From an uncultured Anaerolineales bacterium (GTDB lineage: Bacteria; Chloroflexota; Anaerolineae; UBA7937), in assembly GCA_964383935.1 (NCBI GenBank), contig CAYLIE010000001.1:148543-212542 (forward strand): DNA of 64,000 bases. Direction: 5' to 3'. The notes under the pieces were generated by a model, which made no database searches, was not told the DNA's origin, and was given only the letters and a program-made list of their open reading frames with translations. A program made the position numbers and the translations under genes. Shown piece by piece: positions 1-64,000 of the stretch. How positions within the stretch are numbered: the stretch's first letter is position 1; the number at the start of each line of letters is the position of its first letter.

Positions 1-9
1 GTCTTCAAT

Positions 10-396
10 GTGAACGCCAAAGGGACCTTCCTCTGCTGCAGAGAGGTCTTGCCCACTATGATCGATCAGAAGAGGGGTCGAATTATCAACATCTCGTCCG
101 ATGCGGGCAAGATCCCCTTCGCTGAGTGTAGTGCCTATTGTGCAGCGAAGGCAGCGGTCATAGCCTTCAGTCGTTGCTTGGCCCTAGAGATGTTGCCTCA
201 CAATATCGGGGTCCACGTAATCTGCCCCGGTTACGTAGATACCCCTTGGTACGATAATGATCCCACCGTCCCGGACCGTTCGAGGATGCTAAGGGTGGAA
301 GATATAGCCCAACTAGCCCTTTACCTGGCCTCTCTGCCGTCCAGGGTCTTAATTGACGAGATAATCATCCAACCCAGAGGCATGGCTATGGGATAA
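10..396 (+). CDS. Short-chain dehydrogenase/reductase (SDR) family oxidoreductase, C-terminal part; the 5-prime end lies outside the window
   Basis: The translation (NISSDAGKIPFAECSAYCAAKAAVIAFSRCLALE...ICPGYVDTP) carries the SDR catalytic YxxxK region and the PG motif. The ORF is open to the window start. Confidence 0.75.
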   Translation: MNAKGTFLCCREVLPTMIDQKRGRIINISSDAGKIPFAECSAYCAAKAAVIAFSRCLALEMLPHNIGVHVICPGYVDTPWYDNDPTVPDRSRMLRVEDIAQLALYLASLPSRVLIDEIIIQPRGMAMG

Positions 397-460
397 GCAA
401 CGGTGACTCTCCATATCTCTTTGCGGAAAGAGAATTCTGACAGTGAGGAGAAGAGACCTT

Positions 461-1753
461 ATGGCCAGAGAACTTAAGGTTTGCGTGATAGGGGGAGGTA
501 GCACTTATACACCGGAACTGATAGAAGGCTTTATCGAGAGGCAAGCGGAATTGGGGCTCGCCACAGTCACCTTGATGGATATAGACGAGGATAGATTGAG
601 CGTGGTGGGGGGGTTCGCTAAACGCATGATCAAGGCGACGGGTTCGCCCATCGACCTCGTTCTATCCACTGAGCGGAAAGAGGCGCTGGAGGGAGCAGAC
701 TATGTGATCAGTCAGATCCGTGTGGGAGGCAACGATCAGCGGGTGATAGATGAGAAGATTCCCTGGCGCTTCGGCATAGTGGGGCAAGAGACGACGGGCC
801 CCGGGGGCTTCGCCAAGGCTTTGCGCACTATCCCGGTCATGTTGAATATCGCAGCAGATATGGAGCACCTATGTCCCCAAGCATGGTTGATCAACTTCAC
901 GAACCCCTCTGGGTTGATCACAGAGGCTCTGGTCAAGCACAGCAAGGCACAGGTGATCGGACTCTGCAATCTACCTATCAACATGATCCACACCGTGGCT
1001 GGCCATCTGGGCGTTTCACCCCAAAGGATCACCCTCGACTATGTAGGGCTTAACCACCTGAGTTGGGTGAAGAGGGTCTATCTGGATGGCCGGGAGGTGA
1101 CTAAGGAAGTATTAGCCAAGGCCATCACAGAAGCGCGCCAGGCCGCGAAAGGTCATCCTATCTTTAGCCCAGAACTCCTGGAAGCGTTGGGCATGCTCCC
1201 TTGCTACTATCTGCGTTATTATTACCACCATGACGAGGTATTCGAGGAACAGAAGAGGGCGGGCAAGAGTCGCGGCGAAGAAGTGCAGGAGGTAGAGAAA
1301 AGGCTCTTGGCCATGTACGCCGACCCTCACCTTGTCAGCAAGCCTAAAGGACTGGAAAAGCGGGGAGGGGCTCTCTACTCCACAGCTGCGGTATCCCTTA
1401 TCGCGGCCATCGCCGGCAATAAGAACGAGGTGCACATAGTCAACTGCCAGAATAGAGGCGCCATAGCAGACTTGCCCGAGGGTTCTGTGGTTGAGGTGCC
1501 TTGTCTGATAGGAGCGGCGGGCGCGATCCCATTGACCGTTGGTTACCTGCCGGTTATGATCAGAGGGCTGATCCACTCTGTCAAAGCCTATGAAGAGCTA
1601 ACCATTGAGGCTGCGGTGACCGGGGGTCGCAAGATTGCTCTACAGGCACTATTGAACCACCCCTTGGTTCCCAGTTTTGGGGTGGCGAACGCCCTTTTGA
1701 ATGCTATTCTGGAAGCCAATAGGGACTACCTCCCCCAATTCTTCAGTAAGTAA
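461..1753 (+). CDS. Glycoside hydrolase family 4 (NAD/Mn-dependent 6-phospho-glycosidase, CelF/ChbF-like)
   Basis: N-terminus MARELKVCVIGGGSTYTPEL is typical of GH4. The ORF is 436 aa. The track start at 443 is GTG, and the ATG at 461 is preceded by GGAG. Confidence 0.75.
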   Translation: MARELKVCVIGGGSTYTPELIEGFIERQAELGLATVTLMDIDEDRLSVVGGFAKRMIKATGSPIDLVLSTERKEALEGADYVISQIRVGGNDQRVIDEKIPWRFGIVGQETTGPGGFAKALRTIPVMLNIAADMEHLCPQAWLINFTNPSGLITEALVKHSKAQVIGLCNLPINMIHTVAGHLGVSPQRITLDYVGLNHLSWVKRVYLDGREVTKEVLAKAITEARQAAKGHPIFSPELLEALGMLPCYYLRYYYHHDEVFEEQKRAGKSRGEEVQEVEKRLLAMYADPHLVSKPKGLEKRGGALYSTAAVSLIAAIAGNKNEVHIVNCQNRGAIADLPEGSVVEVPCLIGAAGAIPLTVGYLPVMIRGLIHSVKAYEELTIEAAVTGGRKIALQALLNHPLVPSFGVANALLNAILEANRDYLPQFFSK

Positions 1754-1803
1754 GGAGAGGTATAGTGAAATCGGTTCGCAGTTGAACCGTTTTTGGGGGT
1801 AGC

Positions 1804-2799
1804 ATGAACTATGTGTTAGGTGTAGACGGCGGGGCCTCTAAGACCCTTTGTCTGGTGGGGAGCGAGGATGGCAATATCCTAGGCTTTGGTCGTGGTGGGC
1901 CGAGCAACCATCAAGTGTGTGGCCTTGAGGCAGCGGTGGCCCAGATCGCCCATTCCGTTAAGGAGGCCCTTGCGCAGGCGCAGGCATCTCGTGAGGAGGT
2001 GCGACTAGGCATCTTCTGCCTGGCAGGTGCTGACTTACCCGAAGATTATGCTATGCTCAGCCAAGCGGTCGAGGATCTTGGAGTGTGCCCGAAGGTCGTA
2101 GTGAAGAATGATACTATGGCTGCCCTGCGCTGTGGGCTCTCGCGGCCCTGGGGCGTGGTAGTCGTCTGCGGGACGGGTACTAATGCGGCTGGCCGTGCTC
2201 CCGATGGGCGCGAGATCATTCTCCCTGGGTTAGGTTACATCTCCGGCGATTGGGGCGGAGGAGCCGGGATCAGTCAAGAGATCATACGCCGTGTCATGCG
2301 TGCTTGGGACGGTCGGGGTAAACCGACCGCCCTTCTGCAAATGGTCCTTGACTGTTTGGGTGTATCGTCTCCGGAGTTCTTGCTTCAAACGCTCTATCAC
2401 AACCAACTGGAGCAGCATCAACTCCTAGGGCTGGCGCCGCTCCTTTTCGAGGCAGCCTATATAGGGGATGAGGTAGCTTGCCAATTGGTTAAAGAAGTGG
2501 GAACGGAAGTAGGGGTTACAGCTCGAACCCTCATTCGCAGGCTGTCGTTGCAGGATAAAGATGTGGAGGTGGTTCTGGGAGGCAGCATCTTTAAGGCCAA
2601 GGGCCCACTTCTCATCGACACGGTAAAGGGGGTCGTCCATGAGGTAGCGCCTCGAGCCTCTATCGTATTGCCGAAGTTCGAGCCGGTGGTGGGGGCTCTG
2701 TTTCTGGCCCTGGAGACCGCAGGGGTGGAAGTCACAGGGACGGTCGGAGAGAACATCAGAACCACCTTGCCCCAGGAATTAGTCATCGAAAGGCGGTAG
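1804..2799 (+). CDS. BadF/BadG/BcrA/BcrD-type ATPase, N-acetylglucosamine kinase-like
   Basis: MNYVLGVDGGASKT at the N-terminus and a central VVVCGTGTNAAG match the ASKHA-fold GlcNAc kinase family. Confidence 0.65.
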   Translation: MNYVLGVDGGASKTLCLVGSEDGNILGFGRGGPSNHQVCGLEAAVAQIAHSVKEALAQAQASREEVRLGIFCLAGADLPEDYAMLSQAVEDLGVCPKVVVKNDTMAALRCGLSRPWGVVVVCGTGTNAAGRAPDGREIILPGLGYISGDWGGGAGISQEIIRRVMRAWDGRGKPTALLQMVLDCLGVSSPEFLLQTLYHNQLEQHQLLGLAPLLFEAAYIGDEVACQLVKEVGTEVGVTARTLIRRLSLQDKDVEVVLGGSIFKAKGPLLIDTVKGVVHEVAPRASIVLPKFEPVVGALFLALETAGVEVTGTVGENIRTTLPQELVIERR

Positions 2800-2808
2800 C
2801 GTGTCTAT

Positions 2809-3819
2809 ATGGATTGTGATTGTCCCCCTGTCGAAATCGTATGTCTTGGAGAGGCCCTAATCGATCTCATTTCCGTGGAAAAGGGCGTTTCCCTGGCTCA
2901 AGCCCGGACCTTTGAGAAAGCGCCAGGAGGTGCACCGGCCAACGTGGCCGTAGGATTGGCCCGGCTGGGGGTGCAGAGTGGCTTCATGGGCAAGGTAGGA
3001 GATGACGAGTTTGGACGATTCTTGGCCAGTACTTTGGCCGATAACGGCGTGGACATTTCGGCTTTGCTCTTTTCCCAGGAGACACGCACTGCCTTGGCCT
3101 TCGTCTCCTTGAAGCAAGGTGGCGAACGGGAGTTCATGTTTTATCGCCACCCCAGTGCGGATATGCTTATTCGCCCTGAGGAGATCGATAAGGACTACAT
3201 AAAAGGTGCCAAGGTCTTCCATTTTGGCTCCATCAGCCTTCTCAGCGAGCCTAGTCGTGGTGCGACTTTGGAGGCCCTGCGCTGCGCCCAGGAGCATGGC
3301 CTGTTCGTATCATACGACCCCAACCTACGGCTTTCCCTCTGGCCCTCTCCTGCTGAAGCGCGACAAGGGATAGAGTTAGGTTGGCATTTCGCCGACGTAG
3401 TCAAAATCAGCACAGAGGAGATGGAGTTCTTGGCTGGCACTTCAGATCTAGACCGCGGGACGGATCACCTATTGCGTTCGAAGTTGAAACTATTGGTTAT
3501 CTCCCGGGGCCGAGAGGGCTGCTATTTCGCCACAAAAGAGGAGCGTGGCTACGTTCCCGGATACCGGGTAGCCACCGTTGACACGACGGGGGCAGGTGAC
3601 GGCTTTGTAGCCGGCCTATTGGCCGGCTTACTAGAAATCGGGTTCCGAGTGGGTTCAAGGGAAGAGATCACTGATGTCCTTCGCCTAGCCAATGCCGTGG
3701 GGGCCCTCACCGTGACCAAGCGAGGAGCCATCCCTGCCTTGCCCACTAGAGATCAGGTATCGAAGTTCATCGGAGATCTGGACTTGGACAAAGCGAGAAC
3801 AAAAGCAGGAAAAGGGTGA
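2809..3819 (+). CDS. PfkB-family carbohydrate kinase (fructokinase/ketohexokinase-like)
   Basis: CLGEALIDL...GGAPANVAVGLARLG near the N-terminus and DTTGAGDGFVAG near the C-terminus are the two PfkB signatures. Confidence 0.75.
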   Translation: MDCDCPPVEIVCLGEALIDLISVEKGVSLAQARTFEKAPGGAPANVAVGLARLGVQSGFMGKVGDDEFGRFLASTLADNGVDISALLFSQETRTALAFVSLKQGGEREFMFYRHPSADMLIRPEEIDKDYIKGAKVFHFGSISLLSEPSRGATLEALRCAQEHGLFVSYDPNLRLSLWPSPAEARQGIELGWHFADVVKISTEEMEFLAGTSDLDRGTDHLLRSKLKLLVISRGREGCYFATKEERGYVPGYRVATVDTTGAGDGFVAGLLAGLLEIGFRVGSREEITDVLRLANAVGALTVTKRGAIPALPTRDQVSKFIGDLDLDKARTKAGKG

Positions 3820-3849
3820 TCTTTGGCCTTCGGCTGAGGAGTCCCCGCT

Positions 3850-4629
3850 ATGAAGATTGTCCCCGAGAGAAAACTGCAGGTGGAAGGCCTGCGCGTGGAA
3901 ATGTACGCCGATCGATGCCAGATGGGAGGAGCCGCCGCTTTTCGGGTAGCGACTCACATGGAGAGGCTCCTGCTTAACAAAGCGCAATTGTCAATGGTCT
4001 TTGCTGCCGCTCCATCGCAGAACGAATTCCTCTCCATCTTGTCTTCCTTGGATGGACTGGCGTGGGAGAGGGTGGTTGCCTTTCACATGGACGAATACGT
4101 TGGCCTGACGCCTGAGGCTCCGCAGAGCTTCAGGTGCTACCTGAAGGAACACCTATTGGCGAAAGTTCGGCCAGGCACTGTTCACCTCATCAGAGGTGAG
4201 GCAGCTGACCTGCTGGCTGAGTGCCAGCGCTACAGCGAGTTGCTGCAGAGATATCCTGTTGACATCGTGTGTGCTGGTATTGGCGAGAATGGACACTTGG
4301 CCTTCAATGATCCTGGTGTGGCAGACTTTGCTGATCGGGCCACTGTCAAAGTGGTAGAATTAGAAGAGCGATGTCGGGCCCAGCAAGTTCATGACGGCTG
4401 TTTTACCCACATAGAGTTGGTGCCAAGGAAAGCCATAACCCTGACACTTCCTGCCCTAATGGCAGCACAGACAATCTTCTGCATGGTGCCCGGGCCGAGA
4501 AAGGCTGAGGCTGTCAAAGCCACAGTCAGAGGATCAATCGAAACCAGTTGCCCAGCCACTATCCTCCGTCAGCATAATCAGGCTATTCTGTTCCTCGATC
4601 GCGATTCAGCACACTTAATCGAGGTCTAG
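3850..4629 (+). CDS. nagB: Glucosamine-6-phosphate deaminase/isomerase
   Basis: 259 aa. It has the NagB/6-phosphogluconolactonase-fold motifs MDEYVGL and GIGENGHLAFNDPG. Confidence 0.7.
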   Translation: MKIVPERKLQVEGLRVEMYADRCQMGGAAAFRVATHMERLLLNKAQLSMVFAAAPSQNEFLSILSSLDGLAWERVVAFHMDEYVGLTPEAPQSFRCYLKEHLLAKVRPGTVHLIRGEAADLLAECQRYSELLQRYPVDIVCAGIGENGHLAFNDPGVADFADRATVKVVELEERCRAQQVHDGCFTHIELVPRKAITLTLPALMAAQTIFCMVPGPRKAEAVKATVRGSIETSCPATILRQHNQAILFLDRDSAHLIEV

Positions 4630-4798
4630 CACCTACCTTCCGGTGTAGCCTTCGGCGTCCCAACGGGTCAGGATGCTCTGATTGTCTTGCGTGGAAAGAG
4701 GGAACCGTGCCAGGGACGGTGTCGGAGATGAAGGCTACTTTGAGACAGGCAAAGTCCACAAGAGAAGGTTCGTATTTTGGCTTGTGCGGGGCCCCTGG

Positions 4799-5596
4799 AT
4801 GGAAGCATCTGAACTTCCGATCATCACGAGGAGCAGACTTGTAGACGACCTGCACAAACTCGGTGTGCTGCCTGGTCAGGTGATCATGCTACACGCCTCC
4901 GTGAGAGCCATCGGATGGATTGTCGGTGGGCCTGACACTGTCATTCAGGCCCTGCTCGATCTTCTGACCCCTGAAGGAACGCTCATGATGTATATAGGCT
5001 GGGAAGACTCTCCATACGAGTTGGCCCAGTGGTCGGAAGAGAGGCAACGGGCCTATTTGGAGGAGTGTGCCCCCTTTGATCCAGCCAGATCTCGGGCCTA
5101 TCGAAAGTGGAGTATCCTAACGGAATACCTTCGCACCTGGCCAGGCGCGTGTCGGAGCGATCATCCCGATGCTTCTTTCGCGGCGGTAGGAGGGAATCAT
5201 CCTTTGCAATACGGGTACGGTCCTGGCTCGCCCTTGGCTAAACTCTGCGAGATAGGTGGCCAGGCGCTTCTCCTAGGCGCACCACTGAACACTATCACCT
5301 TGTTACATTACGCTGAGCATCTGGCTAGGGTGCCCAATAAGCGAGTGGTGCGTTATAAGATGCCAATCTTACGCGATGGCCAACGTGTGTGGGTTGAGAT
5401 AGAAGAATTTGACACCAATCAAGGCATCGGGGGTCGTGACGCAGGGGAGTGCTTCGAGATAATCGCACGTGAGTATCTATCGTCTGGCAAAGGGCGCTCC
5501 GGGAAAGCCGGTGCAGCCCAATCATATCTCTTTGATGCTGCTGATCTTTCTAAGTTCGCCATAGAGTGGATGGAACGCGCGTTTGGAAAGGGGTAA
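4799..5596 (+). CDS. AAC(3)-family (Antibiotic_NAT fold) N-acetyltransferase
   Basis: From the internal Met, MEASELPIITRSRLVDDLHKLGVLPGQVIMLHASVRAIGWIVGGPDTVIQALLDLLTPEGTL and the later SDHPDASFAAVG ... LLLGAPLNTITLLHYAEH match the aminoglycoside 3-N-acetyltransferase family. The upstream 39 codons of the track ORF look non-coding. Confidence 0.65.
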   Translation: MEASELPIITRSRLVDDLHKLGVLPGQVIMLHASVRAIGWIVGGPDTVIQALLDLLTPEGTLMMYIGWEDSPYELAQWSEERQRAYLEECAPFDPARSRAYRKWSILTEYLRTWPGACRSDHPDASFAAVGGNHPLQYGYGPGSPLAKLCEIGGQALLLGAPLNTITLLHYAEHLARVPNKRVVRYKMPILRDGQRVWVEIEEFDTNQGIGGRDAGECFEIIAREYLSSGKGRSGKAGAAQSYLFDAADLSKFAIEWMERAFGKG

Positions 5597-6908
5597 GATA
5601 AAAGGTGTCCCTTGGATGATTCCATTATTGAAAGCACCTCACATATGCGTTGATGCCGACCCCGACACCAGATCGAGGAGTTTCCCAAGCAGGGGAGATT
5701 CGTGGGCAATGCTTTTCAATGACGGTGTGCAAGAGCGCGGTCCGAACATTTATTCCCTTACGGCTATTGTGCCCGAGCCATGACTCTCGAGGGCTTGCCT
5801 TGTGCTGCCCGGCCTGGGCATCAGGAACTACCTATTGACAGGCTCACCTCAATGGCAAAGGGTATGCAGATTTTTGGTTCCCCTTGTCGTGGGATCGACG
5901 ATTGTATCTCTGCCAACCGGCGGATCAAGTCTAACCATGTGAGCTCTATTATGGCAGATAATCGCATATCTCTGTCTTGAACTCAAGAAATCGCAGGACG
6001 GCAGGGTGGTCTTGGCACGCCATCAGGAGACGATCATTTCGTGGGACACATTCGTCCTTTCCTCACATTGTGAAACAGGAGCCACTTTTGGCTCCTGTTT
6101 GTGCGGGTTGGTTGTTGGCAGTCCTCCGGCCACGTGGTAGACTGACCTAGATTGTGAAGGTCAAACGCCTATCGTTTTTAGGCTGGTTCGGTGTTCACCG
6201 GGCGAATCTTGTCATTAATACCGCGCCAGCGTACTACTAGAAAGGTGATCCCAAGCACAGCTCCAGCTCGAAAGTCGCACCATCTTTTCGGGCAATGTCC
6301 CCCCAATCAGAGGAGGTGAAAAGCCCCCTCCATCCTCTTTGAGTGGGGGCTTTTGAATTACCGCGAAAATTAGGAGTAGGGTAGCCCCACCTCCGCCTGC
6401 GATTCCCCGGTGAACGATTTACCGTTCATCATCGGGTATGCTCCAGATGCCTGCAGGGCCATTCTTAGAACTTCAATCCTGGGAGCTATGCTCCAACACA
6501 GAAATATCCAAGCTATAGGGGGGCTGCCGCCTATGATGAATGTGTTGGACCAGATAGCCACTTCCATTCTTGCCGGAGGGGCCCATTCTCTATCACCTAA
6601 CATAGTACCATGTAAGAGGCTACACGGGAGGCCCCCCTCTTCACAGTGGTGGGCGGGTGTGATCGGGGCTAGTGAGATGTTGGGCATCATAGTGAAGAGA
6701 GCATAGCAAGTGGGAGGGCCTAGTGGCTTTCCATCGAGAGGGTTTCGACCGCACTCTGAATCTGGGACCGCGCGGTTTTCTTGACATCGTTCACTATGCG
6801 AGTATAGTAGAGACGGCGGCAGGCTCTCACGTTTGCACACCAATACGCGTAGAGAACCTTGCCGCCAGGGGCTGGGCCACCACCCAGCCCCAGACTCATA
6901 TTATCCCA

Positions 6909-6939
6909 TGAAAAAACGGCCCACTCAAGGCCGTTTTGA
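6909..6939 (-). terminator. Rho-independent terminator downstream of tRNA-Leu
   Basis: On the minus strand a stem AAAACGGCC/GGCCGTTTT with a 7-nt loop is followed by a run of six T. Confidence 0.5.
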
Positions 6940-6951
6940 GGCAGTTATCTA

Positions 6952-7034
6952 TGCCCCCGACTGGACTCGAACCAGCACGCCCTTGCGGGCACAGGCCCTC
7001 AACCTGCCGTGTATTCCAATTCCACCACGGGGGC
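6952..7034 (-). tRNA. tRNA-Leu, anticodon GAG, long variable arm, CCA not encoded
   Basis: The reverse complement reads GCCCCCGTGGTGGAATTGGAATACACGGCAGGTTGAGGGCCTGTGCCCGCAAGGGCGTGCTGGTTCGAGTCCAGTCGGGGGCA. It has a 7-bp acceptor stem, a D arm, the anticodon loop TTGAGGG, a long variable arm and a T arm GGTTCGAGTCC. Confidence 0.8.
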
Positions 7035-7042
7035 ACATTATC

Positions 7043-7072
7043 ATTATACACCCCCGATCTCGATTTTGTCAA
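7043..7072 (-). promoter_or_regulatory. Sigma70-like promoter for tRNA-Leu: TTGACA, 18-nt spacer, TATAAT
   Basis: The minus strand reads TTGACAAAATCGAGATCGGGGGTGTATAATGATAATGTG immediately upstream of the tRNA 5-prime end. Confidence 0.4.
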
Positions 7073-7195
7073 TAGTGCTTCTTAGCTAACTTCGCCCTTG
7101 GAGGGGTGAGGGGCCATTCGCTATTTAACTTTTGGGCAGGAAAGGGGTAATTAAATATCGGATGGTGATAGAGGTTCTTACCTTGCCGTTTTAAA

Positions 7196-7438
7196 GTGGA
7201 GGTGAGAGGTAGGGAGAGGGTTATCGGGGAGTTCAAGATCGTAGAGACAGAGGATGGCTACCGCATCGAGATCAAAGGCGACAAGGAGAAGATGAAGGAG
7301 ATGCTTTCTGGTCTCCGGGGGCGCAAAGGCCGAAGCCGCCACTTTCATCCTTTCGGCTTCGGCCTTGGTCGGGGCTTCTGGGGTGAGATGGGTCCCTGGT
7401 GTTGCTGGTGGGAGGAGGAGAAAGAGGGCTCAGAGTAG
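7196..7438 (+). CDS. Small hypothetical protein (80 aa, Lys/Glu-rich N-terminus, Gly/Trp-rich C-terminus)
   Basis: A GTG-initiated ORF with the purine-rich stretch GGAGGTGAGAGG just upstream. No family recognised. Confidence 0.3.
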   Translation: MEVRGRERVIGEFKIVETEDGYRIEIKGDKEKMKEMLSGLRGRKGRSRHFHPFGFGLGRGFWGEMGPWCCWWEEEKEGSE

Positions 7439-7457
7439 TGCTGAGGTGGCAATCTAG

Positions 7458-7490
7458 AAAAGGGGAGCAGTCTTATCACTGCTCCCCTTC
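7458..7490. terminator. Bidirectional intrinsic terminator between convergent genes
   Basis: An 11-bp stem AGGGGAGCAGT/ACTGCTCCCCT with loop CTTATC. A TTTT tract follows on the minus-strand reading; the plus-strand tail is weaker. Confidence 0.5.
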
Positions 7491-7520
7491 ATCCTCCTTA
7501 GCCAGTGAGGCCCCAGGGGC

Positions 7521-9485
7521 CTATGGCAGGGCCAGGAGATCCAAGTTGTCGAAGGCGCAGTGCGCGCCTGTCTCCTCAAAGGGGCCGCACCCGAAGCCGA
7601 TATAGCCAGACCCATACTCACCCACGAGACTGGTGAGCACCGACTGGCCGTTGACGTAGGCGGTGAGGCTACCGTTTTCCACGATGAGCCGGATATGGTT
7701 AGTGGCGTTGCCCTGGATGATAGCCTCAGAGGGGGTGAACTCCTGACTCCACTCCCATGCTCCCTCCACGTATCGTCCCAAAGACACATAGCCATCGCCG
7801 GAGATGGCGAACTCATAGAGGTTATTGACGTCTTGCACCCCGAAGACGACGGCGATCTCGTTGTTATCGGTGCCCTCCACTTGGGTGGCATCCACATCCA
7901 GATCGAAGTTGCTAAATACCGCCACTGTGCTTGCCCCCAAGACGAAACTATCCACCCCTTCTCCTTGGTAGATGGAAACCAAGTGATAGGCACCATCTTG
8001 GACGTAAATGGAGTATACGCCTTCCTCTTCGCCCTCGAACCAGCCATTTCTGTTGTCATCGAAGGCGTCTATGAGACGCTGAGCCTGAGGAGTAGGGCCT
8101 GCCTCAGCGCCTAGGATGGTGAAAGTGCCACTTTGCACCAGTTGCCCTTCCACATAGAGTTGTACCTCGTATGTGCCAGGCGTATATCCCCCTTCCGGTT
8201 CCCAATACCACCAACCGTTCCCCTCTGCCTGGGCCCAGGTTTCAGTGGCCTCATTGAGGGTCTGACCCCCCACCTGCCAAACCATGCGCACCGCCTTGTC
8301 TTTCATCCCGCTGTACTGCCAGCAGGTATAAACTCGAGGGGTGCCGGAGGGGAAGGTATTTGTCGGGTTGATGCAATTATCGTTTTCATCCACTGCTTCT
8401 GCGAAAGTGAAGGGAGTGATGGTAGGGCCTACCTCACTGATCACACTCAACTTCTCTCCCCAAACCTCTCCTTTCAGGACCTTGGTCCCTCGCATCACTT
8501 CCACGGCGACGGGGTTGCCCTCGGGATTCGTCTTGAGAACATCGCAGACATCGGCCATGGTGTAGAGGTTGATCCCCTTCATCGTTATGAGCACGTCGCC
8601 GGCCTCAATACCCGCCTTGGTCGCCGGGCTGTTGTCGGACACGCCGTATATGAAGAGTCCCTCTTCCACCGGCAGATCGAAATACCAGGCCACGTCTGCA
8701 TTGTTAGTTATGGCGTTGGTCCCGATCCAGAGCACGTTTTCCCCCGATGCCAGCCTCTCGATGATAGGCTTGGCGTGACTGGAAGCGATAGCGAAGTTGA
8801 GCCCTGAAACCGGCCTTCCTGAGCGAGTGTAATCCATTCCCAGGGTGTTGATCCCTATCACCTCGCCCCGCATGTTGACCAGGGGGCCTCCGCTGTTTCC
8901 GGGGTTGATGTCTGTATCCGTCTGGACCAAGTCTTCGAGTTCAGCGAATTCATCCCACTGAGCGTGGATTTTGCTCACCACGCCTCGGTTGATGGTGAGG
9001 TCGGCACCCAACTCAGAGGCCAGGGGGTAGCCAAGGGCTATCACCTCCTCGCCCAGCGTCAACTCGTCGCTCTCACCTAGTGTGGCGGTAACATAACCCT
9101 CTCCGGAGATATCTATCACCGCCAGATCCTCACAGGTACTGAGGCCCACGAGCCGGGCGGATAGCCAGCGGTTGATGCCCTGTACGTAAGCCTTCACGAT
9201 CGCTGCCCCTTCCACAACGTGGGCGTTGGTCACCGTCAGGCCGCTCTCATCGTATATGATCCCCGTCCCCGTGTAGGCACCATCTGGGAATTCGGCGTAG
9301 ATCAAAACCGTAGATGGCGTGAGAGCCTCTACGATACCCGCCACGGTGATGGGAGTGAGCATCGGTTCTGGGGTCGGGGAAGCGGGTATCGGCGTGTCGG
9401 TGGGAGGTGGGGTAGCGGTTCCCCCTCCACAGCCCGCGACACCCATAGCCACCAGGATGACTGCCAAGAAGAGTACTCTTTTCAT
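7521..9485 (-). CDS. Lipoprotein trypsin-like serine protease (S1C, HtrA/DegP-like) with PDZ domain and a roughly 300-aa Trp/Gly-rich C-terminal extension
   Basis: Signal peptide with lipobox MKRVLFLAVILVAMGVAGC. Catalytic motifs TNAHVV, DLAVI and GNSGGPL. PDZ-like IYGVSDNSPATKAGIEAGDVLI. Confidence 0.8.
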   Translation of the reverse strand: MKRVLFLAVILVAMGVAGCGGGTATPPPTDTPIPASPTPEPMLTPITVAGIVEALTPSTVLIYAEFPDGAYTGTGIIYDESGLTVTNAHVVEGAAIVKAYVQGINRWLSARLVGLSTCEDLAVIDISGEGYVTATLGESDELTLGEEVIALGYPLASELGADLTINRGVVSKIHAQWDEFAELEDLVQTDTDINPGNSGGPLVNMRGEVIGINTLGMDYTRSGRPVSGLNFAIASSHAKPIIERLASGENVLWIGTNAITNNADVAWYFDLPVEEGLFIYGVSDNSPATKAGIEAGDVLITMKGINLYTMADVCDVLKTNPEGNPVAVEVMRGTKVLKGEVWGEKLSVISEVGPTITPFTFAEAVDENDNCINPTNTFPSGTPRVYTCWQYSGMKDKAVRMVWQVGGQTLNEATETWAQAEGNGWWYWEPEGGYTPGTYEVQLYVEGQLVQSGTFTILGAEAGPTPQAQRLIDAFDDNRNGWFEGEEEGVYSIYVQDGAYHLVSIYQGEGVDSFVLGASTVAVFSNFDLDVDATQVEGTDNNEIAVVFGVQDVNNLYEFAISGDGYVSLGRYVEGAWEWSQEFTPSEAIIQGNATNHIRLIVENGSLTAYVNGQSVLTSLVGEYGSGYIGFGCGPFEETGAHCAFDNLDLLALP

Positions 9486-9646
9486 CTCTTTCTCCTTCCC
9501 TACGCGTCTTAAAGCATCAAAATTATATCATAGTTTGAAAATTCTCATAGTGGGTAATTGGTACTAGGGTATTCTCATCTATCTGCAAGCCGAGAAGGGC
9601 TATAATCCAACATTGTAGAGGAACATTGTCCAGTTGTCAAATACGA

Positions 9647-9675
9647 TTGCTACCTGATCTGGAGCGTGATATAAT
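9647..9675 (+). promoter_or_regulatory. Sigma70-like promoter (TTGCTA, 17 nt, TATAAT) upstream of degV
   Basis: TTGCTACCTGATCTGGAGCGTGATATAAT ends 9 nt before the degV ATG at 9685. Confidence 0.4.
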
Positions 9676-9684
9676 CGCTTCAAG

Positions 9685-10534
9685 ATGAATTTGAGGATAG
9701 TCACCGATAGTGTAAGTGACCTTCCCCCAGAGTTGGTGGAGAGGTTCGGGATAGTGGTCGTGCCAGCCCTCATCCGCTTCGGGAACCGGACTTACTTGGA
9801 CGGGATCGAGATCACCCACCAGGAGATGTACCGGCGCATGTTAGAGGAGGACGCGGTTCCCAAGAGTTCGCAACCCTCCCCTGGCCAGTTCCTGGAGGCC
9901 TACAAAAAAGTGGCAGTCCAAGGGGCCTCCATCCTCTCCATCCACGTAACCGCCAAGACCAGTGGTGTCTGGCAGTCGGCCTCCCTGGCCCGTTCTATGC
10001 TTCCCGAAGCCGATATCGAGGTCATCGATTCGGCTTCCATCTCCATGGGCACAGGTTTCATCATTCTGGAAGCGGCCAGGGCCATCGAGGCCGGCAGAAG
10101 CAAAGGCGAGGTTCTAGCCCCTCATCGAGGAGATCAAATCCCGCGTGAATGTCTATGCCACCGTGGGCACCCTCAAATATCTGCGTTTGAGCGGCCGGGT
10201 GGGCCACATGGAGGAAATCTTTGGCTCCTTCCTAGATATCAAGCCCATCATCGCTGTAGAAGACGGAGTGGTAAAGGCGATTGATAAGGTGCGCACTCGC
10301 AAGAAAGCCCTGGGTCGCGTCATAGAATTGACAAAGCAAGCGGTGGGCACAGAGAGGCTTATCAACGCCGCTGTGATGCATACCGCAGTGGAAGAGGAAG
10401 CCCTGGGGTTCAAGGAGACAGTGAGGAGGAATTTCAACTGCCAAGAACTCTTGTTCGGCGAAGCAGGAATAGCCTTGGGGGTCAATGCTGGGCCGGGGGT
10501 ATTGGGGATAGTAGCCTATAGAGTGGATCTGTAG
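9685..10534 (+). pseudogene. DegV-family fatty-acid-binding protein, disrupted by a 1-nt frameshift in a C4 run (or a sequencing error)
   Basis: Two ORFs, 9685-10284 in frame 1 and 10145-10534 in frame 2, together give a 283-aa DegV protein (MNLRIVTDSVSDLPPEL ... TLKYLRLSGRVGHM). Frame 1 reads EVLAPHRGD, whereas shifting by one C gives the expected EVLA-LIEEIKSRVNVYATVG. The frame-2 upstream stop TAG is at 10115-10117. Confidence 0.7.
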
Positions 10535-10554
10535 TACCGGCTTGGAGATGAGCC

Positions 10555-11565
10555 ATGAAAATCGTGTTGGACGCTATGGGGGGAGATTACGCTCCCCAAG
10601 TGACTGTGGAGGGGGGTGTAGTGGCGGCCCGGGAACTGGGGCTGGAGGTGGTTCTGGCAGGTCGCGAGGAGGCGATCCGCCAAGAACTAGAGAAACACGA
10701 CACCAGTGGTTTAAGTCTACCCATCATCCATGCCAGTCAAGTCATTGAGATGGCCGACAAACCTGCCCAAGCCGTCAAGGCCAAGAAGGACTCCTCCATG
10801 GTAGTGGGGATGGATTTGGTCAAGAAGGGAGAGGCCCAAGCCTTCGTCTCGGCTGGGAATTCGGGAGGGGTGATGGTGGCGGCCCTCTTCCGACTGGACA
10901 GGATGAAGGGCATCCAACGCCCGGCATTGAGCGCTATCCTCCCCACACCCCAGGAGCCGATCTGTATCCTCGACGTGGGGGCCAATGCCGATTGCAAGCC
11001 TCCGTATCTTCTGCAATTCGCCATCATGGGAAGCGTCTATATGGAGAGGGTTTTGGGAGTAGAAAAGCCGCGGGTGGGCATCATCTCCACTGGCGAGGAG
11101 GAAGGGAAGGGGAGCCAGTTGGTCTTGGAAGCCTACGAACTCCTCCAGAGGAGCGGCCTCGATTTCATAGGCAACGTGGAGGGGAAGGATGTATTCTCCG
11201 GCTTGGCCGATGTAGTAGTCACCGATGGATTCACGGGCAACGTGATAGTGAAAGTGGCAGAGGGGGTGGCGAGCCTCTTCGCGGGGATAATAGAGGAGGA
11301 GATCAAAAGAAGCCCCCTTACCACTCTGGGCGGGCTTTTGGCCAAGCCAGCCTTCAAACGAGTGAAGAGCCACCTCGACTACAGCGAATACGGTGGCGCG
11401 CCTCTCTTAGGGGTGAACGGGGTGGTGATCGTGGGCCACGGCCGCTCCAACTCCAAAGCGATCAAGAACGCCCTGCGCATGGCTAAGCAAACGGTTGAGG
11501 GGGGGATGATAGAGGCGATCAAGGAGGAGATCGAGCGAAGGGTGGAAGGGGAAAGGAGGGGATGA
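10555..11565 (+). CDS. plsX: Phosphate acyltransferase PlsX
   Basis: MKIVLDAMGGDYAP at the N-terminus, 336 aa, and FabF directly downstream. Confidence 0.85.
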   Translation: MKIVLDAMGGDYAPQVTVEGGVVAARELGLEVVLAGREEAIRQELEKHDTSGLSLPIIHASQVIEMADKPAQAVKAKKDSSMVVGMDLVKKGEAQAFVSAGNSGGVMVAALFRLDRMKGIQRPALSAILPTPQEPICILDVGANADCKPPYLLQFAIMGSVYMERVLGVEKPRVGIISTGEEEGKGSQLVLEAYELLQRSGLDFIGNVEGKDVFSGLADVVVTDGFTGNVIVKVAEGVASLFAGIIEEEIKRSPLTTLGGLLAKPAFKRVKSHLDYSEYGGAPLLGVNGVVIVGHGRSNSKAIKNALRMAKQTVEGGMIEAIKEEIERRVEGERRG

Positions 11566-11566
11566 G

Positions 11567-12988
11567 ATGTCGAGGGAGGAGTCAAGAACCTCTCCTCGGT
11601 TGAGGGCTGCCCAACAGAAGGGGTCGGCTGGCACAGAGCGAGCATCGGTGGAAGAGGCGCTTCTCAGCCAGGAACTGGAGGAGTTGGTAGCCGAGATCTT
11701 AGAGGGGGTGGAGACGTTGCCCCAGCCAGAGAGGGTCGAAGGGTATAGAAAGAGGGCCCGGGTGGTGATCACCGGGATGGGGGCTCTCACCCCCCTAGGC
11801 TTGACGGTGGAGGAGACCTGGGAGGGGCTGGTGGCTGGCCGATCCGGGATCGGCTATCTTACCCGTATAGATACCACCGACTTCCCCACCAAGATCGGTG
11901 GTGAGGTGAGGGGGTTCGACCCTACTCGTTACATGAATTTCAAGGAAGCGCGGCGGATGGAACTCTTCAGCCAGTTCGCTGTGGCGGCCGCCAAGATGGC
12001 CCTGGAGGACGCAAGTCTGACCATCGAGGAGGTCGATGCCTCCCAGGTGGGCGTCTTGATGGGGACAGCAATAGGTGGACTTGATGCTACCGAGGAGGCG
12101 TGCAAGCGGCTATTTATGGAGAAGAAGCGGATCTCTCCCTTCTATCTGCTCTCTATGATCCCCAATATCGCCGCTTTCCATATCGCCCATCTCTATGGGC
12201 TCGAAGGGTACAACTCAACCATCACCACCGCCTGTGCTGCAGGGACCCAGGCTGTAGGCGAGGCGGCGGAGGTGATCCGTAGGGGGGCAGCCCAGGTGAT
12301 GGTCGCCGGGGGGACAGAGGGCTCCAGTTGCCAAGTGGGGATGGCCGGCTTCGTCTCTATGCAGGCCTTCTCCACCCGGAACGATGACCCAGAAGGCGCC
12401 TCTCGCCCCTTTGACAAGGATCGGGATGGCTTTGTGCCTTCCGAGGGCTGTGGCATCTTGGTCTTGGAAAGCCTGGAACACGCCTTGAGACGGGGAGCCC
12501 GTATATACGCTGAGGTTTTGGGCTATAGCGCCACCTCAGATGCTTACCATATGGCCCAACCGGATCCTGAGGCGCGAGGTGCTGCCCGGGCTATCCGCTG
12601 GGCTATCGCCGATGCCGGAATAAGCCCCCAGGAGATAGATTACATAAACGCCCACGGGACCTCTACCCCCCTAGGCGATATCATGGAGACTCTAGCCATC
12701 AAGAAAGCCTTGGGCGAGCATGCTTATCGGGTGCCCATCAGTTCCACCAAATCGATGATAGGCCACCTTTTCGGCGGGGCAGGGGCCGTGGAAGCGATCG
12801 CCACCGCTCTTACTATCTACCATGGGGTGATCCATCCCACCATCAACTATCATACTCCCGATCCCCAATGCGATCTCGATTATGTCCCCAATGTGGCACG
12901 GCAGGCGGAGGTGAGGATCGCTTTCTCCAACTCCTTTGGGCTGGGTGGCCAGGACGCTTGCCTAGTCTTGGGTTGGTATGAGGGGTGA
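11567..12988 (+). CDS. fabF: 3-oxoacyl-ACP synthase II (KAS II) with a roughly 60-aa N-terminal extension; start codon uncertain
   Basis: RVVITGMGALTPLG, the active-site region TACAAG, and HGTSTPLGD plus NSFGLGG near the C-terminus. The ATG at 11567 overlaps the plsX stop. Confidence 0.85.
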   Translation: MSREESRTSPRLRAAQQKGSAGTERASVEEALLSQELEELVAEILEGVETLPQPERVEGYRKRARVVITGMGALTPLGLTVEETWEGLVAGRSGIGYLTRIDTTDFPTKIGGEVRGFDPTRYMNFKEARRMELFSQFAVAAAKMALEDASLTIEEVDASQVGVLMGTAIGGLDATEEACKRLFMEKKRISPFYLLSMIPNIAAFHIAHLYGLEGYNSTITTACAAGTQAVGEAAEVIRRGAAQVMVAGGTEGSSCQVGMAGFVSMQAFSTRNDDPEGASRPFDKDRDGFVPSEGCGILVLESLEHALRRGARIYAEVLGYSATSDAYHMAQPDPEARGAARAIRWAIADAGISPQEIDYINAHGTSTPLGDIMETLAIKKALGEHAYRVPISSTKSMIGHLFGGAGAVEAIATALTIYHGVIHPTINYHTPDPQCDLDYVPNVARQAEVRIAFSNSFGLGGQDACLVLGWYEG

Positions 12989-13677
12989 AGGTGCAAGTTA
13001 GGACCGATGAGAAACTGATTGTTAGAAAGTCGATAGCCGCCAAATTGGGGGGCGGGGTGGGGCTGGTTCTCGTCCTCTCTGGCCTTTTCCTACTTTGGGT
13101 GCCCTGGGGGTCCCCCTGGTCCTATCTAACGGTTCTTTTGGGCTTCGTCATTGGAAGCGTTGGGAATCGGCAGATGAACCGATGGGTAAATGAACCCCGG
13201 GCGGATCAGGTTCTCTCCCGGGCCCTGCGGGGCTTCGATGATAGGCACTATCTCTATAACTACATCTTGCCCGCCGATCACGTCCTTTTGGCTCCTTATG
13301 GGCTTTTCGTCATCAAAGCGAAAGGGGTGGAGGGCCGGATTCGCTGCCTCAAAGATAGATGGCGAAGGGGTTTTAGCCTCCTCCGTCTCCTGCGGGGTTT
13401 TGCCCCCGAGCCTCTCGGTAACCCTACGAAAGAGACACGGCGAGAGATGGAGAGGCTGACCGAATACATCGCTCAGCGCCTGCCGGGAGAGGAGTTTGAA
13501 GTAAGGGGGATGATCATCTTCACTCATCCCCAGGTGCAATTGGAGGTGAGGGGAACAACTCTTCCTACCATGCGGCTTAAAGGCCTAAAACCCCATTTGC
13601 GTAAGGCGGCTGGAGGAGAGACCACTGAGGAGACACGAAGGGAGTTGGTGAGGATCTTCGATGAAGCGGCAAGTTAA
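12985..13677 (+). CDS. NERD (nuclease-related domain) membrane protein
   Basis: An N-terminal transmembrane segment is followed by YLYNYILPADHVLLAPYGLFVIKAKGVEGRI, which resembles the NERD core. The GTG start overlaps the fabF stop. Confidence 0.45.
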   Translation: MKVQVRTDEKLIVRKSIAAKLGGGVGLVLVLSGLFLLWVPWGSPWSYLTVLLGFVIGSVGNRQMNRWVNEPRADQVLSRALRGFDDRHYLYNYILPADHVLLAPYGLFVIKAKGVEGRIRCLKDRWRRGFSLLRLLRGFAPEPLGNPTKETRREMERLTEYIAQRLPGEEFEVRGMIIFTHPQVQLEVRGTTLPTMRLKGLKPHLRKAAGGETTEETRRELVRIFDEAAS

Positions 13678-13729
13678 CTCCCGTATGTGTTTCGTCTGCG
13701 GCTTAGAGAACCCCATGGGGCTGAGCCCT

Positions 13730-13999
13730 CTCAATGTCTTTCGTTCTCTGGATGGGGCAGGGAATTGGGAGCGAGTGGTCAACGGCATCAGTTCCACTTT
13801 TCGGCCGATGTGGGTAGCCGCTTCCCAAAGGCAATCAAATACCTTCTGCGTGGGTGGCAGGGATACACGCGAGAACTACCGTATCTACTGGACAGAGGAT
13901 GGTGGTTTGACCTGGACGGATATCAGTGCTGGGCTGCCCGAATACAATGGGCAGCGGATGAATGTGAGGTTCCTCATAGATTTTCCGAACATCCAGTAA
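13730..13999 (+). pseudogene. C-terminal remnant of a BNR-repeat (Ycf48/sialidase-like beta-propeller) protein
   Basis: FRSLDGAGNWERV and YWTEDGGLTWTDIS are two BNR repeats of the SxDxGxTW type. Only about 90 codons remain, and no matching N-terminal part lies upstream. Confidence 0.4.
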
Positions 14000-14097
14000 C
14001 TGAAACCACAGACGGCAATGAGAGTTGGGTTTAGTGGATATCTCATTGGTTACCTGCTAGAAAGGGGCTTGAGGGTTTTGGCGGGAGGGGTGTAATT

Positions 14098-14598
14098 ATG
14101 CTTCTTCAGCGTAGGTTCTACCAGGTGGCTCTTCTCCTCGTGGTCGCCGGTTTGGTCACCAATTGCAGCCTGCTTTGGGGAGAGGCGAAGAGCAACACGA
14201 CGACCGATGGGAACCTCGGGCTCACATTGTGGGTGAGCCGATCGCTACCGAGTGTAGGCCAGCCCGTCAAGATCAGATACACGGTGGATAACTTCAGCGA
14301 CCAGATAGAGGTCCTCCAGTTGGAAGAGAAGCAGCAGCCAGTGATGGACATCTACATCAGCTTCGGGGCGGCCAGAGATAGCATGACTACGCTCTACTGG
14401 TCAGATGGACGAGAGATCACACCGGAGATGAGGAGGCTGGAGCTAGCCCCCGGAGAATCCAAAACCATCGAGATGGCCTGGTTACCCGATGAGAAGGCAG
14501 ATCGTTCCTCTGTCTGGGTAGACGGCATCCTAAATCGGGAGCAGATGCGCCAGTATGTGCCTATTCACATATGTGTGGGCGTGTGCGGGGGTTATTAG
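14098..14598 (+). CDS. Hypothetical secreted protein with an N-terminal signal/TM segment
   Basis: A hydrophobic N-terminus, MLLQRRFYQVALLLVVAGLVTNCS, and no recognisable domain. Confidence 0.4.
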   Translation: MLLQRRFYQVALLLVVAGLVTNCSLLWGEAKSNTTTDGNLGLTLWVSRSLPSVGQPVKIRYTVDNFSDQIEVLQLEEKQQPVMDIYISFGAARDSMTTLYWSDGREITPEMRRLELAPGESKTIEMAWLPDEKADRSSVWVDGILNREQMRQYVPIHICVGVCGGY

Positions 14599-14918
14599 TA
14601 TCCCTTAAGTGGCGTTATGGTATGCCAGGAGAGCCCTGGGCGAAAGGGGCTCTTGCTGTGTGTGGCTTCCACGCTTCTCGAGAGGACGATGAGGAACTTT
14701 CTGCTAGGCCCTATTGCCAAGAGGGTTCTTCTATGGTAGCATACGGTTGAAATCGGTAGGAGCCTGCTGATGGCTGGCATCCCGGGGTGATGAGAGCCTC
14801 CTGATGGCGTTGCATATACCCTGAGGTGTTCTTCTTATCTCCGCCCTAGATCAAGTGGCAATGGCGGAGAGGAAGAATGGCTTGAAGATCATACTGATTA
14901 ATTGAAGAGGAGGTTCGC

Positions 14919-15410
14919 ATGATGAGATATCGGCTCTTTGGGTTATTCTGTCTAGCGGTGTTCTTGTCCTTGGGGTTTCTTGTAGCCTGTGGAGGGGCAC
15001 CCACACCAGCGCCTACTCCCCCACCGCCTACAGCCACGCCCCTCCCTCCCACTGCCACCCCTCTGCCGCCTACGCCCACTGCCACTCCAGTGCCACCCAC
15101 GCCCACACCGCTGCCAGAGGAAGAAGCGCCGGGTGTGGGCCACGCCTTGGGGCGGGCCTTCGGCGCTTGCCTGACTTGCCATGAAACGGGTGCGGCAGGG
15201 GCACCGCAGGTTCCAGCCGACCACGCTGGCCGCACCAACGACACCTGCCTTGACTGCCATGAAGCGCCGCCAGAGGTCCTCCACTCTCTAGAGGGACGGG
15301 GCGAGTGCCTCGTATGTCACGAAACCGGTGTGGGAGAGGCACCGCAGGTTCCAGCCAACCACGCTGGCCGCACCAATGATCTATGCCTGAGTTGTCATCG
15401 GTGGGAGTGA
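14919..15410 (+). CDS. Small tetraheme c-type cytochrome lipoprotein with an internal tandem duplication
   Basis: Lipobox LVAC, a Pro/Thr-rich linker, then four CxxCH motifs (CLTCH, CLDCH, CLVCH, CLSCH). They are arranged as two copies of CLxCHETG..APQVPAxHAGRTNDxCLxCH. A strong RBS GAGGAGG precedes the start. Confidence 0.65.
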   Translation: MMRYRLFGLFCLAVFLSLGFLVACGGAPTPAPTPPPPTATPLPPTATPLPPTPTATPVPPTPTPLPEEEAPGVGHALGRAFGACLTCHETGAAGAPQVPADHAGRTNDTCLDCHEAPPEVLHSLEGRGECLVCHETGVGEAPQVPANHAGRTNDLCLSCHRWE

Positions 15411-15442
15411 TGGCCCTGTGGGGTAGCAACTGTTGATACCAT

Positions 15443-15470
15443 AAAAGGGGACGCTTGAGCGCCCCCTTTT
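15443..15470. terminator. Bidirectional intrinsic terminator between the cytochrome gene (+) and the M50 protease gene (-)
   Basis: AAAAGGGGACGCTTGAGCGCCCCCTTTT is a GC stem with A and T tracts on both sides. Confidence 0.5.
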
Positions 15471-15512
15471 ACGTGCGTCCAATCTTAGTCCACCCACTCG
15501 GTTGCTTCGTTC

Positions 15513-16625
15513 CTAACTAAAGGGCACGGGAGTGAAGATGGTGAGGAGGAGGATGAGGGTCAAGATGCCGATCACCTTTCTCTTTCCGCCCACCCCGGTG
15601 ATATCGTTTAAGGGTCTGGGGTGGCGGGGGCCGCTTAGAAGTATTAAGAGAGCCCAGAGCAGCCAGCCAGGCCAGAGGAAGAGCCCCAGGCCCAAAAGGA
15701 GGAGAACGACCAGTTGGGCTACCCACTTGTAGGCTCCTCCTAGAAGAGCATAGGCTACATGTCCACCATCCAACTGTCCTGCCGGCAGTAGGTTGACCCC
15801 GGTGATCATCAGCCCGATCCAACCAGCAAAGGCGATAGGGTGGAGGAAGACATCGACCCCTCTACTGGGGAGGATCTGGCCGTGAACCATATACTTAAGG
15901 GTCAGATACAATAGTGAGTTACCCTCGCTGATGTAGCCCGGCCCATGTATGATGGGCTTTATCTCGGAGAGGGAGAGGCCGAGGATCAAAATGGGAATGG
16001 CCATCGCCAGCCCAGCCAGCGGCCCGGCCAGCCCCACGTCGAAGAAGCCCTTTCGATCCTTGGCTACTGATTCCATCCTGATGAAGGCCCCGAAAGTCCC
16101 CAAGCCGATGGGGACGGGGATGAAGTAAGGGAGACTCACCCTAAGGCCACGTCTCCGGGCCACGAAATAATGGCTCAACTCGTGGGTTCCCAAGATGAGG
16201 AGGAGAGCGGAAGCGAAGGGGATCCCGAACTTTAAAGTTCCAGGGTTCCGCAGGGGTTTGAACCCTTCGTTGGCCGCTCCCGCGTAGAGGGTAGTGAGGA
16301 TGGTGGCTACGAAGAGGAGAAGGTTGATGATAGGCCGGGGCTTCCCCCTTTCCGGGGGAGCGGGGACGATGAGCACGCTATCCTGACCTCTCCGCCTCTG
16401 AAGGAGGGGGAGCAAACCTTTGGCTTTCAGCCTCTCGTGGAGGAGGGAGAAGGCGGTTTCCGCATCCCAAAGGAGCCGGCCAGAGAAGAGGACAGCCTTT
16501 CCTCCCTGCCTCAAGGAGACGTCGCCTACCAGGAGTACATCCTCCACCTGGGCCCTTAACTCCTCAACGAACCTTTCTTCTCTCTGCACCTTTTGACCTC
16601 TCGTACCCCCTGAGCGGGGCGACAA
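15513..16625 (-). CDS. M50-family site-2 protease (membrane zinc metalloprotease)
   Basis: The HELSHYFVARR HExxH motif sits within hydrophobic helices and there are several TM segments. The N-terminal start may lie further downstream, because the first 70 nt overlap the galK remnant. Confidence 0.75.
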   Translation of the reverse strand: MSPRSGGTRGQKVQREERFVEELRAQVEDVLLVGDVSLRQGGKAVLFSGRLLWDAETAFSLLHERLKAKGLLPLLQRRRGQDSVLIVPAPPERGKPRPIINLLLFVATILTTLYAGAANEGFKPLRNPGTLKFGIPFASALLLILGTHELSHYFVARRRGLRVSLPYFIPVPIGLGTFGAFIRMESVAKDRKGFFDVGLAGPLAGLAMAIPILILGLSLSEIKPIIHGPGYISEGNSLLYLTLKYMVHGQILPSRGVDVFLHPIAFAGWIGLMITGVNLLPAGQLDGGHVAYALLGGAYKWVAQLVVLLLLGLGLFLWPGWLLWALLILLSGPRHPRPLNDITGVGGKRKVIGILTLILLLTIFTPVPFS

Positions 16626-16896
16626 ACATAGATCGCCGGTTTCTTTGCCGTGGCTTTTTCATACCTATTGGCCACCAGGGCCTGGAATTCTGGGGCCGCC
16701 TCCCGGGTCACCGGGCTCACGGTGCAACCGCCGAAGCCAGCCCCGGTGAGGCGGGAGCCGTAGCCCCCCGAGACCTTCTGAGCAGCCTCTACCAAGATAT
16801 CCAGTTCAGGACAACTTACCTCGAAATCGTGGCCCAGGCTATGGTGGGAGTCGTATTCTCGAATTGAGTCCCTACCCGGCGATAAGGAGCCGTTTC
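16556..16896 (-). pseudogene. Galactokinase (GHMP kinase) C-terminal remnant
   Basis: The minus-strand frame reads ...HDFEVSCPELDILVEAAQKVSGGYGSRLTGAGFGGCTVSPV..., which matches the GalK C-terminal GHMP motif. It is only about 113 codons with no upstream remainder, and an in-frame stop lies near 16897. Confidence 0.55.
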
Positions 16897-17084
16897 CTTC
16901 TCCATCCTGCTCTCAGATTATAATCCTCCCCAGATTAAAGGACAAACGGCTCCTTTCTAGACCATCACAATTCTATGAGGTGATTGGTCTTGCCAAAAGG
17001 TCAGTGGAGGGGTATAATAGATTTTGGGCCACAAGGGTCGGAAAAGGGTGTTTCTGGCCTAAAGGGGGAGGGGAGTCTGGATTT

Positions 17085-17453
17085 ATGGGGCGAAATCGTG
17101 CTAGACCAGATGCCAAGGAGGCAGCCAACCTCCTTTCAGAGGTTGTGAGAGAGGCTCGGCTAACCTGGTATCTTCTCACCGATGGGCGGGTCTCCTCTGG
17201 GGTGAAGATGATACCGCTTGCCACTTTGCTCTATATCCTCTCTCCCATCGACCTCCTCCCTGACCCTATTCTGGGCCCAGGCCAACTAGACGACCTAGCC
17301 GCTTTGATACTGGGGGTGAAACTCTTCATAGAGATGTGCCCCCAGGAGGTAGTGAGGGAACATCTGGAAAGGATGACCTCTATGGCGAACTCCTATCGTG
17401 TGGTAGAGGAGGAGAAAGAGCCACCAAGTCTCGAGGTCCCAAAAGAGGAGTAG
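17085..17453 (+). CDS. DUF1232/YkvA-family small membrane protein
   Basis: [34 protein letters not shown] is the DUF1232 signature. The internal ATG at 17085 is preceded by AAAGGGGGAGGGGAG. Confidence 0.55.
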
Positions 17454-17475
17454 GATCTGTTGTAGGGGGTGTGAT

Positions 17476-18363
17476 ATGGAAAGAGAGAAATCCACCTGGA
17501 CGGTGAAGAAAGGCCTAGCCCAGATGCTCAAGGGTGGGGTGATAATGGATGTGGTGAACGCCGACCAGGCCAGGATCGCCGAAGAGGCGGGGGCGGTGGC
17601 GGTGATGGCTTTAGAGAGGGTCCCCGCTGACATCCGCTCTGAAGGTGGGGTGGCCCGTATGAGCGATCCGCAACTGATCCTGGAGATCATGAAGATGGTC
17701 ACCATCCCCGTGATGGCTAAAGTACGGATCGGCCACTTCGTGGAGGCCCAGGTTATGGAGTCCTTGGGGGTGGACTTTCTCGATGAGTCGGAGGTCCTCA
17801 CCCCTGCCGACGAGGAGCACCACATCGACAAGCATCTTTTCAAGGTGCCTTTCGTTTGCGGCTGCCGAAACCTGGGCGAGGCGTTGCGGCGGATCGGTGA
17901 GGGTGCAGCCATGATCCGCACCAAGGGGGAGGCGGGCACAGGGAACGTGGTGGAGGCGGTTCGCCACGCTCGGGCGGTCTTGGGAGGGATCAAGAGGCTT
18001 CAAGCGTTGCCGCATGAGGAGTTGATGAGCGCGGCTAAGGAGTTGGGTGCTCCCTATGAGTTGGTAAAAGAGGTAGCGGAGACGGGAAGACTACCGGTGG
18101 TGAACTTCGCCGCGGGGGGGATAGCCACCCCCGCCGATGCGGCCTTGATGATGCAACTGGGGCTGGATGGGGTATTTGTGGGCTCTGGCATCTTCAAATC
18201 CGAAGATCCCCCTCGTCGAGCCAGGGCTATCGTGGAGGCCACCACCCATTACGATGATCCGGCCATCATCGCTGAGGTTTCTAAAGGGCTGGGCAAGCCG
18301 ATGCGCGGCTTGGAGATAAGCGAGATCCCGGAGGAGGAACTGTTAGCGCCTAGAGGTTGGTAG
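17476..18363 (+). CDS. pdxS: Pyridoxal 5-phosphate synthase lyase subunit PdxS
   Basis: [45 protein letters not shown] is near-canonical PdxS. Confidence 0.9.
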
Positions 18364-18966
18364 ATGCGGCGGATCGGCGTTTTGGCTCTCCAAGGCTCTT
18401 TCGTCGAGCATATAGCCATCCTGAAGCGGCTGGGGGTGGAGCCCCCAGCCGTCAAATTGCCGAAAGATCTGATCGGCCTAGAGGGGTTGATTATCCCTGG
18501 AGGCGAGAGCACTACCATCGGCAAGTTAGCTGCTACCTATAAATTGATAGACGAGTTGAGGCGGTTGGCGGAAGATGGCTTGCCTATATGGGGTACCTGT
18601 GCAGGGATGATACTTCTGGCCAGAGAGATCGAGGGGGCTAACCAACCTCATCTTGGCCTTATGGATATAGCGATAGAGCGAAACGCCTTCGGGCGGCAGA
18701 TGGAGAGTTTCGAGGCAGATCTTGTGATCCCCGCTCTAGATATCGTTAGTTCCGAGGAGGAGAAGGGTAGGAGGTTTCATGCGGTCTTCATCCGTGCCCC
18801 CTCGATAAAAAGAGTGGGGGAAAGCGTAGAGGTCTTGGCCGCCCTGGATGAAGGGATCGTTGTGGCTGCGCGGCAAAGGAATCTCTTGGCTACGGCTTTC
18901 CATCCTGAATTGACTGAGGATACCCGTTTCCATCGCTACTTCCTCAACCTGGTCGAGTCTGGGTGA
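18364..18966 (+). CDS. pdxT: Pyridoxal 5-phosphate synthase glutaminase subunit PdxT
   Basis: MRRIGVLALQGSFVEH ... IIPGGESTTIGKL ... GTCAGMILLA. It abuts the pdxS stop. Confidence 0.9.
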   Translation: MRRIGVLALQGSFVEHIAILKRLGVEPPAVKLPKDLIGLEGLIIPGGESTTIGKLAATYKLIDELRRLAEDGLPIWGTCAGMILLAREIEGANQPHLGLMDIAIERNAFGRQMESFEADLVIPALDIVSSEEEKGRRFHAVFIRAPSIKRVGESVEVLAALDEGIVVAARQRNLLATAFHPELTEDTRFHRYFLNLVESG

Positions 18967-18996
18967 AAATGATGGCGGTCTAACGGGTTTTTACTT

Positions 18997-19944
18997 TTGG
19001 TGAAGATGTCATACGTAAGGTCTTTCGGTTTTCGGGATATACCACTCCTCAGGAGATTGGGAGGCCAGGGAACCCTCTTGGATGTAGAGAGCGTTATCTG
19101 GGGGGTTCATCGTCCCTTGGCCAAGGCTCTGGGCAATTATCTCACCTTCAACCGAAGGGGGGTATATACCTTCGTCTTAGATGGCGAAGGGTTTATCCAG
19201 GGGCGGGATCGGGTCTCTGGTTTGACGTGCGATATAGTATATATCGCCCCTTCTTGGGATGACTCTTCGGAGGGGACATGGTATCGCCTGTTGGAAGGTT
19301 TCTGCGTGGAGAAGGGGGAAGAGAGGGCAAGGCGCATATTCGTCAAATTGAGAGAGGGAGAGTCAGAGGAGGTGGAGGTCTTCCGGCAGGTCGGTTTTAG
19401 AGGATACGCCCGACGGCAGATCTTTCGATGGGATGAGATCCCTCCGCAGATGCTTGGTGCGGACAAGGGATCCTTACGACCCCGTCGGGCGGGGGATGAG
19501 TGGGGCCTGCAACGGCTTTATAGCAGCGTGACACCTCGGCCCGTGCAACAGGTGGAGAGGCCAGAGGATATCCCCCTCTATCCGATGATGAGAGAATATG
19601 TAGCCCAAGAAGAGGGGGAGATAATCGCCTACTTCTGCCTCATGCCCGGGAAAGAGGGGCATTGGATGAAGGCCGTGATCCACCCTCAAGCCGAAAAGAG
19701 GCTGGTTAGGAGTGGCTTGCGGTTGTTTTCGGCTTTTGAGGCCCGTCCTATCTATTGTGAAGCGAGGGGGTATGAGGAGGATCTTAGGAGCGCGTTGATG
19801 GAGATAGGGTTTGAAAATCTCTTCGAGGAGTTATTGATGGTGAAACATACTACGGCACGGGCAAAGGTGCCTGTAGCCCAGCCGGCTGTCAGCCTAGAGA
19901 CGAAGGCAGAGGGGGTGCCTACCGTCTCCAGCAGTAAGAGATAG
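18997..19944 (+). CDS. Hypothetical protein (315 aa)
   Basis: A long ORF with codon usage like its neighbours. No family recognised. Confidence 0.4.
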   Translation: MVKMSYVRSFGFRDIPLLRRLGGQGTLLDVESVIWGVHRPLAKALGNYLTFNRRGVYTFVLDGEGFIQGRDRVSGLTCDIVYIAPSWDDSSEGTWYRLLEGFCVEKGEERARRIFVKLREGESEEVEVFRQVGFRGYARRQIFRWDEIPPQMLGADKGSLRPRRAGDEWGLQRLYSSVTPRPVQQVERPEDIPLYPMMREYVAQEEGEIIAYFCLMPGKEGHWMKAVIHPQAEKRLVRSGLRLFSAFEARPIYCEARGYEEDLRSALMEIGFENLFEELLMVKHTTARAKVPVAQPAVSLETKAEGVPTVSSSKR

Positions 19945-19947
19945 AAG

Positions 19948-21468
19948 ATGTGGCAACAAGAGATCACCGATGATTTAGACCTTTTAGTGAGTGTGCTCCC
20001 GCCGAAACTGGCAGCCTCCCTGAAGGGGATGAACCGGGAGCAAGACCTCTTGGAGGTGGTCCTGGACTTGGGTAGGCTCCCGGAGGCCCGCTTCACGGAC
20101 CAGGAGGCCGGCCTCGACGATTCCGAGGTCGCAGAAGAGGAGATCGAGTACGTGGTCTCTCGCATCGGCGACTTCGGCGAGGACAACCGGGCAGGGATCG
20201 AGCGGACACTGCACCGCATATCGGCCATCCGCAACCGGAAGGGGAAGATCGTGGGGCTCACCTGCCGCGTGGGTCGGGCGGTCTACGGCACCATCGATAT
20301 AATCCGGGATATCGTGGAGTCGGGGAAGAGCATACTCCTTTTGGGACGACCAGGGGTAGGCAAGACCACCATGCTCCGGGAGGTGGCCCGGGTGCTGGGG
20401 GATGTGAAGCGGGTGGTGATCGTCGATACCTCTAACGAGATCGGAGGGGATGGTGATATCCCTCACCCGGCCATCGGAAAGGCCCGACGGATGCAAGTGA
20501 CCACCCCGGCCTTGCAACATGAGGTGATGATCGAGGCGGTGGAGAATCACATGCCGGAGGTGATCATCATCGATGAGATCGGTCGGGAACTAGAGGCCAC
20601 GGCTGCCCGAACCATCGCCGAGAGGGGGGTACAGTTGGTGGCCACTGCCCACGGAAATACCTTAGACAACCTGATGATGAACCCCACCCTGGCCGATCTG
20701 GTAGGGGGCATCCAAGCGGTGACCCTCTCCGATGAGGAGGCCCGCCGCCGGGGTACCCAGAAGACGGTTTTAGAGCGGCGAGCCCCACCTACTTTCGACG
20801 TGGTGGTGGAGATCCAGGATTTCTACCACTTGGCGGTGCGCCACGATGTGGCTGAGGCGGTGGATGCCATCCTGAGGGGAAGAGAGTTGCCGGTGGAGTT
20901 GCGCTATCGCGATGAGTCCGGCGAGGTACATACAGAGAAGGCCCTTCTCCCCAAGGAGGGGAGGGAGCCCTCCGCTCTTGAGCCGGAGGTGGCTAAACCG
21001 TTAGCCCCCTTACGGGTCTACCCCTACGGCATCAATCAGAACTACCTCCACCGAGCGAGCGAGGAACTGGATCTGCCCGTGGAGGTGGTGAAGCGATTGG
21101 GCCAGGCGGATATCATGCTCACTCTAAAGAGTTACTATCGCAAGCGGCCGCAGGCGGTCGTCGATGCCGAGAGACGGGGGATCCCGGTTTACGTCTTGCG
21201 GAGCAATACATTGCGCCAGATAAAGAGCAGTCTGGCCGAGGTCTTTGGGGTAGAGAAGAGGGTGGACCCCTTCGCTTTGGCCTTGCAGGAGACGCAGGAG
21301 GCGATAAGGGAGGTCCTAGCCGGTGCCCGGTCCGTGGAACTCTCTCCCCAGAACGCCTATATCCGCCGCAAGCAGCATGAGATGGCTAGGGAAGCGAACC
21401 TCCTCTCCCGTAGCCGGGGGAAGGAGCCTCGTCGGCGCGTGAAGATCTATCAGAACGAGGAAGGATAA
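19948..21468 (+). CDS. R3H-domain P-loop ATPase (Ycf45/SpoIIIAA-like)
   Basis: [17 protein letters not shown] is a Walker A motif and VIIIDEIG a Walker B. The protein is about 500 aa with a C-terminal nucleic-acid-binding-like region, as in Ycf45 proteins. Confidence 0.6.
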
Positions 21469-21476
21469 ATCTCTCC

Positions 21477-22130
21477 ATGAAGCGAACCCCTCCCCGCTCA
21501 GGCGTTCTCCTCGCCTTCGAAGGGATAGACCAGTCGGGGAAAAAGACCCTCTCCGCCCTGTTGATGGAGCGGCTGAGGGAAGTCGGCATCCAGGGAGAGA
21601 GGATCTCTTTCCCCGATTACACCACGCCCATCGGTAGGGAACTCAAGTTCTACTTAGCGGGAAAGAGGGACTATCCACCCCAAACCCGCCATCTCCTCTT
21701 CGCCGCCAACCGATGGGAGCGGAAGAGGGATATAGAGTCTTGGCTCCGAGAGGGAAAGGTGGTCTCGGCTAATAGATATGTCGCCTCCGGGGTGGCTTAC
21801 GGGATGGCCCACGGTTTGGAGAAAGGTTGGCTGTGGAATTTGGAGGAGGGTTTACCGAAGCCAGATCAGACCTTCCTCATCGATATCCCTCCCCAGGTCT
21901 CTTTTGCTCGGAAGGCGAAAGAGCGGGACCTCTATGAGGAGCAGACAGATCTCTTAAAACGAGCCAGGGAATCCTATCTAGACCTGGCTTCGGAGGGCAA
22001 CTGGGCGGTCTTGGATGGGAGCAGGGAGGTAGAGAGTGTATTTGGCGACCTGTTCAGCAGGGTGATGGAGATCTTATCATCGAGGGGGTATAAGGGGGAG
22101 ATCACGCCGTCTGGTCGAATTCACCCATAG
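21477..22130 (+). CDS. tmk: Thymidylate kinase
   Basis: LLAFEGIDQSGKKT is the P-loop. The DR(Y/H)-like region and LID region are consistent with dTMP kinase. Confidence 0.7.
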   Translation: MKRTPPRSGVLLAFEGIDQSGKKTLSALLMERLREVGIQGERISFPDYTTPIGRELKFYLAGKRDYPPQTRHLLFAANRWERKRDIESWLREGKVVSANRYVASGVAYGMAHGLEKGWLWNLEEGLPKPDQTFLIDIPPQVSFARKAKERDLYEEQTDLLKRARESYLDLASEGNWAVLDGSREVESVFGDLFSRVMEILSSRGYKGEITPSGRIHP

Positions 22131-22464
22131 ACCCCTCTATCTCCTCAGGGCTCTCTCCCGCCTCCAGCCTATCTACCATCTCGTCGAACTCGGGGCCTAG
22201 ATCCTCTCCCATCTCTCGGCCCATCTTTCGCATCCAGCGGGCTAGGCTTCTGGGGTCGTTCTCGTCCAGGCCAGAGAGGCTTGAGGGGTCAGCGAGGCTC
22301 CCCAACCTGCTCTCTTCGGACCTCAAGATAGCCACCTTGGAGATGAGCCGCTTTAATTCCTGGCTACCGCAGGCGGTGCAGCGGGGAGGGCTCTCATCGG
22401 ATAGACTTCTGAGAAGGGAGATACGCCGGCCACAACTCTGGCATCTGTATTCGTAGATGGGCAT
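22102..22464 (-). CDS. FmdB-family zinc-ribbon protein
   Basis: MPIYEYRCQSCG ... PPRCTACGS is the CxxC..CxxC zinc-ribbon signature of the FmdB family. Confidence 0.65.
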   Translation of the reverse strand: MPIYEYRCQSCGRRISLLRSLSDESPPRCTACGSQELKRLISKVAILRSEESRLGSLADPSSLSGLDENDPRSLARWMRKMGREMGEDLGPEFDEMVDRLEAGESPEEIEGSMGEFDQTA

Positions 22465-22587
22465 CTTTCTAAATCCTATATTGAGGATGCACTATCTATT
22501 ATAGTCGGGACGAACTCGTAAATCAACCTTTACGTAAAGTATCCCTGCCCTTACAGGATCCCTGTGGGATGGGAAAGGAGGAAAGCA

Positions 22588-22893
22588 GTGACAGATCTTC
22601 TACATGTGGGCTTCGGAGCCAACGTCGTTGCCCAGCGGGTCCTGACTATCTGCGACCCAGATTCTGCTCCTCTCAAGCGGATGGTCCGGCGGGCCAAGGA
22701 GGAGGGCTCGGTTATCGATGTTACCTATGGCCGGAAGGTCAAGACGGTGATAGTCCTGGATACGGGACATATCGTCCTCGCGGCTCTGCAACCAGAGACT
22801 ATAGCCGGCCGGCTTCAGCGGGAGGCCTCACCCCGAGGGCCCAGACACGAGAATAGAAGGTCTCGTCCTGAAGGATTGGGGACTAAGGAGTAG
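22588..22893 (+). CDS. remA: DUF370/RemA-family regulator
   Basis: From the GTG at 22588, LLHVGFGANVVAQRVLTICDPDSAPLKRMVRRAKEEGSVIDVTYGRKVKTVIVLDTGHIVLAALQPETIAGRL matches RemA/YlzA. GGAAAGGAGG lies 7 nt upstream and gmk lies downstream, as in Firmicutes. Confidence 0.65.
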   Translation: MTDLLHVGFGANVVAQRVLTICDPDSAPLKRMVRRAKEEGSVIDVTYGRKVKTVIVLDTGHIVLAALQPETIAGRLQREASPRGPRHENRRSRPEGLGTKE

Positions 22894-22900
22894 AGGAAAG

Positions 22901-23539
22901 ATGGCAAAGGTTACAGGCTTCGACAAGGAACTCCTCTCCTACTTCGAGAGTCCCCCTCTCCTCATCGTCCTCTCTGGCCCTTCGGGGGTGGGGAAGGATT
23001 CGGTGCGGAAGCGGATGGAGGAACTGGGTTGTCCTGTCCATTTCGTGGTCACGGCCACCGACCGTCCCCGCCGAGAAGAGGAGATCGATGGGGTGGATTA
23101 CCATTTTCTCTCCACGGGGGAGTTCGAGAGGATGATAGAAGAGGGAAAGTTTCTGGAGCACGCTATTGTCTATGGTCAATACAAGGGGATCCCCAAGGAG
23201 AGTGTACGACAGGCCCTGGCGCAGGGCGAGGATGTCCTTTTGCGGATCGACGTCCAAGGGGCCAGGACCATAAGGGAGATCGCTCCAGAGGCGTTACTGA
23301 TCTTCCTTTCCGCCTCCTCTATGAGGGAGTTGACAAAGCGGCTTAGGGAACGGAAGACGGAGAGCGCGGAGGAGATGATGGAGAGGGTGGCTACCGTGCA
23401 GAGGGAGATGAGGTATCTTCCAGAGTTCGACTATGTGGCCCTCAATCGCGAAGGCAGGCTCGACGAGGCGGTGGAGGAGATCATGGCCATCATCCGCGCC
23501 GAGAAGTGTCGCGTCCATCCCCGCCGCGTCTCTATTTAG
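22901..23539 (+). CDS. gmk: Guanylate kinase
   Basis: LIVLSGPSGVGKDS P-loop ... TATDRPRREEEIDGVDYHF. Confidence 0.85.
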   Translation: MAKVTGFDKELLSYFESPPLLIVLSGPSGVGKDSVRKRMEELGCPVHFVVTATDRPRREEEIDGVDYHFLSTGEFERMIEEGKFLEHAIVYGQYKGIPKESVRQALAQGEDVLLRIDVQGARTIREIAPEALLIFLSASSMRELTKRLRERKTESAEEMMERVATVQREMRYLPEFDYVALNREGRLDEAVEEIMAIIRAEKCRVHPRRVSI

Positions 23540-23553
23540 GGAGGGGTTGTGTT

Positions 23554-24375
23554 ATGGCTAAAGATGTGCGCCGTTCGACTATCGCTGGCTCCTGGTACCC
23601 TGGGAGCCCGGAGAGGCTAGGAGAGACGGTAGATAGGTTCCTAACCAACGCCGGACCTGGCCAGATCAAAGGAGAACTGGTAGGTCTTATCGCCCCTCAC
23701 GCCGGCTATCAATATTCGGGTCAGGTAGCGGCCTACGCCTACGTTGAGTTGCAGGATAGGGAATACGAGAAGGTCGCTCTCTTGGCCCCCAGCCACCGGG
23801 TCTATGTGGGGGAGTTCGCGGTCACCAGTTACGCTTACTACGAGACGCCCCTAGGCTTAGTGCCCGTGGATGGCGACCTGGTGGCCCAGTTGGAGGTGCA
23901 AATCCCTCTGAACAAGACCGACGAGAACCTGGAACACTCGCTGGAGATCCAACTCCCCTTCTTGCAACGGACGCTAGGGGAGTTTTCTTTACTTCCCATC
24001 CTCATGGGCGGCCAGTCCTGGTCTTCTTGCCAGGTGTTGAGCCAGGGGTTGGCCCAGGTTCTCCCCGGCCAGAACGCCCTTTTGGTGGCTTCCACCGACC
24101 TCTCCCATTTCTACGATTACCGCACCGCCGTTGAATTGGACAAGAAGGCCTTAGCCCGGATAGAGGCTTTCGACCCCGAGGGGCTATCTCAGGACCTTGA
24201 AGCCCAGAGGTGCGAGGCATGCGGTGGGGGGCCGGTGATGACTATGATGCTGGCGGCTCGCGCCCTGGGGGCGGACAAGGCCAAGGTCCTAGAGTACAAG
24301 AACTCCGGTGATGTGACCGGGGATAAATACCGAGTAGTGGGCTATGCCGCGGGGGTGGTGTATAAGACAAAATAA
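23554..24375 (+). CDS. MEMO1-family protein (AmmeMemoRadiSam system protein B)
   Basis: GSWYPGS ... IAPHAGYQYSG ... SHRVY ... DLSHF ... VVGYAAGVVY. The internal ATG at 23554 is preceded by GGGAGGGG. Confidence 0.7.
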   Translation: MAKDVRRSTIAGSWYPGSPERLGETVDRFLTNAGPGQIKGELVGLIAPHAGYQYSGQVAAYAYVELQDREYEKVALLAPSHRVYVGEFAVTSYAYYETPLGLVPVDGDLVAQLEVQIPLNKTDENLEHSLEIQLPFLQRTLGEFSLLPILMGGQSWSSCQVLSQGLAQVLPGQNALLVASTDLSHFYDYRTAVELDKKALARIEAFDPEGLSQDLEAQRCEACGGGPVMTMMLAARALGADKAKVLEYKNSGDVTGDKYRVVGYAAGVVYKTK

Positions 24376-24442
24376 TAGTAGATAGAGATCAAAGAAAAGT
24401 TAAGCGATCCTGAGTCTAGATCTCCATGAAAGGGAGGAAAAG

Positions 24443-24742
24443 GTGAATATCTATGTAGGCAATTTGTCCCGAGATGTCACCGAGGAGGATTTGCGAGAGG
24501 CGTTTGAAGCCTTCGGGCAGGTCGCATCGGTCAACATCATCAAGGACAGGTTCAGCGGTGAATCGAGGGGGTTCGGGTTTGTGGAGATGCCACAAAAGGC
24601 TGAAGCCCAAGCCGCCATTGCCGACTTGAACGGCAAGGATTTGAAGGGCCAAGCGCTAAATGTGAACGAGGCTCGCCCTCGTAGGGAAGGACGAAGAGAT
24701 AGAGGAGGCGGAGGCAGGGGCGGCGGTCGGCGCTCCTGGTAA
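24443..24742 (+). CDS. RRM-type glycine-rich RNA-binding protein
   Basis: IYVGNLS is the RNP-2 motif and RGFGFVEM the RNP-1 motif, followed by an RGG-rich tail. GTG start after GGGAGGAAAAG. Confidence 0.8.
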
Positions 24743-24781
24743 GCGGTTAGCAAGGGAGTCGAAGAGTAGGGTTCGCCTATA

Positions 24782-24840
24782 GGGGCTTTGCGGCTTGCAT
24801 CATAGTCACTGCCGCGGCATTGGAGCGAAGCCGCAAAGCC
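24782..24840. repeat. Long near-perfect hairpin (about 16-bp stem)
   Basis: GGGCTTTGCGGCTTGC ... GCGAAGCCGCAAAGCCC form an inverted repeat around a 26-nt loop. Confidence 0.45.
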
Positions 24841-24855
24841 CTGCGGGCGGAGTGA

Positions 24856-24912
24856 TGGGGATAAGTTCCGGGTAGTGGGCTACGCCGCCGCGGCGCTATA
24901 TCGGGCAAGTTA
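24856..24912 (+). repeat. Decayed duplicate of the 3-prime end of the MEMO1-family gene
   Basis: The reading GDKFRVVGYAAAALYRAS-stop compares with the original GDKYRVVGYAAGVVYKTK-stop at 24318-24375. Nucleotide identity is about 75% over 48 nt. Confidence 0.5.
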
Positions 24913-25019
24913 ACAAGTGGGGCGGAGTTAGAGAAGAAATTTGAGCTCGCAATCCAAGTCCTATATACTATAGAGGAGGACGTCATTGTTTGCGCTTAGA
25001 GATGAGGAGGCTTGCTACA

Positions 25020-25766
25020 ATGGCCAGAAGATATAAGAACTCTCCAATAGTTGAGGCCCTATGCGAGTTTCAATTTGAGCCTGGTCTTCCTTGGGATCTG
25101 ACTATTCCTGGTCTGGTTTATGAGGAAATAAGCGACGAGTTTCCTAAGAAACGGCAGGCCAAGCAACTTCAAGTCGAGTTGTCAGCAACGGTCGACGAAG
25201 GAATTACCCAGAAAGTGGCTGCGTCTGACCGGATGCAATTCTTGCGAGAGGATGAGAAGGCTTTGGTACAAGTGGGGCCGAATCTGCTAGTCATTAACCA
25301 CCTAAAGCCATATCCGACATGGGATAAGTTCTTGCCCCTGATCAAGAAGGGCTTTGAGGTCTACCGTAGAGTGGTAGGCCCAGAGGGGATGCGTCGCATT
25401 GGCTTGCGCTACATTAACCGCATCGAGATTGCAGGTCAGCGCGTGGAATTGGAAGACTATTTCGACTTTCGACCTTTCGTTGGGGACAAGTTACCTCAAG
25501 ACTTCGGTCAATTCATTGTGGGTATCCAAGTCCCCTATGAGGATTTGAGAGATGTGCTAAGAATCCAGCTTGCAAGCGCGAGAGTTGACATTCCTGATAC
25601 GGTTGCGATCATGCTCGATCTTGACTACTTTATGGCCCAGCCTGGACAGGTGGCGCTAGACAAAGTCATCGATTGGGTGAAAGTTGCCCATGATCGTGTC
25701 GAAGTGGCCTTTGAAGGCTGTATCACCGACCAACTGAGGCAGATCTTCGAGGAGGTAAAAGCATAG
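25020..25766 (+). CDS. Hypothetical protein, TIGR04255-like (N-terminal YKNSPIVEALCEFQF motif); low-GC cassette gene 1
   Basis: MARRYKNSPIVEALCEFQFEP resembles the conserved N-terminus of the TIGR04255 family of unknown function. GC is about 47% against about 60% in flanking genes. Confidence 0.4.
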   Translation: MARRYKNSPIVEALCEFQFEPGLPWDLTIPGLVYEEISDEFPKKRQAKQLQVELSATVDEGITQKVAASDRMQFLREDEKALVQVGPNLLVINHLKPYPTWDKFLPLIKKGFEVYRRVVGPEGMRRIGLRYINRIEIAGQRVELEDYFDFRPFVGDKLPQDFGQFIVGIQVPYEDLRDVLRIQLASARVDIPDTVAIMLDLDYFMAQPGQVALDKVIDWVKVAHDRVEVAFEGCITDQLRQIFEEVKA

Positions 25767-26303
25767 ATGCCGTACTCTGCAAGTGTTGAAGGATCAACGA
25801 AAGGCCCGTTTCTACCTGCCGTATTTCCTCTACGCAAGGAAGCGCTCTGGGGACAGGAAATCGCGCGGGCTGAGGCCGATGTAGTAAGCGTACCAGGCTC
25901 TGTATCTCTGTCAGAACCTCTAGAGAGGGAACTAATTTGGCGAGAAAGCGGTGCGTCTATTGTCCGCTTTTGGGATCGCGAAGTCCAGATGCTTGAGGAA
26001 CTGTATGTTTTCAGGAAGCGGATGGAGGTGTTACGATTCCTTGATGTGCACCCTTTCCTCGTCCCACTATTGTTAGAGGCTTACGCCAAGATCGGGAAGT
26101 ATTTTGAGCCATACCACCAGGTCTTTCTTGAAGTCATCAGTGACCCAGAAGCGATCAACGATCGCCAACTGTTCGCTTTCATTGGGACACGCCTTTCGCC
26201 AGACGAGGCTCTCGATAGCCTTGAGCGCTTCGATGAGGAGTGGTGGCTGGACAGTCTGGACGAAGCGCAGGGCAAGCTGTGTATTGATGTGGAGTTTGTA
26301 TGA
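25767..26303 (+). CDS. Hypothetical protein (178 aa); low-GC cassette gene 2
   Basis: It starts 1 nt after the gene 1 stop and overlaps gene 3 by 4 nt (ATGA). No family recognised. Confidence 0.4.
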   Translation: MPYSASVEGSTKGPFLPAVFPLRKEALWGQEIARAEADVVSVPGSVSLSEPLERELIWRESGASIVRFWDREVQMLEELYVFRKRMEVLRFLDVHPFLVPLLLEAYAKIGKYFEPYHQVFLEVISDPEAINDRQLFAFIGTRLSPDEALDSLERFDEEWWLDSLDEAQGKLCIDVEFV

Positions 26304-26677
26304 GTTTTGACTGGACTGAGTATCTTGCTCTGGCACAGGATCTTGCAGGGCAACGAGTGACTCCCCCCACCGTGGAAGCCAAGTTGCGCTCTGCAATCAG
26401 TAGGGCTTACTACGCGGCCTTCTGCAAGGCGCGAAACCATTTGCGTGATAGAGAAGGCCATTTGATCCCCGATACTGGCAAAGCGCACGGAATCGTTTCA
26501 GACCTGTTCCAGCGTAGCCCTCATAGACCGCGAAAGAAGATAGGTGCAAATTTGAATCGCCTGCGGGAAAATCGAAGAAAAGCAGACTATGATGATTTCA
26601 TTAGAAACCTCCCCAATATCACTAGCAAGGCTTTAAGACAGAGCGAGCAAATAGTCACCGAATTGGGTAAGCTCTGA
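26300..26677 (+). CDS. Hypothetical HEPN-like small protein (125 aa); low-GC cassette gene 3
   Basis: The helix RSAISRAYYAAFCKARNHLRDREGH has an R-x4-H spacing, and a C-terminal RKADYDD follows. This is reminiscent of HEPN-fold proteins. Weak call from pattern only. Confidence 0.3.
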   Translation: MSFDWTEYLALAQDLAGQRVTPPTVEAKLRSAISRAYYAAFCKARNHLRDREGHLIPDTGKAHGIVSDLFQRSPHRPRKKIGANLNRLRENRRKADYDDFIRNLPNITSKALRQSEQIVTELGKL

Positions 26678-26763
26678 CCCTCCAATGTAAACATACCAAG
26701 AATCCTCCTTGCTGGCTACCTCTGTTACACACTTTAGGCTGGTGTTCCCTGCAGGACAGGAAA

Positions 26764-29307
26764 GTGAAATTCGCAGAAATCGCCGTCAATGCCCCCCTCC
26801 GAGGGCGGCCAAAAACAAACGAGGGGCTCGCCCCCGGCTACTCCCACCTGGCCCCTACCTTCCACTACTCTATCCCCTCTCACCTCGAAGGCCTGGTGGC
26901 TCCGGGGCAACTGGTTCGCGTCCCCTTCGGCCCTCGCATGATGCAGGGGGTCGTCCTGGCCCTAAGGGATACCTCTCCCGTGGAGGAGACCCGCGACATC
27001 GAGGAGATCGCCGCCCTTCAGCCGGTCCTCCTCCCCTTCCAGATTGAACTGGCCCGCTGGATCAGCCACGAGTACCTCTCCCCCCTGATAGATGCCCTTC
27101 TCCTCATGCTCCCCCCAGGCTTGGGCCGCCGCGCCCGCACGATGATAAGCCTGGCTCCCGATGTTGCTCCGTCCTCTGACCTGACAAGCCAGGAGAGGGC
27201 CATCCTCGACTACCTGAAGCGAGAGGGGGAGACGAGGCTCGACCTTCTCTCTCGAAGGCTCAAGATGGCGGAGGCAAGGGAGGCGGTCGAGGGGCTCATA
27301 AGTCGGGGGTTTCTCCTCAAGCGCTCCCACCTTGAGCCCCCCAGGGTGAGGCCCAAGAGGGAGAGGGTCGCCTGGCTCAAGGTGGAGGTTGATGAAGAAA
27401 TCCTGGCCTCCTTGAAGCGAGCCCCCAAGCAGAGGGCTACTCTGGAATACCTGGCCCAAAACGATGGGGCCTCTGTCTCCGAGATATATAGCCAGGCGGG
27501 GGGAAGCAGTAGCGTGCTGGCGGCCCTGGAGGAGAAAGGGCTGATCGAACTCGTACAAGAGGAGGTATGGCGGGACCCCCTGGCTGACCGGGCCTTCATC
27601 TTGACCCGCCCTCCCAAACTCACCCCTCCCCAAGAGGCCGCCCATAAAGCCATCTCTGAGAGCCTCGACTCTCCCACCTCTCAGGTCTTCCTCCTCCATG
27701 GGGTGACGGGCAGCGGCAAAACCGAGATATATCTGCGGGCCCTGGAGGATCTGCTGGCCAGGAAGCAACAGGCCATCTGCCTCGTTCCCGAGATCGCCCT
27801 CACCCCCCAGACCATCCGCCGCTTCGGGGCCCGTTTCCCCGGGCGGATAGCCGTCCTCCATAGCAAACTCTCCTTGGGAGAGCGGTACGACACCTGGCGA
27901 CGGGCCAGAGAGGGCCAGATCGATATCGTCATCGGCTCCCGTTCCGCCATCTTCGCCCCCTTGCCCCGTTTGGGCCTCATCGTCATCGACGAGGAGCATG
28001 AGTGGTCGTATAAACAGGAGAAGACCCCCCGCTACCACGCTCGGGATGTGGCCATAAAACTCGCCGAGTTGACCGGAGCCGCAGTGGTTCTGGGGAGCGC
28101 CACCCCCGATGTGGGCACCTACTACCGTGCGGAGAGGGGAGAGTACCATCTCCTGAGCCTCCCCCAGCGGATTATGGGCCATAGAAAAGGCTTGGAGGAG
28201 CAGAGGGCCAGATACGCCATCCCCGATACCAGATACGCGGTGCGAGAACTGGAGAAGGGGTACGATGCTCAGTATATGGACCTCCCCCCCGTCCAAGTGG
28301 TGGACCTGCGCCAGGAACTTCGGGCTGGGAATCGGGGCATCTTCAGCCGGGCCCTCCAGGCTGCTATGAAGGAAACCTTGGCCGCGGGAGAGCAGGTGAT
28401 CCTATTCCTCAACCGTCGAGGAGCGGCCACTTTCGTTATGTGCCGCGATTGCGGCTATGTGATTAAGTGCCCCCGCTGCCAGGTGCCCCTGACCTATCAT
28501 TCCGCGGGGGAAGACCTGGTCTGCCACCATTGCAACAAAAGAAGCCGACCCCCCACCGTCTGCCCTAACTGCCAGAGCAAGCGGATTAAATATTTCGGCA
28601 TCGGCACGCAAAGGGTAGAAGAAGAAGTGGAACGTCTCTTCCACCGGGCTCGTACTATCCGCTGGGATAGGGATACCACGGGGCGAAAGGGGGCCCATGA
28701 AGCCATCTTGGAGCGGTTCATCAGCCGCCAAGCCGATGTGATGGTGGGCACCCAGATGGTGGCTAAGGGGCTCGATCTGCCCCTGGTTACCCTGGTGGGG
28801 GTGGTCACGGCGGATACCGCTCTGCACCTTCCCGATTTTCGGGCCGGGGAGCGGACCTTTCAACTTCTGACCCAGGTGGCCGGGCGCGCGGGGAGGAGCA
28901 TCTTGGGCGGCAAGGTGATCGTCCAGACCTACACCCCCCACCATTACGCCATTCAAGCGGCCAGCGGGCACGACTACGAGGCTTTCTATCGCCAGGAACT
29001 CGCCTTCCGCCGGGAGCAGGGGTACCCGCCCTATAAGAGGCTGGTGAGGCTCATCCGCGTGGGGAGGAGTTATAAGCGCTGCCAGGAGGATGCGGAGAGG
29101 CTCTATCGCGTTCTCGAGAATAAGATAGCGCGGCTGGGCTTGCCTGGCGTGGACCTCATCGGCCCGGCACCGGCCTTCCACGCTCGCCTGCGAGGGAACT
29201 ACCGTTGGCATATCATCGTCCGCGCCTGGGACCCCTACCCCCTCTTAGAGGATATGCCTCTCCCCCGAGGCTGGCGGGTGGACGTAGATCCGGTTAGCGT
29301 GCTGTAA
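26764..29307 (+). CDS. priA: Primosomal protein N-prime (replication restart helicase PriA)
   Basis: LLHGVTGSGKTEIY Walker A and DEEHE Walker B. A Cys-rich zinc-binding region CRDCGYVIKCPRCQVPLTYH...CHHCNKR...CPNCQS. 847 aa. Confidence 0.85.
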   Translation: MKFAEIAVNAPLRGRPKTNEGLAPGYSHLAPTFHYSIPSHLEGLVAPGQLVRVPFGPRMMQGVVLALRDTSPVEETRDIEEIAALQPVLLPFQIELARWISHEYLSPLIDALLLMLPPGLGRRARTMISLAPDVAPSSDLTSQERAILDYLKREGETRLDLLSRRLKMAEAREAVEGLISRGFLLKRSHLEPPRVRPKRERVAWLKVEVDEEILASLKRAPKQRATLEYLAQNDGASVSEIYSQAGGSSSVLAALEEKGLIELVQEEVWRDPLADRAFILTRPPKLTPPQEAAHKAISESLDSPTSQVFLLHGVTGSGKTEIYLRALEDLLARKQQAICLVPEIALTPQTIRRFGARFPGRIAVLHSKLSLGERYDTWRRAREGQIDIVIGSRSAIFAPLPRLGLIVIDEEHEWSYKQEKTPRYHARDVAIKLAELTGAAVVLGSATPDVGTYYRAERGEYHLLSLPQRIMGHRKGLEEQRARYAIPDTRYAVRELEKGYDAQYMDLPPVQVVDLRQELRAGNRGIFSRALQAAMKETLAAGEQVILFLNRRGAATFVMCRDCGYVIKCPRCQVPLTYHSAGEDLVCHHCNKRSRPPTVCPNCQSKRIKYFGIGTQRVEEEVERLFHRARTIRWDRDTTGRKGAHEAILERFISRQADVMVGTQMVAKGLDLPLVTLVGVVTADTALHLPDFRAGERTFQLLTQVAGRAGRSILGGKVIVQTYTPHHYAIQAASGHDYEAFYRQELAFRREQGYPPYKRLVRLIRVGRSYKRCQEDAERLYRVLENKIARLGLPGVDLIGPAPAFHARLRGNYRWHIIVRAWDPYPLLEDMPLPRGWRVDVDPVSVL

Positions 29308-29308
29308 G
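29273..29308 (+). repeat. Direct repeat copy 1: 36 bp, the priA 3-prime terminus including its stop codon
   Basis: GGCGGGTGGACGTAGATCCGGTTAGCGTGCTGTAAG matches 29944-29979 at 33 of 36 positions. Confidence 0.8.
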
Positions 29309-29457
29309 TAGTGCCCACAGGGCTTTAGTCCAAGGCTACCACGTACCAGCGTTACTAGTTCCCTCTTTGCCTCCCTGATAGATTTATGATATATTTGCCT
29401 TGAGGCTCTATTCTATCTGGCGGCGTGCCTCTAGCAAGCCAGGATAGGAGGTATTCA

Positions 29458-29700
29458 ATGGCCAAAAGGATTTACAAAGTCATCTTCGAGCCCCAAGAGG
29501 AGGGCGGCTATACGGTAACCGTTCCCTCCCTGCCTGGCTGCATCTCCGAAGGTGATAGTTACGAGGAAGCCCTGGCTAATATCAAAGAGGCCATGGCCCT
29601 CTACCTCGGGAGCCTCGCCGCCGATGGGTTGCCTATCCCCGAGGAGAAAAACCTCATCCTGGAAATCGAATCCCCCTATGAACCGACTCCCAGCCCTTAA
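29458..29700 (+). CDS. hicB: HicB-family antitoxin (UPF0150)
   Basis: MAKRIYKVIFEPQEEGGYTVTVPSLPGCISEGDSYEEALANIKEAMALYL is the HicB/RNase-H-like fold signature. RBS AGGAGG; it overlaps the hicA start. Confidence 0.7.
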   Translation: MAKRIYKVIFEPQEEGGYTVTVPSLPGCISEGDSYEEALANIKEAMALYLGSLAADGLPIPEEKNLILEIESPYEPTPSP

Positions 29701-29902
29701 GCCTAAAGAGGTTGAGCGCGTTCTCCTCCGGGCGGGCTTTGTGGAGCATCGCCAAAAGGGAAGCCACAAGATCTTCAAAAAAGGAAGCCTACGAGTAGTG
29801 CTCCCTTATCATGGCAAAGATCTAAAGCGGGGAACGTTAAGGGCCATCATCGAACAAGCCCATCTGACTGTTGAGGAGTTCCTAGGGCTCTTGAGGGGAT
29901 AG
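29678..29902 (+). CDS. hicA: HicA-family mRNA interferase toxin
   Basis: LKPKEVERVLLRAGFVEHRQKGSHKIFKK is the YcfA/HicA dsRBD-like motif with a conserved His. 75 aa. Confidence 0.75.
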   Translation: MNRLPALKPKEVERVLLRAGFVEHRQKGSHKIFKKGSLRVVLPYHGKDLKRGTLRAIIEQAHLTVEEFLGLLRG

Positions 29903-29917
29903 AAGAGCAAAGCGTAG

Positions 29918-29943
29918 CGCCGTCCTTTAGGGCGGCGTTTTCT
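29918..29943 (+). terminator. Rho-independent terminator after hicA
   Basis: CGCCGTCC-TTTA-GGGCGGCG is followed by TTTTCT. Confidence 0.5.
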
Positions 29944-29979
29944 GGCGGGTGGACGTGGACCCGGTCAGCGTGCTGTAAG
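29944..29979 (+). repeat. Direct repeat copy 2 of the priA 3-prime terminus
   Basis: GGCGGGTGGACGTGGACCCGGTCAGCGTGCTGTAAG also encodes WRVDVDPVSVL-stop. All three differences from copy 1 fall in codon third positions. Confidence 0.8.
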
Positions 29980-30005
29980 ACGACATTCCCTGCCCCCAAC
30001 TCGTG

Positions 30006-30054
30006 GCCCCGGATTTCGCCTGTCCTGGCTGTAGTGGGCCAGGGAATCCGGGGC
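30006..30054. repeat. Long imperfect hairpin (about 20 bp of paired stem)
   Basis: GCCCCGGATTTCGCCTGTCCTGGC ... GCCAGGGAATCCGGGGC. Confidence 0.4.
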
Positions 30055-30113
30055 ATCTTTCTATCTATCAATAACGCAGGGCAGGTTTCCATACCTGCCC
30101 ATTTGGCCTAAAC

Positions 30114-30167
30114 GTAGCGTCGGGCTTTAGCCCGACGAAGATCCGTCACCCTAAAGGGCGACGCTAC
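30114..30167. repeat. Two further copies (one inverted) of a small GC-stem/TTTA-loop palindrome related to the hicA terminator
   Basis: GTAGCGTCGGGCTTTAGCCCGACG at 30114-30137 and the reverse complement of CGTCACCCTAAAGGGCGACGCTAC at 30144-30167 both resemble GTAGCGCCGTCCTTTAGGGCGGCG at 29913. Confidence 0.45.
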
Positions 30168-30398
30168 AATCTGTTTTGCGTCGTTCGCGGGCCACCTTGA
30201 CAATCTAGAACGTTTGTGCTATGATTGTCCCATTGGGATTTGGTCGTTTGCCATTTGGCCGAGGTGGTTGTTTCCCATTTTTTATTTTAACCACCCCCCC
30301 TGCGCCTAGAGCGGGGTATATGCATCCTTCGCCTGCCACTCATTTGTCCTGAGCGGAGCCGAAGGGCCTTTTGCCCTTAAGCCTGTTATAATAAGGCT

Positions 30399-30854
30399 AT
30401 GAAGTTCCTGGTGGACTCCATGCTGGGCCGGCTGGCCAAGTGGCTCCGCATCCTAGGCTATGACACCCTCTACTTCTCCTCCCTGGACGACAGCGATCTG
30501 GTGCGCATCGCCCGCGCCGAAGGACGCATGGTCCTCACCCGCGACCGGATGATGCTCAGGCGGAGGGGGATAGACGCCCTCCTCATCGAAAGCGATGACT
30601 TCAGGGAGCAGATCCGCCAACTCCTCCACGATTTGAACCTGAACCTAGACCGCTCTTTCAGCCGCTGCCCGGTCTGTAACAGCCCCTTGGAAGAGGTGGC
30701 CAAGGAAGCGGTCCGGGAGCGGGTCCCCCCTTACGTCTTCCAGACCCAGGAGCGGTTCAGCCTCTGCCCCCAGTGCGGCAAGGTCTACTGGCGAGGTACC
30801 CATTGGCAGAGGATGAGAGAAAGGCTCAAGAGGCTAGAAGAGGAAGCGCTCTGA
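30399..30854 (+). CDS. Mut7-C RNase domain protein (PIN-like, with a C-terminal zinc ribbon)
   Basis: MKFLVDSMLGRLAKWLRILGYDT is typical of PF01927. Two CxxC pairs follow (CPVCNS, CPQCGK). Confidence 0.7.
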   Translation: MKFLVDSMLGRLAKWLRILGYDTLYFSSLDDSDLVRIARAEGRMVLTRDRMMLRRRGIDALLIESDDFREQIRQLLHDLNLNLDRSFSRCPVCNSPLEEVAKEAVRERVPPYVFQTQERFSLCPQCGKVYWRGTHWQRMRERLKRLEEEAL

Positions 30855-30913
30855 ATAGTGGTCTGGAGGGCGGTTTGAAGTGCACCCCTCTTGTGATATA
30901 CTAGATTTTGGAG

Positions 30914-31852
30914 ATGGCTGTGGCCTTCGCACCGGGTAAGGTGATTCTTTTCGGTGAACACGCCGTGGTCTATGGCCGGCCGGCCATAGCGGTGCCCGTG
31001 ATCCAGGTAGGGGCGCGGGTGACCGTGGAAAGGGGCGTGGATGGTGGCATCTTAATCCAAGCGAAAGACCTGGGCCTCAGCCATACCATGGGAGAACCGC
31101 CAGTGGATGAGGCCCTGGAGCCGGTCATCTCTCTGGTAGAGAGCACCCTAGAGTACCTGGGGGTTCGTGGTCTGCCTCCCCTGGTCATCACCATCACCTC
31201 CACTGTTCCCATAGCCCGCGGCCTGGGGAGCGGGGCGGCGGTCTCTACCGCCTTGGTTCGAGGGTTAAGCGAGCATTTCGGGCGAGAATCGGGCCCTGAG
31301 GAGGTCTCCGCTCTCGTCTATGAGGCGGAGAAGTTCCATCATGGCACCCCCAGCGGCATCGATAATACGGTGATCTCCTATGGGCAGCCCATCTACTTTG
31401 TAAGGGGCGAGCCCCCCCAGATCTTCAAGGTGGGGAAACCTTTTCTCTTGGCCATCGGCGATTCGGGTGTAAAAAGCCCTACCAAGGTGGTGGTAGAGGA
31501 GGTGCGCCGCCGATGGGAGGGTGAGCCTTCCAGATATGAACCCCTTTTCGACCAGATAGGCCGGGTCGTGGAGAGAGCGAAGGAAGAGATGGAAGAGGGT
31601 AACCTGGAAGGTTTAGGGTCACTGATGGACGAAAACCAGGCTCTTCTTCGGAACCTAGGGGTTTCCTCTCCCCAACTGGATGGTTTGGTGAAAGTAGCGA
31701 GGGAAGCCGGTGCTTTGGGGGCCAAACTTTCGGGAGCAGGACAGGGCGGAAGCATCATCGCCTTGATCGGGGAGAGAAGCCGAGAGGCGGTAATGGCCGC
31801 CTTGGAGCGAGAGGGTGCCCAGAGGGTGATCACGACCGAGGTCTCATCATGA
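30914..31852 (+). CDS. mvk: Mevalonate kinase (GHMP kinase)
   Basis: APGKVILFGEHAVVYG N-terminal motif, PIARGLGSGAAVSTAL ATP-binding motif and KLSGAGQGGSIIAL C-terminal motif. ATG at 30914; the track ORF begins at an upstream TTG. Confidence 0.75.
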   Translation: MAVAFAPGKVILFGEHAVVYGRPAIAVPVIQVGARVTVERGVDGGILIQAKDLGLSHTMGEPPVDEALEPVISLVESTLEYLGVRGLPPLVITITSTVPIARGLGSGAAVSTALVRGLSEHFGRESGPEEVSALVYEAEKFHHGTPSGIDNTVISYGQPIYFVRGEPPQIFKVGKPFLLAIGDSGVKSPTKVVVEEVRRRWEGEPSRYEPLFDQIGRVVERAKEEMEEGNLEGLGSLMDENQALLRNLGVSSPQLDGLVKVAREAGALGAKLSGAGQGGSIIALIGERSREAVMAALEREGAQRVITTEVSS

Positions 31853-32523
31853 TCCAGAAGGTGGACCTAACCGCCGTGGCCAAGAAACTGACGGAGCCGT
31901 ATATGCTGGTGGAGTTAGCCCACGTGGAGGAGTTCGCGGCCCGGCTTTTCATCTGTCAAGGGGCTATAGCCTGGCACAAGCATATCGACGAGGACGAACT
32001 CTTCTTCGTCTACGAGGGAGAGATCTCGTTGGAGAGCGAATGGGGCAGTCATACTCTTCGGACTGGGGAGTTGGCCGTAGTGCCCAAGGGGGTGACCCAT
32101 CGCTCGACCTCTTCTATTCAGTCCGTGGTCCTCCTTTTCGAGCGGAGGCTCTTCTCTGATCGGCAGGATGGCAAAAGGAGGCTCTTCGTCCTCCGAGGTC
32201 AGGGTACGCTGAAAAAAGCGAGCGTTAAGGCAGCGGTGGAAGGATTGGCTCCCTTTTCACCCCTGGATCTGGCTTCAGTAGATGGTTTCGTAGCCCAGGC
32301 AGTGGTATACCAAGGGAGATCGAATTGGCAACGGAACCCCCAAACCCTCCTTCTCTTCCTTCAGGAGGGAGAGGTGGAGTTTGAGACCGACGAGGGGCGG
32401 ACGAAGATCAAGTGTGGAGAGATAGCCAGGGTGCCCAAGGGCTTGGCTCATAGATTGCTGGCTGAGGAATGTGCTGTGGCTCTACTTCTTTTGCGCAAGT
32501 TGGGGGTTTTCGAGGGAGGGTGA
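31849..32523 (+). CDS. Bicupin (two cupin-fold domains) protein of unknown function, embedded in the mevalonate operon
   Basis: Two repeats of a small beta-barrel pattern. The first includes ...GEISLESEWGSHTLRTGELAVVPKGVTHR and the second ...GEVEFETDEGRTKIKCGEIARVPKGLAHR. An ATGA overlap occurs at each end. Confidence 0.5.
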   Translation: MIQKVDLTAVAKKLTEPYMLVELAHVEEFAARLFICQGAIAWHKHIDEDELFFVYEGEISLESEWGSHTLRTGELAVVPKGVTHRSTSSIQSVVLLFERRLFSDRQDGKRRLFVLRGQGTLKKASVKAAVEGLAPFSPLDLASVDGFVAQAVVYQGRSNWQRNPQTLLLFLQEGEVEFETDEGRTKIKCGEIARVPKGLAHRLLAEECAVALLLLRKLGVFEGG

Positions 32524-33506
32524 TGAAAGGAACCGCGGTAGCCAGGGCGAACATCGCTTTCATCAAATATTGGGGAAACTCAAACGACGATTTGCGGCTG
32601 CCGATGAATGGCAGCATATCCATGACCCTTGATAGGCTGCGCACGGTGACCACCGTGGAATTCTCTCCGGCTCTGGCGGAAGACGAGATCGAGGTTGACG
32701 GGGAGGAGCCATCTCCGGATGCCAAGGCCCGGATCGTGGCCCATCTCGATCGCCTGCGTACCTTAGCGGGGAAGCCTCTCAAAGCCCGGGTGGCCTCAGT
32801 TAATGATTTTCCCACTGGGGTGGGGCTCGCCTCTTCAGCCTCCGGTTTCGCCGCCCTCACTTTAGCCGCTGCTGCGGCTTTGGAGATGAGGTTAGAGGAT
32901 AGGGAACTTTCTACCTTGGCGCGCTTGGGCTCGGGTTCAGCAACTCGCTCTATATGGGGAGGGTATGTGGAGTGGGTGGCGGGGACCGAACATGAGGATT
33001 CCTTCGCTTTACAGATTGCCTCTCCAGAGCATTGGGAGATCTGCGATTGCATCGCCCTGGTCTCCGCGGAGACCAAAGAGGTAGCCTCTTCCGAGGGCCA
33101 TAAATTGGCCAAGAGTAGCCCCCTATATTCGGCTAGGCTCTCCCAGGTGGAGGAAGACCTAGACCGGGTGAGGGAAGCCATTCTAACTCGCGATTTCGAG
33201 AGCCTGGGTTCTGTGGCCGAGAGGGAGACCCTCTCCTTGCACGCCATCATGATGACCTCGCAGCCTAGCCTTCTCTACTGGACACCGGCCACGGTGAGGG
33301 TCATGAAAGAGGTTCGCAATTGGAGGGAGGAGGGACGTGCTGTCTACTTCACCATCGACGCGGGCCCCAACGTCCATCTCTTGACTTTGCCCTCTTGTGT
33401 GGAAGAGATAGAAAGGGCGCTGGGGGAGGTGGAAGGGGTAAGGCAGGTCATAGTATGTCGGCCCGGCCAGGGGGTTGGGCTCATCGAGGAGGAGCACCTC
33501 TTCTAG
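32523..33506 (+). CDS. Mevalonate diphosphate/phosphate decarboxylase family (GHMP)
   Basis: ARANIAFIKYWGN N-terminal motif, GLASSASGFAAL and GSGSATRS. Substrate specificity (5-phosphate or 5-diphosphate) cannot be told from sequence by eye. Confidence 0.75.
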   Translation: MKGTAVARANIAFIKYWGNSNDDLRLPMNGSISMTLDRLRTVTTVEFSPALAEDEIEVDGEEPSPDAKARIVAHLDRLRTLAGKPLKARVASVNDFPTGVGLASSASGFAALTLAAAAALEMRLEDRELSTLARLGSGSATRSIWGGYVEWVAGTEHEDSFALQIASPEHWEICDCIALVSAETKEVASSEGHKLAKSSPLYSARLSQVEEDLDRVREAILTRDFESLGSVAERETLSLHAIMMTSQPSLLYWTPATVRVMKEVRNWREEGRAVYFTIDAGPNVHLLTLPSCVEEIERALGEVEGVRQVIVCRPGQGVGLIEEEHLF

Positions 33507-33534
33507 AGGAGGCATCTTGGGGGAACTCATCTTT

Positions 33535-34320
33535 ATGAAACTGGGCGGTTCTCTCATCACAGAGAAATCGGTGCGAGAGACACCGCGCAGGGAGGTGATC
33601 GAGCGGGCGGCCCGAGAGGTCAAGGAGGCGCTTGAGGAAGGGACCTTTCGACTCCTTCTGGGGCATGGCAGCGGTTCTTTCGGCCACTATCCCGCCCGGA
33701 AGTACGGTGTCCATGAAGGGTTGAAAGAGGAGTGGTGGGGGTTCGCCGAGACAGGGGCGGTTGCTGCGCGTCTCAATCGGCTGGTGACCGATATCTTCTT
33801 AGAGACGAGGGTGCCTGTCCTTTCCATCCAGCCTTCCGGGTCCGCTCGGTGTCGAGATGGGGAGTTGATCCACTTGGAGATTGAACCTATCAGAGAGGCT
33901 CTCGATCATGGGCTGGTTCCCTTGGTCTATGGTGATGTGGCCTTCGACGAGGAGCGAGGAAGCGCCATCATATCGACGGAGGAGATATTCGCCTACCTCT
34001 CATCGCATCTTGTGCCCCAGCGGATAATCCTGACTGGAGAGGTGGAGGGGGTCTATGCCGGCGACCCAGAGGTGGACCCCGAGGCTCGCTTACTGGAGTG
34101 GATCTCCCCTGCCGATCTGTCCCAACTGGAGGGCGTGTTGGCCGGTTCGCCTACGGTCGATGTGACGGGAGGTATGTTAGCCAAAGTGCGTATTATGTGT
34201 CGCATTGTGGAGAGGCAACCCTCTCTAGAAGTGCACTTCATCTCTGGGGAGAAGGAAGGCTTCATCAAGCGGGTGCTTCTTCATCCCAGGGTGCATGTAG
34301 GAACCGTTCTTCGGGCGTAA
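33535..34320 (+). CDS. ipk: Isopentenyl phosphate kinase (amino-acid-kinase fold)
   Basis: MKLGGSLIT ... LGHGSGSFGH. About 260 aa, directly after the decarboxylase gene. Confidence 0.7.
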   Translation: MKLGGSLITEKSVRETPRREVIERAAREVKEALEEGTFRLLLGHGSGSFGHYPARKYGVHEGLKEEWWGFAETGAVAARLNRLVTDIFLETRVPVLSIQPSGSARCRDGELIHLEIEPIREALDHGLVPLVYGDVAFDEERGSAIISTEEIFAYLSSHLVPQRIILTGEVEGVYAGDPEVDPEARLLEWISPADLSQLEGVLAGSPTVDVTGGMLAKVRIMCRIVERQPSLEVHFISGEKEGFIKRVLLHPRVHVGTVLRA

Positions 34321-34400
34321 GGAAGGACGGGGTAGTTGTCAATCTCCCTGGGGCATCTTTGGTCCTTTAGAAGTACTGGCCACGGTTTGAAGAGTAGTTA

Positions 34401-35456
34401 ATGATCACCATCGATGGCTCTTACGGGGAGGGGGGAGGGCAGATACTCCGTACCTCCCTCACTTTGGCTGCGGTCACCGGCAAGCCGTTAAAGATGGTAA
34501 ATATCCGGGCGGGGAGGAAGAACCCCGGGCTGGGAGCCCAGCATTTAACTGCTATCCTAGCCGCTGCTGCCGTATGCGACGCTCACTTAGAGGGTGCACA
34601 TCTGGGATCTCAGACTCTTACCTTTGTACCTCGATCGCCACCCCAGGCGGGCTCTTACTCTTGGGATGTGGCTGCTGCTAGAAAGGGTGGGAGTGCGGGA
34701 TCTACTAGCCTTATCCTGCAGACTGTTCTTTTTCCTCTGGCCTTGGCGGAAGGGCGGTCGAAGGTCACTGTCAAGGGTGGCACCCACGTGCCTTGGAGCC
34801 CACCCTATCACTTTCTGGAAAAAGTTTATCTCCCTACCTTGGCTCATCTAGGGGTAGAGGCCAGAGCAGATATCGAAAGGTGGGGTTGGTACCCCATCGG
34901 ACGAGGAAGCGTGAAAGCTCAAGTCAAAGAAGTCACTTCTAGACCTCTTCTTGAGCCTATCGATCTGGATGAGCGGGGGGAGTTTTTGTGCCTCTCCGGG
35001 CTCTCCGCTCTCTCTAACCTGCCTGAACATATCGCTCAGCGGCAGAGGGACCGAGCGCTGGAGATATTGCGAAGGGAGGGCTTCGAGCCGGATATAAGAA
35101 TAGAAGAGGGTAAATCTTTGGGCCGAGGTACAATGTTTTTCCTCTGGGCGGAGTTCGAAAACGGAGTGGCCGGTTTCACCGCTCTGGGGGCGCCGGGGAA
35201 GCCAGCGGAGGAGGTAGCCGAGGAGGCTTGTCAGGCTTTTTTGGAATATTACCACAGCGGGGCTGCCTTAGACAAGCATCTGGCAGATCAACTCATCCTC
35301 CCCTTGGCTTTAGCCGATGGTCACTCCGCCTTTACCACTTGCCAGATCACTCAACACCTTATCAGCAATATCTGGGTGGTAGAGCGGTTCATCGATATAG
35401 ATTATCAAGTTGAGGGGCAGGAGGGGGAGAAAGGGAGGGTCTCTTGTGGGAGGTAG
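34401..35456 (+). CDS. rtcA: RNA 3-prime-terminal phosphate cyclase
   Basis: IDGSYGEGGGQILRTSLTLAAVTGKPLKMVNIRAGRKNPGLGAQHLT is canonical RtcA. Confidence 0.8.
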   Translation: MITIDGSYGEGGGQILRTSLTLAAVTGKPLKMVNIRAGRKNPGLGAQHLTAILAAAAVCDAHLEGAHLGSQTLTFVPRSPPQAGSYSWDVAAARKGGSAGSTSLILQTVLFPLALAEGRSKVTVKGGTHVPWSPPYHFLEKVYLPTLAHLGVEARADIERWGWYPIGRGSVKAQVKEVTSRPLLEPIDLDERGEFLCLSGLSALSNLPEHIAQRQRDRALEILRREGFEPDIRIEEGKSLGRGTMFFLWAEFENGVAGFTALGAPGKPAEEVAEEACQAFLEYYHSGAALDKHLADQLILPLALADGHSAFTTCQITQHLISNIWVVERFIDIDYQVEGQEGEKGRVSCGR

Positions 35457-35459
35457 ATA

Positions 35460-36383
35460 ATGTTTGAGATGGTCTTCCTGGGAACCTCGGCTTCGGCCCC
35501 CTCTTTGACAAGGAGCCTGGCCTCTACCATGGTGCTTTATGGTCGATACCGCTTCCTCATCGATTGCGGCGAGGGGACCCAACGACAACTTCTTAAGAGC
35601 GGCCTAGGCTTCAAGAGGCTCAATCACATCCTCCTCACCCACGGTCATCTGGATCATATCCTGGGTTTGGGCGGCTTAGTTTCCACTTTCAGCCGGTGGG
35701 AGGCGATCGACAGGCTGCAGATCTATGGAGGGGCGTGGGCCTTAGAACGAGTTCGGGATCTGATCCTGGGAGTGGTTCTGAGGGGAGCCCGGCCCAATCT
35801 TCAAATCGAGTTCATAGAGATCTCCCCCGGAGTGATCTTGGAGGATGAAGATTTCTCCCTCTTGGCTTTCCCTGTCACCCATAGGGGACCAGGCTGCTTT
35901 GGCTATACCTTTGAGGAGAAGAGTCGGCGTCCTTTCCTAACCGCCGTGGCGGAGCGGTTGGGGGTGTCTCCTGGACCTGAGCGAAGGCGGTTAGTGAAGG
36001 GTGAGCCGATAACTTTGGCCGATGGGAGGGTGGTGACCCCTGACGAGGTATTAGGTGCTCCGATCTCTGGCGCCAGGCTGGTCTATGTAGGTGATGCTAG
36101 CCGTGTGGACGATCTGGTCGATGAGGCGAGGGAAGCCGATGCTCTAGTGATCGAGGCTACCTATCTTCAGGCTGAGGCTCATCTGGCAAAGAAGTATAGC
36201 CACCTCACGGCTGCTCAAGCCGCTACCTTGGCCTGGGAGGCAGGGGTGAAGGTGCTTTACCTTACCCACATATCGAGGCGGTACTCAGAGGAGGAGGTTT
36301 TGGCGGAGGCGCAGCCCATCTTCCCTCACACTGTGGTGGTAGGGGATCTAGATAGGGTGCAGGTGGTTAAAAGGAGATCATGA
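35460..36383 (+). CDS. rnz: Ribonuclease Z (metallo-beta-lactamase, tRNA 3-prime processing)
   Basis: FLGTSASAP ... FLIDCGEGTQRQ ... LTHGHLDHILGL. Confidence 0.8.
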   Translation: MFEMVFLGTSASAPSLTRSLASTMVLYGRYRFLIDCGEGTQRQLLKSGLGFKRLNHILLTHGHLDHILGLGGLVSTFSRWEAIDRLQIYGGAWALERVRDLILGVVLRGARPNLQIEFIEISPGVILEDEDFSLLAFPVTHRGPGCFGYTFEEKSRRPFLTAVAERLGVSPGPERRRLVKGEPITLADGRVVTPDEVLGAPISGARLVYVGDASRVDDLVDEAREADALVIEATYLQAEAHLAKKYSHLTAAQAATLAWEAGVKVLYLTHISRRYSEEEVLAEAQPIFPHTVVVGDLDRVQVVKRRS

Positions 36384-37005
36384 ACTATCTAGGGCTCGAC
36401 CTCACCAGTTCGTCCTTCAAAGCCACAGCGGGCGCAGTGGTGAATGAGAATTTGCATCTAGTCGCTTGGGGCTTCATGGGCCCCGATGAGCAGATTCTAT
36501 CATTTGTGGGAGAGATCACCCCCAAGTCGTGGCCATCGATGCTCCTTTGAGTCTGCCCTTAGGGCTCTGTTGTCTTGAGGAGGACTGTCCCTGCAAACCT
36601 TTGAGAGAGGGGAAGGGGCGCGAGTGCGAACGGCAACTGTCCAGACTGGGCATCAGCTCCTATTACACCACTAAAATATCAATTATTAAGGAGATGGTGT
36701 ATAGGGGACTGAAGATTGCCAAGGAACTGTCGGAAAGGGAGTGGCCAGTCATAGAGATTTACCCCTATGGCAGCAAGATTCGTCTTTTCGGCAGGTTGCC
36801 TCCTAAGACTACCCGCCAGGGGAGAAGGATGCTTCAGGGGCATCTGCAGAGATTTGGGATTCAGATCCCTTTTGGAGGAGAGAGGCTCCTCTTCCATGAT
36901 ATCCTCGACGCTCTGGTGGCTGCCTATACTGGCTATCTCTATGTAAGGGGGGAGACAGAGGCTCTAGGTGACCCCCAGGAGGGACTCCTACATCTGCCAG
37001 CCTGA
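36380..37005 (+). pseudogene. DUF429 (RNase-H-like) protein, split by a -1 frameshift at a C5 run (or a sequencing error)
   Basis: Frame 2 reads MNYLGLDLTSS ... FVGEITPKS-stop from 36380 to 36550. Frame 1 is open from 36490 and reads HPQVVAIDAPLSLP..., which gives ORF 36529-37005. One extra C at 36519-36523 would fuse them into EITPQVVAIDAPLSLP, typical of DUF429. Confidence 0.55.
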
Positions 37006-37066
37006 GTCTTGCTCCCCAGGTGTGTAGGTGCTATAATTATTGCTTGGCCCTGAGAGGGGTCATATT

Positions 37067-37366
37067 ATGAGGAGTGAGCGTATGGGTTTAAGTCGGGCAG
37101 AGGTGGAGCATATCGCCGAGTTGGTGAAACTAGCCCTCACAGAAGGGGAGAAAGAGGTTTTCGCTCTGCAACTATCGAGCATCTTGGAACATTTCCAGGC
37201 TCTCCAAGCCCTCGACACAACGGGTATTCCGCCTACCGCCCAGGTGATCACTCTCAAGAACGTCATGCGGGCCGATGAGGTCACTCCTTGTCTCTCGCCA
37301 GAGGAGGCTCTGGCCAACGCTCCTCAGGCCGAGCAAGGGTATTTCAAGGTGTCAACGGTACTGTAA
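37067..37366 (+). CDS. gatC: Glu-tRNA(Gln)/Asp-tRNA(Asn) amidotransferase subunit C
   Basis: LSRAEVEHIAELVKLALTEGE ... about 95 aa. gatA lies downstream. Confidence 0.8.
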   Translation: MRSERMGLSRAEVEHIAELVKLALTEGEKEVFALQLSSILEHFQALQALDTTGIPPTAQVITLKNVMRADEVTPCLSPEEALANAPQAEQGYFKVSTVL

Positions 37367-37436
37367 ACGCCGTGAGGGCGCAGAACGGTAATCCGTGGAA
37401 ATGTTAGCCCTCTAAAGAAGTTATATAGGAGGCTCA

Positions 37437-38909
37437 TTGAGCGCGCTGCATGATTTGACCGCACATGAGGCCCATGAGTTGCTCTGGCGGGGAGAGATCA
37501 CCTCGCTGGAGTTGACCCAGGCGGTCTTGGATCGTGTCGTCGAGATAGACAACGAGATCAAGGCCTATCTTACCCTCATCCCTGAGGCGGCTTTGGCACG
37601 GGCACGAGAGGTGGATACGCTTCTTGCTGCTAAGAGAAGGGATGGCGAGGAACCCTCTCCCCTTTTGGGAGTGCCGATGGCGGTCAAGGACGTGATCTGC
37701 ACCGAAGGGATAGAGACCACCTGTGGCTCGAAGATCTTGGAGGGGTTCATCCCTCCCTATAGCGCCATGGTGGTGGAGCGTCTAACGGAGGCTGGGGCTA
37801 TAATCTTGGGGAAGACGAACACCGACGAGTTCGCTATGGGCTCCTCTACTGAGAACTCTGGGTTCTTCACCACCCATAACCCTTGGGACACTAGCCGGGT
37901 ACCCGGAGGCTCCAGCGGTGGCTCTGCGGCGGCCGTAACCTCTGGGGAGGCGATCTTCGCTCTGGGCACCGATACGGGGGGAAGCGTTCGCCAGCCAGCC
38001 TCCCTCTGCGGGGTAGTGGGGTTGAAGCCTACCTATGGATGGGTTTCCCGTTATGGTCTCATAGCCTTCGCCTCCTCCTTGGATCAGATAGGCCCTCTGA
38101 CCCGGGATGTAACCGATTGCGCTTTGGTGCTGAGGGTGATCGCTGGTTACGATCCAAGGGATTCTACCTCCCTAGACCTTCCCGTTCCGAACTACAGGGA
38201 AGCCCTGCTGCCCGATATCAAGGGGTTGCGGGCAGGCGTTCCGGAGGAATACTTCGTTGAAGGGGTGGAGCCCCAGGTGGCAGAGGTGGTGCGTGCAGCC
38301 ATCGATCTTCTAGCCGATCTGGGAGCCGAGATGGTAGAGGTCTCTCTTCCCCACACGGAGTACGCTTTGCCCACTTACTATCTTATCGCCCCCGCTGAGG
38401 CCTCGGCCAATCTAGCCCGCTACGATGGGGTGAAGTATGGTCTCTCTTGCTCCGGGGCGAACGATATTTGGGAGGACTACCGACGGACGAGGGAGGCCGG
38501 TTTTGGCCCAGAGGTGAAGCGGCGGATAATGCTAGGGGCTTACGCCCTCTCTGCTGGCTACTACGATGCCTACTACCTCAAGGCCCAGAAGGTTCGCACC
38601 CTTATCAAGGAGGATTTCGACCAAGCTTTTTTGAAGTGCGACGTTTTAGTGGGGCCCACCTCTCCTGCGGTGGCCTTCAAGATCGGGGAGCGGGTGGAGG
38701 ATCCCTTGCAGATGTACCTCTCCGATATCTTTACCCTCTCCCAGCCGTTGGCGGGTATCCCTGGCATATCCATTCCTTGCGGCTTCGCCGAGGGCTTGCC
38801 CGTAGGCTTGCAGATCATCGGCCCGGCGCTTGGTGAGGAAACGATTCTGCGGGTGGCTTACGCTTACGAACAGGCCACGGAGTGGCATAAGATGCGCCCA
38901 CAGTTGTAG
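37437..38909 (+). CDS. gatA: Glu-tRNA(Gln) amidotransferase subunit A (amidase signature family)
   Basis: [14 protein letters not shown] ... [11 protein letters not shown] amidase signature. Probable TTG start. Confidence 0.85.
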
Positions 38910-38917
38910 GGGGAGAG

Positions 38918-39895
38918 ATGAAAGTAGTGCTGCCCATGGCTGGTCTGGGAACGCGCCTCAGGCCTCATACCTACAGCAAGGCTAAGCCGTTGATCCCTGT
39001 GGCCGGCAAGCCGGTCTTGGCTCACCTCTTGGACAGACTCCAGGGACTCGATGTAGAAGAGTACATCTTCATCGTGGGCTACCTGGCCGAGCAGATCGAG
39101 GAGTATGTAGAGGCCAACTATGACCTCCCCGCCCGTTATGTCTTGCAGGCCGAGCCTTTGGGCCAAGCCCACGCCCTCCATCTGACCAGGGAGTATATCG
39201 ATAGTCCTTTCTTGATGGTCTTCGTAGACACCATCTTCGAAGCGGATCTAACCCGTATCGATGAGTTTACCTCTGACGCGTTGGTCTTTGTTAAAGAGGT
39301 GGATGACCCCCGGCGTTTCGGCATCGTCCTCTTGGAAGGTGGCAGGATCATAAGATTCATCGAGAAACCAGAGGAACCGGTCTCTAACCTGGCCTTGGTG
39401 GGGATGTATTACGTGGTGAACTGGTCATTGCTTATGGAATGCGTCGATACCCTTCTTAAGGAAGGCATCCAAACTAAAGGCGAATATTACATCGCCGATG
39501 CTTTCCAGTTGATGGTGGATCGGGGGGCCAAATTGGGGGCTGTGACCGTGGACGTGTGGCAGGATTGTGGGAAGCCAGAGACCCTTCTGGCCACTAATCG
39601 CTATCTTTTGGAGAAGGGCGGGACACAGGAGGTAGAGGCGGAGAACTCCGTTATCATCCCGCCGGTCTCCGTCGCAGAGAGCGTTACCATTCGGGGTTCC
39701 ATCGTGGGGCCGTATGTTTCGGCGGCCGAAGGGGGTGTGATCATCGATTCCATAGTCAAAGATTCGATCATCGACGAGGGGGCACATATAGAGGGCGCTA
39801 TGCTTGAGGGTTCCCTCATCGGCGCTAATGCTCAGGTGAAAGGGAGGTTTAAGTGCCTCGACGTAGCCGCTTCGTCCAGAGTGGATCTTGGATAA
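38918..39895 (+). CDS. Sugar-1-phosphate nucleotidyltransferase with a C-terminal left-handed beta-helix
   Basis: MKVVLPMAGLGTRLRPHTYSKAKPLIPVAGKP is the NTP_transferase N-terminal motif. Hexapeptide-like repeats follow at the C-terminus. Confidence 0.7.
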   Translation: MKVVLPMAGLGTRLRPHTYSKAKPLIPVAGKPVLAHLLDRLQGLDVEEYIFIVGYLAEQIEEYVEANYDLPARYVLQAEPLGQAHALHLTREYIDSPFLMVFVDTIFEADLTRIDEFTSDALVFVKEVDDPRRFGIVLLEGGRIIRFIEKPEEPVSNLALVGMYYVVNWSLLMECVDTLLKEGIQTKGEYYIADAFQLMVDRGAKLGAVTVDVWQDCGKPETLLATNRYLLEKGGTQEVEAENSVIIPPVSVAESVTIRGSIVGPYVSAAEGGVIIDSIVKDSIIDEGAHIEGAMLEGSLIGANAQVKGRFKCLDVAASSRVDLG

Positions 39896-39904
39896 ACGTT
39901 CCCT

Positions 39905-40123
39905 ATGAAAGGGTTAGCCCAAGTCACCTGTTATGCGGGGAGCAAGTATCCAGAGCGGCCGATCTCCTTTGTCTGGCGAGATGAAGAGCACATAATAGAG
40001 GTCATAGAGGGAGAGTGGATGACGCCTGAAGGCTCCCATTTCCGGGTGCGGACCTCGGCGGGAGAGCGCTTTCATCTAGTTTATTCTCGGGAGACAGATG
40101 AGTGGTATCTGAGACTGAAGTGA
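39905..40123 (+). CDS. Small hypothetical protein (72 aa)
   Basis: An ORF between the nucleotidyltransferase and aminotransferase genes. No family recognised. Confidence 0.3.
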   Translation: MKGLAQVTCYAGSKYPERPISFVWRDEEHIIEVIEGEWMTPEGSHFRVRTSAGERFHLVYSRETDEWYLRLK

Positions 40124-41277
40124 GAGAGTTTATCGCTCAGAGGGCGCGGATGGTCCCTCCCTCGGGTATCAGGAAGTTCTTCGACATCATCGCCACCATG
40201 GAAGATGTCATATCTTTGGGGGTGGGGGAGCCAGACTTTGTCACCCCGGATCAGATTCGCCGAGCGGGGATCCGCTCCCTGGAACGGGGGGAGACCCACT
40301 ACAGTTCCAACTCCGGGATGTTGGAGTTAAGGAAGGAGTTGGCCAAACACTTGGCTAAGCGATACGAGGTAGAATACGACCCAGGGACGGAGATCCTGAT
40401 CACCGTAGGGGTCTCCGAAGCCCTGCATATGTCCCTTTTGGCTTTGGTCGATCCCAGCAATGAGGTGGTCGTTCCGGAGCCCTGCTTCGTCTCCTACAAG
40501 CCGGGGATCATTTTCGCTGGGGGTGTCCCGGTAGTGTTGGAGACCAGATGCGAGGACGGCTTCCAAATAGAGCCACAAGAGATCGAGGCCGCTATCACTC
40601 CCTGTACCAAGGGGCTGCTCATAGGCTACCCCAATAACCCTACCGGGGCGGTCATGCCTAAGGACCTCCTTATCGAGATCGCCAAGATAGCCGAAGAGCA
40701 CGGGTTGGTCGTCTTCTCCGACGAGATCTATGATCGGCTAGTTTACGGCATTGACCATACCTGTTTCGCTTCCCTGCCTGGGATGAGGGACCGGACGGTG
40801 CTCTTGGGAGGATTCTCCAAAGCCTACGCTATGACCGGATGGCGGATCGGATACGTGGCTGGGAACGATGAGGTTATCGGTTCTATAAGGAAACTCCACC
40901 AATACGCTATCATGTGTGCCCCTACAATGGCCCAAGTGGCGGCCATCGAAGCCCTCAGAAATGGCGAGGAGGCAGTGCAAGCGATGGTCCAAGAGTACGA
41001 TAAGAGGCGCCGAGTGATAGTGAAAGGGCTCAACGACCTCGGCCTCTCCTGCTTCGAACCCCGGGGGGCTTTCTACGCTTTTCCTTCCATCGCTCGGACG
41101 GGCTTGAGTTCTGATGAGTTCTCGGAGAGGTTGCTCTTCGAGGAGAAGGTGGCCGTGGTCCCGGGCAGCGCCTTCGGGGAGTGCGGGGAGGGGTTCGTCC
41201 GCTGCTCTTATGCCACCTCCCTCCCCGATATCGAGGAGGCGCTTAGGCGGATAGGGAGGTTTCTCGAGAAGTCTTAG
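40102..41277 (+). CDS. Pyridoxal-phosphate-dependent class I/II aminotransferase (aspartate aminotransferase-like)
   Basis: [12 protein letters not shown]-terminal motif, a GEPDF motif in [12 protein letters not shown], and [15 protein letters not shown], which has the Lys for PLP. Confidence 0.8.
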
Positions 41278-41278
41278 G

Positions 41279-42727
41279 ATGGGATACGAACCAGTTATCG
41301 GCATCGAAGTCCACGCCCAACTCTTGACCAAATCGAAGATGTTCTGTGGTTGCAGCACCGATTATATGGGGGCTCCCCCTAATACCCATGTCTGCCCCGT
41401 CTGCTTGGGGATGCCGGGGGTACTCCCAGTCATTAACCGGAAGGCTGTGGAGTATACTATCATGACCGGCCTGACCCTCAATTGCCAAGTCCCCGAGGCT
41501 ACCAAGTGGGATCGAAAGAACTACCACTACCCCGATCTCCCCAAAGGCTACCAGATATCTCAATACGATCTCCCCCTCACCCGCGATGGCTGGTTGGAGA
41601 TAGATCTCAACGGGGTGCGGAAACGGATCGGCATCCGGCGAGTCCACTTGGAAGAGGACACGGCCAAGTTGTTCCATGAGGAGGGGTATGCCTTGGTGGA
41701 CTTCAACCGCTCTGGGGTGCCCCTCTTAGAGATCGTCAGCGAGCCCGACCTCCGCTCCGTAGAGGAGGTTCGCCAGTACGTGACCAAGTTGCGCATTATA
41801 CTGAGGTATCTGGGTGTCAGTTCCGGAGATATGGAGAAAGGAGCGATGCGGTTCGAGGCCAACATCTCCTTGCGACCGCGAGGCGGTGAGGAGTACGGTA
41901 CACGGGTGGAGATCAAGAACCTGAACAGTTTCCGCGCCGTCCTTAACTCCTTGAAATACGAGGTAGGGCGACAGAAGGAAATCCTCCAATCGGGGGGGAA
42001 GATCGAGCAGGAGACGATGGGTTGGGATGAGGTTCGGGGGGGCACCGTGCCCCAAAGGAGTAAAGAGTACGCCCATGACTATCGTTACTTCCCAGAGCCG
42101 GACTTACCCCCCTTGGAGTTGAAGAGAGAATGGGTGGAGAGCATAAAGGCTCAGATCCCCGAGTTGCCAGATGCCAAACGGGAGAGGTTCATAGCCCAGT
42201 ATGGTCTATCTGACTATGATGCCAGGGTGCTGGTGGCCGATAGAGAGGTGGCAGAACTCTTTGAGGAGTATGTTAAGGCCTACCCCAAAGGAAGATTGGT
42301 AGTGAATTGGATGAGCCGAGAACTCTTCCCCTTGTTAAATGAGGGTAGAGTTACCTTAGAAGAGTTCAGGTCCAAGTGGCCACCTGATTACGTCCACGAG
42401 CTGCTCGATTCCTATGACCGTGGTTGGATCACCCGAAGTAGTGCTACCCAGGTTACGACCATGATAACCATCGAAGGGGATGATCGCTCGCCCCGTCGCA
42501 TTATTGAGGAGGAAAGGCTGGCTCAGATCAGCGACGAGGAACGACTGGAGGCCATAATCGAGAGGGTGATTGAGGAGAACCCCAAGCCTGTAGCCGACTA
42601 CCTGGGAGGCAAGGAGGGAGCCCTGCGTTATCTAGTGGGCCAAGTGATGAAAGCTACCAGGGGAAAGGCGAACCCAGGCTTAGCCAATAGGCTCTTAAAG
42701 GAAAGGCTCAAGAAGAAGAAAAGATAG
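41279..42727 (+). CDS. gatB: Glu-tRNA(Gln)/Asp-tRNA(Asn) amidotransferase subunit B
   Basis: [25 protein letters not shown] ... about 480 aa with a GatB/YqeY-like C-terminal domain. Confidence 0.9.
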
Positions 42728-42812
42728 AAAGGATGGCTCATTATAAGGAGGGAACGAGATTCGAAGAGTTCAGTTTCGAAGAAGAAATATATCAACCCAA
42801 AGGAGGGAGTAG

Positions 42813-44063
42813 ATGCCCGAGGAATTAACCCCCTTTGAGATCGCTCAAAGGCAATTGGATGAAGCAGCGGAGATCCTCCAGCTGGAACCCGGTATCCATG
42901 CCTTTCTGCGGGAGCCGATGCGCGAACTCCATGTCACCTTCCCGGTGAGGATGGACGACGGCTCCGTAAAGGTCTTCAGAGGCTTCCGGGTCCAGTACAA
43001 CGACGCCCGCGGCCCAGCCAAGGGTGGCATCCGGTATCACCCCCAGGAGACCATAGATACGGTGCGAGCCTTGGCTGCCTGGATGACCTGGAAATGTGCC
43101 CTTGTGGACATCCCTTTGGGAGGAGGTAAGGGCGGGGTGATCTGCAACCCCAAGGAGATGTCCCAGGGGGAGTTGGAGAGGTTGAGCCGAGCCTACATCA
43201 GACAGGTAGGGATCATCCTCGGTCCAAAGAGGGATGTGCCCGCTCCCGATGTCTATACTAACCCCCAGATCATGGCCTGGATGATGGACGAGTATAGCGT
43301 GTTGCAGGGAGATTACGAGCCTGGCGTCATCACCGGCAAGCCGATCCCCTTGGGCGGTTCCGCGGGGAGAGGTGATGCTACAGCCCGGGGGGGCATGTAC
43401 TGTGTGCGGGAGGCGGGCAGAGCCCTAGGCATCGACCTTAAGGGTGCCACCACCGCCATCCAGGGCTATGGCAACGCCGGCTACTTCGCTCATCTCTTGG
43501 GCCAGGAACTCTTGGGCCTCAAGGTGATAGCCGTCAGCGACTCTAAAGGCGGCATCCTGAGCCCTGAGGGGCTCGATCCCAAGGCCGTTCAAGCCCACAA
43601 GGATAAGAGCCGTTCCGTCGTCAACTTCCCCGGCTCTAAGAACATCACTAACGAGGGACTCCTGGAACTGGATGTCACCGTCCTCATACCGGCCGCACTG
43701 GAGAACCAGATAACGGCAGAGAACGCCGGAAGGGTGAAGGCTAAGATCAGTGCGGAACTAGCCAACGGCCCCACAACCCCCGAGGCGGATGAGATACTCT
43801 ACCGGAATGGGGTTTACGTCATCCCCGACTTCCTCTGCAACGCCGGGGGCGTGACGGTCTCTTACTTTGAGGGGGTCCAGAACGCCTATAACTACTACTG
43901 GGATCTCGGAGAGGTCCACGAGAAACTGGACAAGAAGATGACCGTTGCTTTTCACGCCGTCCACGAGATGGCCCAGAAGAAGAAGATCCATAACCGCTTG
44001 GCGGCCTATCTGGTGGCTGTAGAGAGGGTGGCGGAGGCGATTAAGTTGCGGGGCTGGGTCTAG
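42813..44063 (+). CDS. Glutamate dehydrogenase
   Basis: [10 protein letters not shown] ... [10 protein letters not shown] Glu/Leu/Phe/Val dehydrogenase signatures and a Rossmann GYGNAGY. Confidence 0.85.
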
Positions 44064-44076
44064 GGCAAGTAGTTTT

Positions 44077-45348
44077 GTGGGGGAGGGGGAGAACCTCTCC
44101 CCCAGCGTCTTTAGGGAGATGGAGCGTTTGAGGGTTGAGTTGACAGGCATGGCCCATGGTGGCGAGGCCTTGGGTCGTCATGAAGGAAAAGTGATCTTTG
44201 TCCCCTATGCCTTGCTGGGGGAAGAGGTACTTGTCGAGATAGTCCAAGATAAAGGCCGGTATGCTCGAGCCCGACTCTTGGAGGTGGTGCGTCCTTCCCC
44301 GGATAGGGTGGAGCCTCGGTGCCCCCATTTCGGAACCTGTGGGGGTTGCCAATGGCAACATGTATCTTATGAAGCCCAATTGCGCTTTAAGGAACAGATA
44401 CTGCACGATCAACTGGAACGGATCGGCGAGATCTCGAAACCTACCCTCAAACCCTCTCTGGGGGCTCGCGATCCTTGGTTCTACCGAAATCACGCTCAGT
44501 TTCATCTGAATGAGGAGGGGCGTCTGGGCTTTCTCACCTTTCGGGGTTGGGAAGTGGTTCCCATCAAGGTCTGCTACATTATGCACCCTCTTATAGATGA
44601 GGTTTTTCGTGCTCTCGATTTGGCCTTCCCCCAATTGAAGAGGGTCTCCATCAAGGTGGGCACGAGGACAGGGCAGAAACTTTTGATCTTGGAGATGGAG
44701 GAGGATGTGATCCCCGCCTTGGAAGTGGACGAGCCCCTCTCTTGCGTGGAATTCCTAAGCGACGGGACGCTCCTCACCCTGGTGGGGGATAGTCACATTG
44801 TGGAGGAGGCGAGGGGGAGGTACTTCCGTATCTCGGCTGCCAGTTTCTTCCAAGTGAATACAAAGCAGTTGGAGCGACTGATAGAGGTGGTGTGGGGGTA
44901 TCTAGCCCCGGAGGGTCACGAGGTTCTCCTTGACGCCTATTGTGGGGTAGGAACCTTTGGTCTATCCCTGGCGGGGGAGGTAGGGCAGGTAATAGGTGTC
45001 GAGGAGAGCGATGGCACCCTTGCCGATGCCCGGTTCAACGCCCAAGAGGGGGAAAACGTAGAGTTCATAGGAGGGCGGGTGGAAGATATCCTGTCTGACT
45101 TGGTGAAGGTCGATGTGGCCATCCTTGATCCTCCCCGCCCAGGCTGTGGAAGGGAGGTTATCAATCACCTCGCGAGGCTTGCTCCCGCCAAGATCATCTA
45201 CGTCTCCTGCGACCCGGCCACCCTGGCCCGGGATATCAAGCGTCTAAGGGAGGGTGGCTATCATCTAGTTGAAGCCCAACCCGTGGATATGTTCCCTCAG
45301 ACCTATCATATAGAAGCCGTAGCCCTTCTGGAACGGTCGACCTCTTGA
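44077..45348 (+). CDS. rlmD: 23S rRNA (uracil-C5)-methyltransferase RlmD/RumA family (TRAM + [4Fe-4S] + SAM MTase)
   Basis: TRAM-like N-terminus; Cys cluster CPHFGTCGGCQWQH; SAM motif LLDAYCGVGTFG; and a C-terminal ILDPPRPG. The start may be the internal ATG near 44119. Confidence 0.75.
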   Translation: MGEGENLSPSVFREMERLRVELTGMAHGGEALGRHEGKVIFVPYALLGEEVLVEIVQDKGRYARARLLEVVRPSPDRVEPRCPHFGTCGGCQWQHVSYEAQLRFKEQILHDQLERIGEISKPTLKPSLGARDPWFYRNHAQFHLNEEGRLGFLTFRGWEVVPIKVCYIMHPLIDEVFRALDLAFPQLKRVSIKVGTRTGQKLLILEMEEDVIPALEVDEPLSCVEFLSDGTLLTLVGDSHIVEEARGRYFRISAASFFQVNTKQLERLIEVVWGYLAPEGHEVLLDAYCGVGTFGLSLAGEVGQVIGVEESDGTLADARFNAQEGENVEFIGGRVEDILSDLVKVDVAILDPPRPGCGREVINHLARLAPAKIIYVSCDPATLARDIKRLREGGYHLVEAQPVDMFPQTYHIEAVALLERSTS

Positions 45349-45413
45349 CATCCACGCCGCGGGAAATTATATTCTTGGTTGCCTACCTTGCATGGACATC
45401 TGTTGGAGGTTAA

Positions 45414-45938
45414 GTGGCTGTAAGGCGGATCTTGCAGGCCGATGAGATGGTAGTTTGCCAGAAGGCTAAGAAGGTAAGAGATTTCGGTCCTTCCCTTAAG
45501 GCTCTGGTGGACGCTATGGTGGAGACGATGCGCGCCGCTCCAGGGATCGGGCTGGCGGCTCCCCAAATCGGCGTTCCCCTGCGGGTTATCGTGGTCGAGT
45601 TGCCCGAGGTGGAGGGAGAAGAAGACCCGCAGCGAGGGAAACTCTTCGTCATCTGTAACCCCGAAGTGATGAAATCCTGGGGGGAGGAAGGGGGAGACGA
45701 GGGGTGTTTATCCCTGCCAGGCTACGTGGGGGAGGTGAAGCGAGCGAGCAGGGTGACGGTGAAAGGTCAAGATCTCAAGGGCAAAAAGATCAGGGTTAAG
45801 GCCCAAGGCCTTTTGGCGCGGGCCTTGCAGCATGAGATGGATCATCTTAATGGGATGCTTTTCACCGCTCGATTGGAAAGTATAGATAAACTCCGCCGGC
45901 TGGAAAAGGCTGAAGAAGAGGCGGAATTGGCTATCTAG
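45414..45938 (+). CDS. def: Peptide deformylase
   Basis: GIGLAAPQIG motif 1, EGCLSLPG motif 2 and QHEMDHLNG motif 3. Confidence 0.85.
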   Translation: MAVRRILQADEMVVCQKAKKVRDFGPSLKALVDAMVETMRAAPGIGLAAPQIGVPLRVIVVELPEVEGEEDPQRGKLFVICNPEVMKSWGEEGGDEGCLSLPGYVGEVKRASRVTVKGQDLKGKKIRVKAQGLLARALQHEMDHLNGMLFTARLESIDKLRRLEKAEEEAELAI

Positions 45939-45961
45939 TCCCAACTTCTCAGAAGGGGTGT

Positions 45962-47098
45962 TTATTCAGAGACCTTCTCGGTCTCCGGTTTCTCCTCTAG
46001 CGGTATCTCTTCGAGAAGGAGAGGGGGTTGCGCCAAGACTTCCTCCGTCTGGAGGAATTTCCGGTATAGGTATCCTCCCAGGATGCGCGCGCTGCCCAGC
46101 ACTGGGGCCGCTAAGAAGATGCCCAGGATCCCTCCTACCATCGCTCCCCCGATAGCCCCCACGATGACCACCATAGGGTGGAGGTTGACACTCCTTCCGA
46201 TGATGCGGGGTACGAAGAAGTTATTCTCCACCTGTTGAATGGCCACGTAGAGGCCAGCCACCAAAAGAGTGAACCAGCCATTGCTCAGAGCCAGATGCTC
46301 TGAGCCTAGGAAGAAGGCTAGGGTCACAGCCGGCAGAGCAGCCAAGGCGGGCCCCAAGTTGGGGATTATCTCCAAGATACCGGCTAGTATCCCTAGGAGC
46401 AAGGCGTTCTTCACCCCCACGATCCACACGGCAACCGCGGTGATGCCCCCCACTGCCGAGGAGAGGATGATTTGACCCCGGAGGAAGGAATCCCATATCT
46501 CGCCTATCTCCTCCATCAGTTGGCTCAACTCTTCCTGGTATTCAGGAGGGGCCAGCCCTCCGAGGTAGGAGGTGATCTGGCCTGCGTCTTTGAGAAGGTA
46601 GAAAGAGATGATGAGGATAAAGATAAGCCAAAGGGCACTGGAGGCCGCTCCCCGCAAAATAGTCACCGATTGGGAAGCCAGGGAACCCACGAGGGTAGCC
46701 AACTCGCCTTGGATATCTACGAAGACGCGGTAGAGATCAATGGAAAAACCGAGGAACTCCACCGTCCGATACCTAGCTATGAGTTGACGAAGGCTCTCGA
46801 GGATGGCTGTGAAGTCCACGTCGATGGAGATGAGTTGTTGTACTAAAGGGGGAACCAGTATGGAAGGAATAGCCACAAGGGCGAATATGAGGAGGAGGTA
46901 GATTATGATGGTGGCTCCAGTGCGGGAAAGTTTGGCTTTTCTTAGGAGCCCCACCAAGGGGTTGAGGATATAGGCTAAAAGCATCGCCAGGACCAGAGGC
47001 GCCAACACTGAGCGGACTCGGTAAAGAACCAAGCCCCCAAATATTATAGCGCCGGCGGCTATCAACCGCTTGGCTTGAGGGCTCCATGGCTTAGACAA
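45962..47098 (-). CDS. AI-2E family transporter (UPF0118/PerM-like)
   Basis: About 8 TM helices, with the family-typical LNPLV and GLLGILLAAP-like segments. Confidence 0.7.
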   Translation of the reverse strand: MSKPWSPQAKRLIAAGAIIFGGLVLYRVRSVLAPLVLAMLLAYILNPLVGLLRKAKLSRTGATIIIYLLLIFALVAIPSILVPPLVQQLISIDVDFTAILESLRQLIARYRTVEFLGFSIDLYRVFVDIQGELATLVGSLASQSVTILRGAASSALWLIFILIISFYLLKDAGQITSYLGGLAPPEYQEELSQLMEEIGEIWDSFLRGQIILSSAVGGITAVAVWIVGVKNALLLGILAGILEIIPNLGPALAALPAVTLAFFLGSEHLALSNGWFTLLVAGLYVAIQQVENNFFVPRIIGRSVNLHPMVVIVGAIGGAMVGGILGIFLAAPVLGSARILGGYLYRKFLQTEEVLAQPPLLLEEIPLEEKPETEKVSE

Positions 47099-47157
47099 AG
47101 AGGCCTCCTCTCTCCCATTCTATAACACTCTTGCGCTGGTAGCAAGGCAGATACGGT

Positions 47158-49884
47158 TTAAAGAGCTAGTGATCGCTGTCTTCGGAGGAAGAGTTTAGTG
47201 ACCTCGGCGACGACGGAGGGCAAGAGAAGCAGGGGAATCATCACCGCCCACTCTTTCCAGCCCAAAAAGGCAGTATCGAATATTGGATCCAAGAAAGGGA
47301 GATAGATTATCGTTAGAAGGATGACCACAGAGGCTAGAACCGCCCATTGCATATATCGGTTGGAGAGGGGGCCGATGGACCAGACAGAGTACCGCTCCGA
47401 GCGGGAGGTGTAGGCTCGCAGGAGTTCTGAGGTGGATAGCGTGGCGAAAGCCATGGTCTGGGCTGCTGAGAGGTTATTAGGGAACCAGTCGAGCCCCACC
47501 CTGAAGGCGATAAGGGTGACGGTGGTAATGGCGATCCCCTGGATGATGATCCCCCAGCCCATCTCTCGGTTGATGACCGGCTCATCGACAGGGCGAGGCG
47601 GCTGTTCCATAATATCTGGCTCTCCCTTCTCCAAGCCTAGGGCCAGGGCCGGAGCCCCATCGGTGATCAGGTTAAGCACCAGAAGTTGAATGGCCGTTAA
47701 CGGTAGAGGCCAGCCCACCATCATAGCCAGGAAGATGACCAGGATCTCGGCTATATTGCAGGAAAGGAGGTAGAAGACGAACTTGCGGATATTGGAGTAG
47801 ATGATCCGCCCCTCTTCCACGGCGGAGACGATGCTGGCATAATTGTCGTCGGTGAGTACCATGTCCGCCGTCTCTTTGGAGACGTCGGTGCCGGTAACCC
47901 CCATAGCCACACCGATATCGGCCCGCTTCAGGGCGGGGGCGTCGTTTGCCCCATCGCCGGTCATGGCTACCACCTGGCTTTTCCCCTTCAATGCCTCCAC
48001 GATCCGCACCTTATGCTGGGGGGAGACCCGCGCGTAGACGTCGAACTCCTCGACACGGCCCGCGAACTCCATCTCATCCATGCGATCCAGCTCGGCCCCG
48101 GTGAGAAGGTTTCCCTCTTTGGGGGATAGTTCTAAATCCTTGGCGATAGCCATCGCCGTGTCGGGATAGTCGCCGGTGATCATCACCGTGCGGATCCCCG
48201 CCCCTCGGGCCAGGGCGATAGCCTCTCGCACTTCGAGCCGAGGAGGATCGATCATCCCCAAGAGGCCTACGAAGACGAGATCTTGTTCCACCTGATCCGC
48301 CTGGGGCTCTTTCGGCAGTTCCTTCAAACGTCGATAGGCTACCCCCAGCAGGCGGAGGGCTTGGCTAGCCAGAGAGGCGTTCACCTGAACTATCTTATTA
48401 CGCCTTTCTGGGTTTAGCGGCTCCTCCCGACCTCGCACATAGACTCGGTCGCACAGTTGGAGCACCACATCTGGTCCCCCCTTAATGTAGGCCACATAAC
48501 CTTTGGTGATTGGATCCAGGTGGATGGTGGTCATCCGTTTCCGCTCCGCCTCGAAGGGGATCTCCGCCAGACGGGGCTGAACCTCCTCCACCTCTTCCTT
48601 CCAGAGCCCTGCCTTGGCTGCTGCCACCACTAACGCCCCCTCGGTGGGGTCGCCCACCAACCGGTAGGTCCGCTGGGTATCTAGCCCGCTGGTCTCCAGA
48701 TAGGCGTCGTTACAGAGCAGAGCCCCGCGCAAAAGGAGTTGGGCTCCGGGGTACCCCTCCAGATCCACCGGCTGGCCATCCCGACGAAACTCGCCTTCAG
48801 GGTGGTAGCCTTCTCCGGTGAGCCCCAGGAGGGAATCGTCGGCCCAGAGACGAACCACGACCATCTGGTTTTGGGTCATGGTACCCGTCTTATCGGCACA
48901 GATGATGGTGGCGCTGCCCAAAGTCTCTACCGCGGTCAACTTGCGTAAGAGGGCGTGGCGTTTGATCATCCGCTGCATCCCCAGGGCTAGGCAGATGGTG
49001 ACCACGGCGGGCAAGCCCTCGGGTACAGCGGCGATGGCCAAACTCACAGCCACGAGGAACATCTCTAGCCACTGGACTTCCCGCAAGAGGCCGACCAGAA
49101 AGACGACCCCACAGACAGAGAGGCAGATAACCCCTAGCCATCTGCCCAGTTGGTTCAACTTCATCTGAAGAGGGGTGGGTTCCTCCTCATAAGATTGGAT
49201 CATCTCGGCGATGAGACCGATCTGGGTGTGCATCCCCGTGGCGAAGACCACGCCCCGCCCCCGGCCATAGGTGATCAAGGTCCCCATGTAGGCCGAGTTA
49301 CTCCGATCGCCTAGGGGGATCTCTCGGTCGAGAACGACCTCCGCCCTCTTTCGCACGGGTATCGATTCGCCGGTGAGAGAGGCCTCACTGATCTGGAGGT
49401 TGACACTTTCCACCAACCTCACATCGGCGGGGACGTAATTGCCGCTCTCCAATAAGACGAGATCCCCAGGTACCACCTCTGGGGCGGGGATGGTCTGGCG
49501 ATGGCCATCGCGGATCACTCGGGCTTCGGGGGCGGTCATCCGCTTAAGGGCCGCTAGCGCCTCCTCTGCTTTGGACTCCTGGACGACGCCTAGTACCGCA
49601 TTGAGGATGACGATGGCCAAAATAGCGATCGCTTCGACATAGTCGCCCAGAAGAAAGGAGACTAGGCTAGCGGCGATGAGGATGAGGACCAAAAAGTTAT
49701 TGAACTGGTCCCAGAGCATCCGCCAGAAGCCTGGCCGGGGTACCTCTCGCAACAGGTTAGGCCCATAGCGATCCAGGCGATGGGCTGCCTCCTTGGCGGT
49801 GAGCCCTCTCTGGAGGTGAGTATTGAATTTAGCTGCGACCTCGCCAGCCTCTTGGCTATGCCAGGCTACATCTTTCTTTTCCAT
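47158..49884 (-). CDS. P-type ATPase, P2-type cation (Ca2+-type) transporter
   Basis: ICADKTGTMTQN (DKTGT phosphorylation site), TGDGANDAPAL and MTGDG. 908 aa with 10 predicted TM helices. Confidence 0.85.
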   Translation of the reverse strand: MEKKDVAWHSQEAGEVAAKFNTHLQRGLTAKEAAHRLDRYGPNLLREVPRPGFWRMLWDQFNNFLVLILIAASLVSFLLGDYVEAIAILAIVILNAVLGVVQESKAEEALAALKRMTAPEARVIRDGHRQTIPAPEVVPGDLVLLESGNYVPADVRLVESVNLQISEASLTGESIPVRKRAEVVLDREIPLGDRSNSAYMGTLITYGRGRGVVFATGMHTQIGLIAEMIQSYEEEPTPLQMKLNQLGRWLGVICLSVCGVVFLVGLLREVQWLEMFLVAVSLAIAAVPEGLPAVVTICLALGMQRMIKRHALLRKLTAVETLGSATIICADKTGTMTQNQMVVVRLWADDSLLGLTGEGYHPEGEFRRDGQPVDLEGYPGAQLLLRGALLCNDAYLETSGLDTQRTYRLVGDPTEGALVVAAAKAGLWKEEVEEVQPRLAEIPFEAERKRMTTIHLDPITKGYVAYIKGGPDVVLQLCDRVYVRGREEPLNPERRNKIVQVNASLASQALRLLGVAYRRLKELPKEPQADQVEQDLVFVGLLGMIDPPRLEVREAIALARGAGIRTVMITGDYPDTAMAIAKDLELSPKEGNLLTGAELDRMDEMEFAGRVEEFDVYARVSPQHKVRIVEALKGKSQVVAMTGDGANDAPALKRADIGVAMGVTGTDVSKETADMVLTDDNYASIVSAVEEGRIIYSNIRKFVFYLLSCNIAEILVIFLAMMVGWPLPLTAIQLLVLNLITDGAPALALGLEKGEPDIMEQPPRPVDEPVINREMGWGIIIQGIAITTVTLIAFRVGLDWFPNNLSAAQTMAFATLSTSELLRAYTSRSERYSVWSIGPLSNRYMQWAVLASVVILLTIIYLPFLDPIFDTAFLGWKEWAVMIPLLLLPSVVAEVTKLFLRRQRSLAL

Positions 49885-50050
49885 GGGCGAAAAAAGCGCA
49901 AGAAAAGGACGTTGCTACAGGAGCTACGTCAACCTTCCATGCCCAGAAGTTTCTTAACTAAGTATCCCACTTAGGTGTTTGATTGGAGTAAGAACGCAGT
50001 TAGAAATCGGTTAGAAATACAAAATCCCAAAAAGCACATCTAACCGCCCT

Positions 50051-52207
50051 CTAACGAGGCCGTCTCTGTCCACCGCGGTTTCGGGAGTGGGGCCTTCTAG
50101 TGGGCCGGCGGTCCATGGCTCTGGCTTTCTCCGGGGTCCAACCCTCCAGCACCGCCCGCCGCGAGAGCCGGATCTTATCCTCGGCGTCGATATCGATCAC
50201 CATCACCATGATCTCATCGCCTACATGAACCACATCTTCTACACTTGGCACTCGGTAATCGGCCAGCTGTGAGATATGAACTAACCCCTCTCTACCGGGC
50301 AGGATCTCCACGAAGGCGCCGAAGTCTGTTACTCGCACCACCCTGCCGGTATAGATCTTGCCTACCTCTGGCTCCTCGGTCAGGCCTTTGATCATAGCCA
50401 CCGCCTCCTCGCTCGAAGCCCCATCAGTGGAAGCGATGAAGACCGTCCCGTCATCCTCTACATCGATCTTGGCCCCTGTCTCCTCCACGATCTTGCGGAT
50501 GGTCTTGCCCCGGGGTCCGATGATGAGGCCGATCTTCTCTGGATCTATCTTGATTAAAGTGATCCGCGGAGCGTGGGGGGAGAGTTCCTTGCGGGGCTGA
50601 GATATCGTCTCCGCCATCTTGTCTAGGATGAAAAGCCGGGCCTCCCGAGCCTGGGCTAGCGCCTCCTCCAAAATCTGATAATCGACGCCTTGCCCCTTGA
50701 TATCCATCTGTAGAGCGGTGATTCCCTCTCTTGTGCCCGCCACCTTGAAGTCCATCTCTCCTACCGCATCCTCTAGCCCTTGAATATCGGTGAGGATGGC
50801 ATATCGCCCACCTTCCTGAACGAGGCCCATAGCGATACCGGCCACAGGAGCCTTGATAGGAACCCCTGTGTCCATGAGAGCCACGCTGCTAGAGCAGACA
50901 CTGGCCATGGAGGTAGAGCCGTTGGAGGAGAGCACCTCCGAGACCAGCCGGATGGTGTAGGGGAACTCCTCCTCATCAGGAATGACGGGGAGAAGCGCCT
51001 GCTCGGCTAAAGCCCCATGACCGATCTCTCTCCGCTTAGGAGCCCGGAGGAACCAAGTTTCCCCGGTGCTATAAGGTGGGAAGTTATAATGGTGTATATA
51101 CCTCTTCGATTCTTCCTTAGTCAAGCCGTTCAGCCTCTGTTCGTCGCTCACCGTACCCAGGGTAGCAATGGTGAGGACTTGGGTCTCCCCCCGGCTAAAG
51201 AGGCCTGAGCCATGGGCGCGAGGTAGAAGCCCTACCTCGCAAGAGATGGGCCGGATCTGGGTGTTAGTCCGACCATCGGGTCGGGTCCCCTCCCCGAGGA
51301 TCGACTCTCGAATCTTCTCCTTCATCACTTCATCAAAGGCCGCCTCGATCACCTCGGGAGGGAAATCGAGTTGAGAGAGCAACTCCTCTCGTAGACCATC
51401 TAACGCCTGCCGCCGCTCTCCTTTCTCTTTCGTTCCCCTTATCGTCTCCAAAACCCGACCAGCGGTCCGCATGCGGACTGCCTCTTCCACTTCCTGGGGG
51501 GTTTGGAAGAAAATGTAGTCTCTCTTCGGCTTGCCGATCTCTGCGACCATCTGCTCTTGAAGGGCGATCACGTTTTGCATCGCTTGGTGACCGGCTTTGA
51601 GAGCGCCCAGGATCACCTCCTCGGTCACCTGGTTGGCCCCCGCCTCTACCATATGGATCGCCTCCCTGGTGCCAGCCAAGCGCAAATCGAGAGGACTTCC
51701 CTCCATCTGGCTAGCGGTGGGGTTGAAGACATATTGACCCTCCACGAGGCCGATGCGCACCGCGCCAACCGGCCCGCCGAAGGGGAGATCAGAGATGACT
51801 AGGGCCGCCGAAGCGCCTATCACCGACAGGATATCCAGGTAGGTCTCTTGATCGGCGGAGAGGGCGGTGATGATGATCTGGATATCGTTCCTCACCCCTT
51901 GGGGGAAGATGGGGCGGAGTGCCCTATCGGTGAGTCGGCAAAGAAGGATAGCCTGTTCCGTGGGACGCCCTTCGCGCTTGAAGAAGCCGCCAGGGATCTT
52001 GCCCGCAGCATAGAGTCTTTCCTCATAATCTACGATGAGGGGAAGGAAATCGGTGCCTTCGCGGGGCTCTTTGGAGGCCGTAGCTGTGGCCAGGATCACA
52101 GTATCTCCTGAACGCACAGTTACAGCACCCCCAGCCTGGCCAGCCAACTTACCCGTCTCTATGCTAATGGGGTGGTCTCCAATAGCGATTTTATATCGTT
52201 TTTCCAT
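50051..52207 (-). CDS. pnp: Polyribonucleotide nucleotidyltransferase (PNPase)
   Basis: [30 protein letters not shown]-terminus, two RNase PH domains, then KH and S1 domains at the C-terminus. The start was taken at the ATG after GGAGGAAAGG rather than at the upstream track Met. Confidence 0.9.
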
Positions 52208-52359
52208 TTTTCCTTTCCTCCAAGTCTGGCCAGGCTTAGAGGTCAAGGACTGGGGACTGAACCCCACCGGAGTGGGTCCCACTCCCCAATTCCTGGCCTT
52301 CCAAGCCTGACCTTGATTAATGCCCTAGGGTTGTTTCAGGTTCAGCCTCACCTCTCTTT

Positions 52360-52629
52360 CTACCTTCGTAAGCCTAAGCGGGCTATGATCTCCTTATACC
52401 GCTCTGGATCCGTCTTGCTCAAGTAATCGAGATGCCGTCTCCGCCGCCCGACCATCTTGATCAGCCCCCGGCGGGAGTGCTCGTCGTGCTTATGCATCTT
52501 GAGGTGTTCCACCAGTTGGTCGATCTTGGTGGTGAGGAGGGCTATCTGGACCTCCGGTGATCCGGTATCCTTCGGGTGCAGGTGATGTCGCTCGATGATC
52601 GATTCCTTCTCGCTCTTGCTAAGCCCCAC
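52360..52629 (-). CDS. rpsO: 30S ribosomal protein S15
   Basis: [37 protein letters not shown] is canonical S15. GTG start; immediately upstream of pnp. Confidence 0.9.
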
Positions 52630-52769
52630 CTCTACTCTCCCAAAAATCCATATTATTTCAAATTATATCATAGATAACCCCCTCTTGCAAATAGAGGCTT
52701 GACCCCGAAAGTGAACCTTTCCTTGCTCGTCTCTGTGTAAGAGTATTAGAGAACGGCCCTTTCATCCAT

Positions 52770-52798
52770 TTGACAGGTTTGCCATATTGTGCTAAACT
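52770..52798 (+). promoter_or_regulatory. Sigma70-like promoter (TTGACA, 17 nt, TAAACT) upstream of the ABC substrate-binding protein gene
   Basis: TTGACAGGTTTGCCATATTGTGCTAAACT lies 100 nt upstream of the ATG at 52901. Confidence 0.35.
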
Positions 52799-52900
52799 TT
52801 GTTATCAAAATGGATTCAAGGTCGAGTCAGGGGGGGAAGGAGGTGGTGGAATTACGGTTATTAGAGTATCGAAGGTTATCATGTCAAAAGGAGGAAAAAG

Positions 52901-54484
52901 ATGTTTAGGAGAGGATGGCTGTTACTGGCTGGCTTCTTAGTTGTGCTTACCCTCGTTTTGGGGGCTTGTGCGCCAGCGGCTACGCCGACCCCTGCCCCTG
53001 CAGCGGCTACACCGACCCCGCCGCCTCCACCGCCTGCTGAGCCGCTGATCATCGGCACCACCGACAGCGTCACCGACCTAGACCCGGGAGAGACCTACGA
53101 CTTCCACACCTGGGAGATCTTCTACAACGTCGCAGAGGGGCTGCTCACCTACATCCCTGGCTCCACAGAACTGACACCGGGGTTGGCAGAGGCCTGGCCC
53201 GAGGCTAGCGAGGATGGTACAGAGTGGACCTTCAAGCTGCGACCGGGGATGGTTTTCAACGATGGCACACCCGTAAACGCCGAGGCCGTCAAGTGGTCCC
53301 TGGACCGGGTGGTGAGGTTGGAGGGTGACCCCAACTGGCTGGTTTCAGCCTTTCTTGACCACGTGGAGGTTATCGACGATCTCACCGTCAAGATCGTGCT
53401 CCAGAACCCGGTTGGCTTCTTCCCCTACCTGACAGCGGTTACCCCCTGGATGCCCGTCAGCCCCAACTGCTACTCCGAGGATCAGTTCGATAGCGATAGC
53501 ACTTGTGGCGGAAACGGCCCCTACAAGATCGTCAGATGGGAGAGGGATGTGGAGATGGAGTTGGAGGCCAACCCCGATTATTATGGTACACCTCCCGCAT
53601 GGCCTACCATTATCGTGCGCTACTTCGCCGATGCCACCACCATGAGGCTGGCCCTAGAGAATGGGGAGATAGATGTGGCCTGGAAGACCCTGCTGCCCAC
53701 GGACTACATAGACCTGGCGGCGAATCCAGACCTTAGCGTCATCGAGAGCCCGGGAGCGTACATCCGATACATCTGCATCAACGCCACTACCCCACCCTTT
53801 GACGATATCAGGGTGAAGCAGGCGCTCTCTTTGGCCATCGACCGGGATGACATCGCGGAGACGGTCTTCCTGGGGACGCACCAGCCCCTCTATAGCATGG
53901 TGCCCATGGGGATGGTCGGTCACATCGACGCCTTCCCTGGGCGCGACTTGGATGGGGCCAGAGAACTCCTGACCGAGGCTGGTTTCAGTGAGGATAACCC
54001 CTTAGTCATGGACCTCTGGTGGACTCCTACCCACTATGGGGATACGGAGGCCGATGTGGCAACCTTGCTGAAGGGCGACTTGGAGGAGACCGGGATGATC
54101 CAGGTTAACCTCCAGAGCGCCGAGTGGGCCACCTACACCGACTACTTCGGCCCCGGCACCATGCCCGTCTTCCTCTTGGGTTGGTATCCTGACTACTTGG
54201 ACCCGGATAACTACACTTGGTCGTTCGCGCACTCGGAGGCCGCTGATGACCTGGGGATCTTCTACGCCAGCGAAGAGATGGATGCGCTCCTAGAGGAGGC
54301 GCAGACAGAGACCGATATGGACACGCGGGTGGCTCTCTATGAGGATATCCAGGAGCTCTGGACCACAGAAGTCCCCACCATCCCCTTCACCCAAGGCTCT
54401 CTTTACGTAGTCACCCAGAAAAACGTCACCGGTGTCACGTTGGCTCCCTACATGCTCTTCCCTTACTTCTTGCTCTCCAAGTAG
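52901..54484 (+). CDS. ABC transporter substrate-binding lipoprotein, peptide/nickel (family 5, OppA/DppA-like)
   Basis: Lipobox LGAC, a Pro/Ala/Thr linker, and about 500 aa with SBP_bac_5-like composition. Confidence 0.8.
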   Translation: MFRRGWLLLAGFLVVLTLVLGACAPAATPTPAPAAATPTPPPPPPAEPLIIGTTDSVTDLDPGETYDFHTWEIFYNVAEGLLTYIPGSTELTPGLAEAWPEASEDGTEWTFKLRPGMVFNDGTPVNAEAVKWSLDRVVRLEGDPNWLVSAFLDHVEVIDDLTVKIVLQNPVGFFPYLTAVTPWMPVSPNCYSEDQFDSDSTCGGNGPYKIVRWERDVEMELEANPDYYGTPPAWPTIIVRYFADATTMRLALENGEIDVAWKTLLPTDYIDLAANPDLSVIESPGAYIRYICINATTPPFDDIRVKQALSLAIDRDDIAETVFLGTHQPLYSMVPMGMVGHIDAFPGRDLDGARELLTEAGFSEDNPLVMDLWWTPTHYGDTEADVATLLKGDLEETGMIQVNLQSAEWATYTDYFGPGTMPVFLLGWYPDYLDPDNYTWSFAHSEAADDLGIFYASEEMDALLEEAQTETDMDTRVALYEDIQELWTTEVPTIPFTQGSLYVVTQKNVTGVTLAPYMLFPYFLLSK

Positions 54485-54516
54485 CGAACATACCAAGTAG
54501 CACATCGTGAATTGCG

Positions 54517-54560
54517 AAGGGGCCTTGGCAGAGAGTACCCGCCAAGGCCCCTTTCTTTAT
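54517..54560 (+). terminator. Rho-independent terminator after the SBP gene
   Basis: AAGGGGCCTTGGC ... GCCAAGGCCCCTT is followed by TCTTTAT. Confidence 0.45.
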
Positions 54561-54696
54561 CTTCATAGTAGGTTGATATGGAGAGGGTTTCGTTTAACTT
54601 GCTTTGTATCCAAAGGTAGGTTATCCTTTTTATGTCACTGCGCAATCTATCTATCATCTATATGTGATACGGGTTGTAGTAGAAGGGGCATGAGAG

Positions 54697-56067
54697 ATGG
54701 CATCTTTACGTGCTTACATAATAACCCGCATCTTGTTGAGCATCCCCATGATTTTGATCCTGGTCACCTTGGTCTTTATCATCTTGAGGGTTATGCCTGG
54801 CGATCCGGTGCGGGCCACCATGAGGCCCGGTGCGGCTCCCGAATATGTCCAGGAGATAAGACACGATTTAGGGCTAGACAAACCGCTATTTTTCAACTTC
54901 CGAGGGAGTTGGGCCAAGCCTCTCTCCTCAACGGTGATCCTCCGCGACGGCCCCACCACCGCTGAGCTCCCAGCGCTCCTCTTGGAGGAGGGCAAGGAAC
55001 TATCTATCACCGATCGGGTCGCCACACCCGAGGGGGAATGGGTTAGGCTGGCCTCGGGCAAGGGCTTCCAGGGCTGGATCTCGCCAGAGAAGGTGAGTTG
55101 GCTCCGGCGGGTCAGTGCCGGGGTGACGGTCTTGGAGGAAGTCACCATCGACGACCGGAAGTGGGTAAAGGTAGCCATACCGGGGAGGGAGATAGAGGCC
55201 TGGGGCCCGGTGGAGGCGCTCCAGATCAGGATCAATATTTTTGATGGCCAATATTTCAACTACCTTTTTGGCCTTTTGCGCCTCGATCTGGGCACCTCCA
55301 TCGCCCCCGTACGGGGGAGGTCGGTGATCGGTGACCTTAAGGATAAGTTCCCGGCTACCCTCGAACTCTCTATCTTTTCCATAATCATCACTGTGCTCAT
55401 CGGCGTCTTCAGCGGAGCCTATGCCGCCCAGAGGAGGCGGAGCGTGGCCGACTACGGTTTGAGGATCTATAGCATCGTCATTTACGCTGTGCCGGTATTC
55501 TGGCTAGGGTTGATGTTACAGTTGATTTTCGGGGTTCGCTTAGGCTGGCTCCCTGTCTATGGGCGGACAGATACCCGGATGGCTCCTGAGACCATCACCG
55601 GACTCTTCGTGCTGGATAGCATATTGACCGCAAACCCAGCCAGCCTCATCAGCGCTATTAAGCACCTCATCCTCCCCTCCCTCACCCTTGGTTTGTACCT
55701 ATCTGGCGTTTTCACCCGCCTGACCAGGGGGAACATGCTGGATGTCCTCCAGCAAGATTTCATAACCGCCGCCAGGGCACGAGGGCTGTCGGAGAGGGTT
55801 GTGGTCTACAAACACGCTTTGAAGAACGCCTTCATCCCCATTCTCACCATGATAGGTTTGCAATTCGCCTTGCTTCTGGCGGGCGCGGTCCTCACTGAGA
55901 CTACCTTCTCCTGGCCAGGGATGGGACGCTTCCTGGTAGATAGGATTGCGTATCGTGACTTCCCATCGATCCAGGGAGGGGTGGTGTTCTTCGCCTTGCT
56001 GGTGACCGCGGTCAGCCTGGTGGTGGATATCATCTACGCTCAAGTCGACCCCCGTATTCGATATTGA
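54697..56067 (+). CDS. ABC transporter permease (OppB/DppB-like) with a roughly 125-aa inserted periplasmic domain
   Basis: The N-terminal TM segment and LGLDKP motif are normally followed within about 10 aa by the YF.YL..L..GDLG.S region. Here about 125 extra residues intervene, including GEWVRLASGKGFQGWISPEKVSWL, which looks like an SH3b/beta-sandwich fold. The rest is a typical BPD_transp_1 permease. Confidence 0.75.
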   Translation: MASLRAYIITRILLSIPMILILVTLVFIILRVMPGDPVRATMRPGAAPEYVQEIRHDLGLDKPLFFNFRGSWAKPLSSTVILRDGPTTAELPALLLEEGKELSITDRVATPEGEWVRLASGKGFQGWISPEKVSWLRRVSAGVTVLEEVTIDDRKWVKVAIPGREIEAWGPVEALQIRINIFDGQYFNYLFGLLRLDLGTSIAPVRGRSVIGDLKDKFPATLELSIFSIIITVLIGVFSGAYAAQRRRSVADYGLRIYSIVIYAVPVFWLGLMLQLIFGVRLGWLPVYGRTDTRMAPETITGLFVLDSILTANPASLISAIKHLILPSLTLGLYLSGVFTRLTRGNMLDVLQQDFITAARARGLSERVVVYKHALKNAFIPILTMIGLQFALLLAGAVLTETTFSWPGMGRFLVDRIAYRDFPSIQGGVVFFALLVTAVSLVVDIIYAQVDPRIRY

Positions 56068-56077
56068 GAGATGGCAG

Positions 56078-56968
56078 ATGGATAGAACAGTCACCGTGGA
56101 GAGGGTGGGGATCTTAGGCCGCCTTACGAGCGCCGCCAGATGGTATGGGACCGAATGGTATATGACGGTGGTGGGAGGGATCATCGTGGTCGCCGTCCTC
56201 GCCATCAGTCTGCTTTCGGCCTTCTATCCGGGGATGGCTCCCTACGATCCCGAGTTCACCGGCGGAACCCCCTTTTCCAGCCCCAGTAGGCAGCACTTGA
56301 TGGGGACGGACAATTTGGGGCGAGATGTCTTCAGCCGCATAGTATATGGAGCCAAAGTGGTGATGGCCGTTGCCCTCCTCTCCTCTGCCTTTTCGGCCAC
56401 GGTTGGCATCCCCCTGGGCCTCCTCTCTGGCTTCCTGGGGGGGAGGGTAGATAGGGTGCTCTCCCTCGTCATGGATAGTATCTACTCCTTCCCGGGACTC
56501 ATCTTGGCCATAGCCATGGCTGCCATGCTAGGCCCCGGGGTGATAAATATGTCTATCGCTATAGCGGTAGTCTATATCCCTACCTACTTCAGGATGGTAA
56601 GGGGGCAGGTCCTATCGGTGAAAGAGGAACTCTACGTGGAAGCCGCTAGAAGCTTGGGAGCCAGGGCGGCTGCAATACTACGCCTATATGTCTTCCCCAA
56701 CGTCATCCCTTCGGTGGTGGTCGTCTTCTCGGTTAATATCGCCGACGCCATCCTTACCGAGGCCGGGTTGAGTTTCCTAGGTCTAGGGATCGATCCCTCC
56801 CTGCCGGATTGGGGGTATGATCTTAGCCGGGGCAAAGCCTATCTGCCAGGAGGCTATTGGTGGATTATCACCTTCCCAGGGATGATGATAGCGTTGGTGG
56901 CTCTGGGGTTTAGTATGTTAGGTGAAGGTTTGAACGAGATCCTGAACCCCCGCCTCACGGAGAGATAG
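56078..56968 (+). CDS. ABC transporter permease (OppC/DppC-like)
   Basis: N-terminal OppC_N-like region and the permease EAA-like motif region, with the family's typical composition. Confidence 0.8.
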   Translation: MDRTVTVERVGILGRLTSAARWYGTEWYMTVVGGIIVVAVLAISLLSAFYPGMAPYDPEFTGGTPFSSPSRQHLMGTDNLGRDVFSRIVYGAKVVMAVALLSSAFSATVGIPLGLLSGFLGGRVDRVLSLVMDSIYSFPGLILAIAMAAMLGPGVINMSIAIAVVYIPTYFRMVRGQVLSVKEELYVEAARSLGARAAAILRLYVFPNVIPSVVVVFSVNIADAILTEAGLSFLGLGIDPSLPDWGYDLSRGKAYLPGGYWWIITFPGMMIALVALGFSMLGEGLNEILNPRLTER

Positions 56969-56973
56969 AAAGC

Positions 56974-57933
56974 ATGGCCGAGACCCTTTTGCGTATCGAG
57001 GATCTTGAGGTTCGCTACGCTACTCGGGCTGGGGTGGTGAAAGCGGTGGACAGGGTGGAGTTTGAGATGGAGAGGGGGGAGACCTTAGGGCTGGTAGGGG
57101 AATCTGGATGCGGTAAATCTACGTTAGGTTTCTCCATCTTGAGACTCGTCCCTCCACCGGGCAGGATTGTGGGGGGAGATATTATTTTCGCTGGTGAGGA
57201 TCTGCTGAAGAAGGACAAAGAAGAGATGAGGAGGATCAGGGGGAGCAGGATCTCTATGATCTTTCAGGATCCCATGACTTGCCTTGATCCCCTACAGAGG
57301 ATCGGCGATCACATCGTGGAGACCATTACTACTCATGATCAGGGGGTTAAAAGAGCCGAGGCCTGGAAGAGGGCGGAGGAGATGCTAGATAGGTTGGGGA
57401 TAGACCTCTCTCGGCTAGAGGATTATCCCCATCAGCTCTCCGGAGGGATGAGACAGCGGGTCATGATCGCCCTGGCTCTCATTCTCAACTCGGAATTGGT
57501 CATCGCTGATGAGCCCACTACCTCGTTAGATGTCATCGTTGAGGCCCAGATATTAGACCTCCTTAAACAATTAAAGGAGGATTATGAGTTGACTCTGATC
57601 CTGATCACGCACAATATGGGGATCGTTGCTGAACTGGCTGATCGGGTGGCGGTGATGTATGCGGCCAAACTGGTGGAGGTGGCTAAGGCTATACCTCTCT
57701 ACGAAGAAGCGATGCACCCTTACACTCAGGGTCTCCTGCGTTCTATCCCCAACATAAGCCTCACAGAACAGGTGCTGGCTACTATGCCCGGCTCGCCGCC
57801 GGATCTCATCGAGCTACCGACTGGCTGCCGCTTCCATCCCCGCTGCCCCTGTGCCATGGAGAAGTGCACCGATATTGAACCACCTATGAAAGAGGTTGCG
57901 AACGGGCACCAGGTGGCGTGTTGGCTGTACTGA
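56974..57933 (+). CDS. ABC transporter ATP-binding protein (OppD/DppD-like)
   Basis: GESGCGKST Walker A, LSGGMRQR ABC signature, and a C-terminal oligopeptide-type Cys motif. Confidence 0.85.
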   Translation: MAETLLRIEDLEVRYATRAGVVKAVDRVEFEMERGETLGLVGESGCGKSTLGFSILRLVPPPGRIVGGDIIFAGEDLLKKDKEEMRRIRGSRISMIFQDPMTCLDPLQRIGDHIVETITTHDQGVKRAEAWKRAEEMLDRLGIDLSRLEDYPHQLSGGMRQRVMIALALILNSELVIADEPTTSLDVIVEAQILDLLKQLKEDYELTLILITHNMGIVAELADRVAVMYAAKLVEVAKAIPLYEEAMHPYTQGLLRSIPNISLTEQVLATMPGSPPDLIELPTGCRFHPRCPCAMEKCTDIEPPMKEVANGHQVACWLY

Positions 57934-58194
57934 GGCTTTTGGGCTTGAGAGAGGTGTGAAGGTGAAACCTCTTCTAGTTTTGCCAGCGTTAGTTGGTTTA
58001 TTGCTTATCATCTGGGGAGGTATCCTGGCGCCCGAAACGGAGATGGGGCGCAAGCTGTACAGGCAACCAGCACGTCAACTCCCGAGGTAACAAAGCCCGG
58101 TTATACCAGCTATTCAGGATATTACCGCATGCGGTGCTGGCCTGCCTGCCACACCAAAGATATACCTGAGTCCATAAAGAAGGCTCATTGAAGC

Positions 58195-59193
58195 ATGCGA
58201 GGGAGAATGAACGACAACTTGGTCGAGGTCCGTGGCCTGAAGAAATGGTTTCCTGTGCAAACGAGCTTTGTCGAAACCATCCTCGCCCGTAGGATTGACT
58301 ACGTGCGTGCCGTGGATGGCATCAGCTTCGACATCAGGCGAGGCGAGGTCTTCGGGTTGGCTGGCGAGAGTGGCAGCGGAAAGACCACCACTGGGCGGCT
58401 GATCCTGCGCCTCATCGAGCCTACAAAGGGGGAGATCTTCTTCGACGGGACGAACGTGCTGACTGTGAACGGCGATGAGATGCGCAGGCTCCGTCAGCGG
58501 ATGCAGTTGATCTTCCAAGACCCCTATGCCTCTTTGAACCCCCGCATGAAGATCGGGGCGGCGATAGGGCACGCCCTGGAGATCCACGGTATGGCCAAAG
58601 GCCAAGAGGAGAGAGATCTGGTCATTCAGATGATGGAGAGGGTTGGTTTGACCCCCGCGGCAACACTATATGAGAAGTATCCCCATCAACTCTCAGGTGG
58701 ACAAAGACAGCGGGCGGTGATAGCCAGGGCTTTGATCTTACACCCAGCTCTCATCGTCGCCGATGAGCCTATAGCGATGGCTGATGTATCGGTAAGAGCC
58801 CTCATCCTTCATCTGATGATGGAGTTGAAGGAGGAGTTCGACCTTACCTATCTCTTCATTACCCACGATCTAGCCACAGCCAAATACATCTGCGATAGGA
58901 TCGCTATCATGTACCTGGGGAAGATAGTAGAATTGGGACCTCTGAGAGAGGTCTACTCCCATCCCAGGCACCCCTATACTGAGGCCCTCTTATCCGCCGT
59001 GCCCGTCCCCAACCCCAGAGCCCAGCGGGAGCATATCCTTCCCAAGGGCGAGATCCCCAGTCCTATCACCCCCCCCTCGGGCTGCCGGTTCCATCCTCGT
59101 TGTCCATACGTTATGGAGATCTGCTCGAAAGATGAGCCCAGGTTCGCTGGCACAGAGAATGGCCATTTGGTGGCTTGTCATCTGAGAAGATAA
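58195..59193 (+). CDS. ABC transporter ATP-binding protein (OppF/DppF-like)
   Basis: GESGSGKTT, LSGGQRQR and a C-terminal CRFHPRCP motif. Confidence 0.85.
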   Translation: MRGRMNDNLVEVRGLKKWFPVQTSFVETILARRIDYVRAVDGISFDIRRGEVFGLAGESGSGKTTTGRLILRLIEPTKGEIFFDGTNVLTVNGDEMRRLRQRMQLIFQDPYASLNPRMKIGAAIGHALEIHGMAKGQEERDLVIQMMERVGLTPAATLYEKYPHQLSGGQRQRAVIARALILHPALIVADEPIAMADVSVRALILHLMMELKEEFDLTYLFITHDLATAKYICDRIAIMYLGKIVELGPLREVYSHPRHPYTEALLSAVPVPNPRAQREHILPKGEIPSPITPPSGCRFHPRCPYVMEICSKDEPRFAGTENGHLVACHLRR

Positions 59194-59451
59194 CTTATAC
59201 AGGGCCGCCTCTCGATTCAAGTGGTACCGTTCCTCCAGGCCATGGTAGGCACCCAGGGCTCCGATCCCCAAGATGCAGAGGAAGAGAGCGATGGCCAAAA
59301 GGAGGAGCGCTATATACCATCCTCGGCCTGGGGAAGCGGCCTTCCTCTCTACCCCTTGCCCGCAGCGGGGACAGAAGAGATCATCGGCGGCGATGGTTAT
59401 GCCGCAGCGGGCACAGAATAGTGGCTCCTCGGGCCAAGAATAGGGTTCCAA
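58990..59451 (-). CDS. Zinc-ribbon membrane protein; its C-terminal 67 codons run antisense to the oppF-like gene end
   Basis: The N-terminus has two CxxC pairs (CARCG, CPRCG) followed by a TM helix YIALLLLAIALFLCILGIGALGAY. The 3-prime third may be a fortuitous read-through in a GC-rich antisense frame. Confidence 0.4.
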   Translation of the reverse strand: MEPYSWPEEPLFCARCGITIAADDLFCPRCGQGVERKAASPGRGWYIALLLLAIALFLCILGIGALGAYHGLEERYHLNREAALYKLSSQMTSHQMAILCASEPGLIFRADLHNVWTTRMEPAARGGGDRTGDLALGKDMLPLGSGVGDGHGG

Positions 59452-59455
59452 AGGC

Positions 59456-61372
59456 TCATTCCTTATACTGAGCGATGTTCTCCCCCCCAGGTCCTAAGAG
59501 GCGAAGGATAAAGGGGCCAGATGCACCTGTCGGTATCTCGCGCCGATACGGTTGCGAGGGGCTTATAGTTACCGTCTTACGATGGATCTCTTGACCGTCC
59601 AGAAGGAGGGAGATCGTGGCCTGCTCCGAGGAGGTGGTGGCCACCCCCAGAACTACCCTCCCCTCCCTTACATCGAGGTTGAGGGCCGCTCTCCGGTTGG
59701 CAAAGTCTAGCCCTCCCGTCCCCCAGAAGGGGTACCAATATTCGACCCACTCCTTGGCCTCTCCAGGCGCTAAAGTGGCGTACTCCCAGAAGGTGGGGGT
59801 GGCGCCGCCCCAGATCTCGAAATATTGGCTGCCATCGTCAGTATAGGTATCGGTATAGGGGAAACCGCTCCCCATAGCGAAGAGTTTCACCCCTGGGGCT
59901 TCTTGACAGGGAAAAATGCGCGCCACGCCTAGATCCGTCTCATGATTGTAGGCCCCTACGAAATTTCGGCTCGATTGGGGGATAAAGAGGCCCAGATGAC
60001 TTACCCAGTTGCCGTACCAACTCATATCTTGCCCTTCATAGAGCGGCCAGCTCATCGTCTCTCCCGCTTGGGGGAGGTTTGGGTCTCCGCCGCCATGAAC
60101 GATCACCTGGGAGGTGGGGTAAATGAATCTCGTCTCTGGAGATATGGTCTTGCTCCCCAAGGTCAAAAGGGCGTTGCTCCAAAATTGATACCGGGCTTCT
60201 ATTGAGGTTGGGTTCTCGATATGAGGCCTGAGGATGAAGTAAGCCCTGCCAGGGAGAAGGGATATATCGATCTTAACCTTCAACCTATCGGTTTCGGTAT
60301 CCCAGAGAGAAAGAGTGATGCCTCCTTCCTTATACCCTATCGAATACTCCCAGGGTGTTCCCCACTCGTAGCCATGCTCATCTGTGGGGAATGCCCATTC
60401 CATCCCCCCCGCGGCCAGCCACCAGTTCTCCTCCCTAGAGAGGGGGCCCCAATAGGAGGGTTTTAGCACCGGGTTTTCATAGAAGAGGTTCTGGCCGGTA
60501 GGCTTGAAGAGACATTTGTAGATCCGTCCTCCCAACTCCGGAACTATAGTGAGTCTTAGATATTCGTTCTCTAGGATGATCGCTTTGAAACTCTTGAGGG
60601 CCAGGGTATGGGAGGCTGATTCGTAGGCAGCCCGGTCCAGCCATAGGTAAGGGATCCTATATTCGGTATCAAAAGCCTCACGGAGGTAGGCTTCGTAAGG
60701 ATAGGAGGGGATGGTGATCTCGGTTTCCTGTACCGTCACCCGAGCGACTAGGGAGGTCGGTTGGGGGGTAGCCGCAGGTATCGTTGTCGTAGGTGTAACC
60801 GTAGCCATCTCCACCCTAGCGATCACTATCTCCACTTCTGCCTGCCCCATGTTCTCTTCTTCATCGTAGCCCCGACCTGCCAGAAGGTGCTCCCCTGGAA
60901 CCGAAGAGGTATCCCAGAGGTAAAAGAGAGAGTCGCCAGGGGATTCGTAAACAACGGCTTCATCGATGAGAAGTTCGAGCCTCTTCACCCCCTCGTTGTC
61001 TGAAGCGGTTAGCATGATCTCCAGTTGTGCACCCTCCTCGACTTGGGCGGGCAGGGGGGAGAGGCTCAGGGTCGGGGGGGCTATGTCCTTGAGTTTTCCT
61101 CGCAGGGTTTCCTCTTGATCCAAGGTGAGTTCTCGTTCGAAAGTCTCATATCCCTCCTTCTCCACCTGCACCTTATAGGTCCCAAGGGGGAGCGTGAGAG
61201 TGAGGGGCGTCTGCCCCTTCGGAATCCCATCGACCGTGACAGTGGAACCCCAGGGGGAGAGGTAAATCTCCAGGGTAGTCAAGGCCGCAGCGCTTCTCGG
61301 AGGTGTAGCGGTGCGGCAGGAAGCGAGCAGGAAGAGAAGAGACAAAAGGATAAAGAGCCCTTTTCCTCGCAT
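59456..61372 (-). CDS. Secreted lipoprotein with a PEGA domain and a large C-terminal domain of unknown function
   Basis: Lipobox LLASC, then the PEGA-like beta-sandwich TVTVDGIPKGQTPLTLTLPLGTYKVQVEKEGYETF. The remaining 450 aa is Trp/Tyr-rich and no family was recognised. Confidence 0.55.
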   Translation of the reverse strand: MRGKGLFILLSLLFLLASCRTATPPRSAAALTTLEIYLSPWGSTVTVDGIPKGQTPLTLTLPLGTYKVQVEKEGYETFERELTLDQEETLRGKLKDIAPPTLSLSPLPAQVEEGAQLEIMLTASDNEGVKRLELLIDEAVVYESPGDSLFYLWDTSSVPGEHLLAGRGYDEEENMGQAEVEIVIARVEMATVTPTTTIPAATPQPTSLVARVTVQETEITIPSYPYEAYLREAFDTEYRIPYLWLDRAAYESASHTLALKSFKAIILENEYLRLTIVPELGGRIYKCLFKPTGQNLFYENPVLKPSYWGPLSREENWWLAAGGMEWAFPTDEHGYEWGTPWEYSIGYKEGGITLSLWDTETDRLKVKIDISLLPGRAYFILRPHIENPTSIEARYQFWSNALLTLGSKTISPETRFIYPTSQVIVHGGGDPNLPQAGETMSWPLYEGQDMSWYGNWVSHLGLFIPQSSRNFVGAYNHETDLGVARIFPCQEAPGVKLFAMGSGFPYTDTYTDDGSQYFEIWGGATPTFWEYATLAPGEAKEWVEYWYPFWGTGGLDFANRRAALNLDVREGRVVLGVATTSSEQATISLLLDGQEIHRKTVTISPSQPYRREIPTGASGPFILRLLGPGGENIAQYKE

Positions 61373-61428
61373 TGGAAGCGATTATAGCCTCTTTCCTTCC
61401 CCCTGTCTAGTTGCCACCTTGACAAGAG

Positions 61429-63376
61429 ATGGTGTACACTTTTCTTGAGATGTTCAGAGAGATCATGGAAGCGGTAGGAGAGGAGTTCTCGGGGCTGGCT
61501 GCCCATCGGTATGTAGGGGAGATCATACAGTATCATCGCCTTCAGGCCAGCCCCGGTTACCGGCGGGCGGCGGAGCATGCCTACCAGAAGTTGTTGGATT
61601 GTGGGTTGGAGGCCGAGATCCTGGGTTATCCGGCCAGAGAAGGGGTCACCTTCTGGGCCCAACCCTCCTTCCAGGAGTGGGAAGCGAGAGAGGGGGTATT
61701 GCACCTCCTCGAGCCGGAGACTCGGAAATTGGCCGACTATCGGGAGATCAAACTCTCTCTCATCCAACGGAGCGCTCCCTTCGAGGGGGAGGCGGAAATC
61801 GTGCTCTTGGAGGATGGGCTGGAGGTGGAGGAGTATGAAGGATTGGATCTGGAAGGCAAGGTGGTGCTCACCAAGGGCGATGTGAGAAGGGTTCGCTATC
61901 TGGCTGTGGAGAAGGGGGGAGCGGTGGGCATCATCTACGACGGGATAAAGGGGTTGTCTGGCCTGGAGCATCGCCTCGATAACGCCCTTCAGTACACATC
62001 TTTCTGGTGGTATGGAGAGGAGAGGAAGTGCTTCGGCTTCGTGCTCTCACCCCAAGAAGGGGAGCAGCTCCGACGATCGATTAAGGCTCTGAGAGGATCG
62101 GTGGCTAAGGTCCGAGCTAAGGTGATAAGCCGCTTCTGGGATGGCAGCCTAGAGGTGGTATCGGCCTTTTTGCCGGGAGAGAGCGATGAGGAGGCGTTAG
62201 TGGTGGCTCATCTCTGCCACCCTCAATGGTCGGCCAACGACAACGCTTCCGGCTCGGCGACTCTCTTGGAGGTGGCCCGTACCCTGCATAGACTAACCCT
62301 TAGGGGCAGACTCAAGAGGCCTAGACGGAGTATCCGCTTCCTTTTGGTCCCAGAGTTGACTGGAACCTACGCCTACCTTGCAGCCCATGAGGAGAGGCTA
62401 CCCCAGATGATCGCCGGCCTCAATCTGGATATGGTGGGAGAGAGCCAAGAACTTTGCGGGAGCACCTTGGTGGTGGAGCGGCTTCCCGGGTCCACCTCTG
62501 CTTTCTCAGGGGACCTCTTAGAGCGGCTGTTAGAGGCGGTGGCCGAGGATACCTCAGGATATGCCGGAGCGAGGGGTTGCCCCTCCTTTCGGTATGGTAG
62601 CGCCCCCTTCTCGGGGGGGTAGCGATCATATTATCCTCTCCGATCCGGCGGTGGGGGTCCCCTCTCCCCTTCTCATCCAATGGCCGGACAGGTTCTATCA
62701 TACCAGCCTCGATACTCAGGATAAGGTGGATCCTCAGATGTTGGCCCGGGTGGGCAAAGTGGCAGGTACTTATGCCTATTTCTTGGCCTTGGCCGGGTGC
62801 GAAGAGGCCACCTGGCTGGTCTGGGAGATGCTGACCCGTTTCAAGGGGAGGTTGGTGCGCCTGGTGCAGGAGGAGAGAAGGGGAGGGAGAGCATTAGTTA
62901 GGAAGGTCGGTTGCCTTCAAAACCAGACTGTTAGGGGTTTGCGCTCTCTCCGACGGCTAGCAGATATAGAGTTGAAGGGGTTTGAGAGCCAGCTCTCTGC
63001 TTTCACCCGGCGAGAATTGAGGAACGTTCCAGGGTTGAGGAGCCAGGAGGAGGTGAAGCCCATGGAAAATAAGTGGGAGGAGGAAGCCTGGCGGCTAGTA
63101 CCCAATCGCCTTTACAAAGGGCCCATTGGTGTAACTCCGTACCTTCGTCGTTTGGGCCCTGAAGACCGAGAGAGGTGGTGGCGATTAGAGCACAGGTATG
63201 GCAACGCCCTGCGGTATCTCTTGCCCCTCACCCTATACTGGGCCGATGGAGAAAGAACCTTGCATGAGATAGTCGACTTGGTAGAGATGGAGACGGGAAA
63301 GAGAGCGACCGAACTTCTGGTTACCTACTGCCGAACGCTAAGCGATCTGGGGTTGCTCGCCCTACTGGGAAGATAA
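61429..63376 (+). pseudogene. M28-peptidase-like (aminopeptidase-like/DUF4910-type) protein, split by a frameshift in G/C homopolymer runs (or a sequencing error)
   Basis: Frame 1 (61429-62622) contains HLCHPQWSANDNASGSA, an M28 metal-ligand motif. Frame 2 (from 62561) continues PPFGMVAPPSRGGSDHIILSDP ... WPDRFYHTSLDT, the downstream M28 motifs. The frames overlap in GAGGGGTTGCCCCTCC. Confidence 0.5.
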
Positions 63377-63452
63377 CCTTTTGGTTTATGGCACCAGCGA
63401 TGCTATAATTTTTGAGGCGAATGTTCTCGACTTTGAAGGAGAAACCCTCTAT

Positions 63453-64000
63453 ATGTATCTTCGTCCCGAAAGGAAGGGGAATCCACTTCTCAGGTGGTCG
63501 CTCATTGTGGCTATTATCGTCGCTGCGGCAGGACTCTACCTGGTTAAGCAAAGGCCAGAACTGGTGGGTCAGGAATCGACCCCCCAGGCTGTAGAGACGG
63601 CAGAAGAGCACTTAAGGAACGGGGACGCTCTCTTTGCCCAGGGCGAGATAGACAAGGCTTTGGCGGAGTATGAACGGGCGACGGAGATCGACCCTGAAAG
63701 CGCCACGGCTTATGCCCGTTGGGGGAAACTTCTGGCTATCAGGCGGCGGTATTCGGAGGCCGTGGAAAAGAACAAGAAGGCTGTACAGTTGGACCCTGGA
63801 GATGCCGAGGGGTACGCCCTTTTGGCCATGGCCCTCGATTGGAAGGGGGAGTACGATGAGGCTATCCAGGCGGCGCTACGAGCCATAGAGATCGACCCTG
63901 GATATGGGGAGGCCTACGCCTATTTGGCTGCCGCCTATGCTGACAAAGATCGATACGATGAAGCCTTGGAGAACGCCCAGATAGCCATCCAGTTGGATGA
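63453..64000 (+). CDS. TPR-repeat protein with an N-terminal TM anchor; the 3-prime end lies outside the window
   Basis: It is open from the ATG at 63453 to the window end, so it is absent from the stop-delimited ORF track. At least four 34-residue TPR units of the type AEAYARWGKLLAIRRRYSEAVEKNKKAVQLDP. A promoter-like TTGGTT-17-TGCTATAAT lies upstream. Confidence 0.6.
   Translation, partial: MYLRPERKGNPLLRWSLIVAIIVAAAGLYLVKQRPELVGQESTPQAVETAEEHLRNGDALFAQGEIDKALAEYERATEIDPESATAYARWGKLLAIRRRYSEAVEKNKKAVQLDPGDAEGYALLAMALDWKGEYDEAIQAALRAIEIDPGYGEAYAYLAAAYADKDRYDEALENAQIAIQLD

What the first reader, a model, noticed from the sequence alone, without database searches (positions are those of the whole stretch)
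24990..26677. Low-GC three-gene cassette (TIGR04255-like, unknown, HEPN-like) wedged between the RRM gene and priA
Three tightly packed ORFs of 258, 178 and 125 aa sit between the RRM gene and priA. The first stop is followed directly by the second ATG, and the second and third overlap as ATGA. GC content and codon usage differ visibly from the surrounding genes: about 47% GC with AGA/ATA-rich codons, against about 60% around them. None of the three has an assignable function. Gene 1 carries the YKNSPIVEALCEFQF-type N-terminus that I associate with the uncharacterised TIGR04255 family. Gene 3 has an HEPN-like helix pair (SRAYYAAF ... RDREGH ... RKADY). The cassette lies just downstream of a decayed duplicate of a neighbouring gene end and a long hairpin, and directly upstream of priA, whose other side also carries an inserted module (hicBA). 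The compact operon layout, foreign composition, a possible HEPN RNase-like component and placement at a recombination-scarred locus together suggest a horizontally acquired module of unknown function, which would most plausibly be a toxin/abortive-infection-type or other conflict system.
Basis: partly seen in the sequence, partly recalled or inferred. Interest (0 to 1): 0.72.

Follow-up and report, generated by a model that had tools for sequence, protein, structure and literature searches.

The report
TIGR04255-headed three-gene toxin–antitoxin cassette
The three small genes are one copy of a widespread, mobile three-gene cassette: an uncharacterised TIGR04255 protein, a new kind of antitoxin-like protein and a HEPN-type putative RNase toxin; the same head gene sits in front of several other toxin families, so it looks like an undescribed third component of toxin–antitoxin or phage-defence modules.

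Summary
Three co-oriented, translationally coupled ORFs lie at 25020–26677: g1 is 248 aa (not 258), g2 178 aa, g3 125 aa. Their GC is 0.50–0.52, against a mean of 0.57 for the window's genes.

- **g1** is a full-length TIGR04255 protein (E 5.5e-43).
- **g3** is an AF0298/UPF0332-type HEPN protein, basic (pI 10).
- **g2** is an acidic (pI 4.5) member of a large unannotated family. A g2 homologue sat directly upstream of the g3 homologue in 80 of 80 loci, so g2–g3 looks like an antitoxin–toxin pair.

The g1–g2–g3 order recurs in at least 57 of 80 species-representative genomes from many phyla, in unrelated contexts. g1 homologues also head cassettes that end in PIN/VapC, zeta toxin and two unknown proteins. 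[quoted passage not shown]

In this lineage the cassette is old: it is as diverged as its flanking genes. The local scar comes from a later insertion of the RRM gene.

My best reading is a tripartite toxin–antitoxin or abortive-infection module in which g1 regulates the antitoxin through its disordered N-terminal tail. Toxicity, neutralisation and g1's role are inferred, not shown. I found no paper that mentions TIGR04255.

Verdict: new variant of a known kind; interest about 0.6.

The parts
24941..24969 (+). Promoter-like element TTGAGC-17-TATACT, about 50 nt upstream of the g1 start
   Evidence: Consensus scan, 9 of 12 matches. Both hexamers are kept in the collinear upstream regions of relatives L009 and L016. 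Function is inferred.
25004..25009 (+). GAGGAG ribosome-binding site for g1
   Evidence: Read directly from the sequence, 10 nt before ATG 25020. Conserved in L009 and L016.
25020..25766 (+). g1: TIGR04255 family protein, 248 aa, acidic (pI 5.0). The conserved head gene of the cassette.
25767..26303 (+). g2: antitoxin-like protein, 178 aa, pI 4.5. It has a variable disordered N-terminal tail (about residues 1–70) and a conserved C-terminal α/β core (about 72–178).
   Evidence: No Pfam, NCBIfam or PADLOC hit. The family has 4649 representative clusters. Only the core is conserved. AF2 gives the core pLDDT about 90 and the tail below 50. A g2 homologue lies directly upstream of g3 homologues in 80 of 80 loci. 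Some two-gene relatives carry HTH-, RHH- or HicB-like N-termini.
26300..26677 (+). g3: HEPN-domain protein of the AF0298/UPF0332 type, 125 aa, pI 10.1. The putative RNase toxin.
   Evidence: Pfam HEPN E 9e-4, below the gathering score. Homologues are named HEPN/UPF0332 and carry PF05168. Profile hit to the PDB HEPN protein 9xbd at E 5e-5. Invariant R35, H63, R92, D96 and Y97 match the 'D in place of H plus alternative upstream H' variant described in PMC3710099.
24857..24913 (+). Context, not part of the system: relic copy of the old Memo gene 3' end. Together with 24914–25019 it is collinear with the Memo-end–intergenic–g1 junction of relatives.
   Evidence: Direct repeat D1, 75% identical. 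Alignment with L009 and L016.
24783..24841 (+). Context, not part of the system: long hairpin downstream of the inserted RRM gene
   Evidence: Inverted repeat I2, 14 bp at 100%. Fold energy -49 kcal/mol, z -5.2. No Rfam family.

Best explanation
The region is one copy of a conserved, horizontally mobile three-gene cassette that works like a tripartite toxin–antitoxin (abortive-infection-type) module.

- **g3** is a small basic HEPN protein of the AF0298/UPF0332 type. It is predicted to be an RNase toxin that uses R92 plus the alternative histidine H63.
- **g2** is its dedicated acidic antitoxin. Its conserved C-terminal α/β core neutralises g3 by binding it.
- **g1** (TIGR04255) is a strongly conserved accessory component, made in stoichiometric, translationally coupled amounts. 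It acts on the antitoxin through g2's variable, disordered N-terminal tail. It either stabilises or holds the antitoxin, or it releases or inactivates it when a signal arrives, such as phage infection or loss of a partnered restriction system.

Shown here: the three-gene unit, the obligate g2–g3 pairing, g1's promiscuity across toxin families, and the cassette's defence and mobile-element contexts.

Inferred: g3 toxicity, neutralisation by g2, g1 contact with the g2 tail, and any role in phage defence.
For: **The cassette is a unit.**
- g1–g2–g3 in the same order, tightly packed, in 52 of 80 species-representative loci, plus 5 more with a divergent g2. They come from many phyla and include two MAGs labelled archaeon.
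- The same unit sits in unrelated contexts.
- The gap between the g1 stop and the middle-gene start is mostly 0, -1 or -4 nt.

**g2–g3 behaves as a toxin–antitoxin pair.**
- 80 of 80 g3-type loci have g2 directly upstream. Where upstream sequence allows a call, 31 lack g1 and 25 have it, so g2–g3 can stand alone.
- The ATGA overlap.
- g2 pI 4.5 and g3 pI 10.1; family medians 4.6 and 9.6.
- Some two-gene g2 proteins carry HTH-, RHH- or HicB-like N-termini, as antitoxins typically do.
- g3's conserved residues fit a HEPN variant predicted in the literature to be active.

**g1 is a shared third component.** g1 homologues head cassettes that end in:
- PIN/VapC;
- zeta toxin, on a Vibrio plasmid;
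- two unknown third genes, found on a P2-like Ralstonia phage and on an IMG/VR contig.

In addition, g1 clades track the module type, and g1 is under purifying selection like the housekeeping flanks (pN/pS 0.14) while g2 and g3 are at 0.44 and 0.60.

**A link between g1 and the g2 tail.**
- The extension before the g2 core has a median of 74 aa (minimum 29) when g1 is present, against about 30 aa in two-gene modules.
- An N-terminal motif, M-[PTA]-[YHF]-[LSG]-[ATV]..Q, is enriched only in g1-linked g2 proteins (p 3e-4 and 4e-6). It is kept even when the linker grows to about 190 aa.
- Two g2 homologues begin with g1's own 'KYKNPP' N-terminus, which looks like a deletion scar.

**Defence context.**
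- The cassette lies exactly between type III-like mod and res genes. In the genome set, mod abuts upstream in 7 of 62 evaluable loci, res abuts downstream in 6 of 58, and both do in 4 of 45. This includes one non-HEPN cassette.
- The idea of suicide modules attached to R-M systems has precedent: PMC3632139 and bioRxiv 10.1101/2023.04.06.535777.
Against: - There is no experimental or structural evidence for toxicity, neutralisation or a g1–g2 contact.
- g3 lacks the canonical Rx4-6H histidine and falls below Pfam's HEPN gathering score. It could be a non-catalytic binder.
- The N-terminal motif is heterogeneous (leave-one-out interquartile range -3.6 to 7.4 bits) and is not shared by the PIN-type or type-B middle proteins.
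- In this window the cassette is vertically inherited among housekeeping genes and has no adjacent defence genes of its own.
- g1's invariant R-Y-I-N and D-x-D on β-strands look more like an enzyme or ligand site than a passive scaffold.
- PADLOC has no model for g1 or g2.
- Almost no copies were found in the viral collections searched.
Confidence: 0.55

Rival explanations
1. g1 is an enzyme. It would be a nucleotide- or ATP-using transferase, kinase or ligase on a glutamine-synthetase/guanidino-kinase-like or TBP-like sheet. It would covalently modify the toxin or the antitoxin tail. The system would then work like a type VII (HepT–MntA-style) module in which g1 supplies the chemistry and g2 is only an adaptor.
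For: - In 21–24%-identical relatives the invariant residues are polar and lie on β-strands: R130-Y-I-N133 and D200-x-D202, plus the N-terminal P-I-x-E-A motif conserved in all but the N-terminally truncated Vibrio sequence.
- g1 is constrained like a housekeeping enzyme (pN/pS 0.14).
- g3 has an invariant Tyr97 next to R92/D96. The only solved relative was also deposited as a Y-to-F variant.
- g2 has a weak nucleotidyltransferase-like fold but no catalytic motif.
Against: - No nucleotide-binding motif is recognisable, and there is no Pfam or PDB sequence hit.
- The same g1 family serves PIN, zeta and unknown toxins. A single toxin-directed chemistry is hard to picture, although a shared antitoxin-tail substrate remains possible.
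Confidence: 0.2
2. The cassette is not a toxin system. g3 would be a non-catalytic HEPN-type nucleotide- or RNA-binding protein, and the three genes would form a benign regulatory or housekeeping module that happens to be mobile.
For: - The canonical Rx4-6H histidine is absent.
- The Pfam HEPN score is below the gathering score.
- The cassette is stably inherited between Memo and priA, with the same divergence as its flanks.
- PMC3710099 notes that some HEPN domains are inactive binders.
Against: - g3 keeps the alternative H63/R92 constellation that the same paper predicts to be active.
- The charge complementarity, obligate pairing and overlapping genes are typical of toxin–antitoxin pairs.
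- The sister cassettes carry bona fide toxin families, PIN/VapC and zeta.
- The distribution is patchy across phyla, the composition is foreign, and copies lie in R-M, prophage and plasmid contexts.
Confidence: 0.1
3. g1 is an ω-like transcriptional autoregulator. The order regulator–antitoxin–toxin would match ω-ε-ζ. g1 would bind the cassette promoter through its TBP-like sheet, replacing the DNA-binding domain that g2 lacks.
For: - The gene order matches ω-ε-ζ, and one relative actually ends in a zeta toxin.
- The fold is TBP-like.
- Some two-gene g2 proteins carry HTH- or RHH-like N-termini that the g1-linked forms lack.
Against: - g1 is acidic (pI 5.0, family median 5.1), and its conserved residues are mostly acidic or aromatic.
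- At 248 aa and 60–70% identity across phyla, it is unlike small, fast-evolving TA repressors.
- This reading does not explain the g2 tail and its N-terminal motif.
Confidence: 0.08
4. g1 is functionally unrelated to g2–g3. The real unit would be the two-gene g2–g3 module, and TIGR04255 genes would merely be a favoured landing site or a hitch-hiker.
For: - g2–g3 exists without g1 in 31 of the 56 loci where this can be evaluated.
- g1 and g2–g3 differ in synonymous divergence between the window and L009 (pS 0.33 against 0.11). This suggests partly separate histories.
Against: - The order is invariant, and the g1/middle-gene junction has 0 to -4 nt spacing in 90 or more loci.
- g1 clades co-vary with the module type.
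- The g2 tail and motif depend on the presence of g1.
- The same three-gene logic holds with four other third-gene families and at 21–25% g1 identity.
Confidence: 0.05

Closest known systems
HEPN–MNT toxin–antitoxin modules (type VII HepT–MntA, and the classical COG1895/COG2250 HEPN paired with a minimal nucleotidyltransferase)
   Same: - A small HEPN protein is encoded immediately downstream of, and overlapping, a small partner gene.
- The HEPN protein is basic and the partner acidic.
- g3 belongs to the AF0298/UPF0332-type 'classical' HEPN group.
   Different: - The partner is not an MNT. It has no GS…DxD motif and no NTP_transf_2 hit in any of 44 family members. It has no PDB sequence hit, and hhalign found nothing, although the MNT profile used was weak.
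- g3 lacks HepT's Rx4HxY motif.
- A third, larger gene (g1) is present.
TAC, toxin–antitoxin–chaperone systems (HigBA, MqsRA or HicAB with a SecB-like chaperone). PMC9098466 is listed; the details of the chaperone-addiction region come from my own knowledge.
   Same: - The system is tripartite.
- A conserved third protein serves several unrelated toxin–antitoxin families.
- The antitoxin carries a disordered extension that stand-alone two-gene homologues lack.
   Different: - The extension is N-terminal, not C-terminal.
- g1 is the first gene, not the last.
- The toxin families differ: HEPN, PIN, zeta and unknowns.
ω-ε-ζ / PezAT three-gene operons (own knowledge)
   Same: The order is accessory gene, then antitoxin, then toxin. 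One TIGR04255-headed cassette ends in a zeta-family toxin.
   Different: ω is a roughly 70-aa ribbon-helix-helix repressor. g1 is a 248-aa acidic protein with a duplicated β-α-β4-α fold.
HEPN nucleases linked to R-M systems or carrying TBP-like domains: PrrC–EcoprrI, and RnlA/LsoA–RnlB (PMC3710099, PMC3632139)
   Same: - A HEPN effector sits inside an R-M operon as a presumed second line of defence. Relatives of this cassette lie between mod and res.
   Different: - Here the components are separate small proteins with a dedicated antitoxin.
- The R-M partner is type III, not type I.
- The window's own copy is not next to any R-M system.
Panacea (PanA/DUF4065), the hyper-promiscuous antitoxin domain (own knowledge)
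   Same: One conserved protein family is paired with many unrelated toxin families.
   Different: PanA is itself the antitoxin in two-gene modules. Here g1 comes in addition to a module-specific middle protein.

Membership tests
TIGR04255 family (g1) | Full-length match to the NCBIfam TIGR04255 HMM above its curated cutoff | tested here: met
   147.6 bits against a cutoff of 30. E 5.5e-43. Model positions 1–252 of 252 are covered. Homologues are named TIGR04255 by NCBI and JGI.
HEPN superfamily (g3) | Sequence-profile membership (Pfam PF05168 or a solved HEPN protein) | tested here: met
   The window protein alone scores 19.8 bits, below the gathering score of 22. Many 54–60%-identical homologues carry PF05168 or are named HEPN/UPF0332. 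The family profile hits the PDB HEPN protein 9xbd_A at E 5.3e-5 and shares the SRAYYA and RNxxDY motifs.
HEPN superfamily (g3) | Catalytic Rx4-6H motif at the end of helix 3 | tested here: not met
The canonical position reads R92-N-K-A-D96-Y97, with no histidine. The pattern matches the published AF0298-like variant: D in place of H, and an alternative conserved H upstream, here the invariant H63. The family assignment therefore stands, but catalysis is uncertain.
HEPN superfamily (g3) | Four-helix up-and-down bundle fold; RNase activity | not tested
RNase activity needs an experiment.
HEPN–MNT (type VII) toxin–antitoxin | The partner is a minimal nucleotidyltransferase with hG[GS]…[DE]x[DE] | tested here: not met
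   - The g2 alignment contains no such motif.
- No NTP_transf_2 hit in any of 44 family members, even at E up to 10.
- No PDB sequence hit.
- hhalign probability 0.1% against a small MNT profile.
Type II toxin–antitoxin module (g2–g3) | Adjacent, co-oriented, overlapping small genes with the antitoxin first; obligate co-occurrence | tested here: met
   The ATGA overlap. In 80 of 80 g3-type loci a g2 gene abuts upstream.
Type II toxin–antitoxin module (g2–g3) | The antitoxin has a DNA-binding domain for autoregulation | tested here: not met
   The window's g2 has only a disordered tail and no Pfam domain. Some two-gene relatives do have HTH-like, RHH-like (by eye) or HicB-like (Pfam E 0.0023) N-termini.
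Type II toxin–antitoxin module (g2–g3) | The toxin arrests growth and the antitoxin neutralises it by binding | not testable with these tools
   Indirect evidence only: pI 10.1 against 4.5.
TAC (toxin–antitoxin–chaperone) | The third component is a SecB-like chaperone | tested here: not met
   [not shown]
TAC (toxin–antitoxin–chaperone) | The antitoxin carries an extra disordered segment that is tied to the presence of the third component | tested here: met
   Median extension is 74 aa with g1 against about 30 aa without it. The N-terminal motif is enriched only with g1. The segment is N-terminal here, whereas it is C-terminal in TAC.
Known anti-phage defence systems (PADLOC-DB 2.0) | Match of the components to a defence-system model | tested here: not met
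   No hits for g1 or g2. g3 gives only a weak HEPN_IX hit at E 6.6e-4. The 'type C' sister cassettes give weak PDC-M32A/B hits.

The most novel reading that the evidence does not exclude
TIGR04255 proteins would be a previously unrecognised, hyper-promiscuous third component of a large superfamily of tripartite toxin–antitoxin or abortive-infection systems. They would act as a sensor or switch, possibly enzymatic.

- They dock onto a short N-terminal tail of module-specific antitoxins.
- Through that tail they control at least five unrelated effector families: HEPN, PIN/VapC, zeta and two unknown families.
Probability: 0.35. Interest if true: 0.8.

Novelty: new variant of a known kind. Interest (0 to 1): 0.62.

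Why it matters
- **An annotation gap.** TIGR04255 is a widespread named family with no known function. This search alone found 1116 close homologues and 228 confirmed genomic loci. The g2 family, with about 4600 representative clusters, has no annotation at all.
- **A concrete hypothesis for both.** Together with a HEPN protein, the two families form a conserved cassette, and the head gene is shared with PIN, zeta and unknown effectors. That gives both families a testable role.
- **New effector candidates.** The pattern flags two further putative toxin families.
- **A new architecture.** It adds a tripartite arrangement to toxin–antitoxin and defence biology.
- **Annotation of this genome.** The locus should be read as an old, vertically inherited toxin–antitoxin-like cassette, not as a fresh insertion.

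Tried and rejected
2. **g1 as SecB-like or otherwise related to a solved protein: rejected.**
   - No PDB sequence relative.
   - The 9hnh_A hit with the diverse profile is a repeat protein, apparently designed, matched by a short low-complexity stretch, so it is spurious.
   - The BFVD viral library returned only low-TM TBP-like proteins from giant viruses.
3. **Pfam CcdA hit on g1: dismissed.** E 5.8e-4, below the gathering score, and it covers residues 55–93 of the long ORF, mostly in the low-confidence loop of the model.
H54 is not conserved.
5. **Internal promoter-like site at 25585–25612 inside g1: treated as chance.** It is not conserved in L018 or L021.
6. **RNA elements: none.** Rfam found nothing credible in 24300–26900.
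7. **Phage carriage: nearly absent.**
   - IMG/VR gave one weak locus.
   - A second scan found nothing.
   - INPHARED gave two weak hits.
8. **Literature: nothing found.**
   - No paper contains TIGR04255, CHP04255, IPR026349 or UPF0332.
   - No paper holds the PDB code 9XBD in a relevant sense.
   - No description of this architecture turned up in the tripartite toxin–antitoxin or R-M-embedded searches.
9. **afdb50 fold library: not available**.
10. **A universal N-terminal docking motif across all module types: not supported.** The motif is specific to the HEPN-type clades.
Full report
**1. What is in the window**

Three + strand ORFs occupy 24990/25020–26677. The g1 stop ends at 25766 and the g2 ATG is at 25767. 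g2 and g3 overlap as ATGA at 26300–26303.

g1 most likely starts at ATG 25020, giving 248 aa:
- a GAGGAG lies 10 nt upstream;
- the TIGR04255 model begins at residue 14 of the longer ORF;
- gene calls on an identical contig and on relatives give 248 aa.

A promoter-like TTGAGC-17-TATACT lies at 24941–24969. It is kept in relatives.

Composition:
- GC is 0.495, 0.521 and 0.499 for g1, g2 and g3. The mean for 60 window genes is 0.568 (sd 0.028). GC3 z-scores are -1.5 to -2.0.
- AGA is enriched (24% against 8% of Arg codons, p 9e-4). ATA is not; ATT is.

**2. Identity of the three proteins**

*g1*
- It is a full-length TIGR04255 protein (E 5.5e-43), with no Pfam or PADLOC model.
- The family is large and strongly conserved: 1116 hits, and the best 120 are all 56–100% identical.
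- An AlphaFold2 model (pLDDT 83.7, pTM 0.82) shows two β-α-β4-α halves that form one large antiparallel sheet.
- The viral fold library returns TBP-like proteins at low TM-scores.
- In relatives only 21–24% identical (a Vibrio plasmid, a Crinalium plasmid, a Ralstonia phage and an IMG/VR contig), the invariant residues are Y98, W101, R130-Y-I-N133, D200-x-D202 and F231. The N-terminal P-I-x-E-A is also kept.
- g1 is acidic, with pI 5.0.

*g3*
- It gives a sub-threshold Pfam HEPN hit.
- It has 688 homologues. Among those listed, many are named HEPN/UPF0332 or carry PF05168.
- Its family profile hits the solved 'HEPN domain-containing protein' 9xbd at E 5e-5.
- Across 136 unique relatives the conserved set is R30, S34, R35, Y37, Y38, R45, N46, H63, R92, D96 and Y97.
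- This matches the published description of AF0298-like HEPN-T proteins. In them the histidine of Rx4-6H is missing (D in its place), and an alternative, strongly conserved histidine from the segment between helices 2 and 3 may complete the active site (PMC3710099).
- g3 is very basic, with pI 10.1 (family median 9.6).

*g2*
- It has no hit in Pfam, NCBIfam or PADLOC.
- Its family is large: 4649 representative clusters at E ≤ 1e-3 among 1.84 billion proteins.
- Only the C-terminal part, about 105 residues, is conserved. Residues 1–70 vary in sequence and length and are predicted to be disordered, while the core has pLDDT about 90.
- No sequence evidence supports MNT ancestry, and the GS…DxD motif is absent.
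- g2 is acidic, with pI 4.5.

**3. The cassette is a conserved, mobile unit**

I scanned one genome per species (GTDB) with a g1 profile. It gave 228 confirmed loci, and the 80 kept come from many groups: Chloroflexota, Verrucomicrobiota, Nitrospirota, Acidobacteriota, Thermodesulfobacteriota, Bipolaricaulia and Spirochaetota, plus two MAGs labelled archaeon.

- In 52 of 80 loci, g2 and g3 homologues follow g1 in the same order and tightly packed. Five more have a divergent g2.
- The contexts are unrelated: PQQ/BioY, UvrD/DNA pol III δ', glycoside hydrolases and others.

The reciprocal scan of metagenome contigs used a g3 profile.
- A g2 gene abutted upstream in 80 of 80 loci.
- Where upstream sequence allowed a call, 25 loci had g1 and 31 did not.

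So g2–g3 is an obligate pair that exists either alone or behind g1.

**4. g1 heads cassettes with other effectors**

Where g2 and g3 are missing, g1 is followed by another pair of genes. The start of the middle gene sits 0, -1 or -4 nt from the g1 stop in most of the 95 loci examined.

| Cassette type | Middle gene | Third gene | Where seen |
|---|---|---|---|
| PIN | ~119 aa acidic protein | PIN/VapC (Pfam 4e-14; NCBIfam VapC) | L042 and similar; L088 is a variant |
| Type B | ~111–131 aa | ~175–183 aa unknown, with 'SCDL…PPYREHL' | several genome loci; an IMG/VR viral contig |
| Type C | 160–224 aa | ~124–146 aa unknown; weak PADLOC PDC-M32 hits | genome loci; a P2-like Ralstonia phage |
| Zeta | hypothetical protein | zeta toxin (Pfam 3e-12) | Vibrio parahaemolyticus plasmid, with an annotated 'TIGR04255 family protein' |
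| Unclassified | hypothetical protein | hypothetical protein (Crinalium); no adjacent third gene annotated (Thermus) | Crinalium and Thermus plasmids |

In a neighbour-joining tree of g1, the PIN-type, type-B and divergent-g2 cassettes each form their own clades. That indicates co-evolution with occasional module swaps.

**5. Evidence that g1 acts through the antitoxin's N-terminal tail**

- The number of residues between the g1 stop and the g2 core has a median of 74 (minimum 29). In two-gene modules the upper bound for the extension has a median of about 30.
- g1-linked HEPN-type middle proteins share a weak N-terminal motif, M-[PTA]-[YHF]-[LSG]-[ATV]..Q. Its leave-one-out PSSM median is 3.2 bits. 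The best candidate starts of two-gene modules score -3.5, and internal control windows score -3.6 (Mann–Whitney p 3e-4 and 4e-6).
- Long family members (250–313 aa) keep 'MAYLPSLQE…' at the N-terminus. A variable linker of up to about 190 residues separates it from the core.
- Some two-gene g2 proteins instead carry HTH-like, RHH-like or HicB-like N-termini.
- Two family members begin with g1's own 'KYKNPP' motif, which looks like a deletion scar.
- The motif is heterogeneous, and the other module types do not share it. This is therefore a lead, not proof.

**6. Defence and mobile-element context**

- In L186 and L187 the cassette lies between an N6_N4 methyltransferase gene and a ResIII helicase-nuclease gene.
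- In the species-representative set, such a Mod gene abuts g1 in 7 of 62 evaluable loci. A Res gene abuts the third gene in 6 of 58, and both do in 4 of 45. One of these loci is a type-B cassette.
- HEPN nucleases embedded in R-M loci (PrrC), and suicide modules that back up restriction, are established ideas (PMC3632139; PMC3710099; bioRxiv 10.1101/2023.04.06.535777).
- Other copies lie on plasmids and on a P2-like phage.
- The window's own copy is not next to any defence gene apart from hicBA beyond priA.

**7. History at this locus**

- Relatives about 90% identical have Tmk–Zn-ribbon–RemA–Gmk–Memo–[g1 g2 g3]–PriA. They lack the RRM gene, and an EcoO109I-like R-M system replaces hicBA after priA. 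These include contigs L009–L011 and Anaerolineales bacterium UBA3082 (L016).
- Window 24857–25019 is collinear with their Memo 3' end plus the 106-bp intergenic region.
- 24857–24913 is a 75%-identical relic of the present Memo 3' end.
- The RRM gene and its hairpin (-49 kcal/mol, z -5.2) were therefore inserted upstream of a cassette that was already there.
- Protein identities to L009 are the same for the cassette (87–90%) as for its flanks (89–92.5%). The low GC is shared: 0.49–0.51 in L009.
- Between the window and L009, g1 has pS 0.33 and pN/pS 0.14, much like the flanks (pS 0.18–0.28, pN/pS about 0.19). g2 and g3 have pS 0.11 and pN/pS 0.44–0.60.
  - This is one pairwise comparison with small counts.
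  - It is compatible with faster protein evolution of the TA pair, and possibly a more recent exchange of it.

**8. Interpretation**

The best-supported reading is a tripartite toxin–antitoxin or abortive-infection-type cassette. g3 is the HEPN toxin, g2 its binding antitoxin, and g1 a conserved regulator acting on the antitoxin tail.

- The closest functional analogue is the TAC system. It too has a conserved third protein, several toxin–antitoxin families and an extra disordered antitoxin segment. However, g1 is not SecB-like.
- The main rival is that g1 is an enzyme. This rests on its invariant R-Y-I-N and D-x-D on strands, its distant guanidino-kinase/glutamine-synthetase-like fold and its housekeeping-like constraint. 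In that case the mechanism would be closer to type VII systems.
- An ω-like repressor role is unlikely, given g1's acidity and size.
- Pure coincidence of g1 with g2–g3 is very unlikely, given sections 3–5.
- A non-toxic role for g3 cannot be excluded, because the canonical histidine is missing.

**9. Novelty**

I found no paper that mentions TIGR04255, CHP04255, IPR026349 or UPF0332, and none that describes this architecture. PADLOC-DB 2.0 has no model for g1 or g2.

The literature library is incomplete, so a prior description under another name cannot be ruled out.

I rate this as a new variant of a known kind: a tripartite toxin–antitoxin or abortive-infection module with a new third component and a new antitoxin family. 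All functional statements remain to be tested.

Noticed in passing
window 24443-24913: The RRM_1 gene (24443–24742) and a strong hairpin (24783–24841) were inserted between the Memo gene and the cassette. The insertion left a 57-nt, 75%-identical relic of the Memo 3' end at 24857–24913. Relatives L009–L011 and L016 lack the RRM gene.
   Followed up: yes
window 29425-29902; L009 10739-13667: The site just downstream of priA is a variable island. This window has hicB/hicA there. Relatives about 90% identical have an EcoO109I-like restriction enzyme and a 731-aa N6_N4 methyltransferase (GC 0.49) at the same place.
   Followed up: partly
L017, L022, L051, L070, L086, L170, L186, L187 (for example L186 6201-12173): [quoted passage not shown]
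   Followed up: partly
L055 4726-5277, L085 6096-6635, L086 6087-6611, L094 6131-6673, L176 7000-7566: An unannotated family of 175–188-aa proteins is the third gene of 'type B' cassettes. It carries 'YPWYE…MTQSCDLEN…CPHWDL…PPYREHLSQSFARFFMRVGLP'. It has no Pfam, NCBIfam or PADLOC hit and is a candidate new toxin or effector.
   Followed up: partly
L045 5113-5508, L062 6441-6815, L180 1621-2061: A second unannotated third-gene family ('type C', about 124–146 aa, basic, with a 'D[NH]P[AR]H' motif) follows TIGR04255-like genes. One copy is on a P2-like Ralstonia phage. It gives weak hits to the PADLOC candidate PDC-M32B.
   Followed up: partly
P0029 (L012 6001-6621), P0043, P0292: Variant g2 architectures:
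- P0029 starts with g1's 'KYKNPPIIEA' N-terminus, followed by a HicB-like domain and then the g2 core. It sits next to an IS element.
- P0043 fuses 'KYRNPP' directly to the core.
- P0292 is a tandem of two g2 cores.
   Followed up: partly
window 25020-26677 compared with L009 6254-7911: Synonymous divergence differs within the cassette: g1 has pS 0.33, while g2 and g3 have 0.11. The flanks are at 0.18–0.28. This may reflect a more recent exchange of the g2–g3 part, or constraints on synonymous sites. It rests on a single pairwise comparison.
   Followed up: no
window 30399-30854: A Mut7-C/PIN-like gene has the highest GC3 in the window (0.84, z +2.6). It is conserved in relatives next to the variable island.
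   Followed up: no
L003-L008 (for example L003 1747-3108 and 6001-9543): The two-gene g2–g3 module of another lineage sits in a stretch rich in other conflict-type genes: Fic with a small partner, TumE with a partner, and an MJECL33-family gene. This stretch lies between ppdK and dnaG.
   Followed up: no
PDB 9xbd / 9xbc: The only solved sequence relative of g3 is an undescribed 125-aa 'HEPN domain-containing protein'. It was also deposited with the tyrosine of the RNxxDY motif changed to phenylalanine. This suggests the depositors consider that Tyr, equivalent to g3 Y97, functionally important. I found no paper on it.
   Followed up: partly

Follow-up and report, generated by a model that had tools for sequence, protein, structure and literature searches.

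Insertion with long target duplication is known from restriction-modification genes (Nobusato et al. 2000, Gene 259:99; Furuta et al. 2010, Nucleic Acids Res 38:2428, PMC2853133). According to the passages of the latter paper that deal with such cases, the repeats measure from 46 bp to about 420 bp, those of 46 bp in Haemophilus influenzae overlap the 3' ends of genes, and the criteria applied were a duplication of >30 bp, an insert of <20 kb, no other mobile element and a single copy of the repeat in the empty genome. The 633-bp hicB-hicA insert described here lies directly behind the replication-restart gene priA in a 64-kb stretch of DNA (hereafter the window, meaning the whole stretch analysed) from an uncultured Anaerolineales bacterium. 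Its duplication is 38 nt long and single-copy in the empty relatives, its length is far below 20 kb, its neighbours are priA, Mut7-C and mevalonate-pathway genes with no mobile-element gene among them, and it is absent from close relatives in which both flanks can be aligned (L002 and L086). The screening for restriction and modification genes as cargo reflects the scope of the published survey; here the cargo is HicA and HicB. The likeness therefore comprises a small gene unit present in some closely related genomes and absent from others, direct repeats of >30 bp that vary in length (here 38 to 190 bp), a post-segregational-killing module as cargo and the lack of a transposase or integrase. 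The present cases differ in that hicBA, an RRM gene and a DinB_2 gene are carried, in uncultured Chloroflexota, instead of restriction-modification genes, and in that the repeat copies are alleles of different lineages with mostly third-position differences, a point absent from the passages of PMC2853133 referred to above. The locus is no new kind of system; it widens the range of long target duplication to include toxin-antitoxin and other small genes, and Chloroflexota as hosts. Literature searches for long target duplications around toxin-antitoxin cassettes yielded nothing specific.

Integrases are known to insert elements at the 3' end of protein genes, as with prophages e14 and 21, which bring a replacement gene end to icd of E. 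coli, and with ICESt1 and its integrase-less CIME derivatives, which insert into the 3' end of fda. As at priA, the gene stays intact, the incoming homologous 3' end carries mainly synonymous differences and the resident end is displaced as a repeat. These elements, however, encode or depend on a dedicated recombinase and have a fixed att core, whereas the priA insert is only 633 bp long, no recombinase was found in it or beside it, and boundaries and targets vary. In Neisseria, minimal mobile elements lie between conserved core genes, as do defence-island hot spots, and the former are defined without flanking duplications. They are resembled by the different cassettes (toxin-antitoxin, restriction-modification, nuclease) that occupy one spot between priA and Mut7-C and are apparently exchanged by homologous recombination in the flanks; the hicBA insert differs from them in being bracketed by a duplicated gene end.

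The target gene priA (26764..29307, + strand; an ORF of 847 aa with the Pfam domains PriA_3primeBD, DEAD, Zn_ribbon_PriA and PriA_C), orthologues of which are present in 80 genomes, ends with a stop codon at 29305-29307. Its functional, in-frame terminus, hereafter copy 1 (CTGGCGGGTGGACGTAGATCCGGTTAGCGTGCTGTAAG; 29271-29308, + strand), extends one base past the stop and recurs as a non-coding orphan, copy 2 (CTGGCGGGTGGACGTGGACCCGGTCAGCGTGCTGTAAG; 29942-29979, + strand), at a start-to-start spacing of 671 nt. The first-pass annotation, made from the sequence alone, had reported this pair at the same offset as a 36-mer; a common CT just 5' of the 36-mer brings the repeat to 38 nt. The copies are identical at 35 of 38 positions, and the three mismatches, at 29286, 29289 and 29295, are indeed all third bases (GTA/GTG, GAT/GAC and GTT/GTC), both copies encoding WRVDVDPVSVL-stop. 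Three out of three random differences would fall on third codon positions with P = 0.037. At ≤3 mismatches the window contains two copies against none expected (100 shuffles); a chance repeat is thereby ruled out. A degenerate scan of the metagenome collection detected the 36-mer in eight stretches, namely six priA ends (one of them visible over the last ~80 nt only) and two orphan copies, and a scan of viral contigs detected none. Together with the count in the window, these scans rule out a dispersed genome-wide repeat, one of the two outcomes that the annotation had named as fatal to its reading. An assembly artefact is ruled out as well, since three independent assemblies agree; the independent Logan contig L001 is 100% identical to the window across both copies, and the ENA contig L093 has hicBA, the hairpin and the downstream repeat copy.

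As had been stated, only a promoter-like region, hicB, hicA and a terminator-like hairpin lie between the copies, and all four could be located. The left part of the insert (29309..29457, + strand) includes the hicB upstream region with a sigma-70-like site, TTGCCT-17-TATATT (29367-29395). Its first ~23 nt are common to no other hicBA copy fetched, and homology to cassette copies in gyrA context begins at 29332 (L092) or 29429 (L090). The product of hicB (29458..29700, + strand) is a short, single-domain antitoxin of 80 aa that matches only the N-terminal half of the PF15919 profile (7e-14); hicA (29678..29902, + strand) overlaps hicB by 23 nt and codes for a toxin of 74 aa (PF07927, 4.7e-19). 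Adjacent, co-oriented and encoding both domains, the two genes constitute a predicted HicAB type II toxin-antitoxin system. It shares with other HicAB systems the HicA_toxin and HicB_lk_antitox domains, the overlap of the genes and a promoter-like site of its own. In hicAB of E. coli the toxin gene comes first; here the antitoxin gene does, and HicB, at 80 aa, is without a DNA-binding domain. At the right end of the insert lies a REP-like, terminator-like inverted repeat, GTAGCGCCGTCCTTTAGGGCGGCG, followed by TTTTCT (29914..29943, + strand), which would form a hairpin with a 9-bp, G+C-rich stem and a UUUUCU tail (29917-29943); its last two bases, the CT at 29942-29943, are at the same time the first two of copy 2. 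Related hairpins occur at 30114 and 30144. GTAG-headed hairpins are clustered downstream of priA, with one of them at the insert end, and are rare elsewhere in the window.

No inverted repeat pairing the two ends of the insert was found, the arms detected all belonging to REP-like hairpins, and no fragments of other element genes lie within the 633 bp. A transposon, IS or MITE can be rejected on account of the missing terminal inverted repeats and of duplications that range from 38 to 190 nt across the cases instead of being short and fixed. Phage origin is rejected because the viral contigs scanned contain neither the 36-mer nor a relative of HicA. Retroposition of a transcript, raised by the long and variable duplications, is rejected because the promoter region is part of the shared cassette. 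REP/RAYT-type mobilisation was considered in view of the hairpins clustered at the locus, yet that mechanism makes no duplications.

Alignment with priA loci of relatives, proposed by the first-pass annotation in the expectation of both empty and occupied sites, revealed exactly these. Seven close Anaerolineae relatives (L002, L082, L084, L086, L087, L088 and L089) have no hicBA after priA; in them the repeat is single-copy, and what comes after the priA stop is either the stretch found behind copy 2 in the window or something else. In L002 the homologue of the window from 29980 onward comes directly after the priA stop, and in L002 and L086 alike the alignment, at 89-90%, covers priA and the Mut7-C/mevalonate genes, hicBA being absent in between. 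The site is occupied in the same manner (hicBA, hairpin, orphan) in L093, a lineage diverged by ~8%, so that a uniform locus in related genomes, which would have spoken against an insertion, was not what the comparison returned. L093 shares the 38-nt repeat boundary with the window, and its hicBA differs by 8.4% while the orphan copy is identical (p about 0.02-0.04). Neither priA-end duplicates nor hicBA were found among 80 species-level priA loci, which restricts the event to a single narrow clade. Other orphan priA ends are present in L085, where the orphan is 70 nt long, and in L083, with a different left boundary; these may belong to different elements. The hicBA pair behind priA is a genuine insertion polymorphism at the priA 3' end.

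The same cassette is found elsewhere. Its segment 29429-29913 occurs at 90% nucleotide identity upstream of gyrA in L090 and L091, where the insert is flanked by a 54-nt duplication, and around more distant hicBA relatives the duplications measure 110 nt (L094) or about 190 nt (L096, L098 and L099), which amounts to three further target loci. No flanking repeat was detected at hicBA in L097, L100 and L101, which represent three contexts. The differences between repeat copies fall mostly on third codon positions in L096 (9/11, p = 0.0014) as well as in L098 (13/16). These two are about 99% identical in the gene, copy A and hicBA, but 19 of 182 sites are different between their orphan copies, and their downstream islands are unrelated; orphans can therefore be overwritten later.

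Sequence comparison revealed a second event of the same type within the window (23506..24913, + strand). Behind a Memo-family gene (23506..24375) come an inserted RRM_1 gene (24443..24742), a long hairpin (24782-24842) and, at about 24845-24913, the Memo gene end once more as an orphan; L084 represents the empty site, and its native Memo end matches the orphan. The same architecture is seen in L017, where a DinB_2 gene is accompanied by a 190-nt duplication. A gene-end scan recovered L017 and L096 and missed the 75%-identical Memo case; its other candidates were discarded as tandem paralogues (L004, L048) or as a dispersed repeat (L011). Duplications of gene-end or intergenic sequence, 38 to 190 nt in length, thus flank related cassettes and other small genes at unrelated targets.

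The relation between the two priA ends is informative as to their origin. Copy 2 agrees at 38/38 positions with the priA ends that L082, L086 and L089 carry natively, and equals the L093 orphan. The copies are therefore alleles from different lineages, each shaped while coding, which agrees with the earlier view of diverged gene ends as opposed to a fresh duplication. The copy 1 variants A, T and T occur in none of the relatives examined, and no donor with the GTA/GAT/GTT haplotype was found; all three end in A or T, in line with a GC3 that is lower in the cassette (0.57-0.69) than in priA (0.77). Over the last ~90 nt of priA there are six window-unique substitutions where about two are expected; this gives only a weak hint of a possible donor-derived tract upstream of the repeat, because a cluster of similar density occurs elsewhere in priA. 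The imported allele is probably copy 1, which lies inside priA, and the resident one the orphan; since orphans can be overwritten later, copy 2 of the window could be the imported copy instead.

Taken as a whole, it is rather probable that the 633-bp hicB-hicA addiction module was inserted directly behind priA by integrase-independent insertion with long target duplication. The most likely mechanism, we infer, is homology-anchored recombination of DNA imported from a relative. The donor would have been a related Anaerolineae bacterium with hicBA already situated a few bases after its own priA stop; its DNA would have entered the cell, with the conserved priA end serving as the sole homology used for recombination. 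Either a circularised fragment comprising the priA end, hicBA and terminator may have undergone one Campbell-type crossover within CTGGCGGGTGGACGT, or a linear fragment may have been anchored homologously in priA and joined illegitimately at its far end, at a CT microhomology 38 nt before the resident stop. By both routes, Campbell-type and homology-facilitated illegitimate, with either of which the data appear compatible, priA would remain intact and one copy of its end would be displaced as a non-coding relic. The toxin-antitoxin pair would then favour retention of the insert, and the orphan end might later serve as a homology arm for swapping downstream content. It speaks against this explanation that RecA-type recombination would be working close to its lower limit on 38 nt of homology with three mismatches, that no donor with the copy 1 haplotype was found, and that hicBA has no flanking repeat in the three contexts L097, L100 and L101.

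The first-pass annotation had instead interpreted the repeats as the attL and attR of a site-specific integration. In such a scheme the insert would be a cis-mobilizable element without an integrase, the 38-mers having been made by a recombinase that is encoded elsewhere, in the genome or on a helper element, and targets the priA 3' end. The variant pattern fits a crossover within the identical first 15 nt, to the right of which copy 1 represents one allele and copy 2 the resident allele; the priA end is extremely conserved across Chloroflexota, as is typical of integrase targets; the orphan has been perfectly conserved between the window and L093 despite the difference in hicBA; and the orphan ends in L083 and L085 suggest repeated use of the site. 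The annotation was correct in that no integrase is present in the insert or its flanks. However, none was found in the 1.09 kb between priA and Mut7-C either, the genes downstream of Mut7-C, where one might have been sought, are syntenic mevalonate-pathway and other housekeeping genes, and the insert and its flanks within the 64-kb window contain no recombinase. Among the 25 commonest families listed for 129 ORFs downstream of priA in relatives, no recombinase family occurs in at least two ORFs, a single occurrence being one that could have been missed. The viral contigs lacking the 36-mer and HicA relatives count against an att origin too, as do the left boundaries of the orphan priA ends (38 versus 70 nt) and the duplications of very different targets and lengths, 54 to 190 nt, that flank the same cassette family. 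Site-specific integration was consequently not borne out and is considered unlikely, and the idea that the attP of such an element carried a replacement priA end, like e14 and 21 for icd, must be regarded as doubtful to the same degree.

That a larger integrated island or prophage once occupied the locus and, through internal deletions, lost its integrase and all else but hicBA and att-like repeats seems improbable. Larger islets do exist downstream of priA in L002, L085 and L083, and toxin-antitoxin pairs are frequent survivors in decaying elements. Yet the same minimal structure is present in L093 at 8% divergence, the 633 bp are free of fragments of other element genes, and the cassette boundaries (29332 or 29429 to 29913) are common to the gyrA-context copies, so that the cassette itself is the moving unit. 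A true target-site duplication, with staggered cuts 38 nt apart, fill-in and identical copies diverging in place, would account for repeats that directly abut the insert and predicts long, variable duplications; double-strand breakage has been suggested by Furuta et al. 2010 in the passages cited (PMC2853133). Under this model, changes would be expected to gather in the non-coding copy no more slowly than at the coding copy's synonymous sites, whereas copy 2 is unchanged relative to three relatives and copy 1 has three changes, all of them synonymous. Given also the third-position bias in L096 and L098 and the lack of terminal inverted repeats and a transposase, such an origin is very improbable, although fill-in duplication could have been the first step in an ancestor, masked since then by the replacement of one copy with another allele.

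The movement of toxin-antitoxin and defence genes from one chromosome to another in the absence of a transposase or integrase is poorly understood. The priA locus is a clean case of it in nature, for which both empty and occupied sites are known and whose cassette is present at other loci too. Since the repeat copies are alleles of different lineages, the gene end travelled with the DNA, which constrains the mechanism: homologous pairing at the gene end probably took part in the insertion or in exchanges that came afterwards. With other cargo the signature appears again, once more within the 64-kb window (RRM behind Memo). A more speculative, rather tentative suggestion is that small addiction and accessory cassettes of uncultured Chloroflexota, and of other phyla (the L096 lineage), are spread without an integrase along a general route guided by homology, in which a cassette would travel with the 3' end of the preceding gene, integrate at the orthologous end and leave an orphan that would act as a portable homology arm for the next islet exchange. 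If so, past transfers would be legible in those orphan gene ends whose divergence is biased towards third positions, and this would be the first mechanistic footprint of the hypothesised 'virus-like life cycle' of Kobayashi's long-target-duplication inserts.

The variable intergenic stretch that follows copy 2 (29980..30398, + strand) extends to Mut7-C. It contains a hairpin element at 29985-30055, which also adjoins hicBA in L090. REP-like hairpins (30076-30104 and 30114-30167) and a strong promoter-like site (30197-30225) lie further downstream; no known RNA families were detected in 24300-30900. The conserved right flank is a gene with a Mut7-C RNase domain (30399..30854, + strand), assigned by Pfam and comparison with relatives. 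In relatives the stretch downstream of priA harbours restriction-modification and other islets: L002 has a type II restriction-modification system there, L085 a restriction system made up of a methylase and a ResIII helicase, and L083 an OLD-like nuclease. In these Anaerolineae, then, toxin-antitoxin and restriction genes have a hot spot behind priA. The junction of an excised circle, if one is formed, would read ...TTTTCT + repeat, then TAGTGCCC...

The 847-aa protein with the PriA domain set encoded by priA (26764..29307, forward strand) ends within a 38-nt direct repeat, the two copies of which (copy 1, 29271-29308, in frame; copy 2, 29942-29979, non-coding) lie 671 nt apart and differ at three positions (29286, 29289 and 29295 in copy 1). 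Since all the mismatches fall on third codon positions, both copies encode the peptide WRVDVDPVSVL-stop. Enclosed between them are a sigma-70-like site (29367-29395), hicB (29458..29700, forward), hicA (29678..29902, forward, overlapping hicB by 23 nt) and a G+C-rich hairpin followed by UUUUCU (29914-29943), immediately before copy 2. The whole structure is 100% identical in an independent Logan contig. Comparison of repeats, ORFs and domains found the first-pass annotation of the repeats, their synonymous mismatches and the enclosed features to be accurate, and the search for further copies that it proposed returned no third one at up to three mismatches in the window, where none is expected by chance either.

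When one genome per species was scanned, none of the 80 priA loci returned contained a second priA-end copy within 6 kb and none contained hicBA at priA. In the closest genome, Anaerolineae MAG W31_47 (L002; 89% nucleotide identity in priA), what stands downstream of copy 2 in the window begins directly at the priA stop codon. A scan of metagenome contigs with a degenerate 36-mer gave eight stretches. In agreement with the predicted insertion polymorphism, alignment revealed empty sites in L002 and additionally in contigs L082, L084 and L086-L089, and an occupied one in the ENA contig L093, where both the hairpin and the orphan copy recur behind hicBA (91.6% nucleotide identity), so that a second lineage also has the occupied site. 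Copy 2 is identical (38/38) to the native priA end of L082, L086 and L089, and thus appears to be the displaced ordinary priA end of the clade, now non-coding. Alignment of the last 36 nt of priA from L002 and L082-L089 with window 29273-29308 shows two main haplotypes, GAC…GTC AGC and GAT…GTG AGT, with a mixture (GAT, GTG, AGC) in L085; these are common to lineages differing by 10-14% over the gene, a sharing which suggests recombination around the priA end.

HicA has four close clusters in a large protein collection. The cassette (window 29429-29913) recurs at 90% nucleotide identity upstream of gyrA in contigs L090 and L091, as part of a ~910-nt insert lying between two copies of a 54-nt stretch from upstream of gyrA, and a gyrA-upstream cassette in L092 matches window 29332-29907; all three adjoin AbiE and restriction genes. 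L091 also harbours a 157-nt partial second hicA (4055-4211; 92% identity to window 29723-29879), situated 2.3 kb from the complete hicBA where an N6_N4 methylase gene begins, and apparently a remnant of a further recombination event. Among more distant relatives (64-68% HicA identity), hicBA is surrounded by a 110-nt duplication in L094, and contexts L097, L100 and L101 have no such flanking repeat. In L096, L098 and L099, from an unrelated AT-rich organism, hicBA lies 149 nt behind a gene for 1123 aa, the last ~190 nt of which are repeated after the cassette (L096, 3445-3635 and 4494-4684; L098, 2445-2634 and 3494-3683). The copies differ at codon position 3 in 9 of 11 cases in L096 (p = 0.0014) and in 13 of 16 in L098. 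These two contigs are ~99% identical across the gene, its end and hicBA, but their orphan copies show 19 differences over 182 sites, 14 of them at codon position 3 and with the peptide preserved, and the islands downstream bear no relation to each other. An orphan end can therefore be overwritten during exchange of the neighbouring islet, and it seems to provide a homology arm for that exchange.

The same signature is found with other cargo. Behind a Memo-family gene (23506..24375, forward) lies a second gene-end-duplication insertion (23506-24913 in all), comprising a gene for an RRM_1 RNA-binding protein (24443..24742, forward), a long hairpin and an orphan Memo end (about 24845-24913). The latter is 75% identical to the Memo gene end and encodes GDKFRVVGYAAAALYRAS-stop versus GDKYRVVGYAAGVVYKTK-stop; it is 92% identical to the native gene end at the empty site of L084, and the occupied state is also present in L002 and L082. 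A scan for gene-end duplications over 1.0 Mb of fetched loci gave one further case, a DinB_2/rubredoxin gene behind a radical-SAM gene in L017 (190-nt duplication). Orphan priA ends with left boundaries unlike that of the window occur in L085 (70 nt, after an RraA-like gene) and in L083 (after a truncated CDP-alcohol phosphatidyltransferase fragment and an OLD-like nuclease gene); as both contigs are short, only one side of each event is visible. The recurring orphan gene ends, with their third-position-biased divergence, merit further study.

Had copy 2 arisen by duplication in place, it would have been free of constraint, and its changes should be no fewer than those at synonymous sites of the coding copy. 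Instead, the non-coding copy has changed less; the two are therefore alleles that each evolved while coding, in separate lineages, before being brought together. This fits import of DNA from a relative already carrying hicBA just behind its priA, the conserved priA end providing homology for integration. We infer two possible routes, namely circularisation of a fragment and its integration by a single crossover in the first 15 nt of the repeat, where the copies are identical, or a homologous anchor in priA combined with an illegitimate join at CT microhomology. The copy 1 variants (A, T, T) are absent from all relatives examined, and the GC3 of the cassette is 0.57-0.69 against 0.77 in priA, copy 1 being likewise A/T-shifted. 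Because copy 1 is unique and shifted like the cassette, it is probably the imported allele and copy 2 the resident one; the direction is probable rather than certain, given that orphans in L096/L098 seem overwritable. The suggestion that the insertion brought a foreign homologous gene end was largely right. The way the changes are divided between the copies is at odds with duplication at a staggered cut and subsequent divergence in place, the least likely explanation considered, although such a duplication may have started the process in an ancestor.

The proposed att/integrase mechanism is unsupported. No recombinase or transposase lies in or adjoining the insert, and its ends bear no terminal inverted repeats. 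Beyond the Mut7-C gene, where a search for an integrase had been proposed, are genes for mevalonate kinase, a cupin protein, diphosphomevalonate decarboxylase, an amino-acid-kinase-family protein, RNA cyclase and a metallo-beta-lactamase-fold protein, syntenic with relatives to at least 33000, where the BLAST query ended. An integrase acting in trans on hicBA as a cis-mobilizable element, by analogy with e14 in icd and CIMEs in fda, would suit both the mismatch pattern, which is compatible with crossing over in the first 15 nt, and the orphan's unexpected conservation in L093 relative to the window (p about 0.02-0.04). It is nevertheless rather unlikely, as no recombinase family was common to at least two of the 129 ORFs downstream of relatives' priA among the 25 commonest families listed, a listing in which a family present once could be missed, and both target and duplication length (38, 54, about 70, 110, 190 nt) vary between events. 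Even less probable is that hicBA remains from a decayed larger island, since the same minimal unit recurs. Variation in target and duplication length between events, as seen here, is the hallmark of a known class, insertion with long target duplication, which has been reported for restriction-modification genes (Nobusato et al., 2000; Furuta et al., 2010, PMC2853133). These authors set as requirements a duplication >30 bp, an insert <20 kb and the lack of any other mobile element; they located most cases in naturally competent species and did not settle the mechanism. Variable repeat lengths and targets and the lack of a recombinase at the insert are shared, whereas the published cargo is restriction-modification genes and here it is a toxin-antitoxin pair in a Chloroflexota host, so that the locus extends the class to both; new from the priA locus is that the flanking copies are alleles from different lineages.

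The interval between priA and Mut7-C behaves like a hot spot for defence and toxin-antitoxin genes, with different defence genes in relatives: L002 (7353-10058) has an N6_N4 methylase, a putative restriction enzyme and a 210-aa ORF there, L085 (300-4760) a methylase and ResIII-helicase restriction system, and L083 an OLD-like TOPRIM nuclease. Blastn gave no match in L002, L082 or L084 to the genes in window 24916-26700, though these contigs carry both flanks; the genes probably form another variable islet, comprising ORFs of 258 aa (24990..25766), 178 aa (25767..26303) and 125 aa (HEPN-like; 26300..26677), the last two of which may be a toxin-antitoxin pair.

GTAG-headed, G+C-rich REP-like hairpins (29914-29937, the right end of the insert; 30076-30104; 30114-30167, an inverted doublet) cluster 3' of priA in all relatives (for example L002, L085, L086, L090 and L093) and are rare elsewhere in the window. 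The window showed no RAYT-like gene; a weak Y1_Tnp match lies 3.7 kb from hicBA in L094. Adjoining the orphan priA end, a hairpin element of ~50-70 nt (CCCCGGATTT…GGGAATCCGGGG; 29985-30055) recurs at 94% identity beside the gyrA-context hicBA (L090, 5407-5457; L091, 970-1020) and looks like a small dispersed MITE-like repeat. Upstream of Mut7-C, in region 30195-30398, a near-consensus promoter-like site (30197-30225; TTGACA-17-TATGAT with TG) precedes ~115 nt of non-coding sequence without an Rfam family match, which is conserved in L085 (78%) and L089 (85%) and may be a leader or small RNA.

Follow-up and report, generated by a model that had tools for sequence, protein, structure and literature searches.

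The closest described relatives of the locus analysed here are the variants of the mevalonate (MVA) pathway that proceed through a phosphomevalonate decarboxylase (MPD) and an isopentenyl phosphate kinase (IPK). Both enzymes of Roseiflexus castenholzii were reportedly described by Dellas et al. in 2013 and those of Haloferax volcanii, it is said, by VanNice et al. in 2014, while the structures 6N0X, 6N0Y and 6N0Z of the Anaerolinea thermophila MPD reportedly come from Thomas et al. in 2019. The haloarchaeal pair shares with our locus the reaction order, decarboxylation then phosphorylation, as well as the folds, and the Chloroflexi pathway uses the same three enzymes, mevalonate kinase (MVK), MPD and IPK. 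In the Chloroflexi, however, these genes are reported as mostly unclustered (PMC6107057), whereas in the window, the whole 64-kb stretch of DNA that was analysed, they form one tight operon with a bicupin gene inserted between mvk and the MPD gene. Since Chloroflexi MVA genes are otherwise reported as unclustered, the mvk-cupin-MPD-IPK cluster appears to be a derived, maintained arrangement, and the packing of the lower pathway into one operon in some Anaerolineae is new.

The original prediction placed four genes at 30914-34320, in the order mvk, 224-aa bicupin, GHMP decarboxylase and IPK, and all of these ORFs are confirmed in the window, with that order and span and on the forward strand. 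The features discussed below are as follows (locus classes A and B are defined further on).

30399..30854, + strand: gene with a Mut7-C RNase domain; upstream neighbour conserved in loci of classes A and B
30875..30902, + strand: promoter-like site, TTGAAG-16-TATACT with a TG upstream, ~6-12 nt before the mvk start
30914-31852, + strand: mevalonate kinase (mvk), 312 aa; ATG start, TTG 30908 also possible
31849-32523, + strand: bicupin, 224 aa, with two Cupin_2 stretches
31849..32154, + strand: N-terminal barrel of the bicupin, residues 1-102; complete metal motif H43, H45, E50, H84
32155..32199, + strand: inter-barrel linker, residues 103-117; pLDDT <50, predicted disordered
32200..32523, + strand: C-terminal barrel, residues 118-224; degenerate
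32523-33506, + strand: assigned phosphomevalonate (mevalonate-5-phosphate) decarboxylase, 327 aa, GHMP/MDD fold; MVD-like_N and MDD_C
33517-34320, + strand: isopentenyl phosphate kinase (IPK), 267 aa from TTG 33517; AA_kinase; alternative start ATG 33535
34401-35456, + strand: RtcA, co-oriented with the cluster and syntenic in all loci of classes A and B
35460-36383, + strand: RNase Z, likewise co-oriented and syntenic in all loci of both classes

The ATGA overlaps originally proposed throughout the cluster are present at one of the three junctions, between mvk and the bicupin (31849-31852). At the second, the longest decarboxylase ORF runs from 32469 and the family match begins just past the in-frame ATG at 32523, which has one base in common with the bicupin stop (TGATG); a start at GTG 32520 would instead give GTGA with that stop. 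The bicupin ORF thus overlaps both neighbours, as had been noted. At the third, the decarboxylase stop (33504-33506) is separated by a 10-nt spacer from the likely IPK start, TTG 33517, which has a GGAGG at 33508-33512, 4 nt upstream, and from whose first residue the IPK relatives align; only the unsupported TTG 33475 would overlap the decarboxylase. The promoter-like site is a consensus match only, four such sites having been found against 2.2 expected in shuffles, and is a candidate operon promoter, which would leave the transcript with a very short leader or none at all.

RtcA and RNase Z are probably in one transcription unit with the mvk-IPK cluster, and no + strand terminator signal rises above chance. 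Both genes clearly have no functional link to mevalonate, and their place inside a tight operon means that operon membership alone is no proof of shared function. The stated lack of phosphomevalonate kinase (PMK), HMG-CoA synthase, HMG-CoA reductase and IPP isomerase (IDI) in the cluster holds for ~5 kb on either side of it, and none was found among the HMM-scanned ORFs of the window, the other ORFs being judged by eye only.

In HMM searches the mvk product matches both GHMP_kinases_N (PF00288) and GHMP_kinases_C (PF08544), and its 261.4 bits on TIGR00549 (cut-off 163.05) place it within that equivalog. The IPK product matches AA_kinase (PF00696), belongs to NF040647 (IPPK_Arch) at 180.2 bits against a cut-off of 120, and carries GHGSGSFGH, including the conserved His of the GSFGH motif by which IPKs are recognised (PMC3857490). 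The decarboxylase matches MVD-like_N (E 1.4e-58) and MDD_C; its best PDB match is the A. thermophila MPD 6n0x, aligned end to end (E 9e-93) at 314 bits, as against <=215 bits for the diphosphomevalonate decarboxylases (MDDs) of E. faecalis, S. aureus and S. epidermidis. The positions that discriminate MPD from MDD were taken from Table 4 of PMC3857490 and from the residues swapped in the 6N0Z variant. Comparison at these active-site positions bears out the proposed assignment: the decarboxylase reads YWGNSNDDLR, with Asn for the Lys of YWGK and Arg at +6, where MDDs have YWGK....I, and EGHK, with His where MDDs have Met (DGMK or YGMS). Its Ser/Arg loop GSGSATRS and its TIDAGPN, with the Asp that is catalytic in the MDD-like GHMP fold (PMC9254496), also align to the A. 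thermophila MPD, so that the N, R and H specificity residues, GSGSA and the catalytic Asp are common to the two. The Roseiflexus-type signature (Leu at Lys21, Ala at Ser139; PMC3857490 Table 4) is missing from the window enzyme; it has Asn and Ser there, as does the A. thermophila MPD, which makes it the Anaerolinea variant and not the Roseiflexus one. It also falls outside the haloarchaeal equivalog NF040704 (MvaD; 223.7 bits, cut-off 475) and groups with Anaerolineae enzymes. By its residues and nearest relatives, then, the decarboxylase is an MPD of the Anaerolinea type. A classical pathway, in which it would be a true diphosphomevalonate decarboxylase with PMK encoded elsewhere in the genome, is extremely unlikely: although the protein exceeds the cut-off of 171 on TIGR01240 (diphosphomevalonate decarboxylase) with 287.6 bits and its relatives are named MDD in public annotations, that model does not tell MPD from MDD, the Lys and Met of MDDs are replaced by residues of MPDs, the A. 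thermophila enzyme is far nearer than any MDD, IPK lies directly downstream, and PMK is reported absent from Chloroflexi (PMC3857490, PMC6107057).

On our reading, the segment encodes in one translationally coupled unit the lower half of the mevalonate pathway in its MPD-IPK form ('haloarchaea-type' or Chloroflexi): MVK would form mevalonate-5-phosphate, the GHMP enzyme would phosphorylate and decarboxylate it to isopentenyl phosphate, and IPK would convert the latter to IPP. Judged by sequence, the assignment of the three enzymes to this route, as first proposed, is solid; the pathway is already established, and the enzymes are new members only. The known pathway is complete without the bicupin, no extra enzyme being needed.

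For the locus as a whole we favour, at a probability of about 0.45, an MPD-IPK operon with a recruited bicupin as an accessory component that acts on an anionic pathway metabolite. Homologues of the bicupin occur in three contexts, namely mvk-cupin-MPD-IPK (class A), mvk-cupin-IPK with no decarboxylase within 6-7 kb of the cluster (class B), and the cupin alone beside unrelated genes (class C). Class A comprises 16 loci (6 lineages after 90% dereplication) and class B 27 (20 lineages), in all of which the cupin is flanked immediately by mvk on one side and by MPD or IPK on the other; two further class A loci (L098/L099) were found by starting from MPD. The genes are spaced as in an operon (-4 nt in class A, median 24-36 nt in class B), and the MVA-linked cupins of both classes form one clade (bootstrap 76%; 100% for class B alone). 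Co-occurrence with the operon, which the original prediction asked to be checked in other Chloroflexota, is thus seen in orthologous clusters down to ~41% cupin identity, but in this one clade only: Anaerolineae whose MVK or MPD is 55-60% identical to that of the window have no adjoining cupin in two MVK-anchored samples and in five of six MPD-anchored ones. In related MAGs the MPD gene commonly stands alone (5/6 sampled), so that class B genomes probably encode MPD elsewhere. About half of the bicupin family is found in contexts unrelated to mevalonate, the class C paralogues adjoining unrelated genes such as those for dCTP deaminase, deoxynucleoside kinase and UDG. On our reading, one clade took up a paralogue of this Anaerolineae-restricted family between mvk and IPK and has retained it since; what is new is an uncharacterised single-site bicupin held in this position over deep divergence, including clusters that have no decarboxylase.

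The conserved adjacency may nevertheless be mere inherited gene order, because RtcA and RNase Z are equally conserved there. The bicupin could quite possibly, if on balance doubtfully, be a working metalloprotein whose role lies outside isoprenoid metabolism, which landed once between mvk and IPK and has been held by inherited operon structure like these two genes. Such a passenger would fit the non-MVA contexts of the other family clades, several of them beside nucleotide-metabolism genes, the relatives in which MVK or MPD genes of comparable divergence stand without a cupin, and a pathway that runs without it. It fits less well with a cupin that sits inside the three-gene metabolic module and not at its end, is coupled translationally to mvk by ATGA, holds its position even in class B, where MPD is absent from the cluster, and persists to ~41% identity under purifying selection. 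Were it a passenger, the locus would be a cautionary case, in which tight and conserved operon membership, as for RtcA and RNase Z, does not equal shared function.

Judged by its substitution rates, the bicupin is a genuine gene that evolves under purifying selection, constrained as strongly as its neighbours and most of all in the N-barrel and linker (dN/dS 0.17 for the whole gene, 0.11 for the N-barrel, 0.08 for the linker and 0.29 for the C-barrel). The AF2 model (pLDDT 86.6, pTM 0.83) consists of two tandem β-barrels, each matching a cupin model, and the two halves of the protein are 31% identical to each other. Cupin metal sites were defined by motif 1, G(X)5HXH(X)3-4E(X)6G, and motif 2, G(X)5PXG(X)2H; the N-barrel carries both, as GAIAWHKHIDEDELFFVYEG and GELAVVPKGVTH, invariant across the family. 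Also invariant or near-invariant in this barrel are D47, E62, S63, E64, W65, K80, R85 and S88 (alignments A1 and A2), and across 71 bicupin sequences H43, H45, D47, E62, H84, R85 and S88 are invariant and K80, R105 and R110 near-invariant. The linker keeps R105, G108 and R110 despite its predicted disorder, and could possibly serve as a mobile basic lid. In the C-barrel, motif 1 reads QxN (QRN) in place of HxH and only the motif-2 His is retained, leaving one intact site. Some bicupin paralogues retain WHKH in their C-terminal barrel.

Fold and profile searches with the bicupin returned generic cupins only, at 11-18% identity. The nearest solved sequences to the N-barrel are the monocupins 3D82 from Shewanella frigidimarina and 2I45 from Neisseria meningitidis (profile E 5.6e-16 and 5.9e-11), with which it has the WH.H.D.DE.F and PKGV.H motifs in common; both are single barrels of no assigned function and no known isoprenoid link. 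The best fold match is animal 3-hydroxyanthranilate 3,4-dioxygenase (3FE5, 2QNK; Foldseek E 2.4e-13, TM 0.70), which has a similar layout of metal-binding N-barrel and degenerate C-barrel, but is only 16% identical and performs O2-dependent cleavage of an aromatic ring, whereas the context in the window hints at no aromatic substrate. A ring-cleaving dioxygenase label was rejected, the scores being 19.8 bits against 145.95 on TIGR03037 (3-HAO) and 23.6 against 510.75 on TIGR01015 (homogentisate dioxygenase); the JGI dioxygenase names on bicupin relatives are generic cross-matches.

In our picture the bicupin is functional and has one metal site, the 3-His/1-Glu centre of the N-barrel, around which conserved Arg, Lys and Ser would lie, with the conserved basic linker following and the C-barrel probably reduced to a structural partner. 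We infer co-function with the pathway, a class of substrate and a type of reaction: the protein may be expressed together with the pathway, as an accessory that replaces no core step, and may bind or convert an anionic pathway metabolite, the favoured reaction being of a metal-dependent, non-redox isomerase or lyase type on a monophosphorylated C5 or C6 intermediate, for example isopentenyl phosphate to dimethylallyl phosphate. As a putative pathway component the bicupin is a moderate lead; if it does act on an intermediate, the synthesis of isoprenoid precursors would gain a new step, be it accessory or alternative, and the engineering of terpenoid pathways a part of possible use.

The specific idea of an isomerase has at most a small chance. 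The original prediction had offered the bicupin as perhaps the missing isomerase-like, regulatory or metal-dependent step; no evidence points to a missing isomerase, the bicupin matching cupin models only and neither type of IDI (type 1 Nudix, type 2 FMN-dependent), and IDI-II is reported in Chloroflexi (PMC6107057). More broadly, it is unlikely that the clade represents a new lower-mevalonate enzyme in Anaerolineae, be it an IP/DMAP (or IPP/DMAPP) isomerase or a non-GHMP enzyme taking mevalonate-5-phosphate to isopentenyl phosphate in mvk-cupin-IPK genomes; either would add one more variant to a pathway for which several were found in the past decade. Metal-dependent cupin-fold isomerases of phosphorylated substrates and cupin decarboxylases exist, and OxdC and BacB are among the fold matches of the bicupin. 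The class B cupin, moreover, fills the exact slot between MVK and IPK where the decarboxylase is missing, and the metal motif with its conserved basic residues would suit a phosphorylated or carboxylated substrate. Yet class A genomes have the cupin and MPD together, class B genomes probably have theirs elsewhere, and the bicupin does not specifically resemble any decarboxylase or isomerase, so that a core step carried out by such a non-homologous route, whether isomerisation or decarboxylation, strikes us as improbable.

Cupin barrels are also often ligand-binding modules, and weak AraC_binding and ExsA_N cross-matches appear in the HMM search. The bicupin might be non-catalytic, a sensor of ligands or a regulatory subunit tuning MVK, MPD or IPK to a metabolite or metal, with a linker that is conserved though predicted disordered and with translational coupling that would yield matched protein amounts. 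The fully conserved 3-His/1-Glu site and its surrounding polar residues look catalytic, however, the protein has no DNA-binding or other output domain, and a search for fusions to MVA enzymes found none, to kinases or otherwise, which makes a sensor quite improbable. A purely conceptual likeness is offered by the Rhodospirillum rubrum cupin 1-methylthio-D-xylulose-5-phosphate methylsulfurylase of the MTA-isoprenoid shunt (cited in PMC10663253): it supplies DXP to the MEP pathway, not to the mevalonate pathway, and is a precedent for a cupin working on a small phosphorylated C5 compound that feeds isoprenoid precursors.

Four co-oriented open reading frames fill the cluster at 30914-34320, and family scores and domain matches bear out the gene content and order that had been read from it:

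30914-31852, + strand, first ORF: mevalonate kinase (MVK; gene mvk), with both GHMP kinase domains (TIGR00549, 261 bits, cut-off 163)
31849-32523, + strand, second ORF: bicupin of 224 aa, with two Cupin_2 stretches
32523-33506, + strand, third ORF: GHMP decarboxylase, matching MVD-like_N (E 1.4e-58) and MDD_C
33517-34320, + strand, fourth ORF: isopentenyl phosphate kinase (IPK) of the amino-acid-kinase fold (isopentenyl phosphate kinase equivalog, 180 bits, cut-off 120)
6951-7035, - strand: tRNA-Leu (GAG), the sole tRNA in the window

As predicted, the cluster holds no other mevalonate-pathway gene: the scan of window ORFs turned up none, the remaining ORFs being judged by eye. It is preceded by PriA, a small two-gene pair and a gene with a Mut7-C RNase domain, and followed by RtcA, RNase Z, a DUF429 gene and gatC/gatA.

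The original prediction that ATGA overlaps link the genes is only partly upheld. Read directly from the sequence, mvk and the cupin have the ATGA at 31849-31852 in common, and the cupin stop (32521-32523) shares one base with an in-frame decarboxylase ATG at 32523. Since the family match begins just after this ATG, we place the start of the decarboxylase at 32523 (or possibly at a GTG, 32520), although the longest ORF would begin at 32469. Behind the decarboxylase stop (33504-33506) come GGAGG and a TTG at 33517, so that the junction with IPK is a 10-nt spacer with no overlap. Shine-Dalgarno-like sequences are present for each of the four genes, no terminator signal above chance was found on the + strand inside the cluster, and nothing points to a regulatory RNA near the operon, as no Rfam family reached its gathering score across the 64 kb. 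The sole promoter-like match before mvk (in 30875-30914) stops 6-12 nt short of the possible start codons; a genuine promoter there would leave the operon mRNA with almost no leader.

The decarboxylase had been proposed to act on mevalonate-5-phosphate, and the active-site comparison agrees. Its best relative of solved structure is the Anaerolinea thermophila phosphomevalonate decarboxylase (MPD) 6N0X (314 bits, E 9e-93), which contains bound mevalonate-5-phosphate (PMC9254496), whereas none of the bona fide diphosphomevalonate decarboxylases (MDDs) from Enterococcus and Staphylococcus exceeds 215 bits. The specificity residues come from the sequences of 6N0X and its engineered variant 6N0Z, which differ at exactly two positions (Asn to Lys and His to Met), and from Dellas et al. 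(2013), where Lys is the MDD and Arg the MPD hallmark (Table 4, PMC3857490). The window enzyme has the MPD state at all three phosphate-binding positions: like the A. thermophila MPD it carries YWGN where MDDs have YWGK, Arg six residues further on where MDDs have Ile, and a His (EGHK or QGHA) where MDDs have Met (DGMK or YGMS). It also retains the catalytic Asp (TIDAGPN) and the GSGSA loop. A classical route with a true MDD and a phosphomevalonate kinase is rejected in view of these residues and of the nearest relatives; we regard it as extremely improbable. The likeness to Roseiflexus that had been suggested extends to the route but not to the type of enzyme, as the Leu and Ala signature of the Roseiflexus-type MPD is absent, and the score against the haloarchaeal MPD equivalog (223.7 bits) lies below its cut-off of 475; by sequence, the window decarboxylase groups with the Anaerolinea-type MPDs. 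As IPK immediately follows an MPD-type decarboxylase, the cluster is predicted to encode the MPD-IPK route, known since 2013, with mevalonate-5-phosphate as the predicted preferred substrate. Its three pathway enzymes are new members of known families, and the novelty lies in the gene organization: neither a cupin linked to a mevalonate operon nor a clustered mvk-IPK architecture with an embedded conserved bicupin was found in the literature searched.

An AlphaFold2 model of the bicupin (71-sequence alignment; pLDDT 86.6, pTM 0.83) has two barrels joined by a disordered linker (residues 103-117). The halves are approximately 31% identical to each other, indicating an origin by internal duplication. 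Across the family the N-terminal barrel retains the full cupin metal motif (H43, H45, E50, H84), with D47, E62, R85 and S88 invariant and S63, E64, W65 and K80 near-invariant, and the linker, though predicted to be disordered, contains conserved R105, G108 and R110. In the C-terminal barrel of the window protein QxN stands in place of HxH, while WHKH is still present in this barrel in some paralogs; the ancestor therefore probably had two metal sites, of which the mevalonate-linked lineage retains one. Measured against relatives of 84-93% identity, the cupin has a dN/dS of 0.17 and the six neighboring genes have 0.13-0.21, which rules out a decaying gene; the parts of the cupin differ, with 0.11 in the N-terminal barrel, 0.08 in the linker and 0.29 in the C-terminal barrel. 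These values indicate a functional gene, with constraint on the metal site and the basic linker, and the conserved Arg/Lys cluster suggests an anionic ligand.

Homology tells us very little about function. Sequence and profile searches of the PDB returned only the monocupins of unknown function 3D82 and 2I45, then weak matches to 3-hydroxyanthranilate dioxygenase and quercetinase. Foldseek against the PDB returned a general set of bicupins at 11-18% identity (3-HAO, a Leptotrichia structural-genomics protein, quercetinase, oxalate decarboxylase, ureidoglycine aminohydrolase and BacB), and the bicupin misses the NCBIfam equivalogs for these enzymes by wide margins. Pfam, NCBIfam, PDB and Foldseek searches thus gave generic cupins only. 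Names given in public annotations ("homogentisate dioxygenase," "quercetin dioxygenase-like," "mannose-6-phosphate isomerase-like") were dropped, their scores being far below the family cut-offs. A profile search of 1.84 billion representatives recovered 52 representatives of the family at E <= 1e-30, with no fusion to MVK, MPD or IPK; all named sources are Anaerolineae or Chloroflexota MAGs.

To place the bicupin in its genomic setting, loci were gathered (10 genome, 7 from exact look-ups and 80 metagenome) and each was scored with the window proteins. Class A loci have the order mvk-cupin-MPD-IPK-RtcA-RNase Z and comprise the window lineage and relatives whose cupins have 61% and 50% identity, as well as a cluster found later via MPD (L098/L099, cupin 46% identical). 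Class B loci (27 loci, 20 lineages after 90% dereplication; cupin 41-48% identical to that of the window) have the order mvk-cupin-IPK-RtcA-RNase Z and lack a GHMP decarboxylase within 6-7 kb; this widespread arrangement includes L015, L016, L040, L044, L063, L064, L072 and L076. The spacings are operonic in both, mostly -4 nt from mvk to cupin and -4 to +5 nt from cupin to MPD in class A, and with medians of 36 nt (mvk to cupin) and 24 nt (cupin to IPK) in class B. The bicupin is kept in the corresponding operons of relatives down to approximately 41% cupin identity. In the 52 class C loci, of which 24 are flanked on either side by 1 kb or more, no mevalonate gene lies near the cupin. A neighbor-joining tree places the class A and B cupins in one clade apart from every class C sequence (bootstrap 76% for A+B, 100% for B).

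Anchoring on the pathway genes shows how far the association reaches. Only one of six sampled MPD homologs (55-62% identical to that of the window) lies in a class A cluster; the other five stand alone, far from mvk, IPK and any cupin. Two MVK homologs (57-59% identity) are in a UbiA-mvk arrangement without cupin or IPK, and one of them (P0469) lies approximately 30 kb from a stand-alone MPD (P0131) on the same 56,872 bp contig. In line with these findings, mevalonate genes of Chloroflexi are reported to be usually unclustered, and the phylum to have the IPP isomerase IDI-II (PMC6107057). It follows that the window cluster is an arrangement derived in one clade, that at the locus level the cupin does not universally accompany the Anaerolineae pathway, and that MPD is most likely encoded elsewhere in class B genomes. 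The conserved isoprenoid operon of the original prediction thus holds for the class A/B clade, but not for the five MPD and two MVK loci that lack the cupin. The picture is of an Anaerolineae-specific family from which one paralog entered an mvk-IPK cluster and then stayed.

We tentatively predict that the bicupin is an accessory, pathway-linked metalloprotein (probability roughly 0.45). That it is a passenger unrelated to the mevalonate pathway is a serious, if somewhat less probable, alternative: RtcA and RNase Z are equally conserved and packed in the same operon with no mevalonate link, so that conserved adjacency within the cluster lineage is weak evidence; the known pathway requires no fourth enzyme, cupin paralogs occur elsewhere in the genome, and no reaction is tied to the fold. 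Against this, the cupin sits inside the metabolic module and not at its edge, is translationally coupled to mvk, keeps its slot with or without MPD in the cluster, and is under purifying selection across deep divergence. A core-step analog (isomerase or decarboxylase) appears unlikely, and a regulatory subunit slightly more so. As an accessory metalloprotein, the bicupin may use a monophosphorylated intermediate as substrate for isomerase- or lyase-type chemistry that is metal-dependent and non-redox; the conversion of isopentenyl phosphate into dimethylallyl phosphate would be one example. The only grounds for this mechanism are the site chemistry and the existence of cupin isomerases with phosphorylated substrates. 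In the MTA shunt, too, a cupin feeds the MEP pathway (cited in PMC10663253). The bicupin is a reasonable lead for enzyme discovery, weaker than first suggested, since only one clade shows the association and clearly unrelated genes share the operon.

RtcA (RNA 3'-phosphate cyclase) and RNase Z (34401-36383) lie behind IPK with gaps of a few bases to approximately 80 nt and are kept with the mevalonate genes in all class A and class B loci (behind IPK in L011, L013-L016, L019, L040, L064 and L098), forming a mixed metabolic and RNA-processing operon whose rationale is not obvious. In other Anaerolineae loci (L107-L110) mvk lies directly 3' of a UbiA-family prenyltransferase gene (gaps 21-37 nt), which ties mvk to the use of isoprenoids in another way; neither IPK nor a cupin is close by.

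Recurrent class C neighbors include dCTP deaminase, deoxynucleoside kinase, uracil-DNA glycosylase (UDG), GNAT and histidine kinase, none of them isoprenoid-related. On the same strand as the cupin, dCTP deaminase occurs at -1 (L048, L053, L056, L062, L070, L074, L084, L086, L088), deoxynucleoside kinase at -1 or -2 (L029, L047, L059, L067, L079, L080) and a UDG-family protein at +1 to +3 (L046, L056, L083, L084, L086, L095), which hints that other bicupin clades may be tied to nucleotide metabolism.

Elsewhere in the window, within 37040-42727, gatC and gatA are adjacent but separated from gatB by a nucleotidyltransferase gene and an aminotransferase gene; L013 and L014 share the position of gatC behind RNase Z. 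Judged by eye, a pair of small overlapping ORFs of 91 and 116 aa on the + strand between priA and the Mut7-C gene (29425-29902) resembles a HicB-type antitoxin with a HicA-type toxin. Three consecutive + strand ORFs (24990-26677) with a third-position GC of 0.51-0.55, as against 0.6-0.75 in their neighbors, may be recently acquired DNA.
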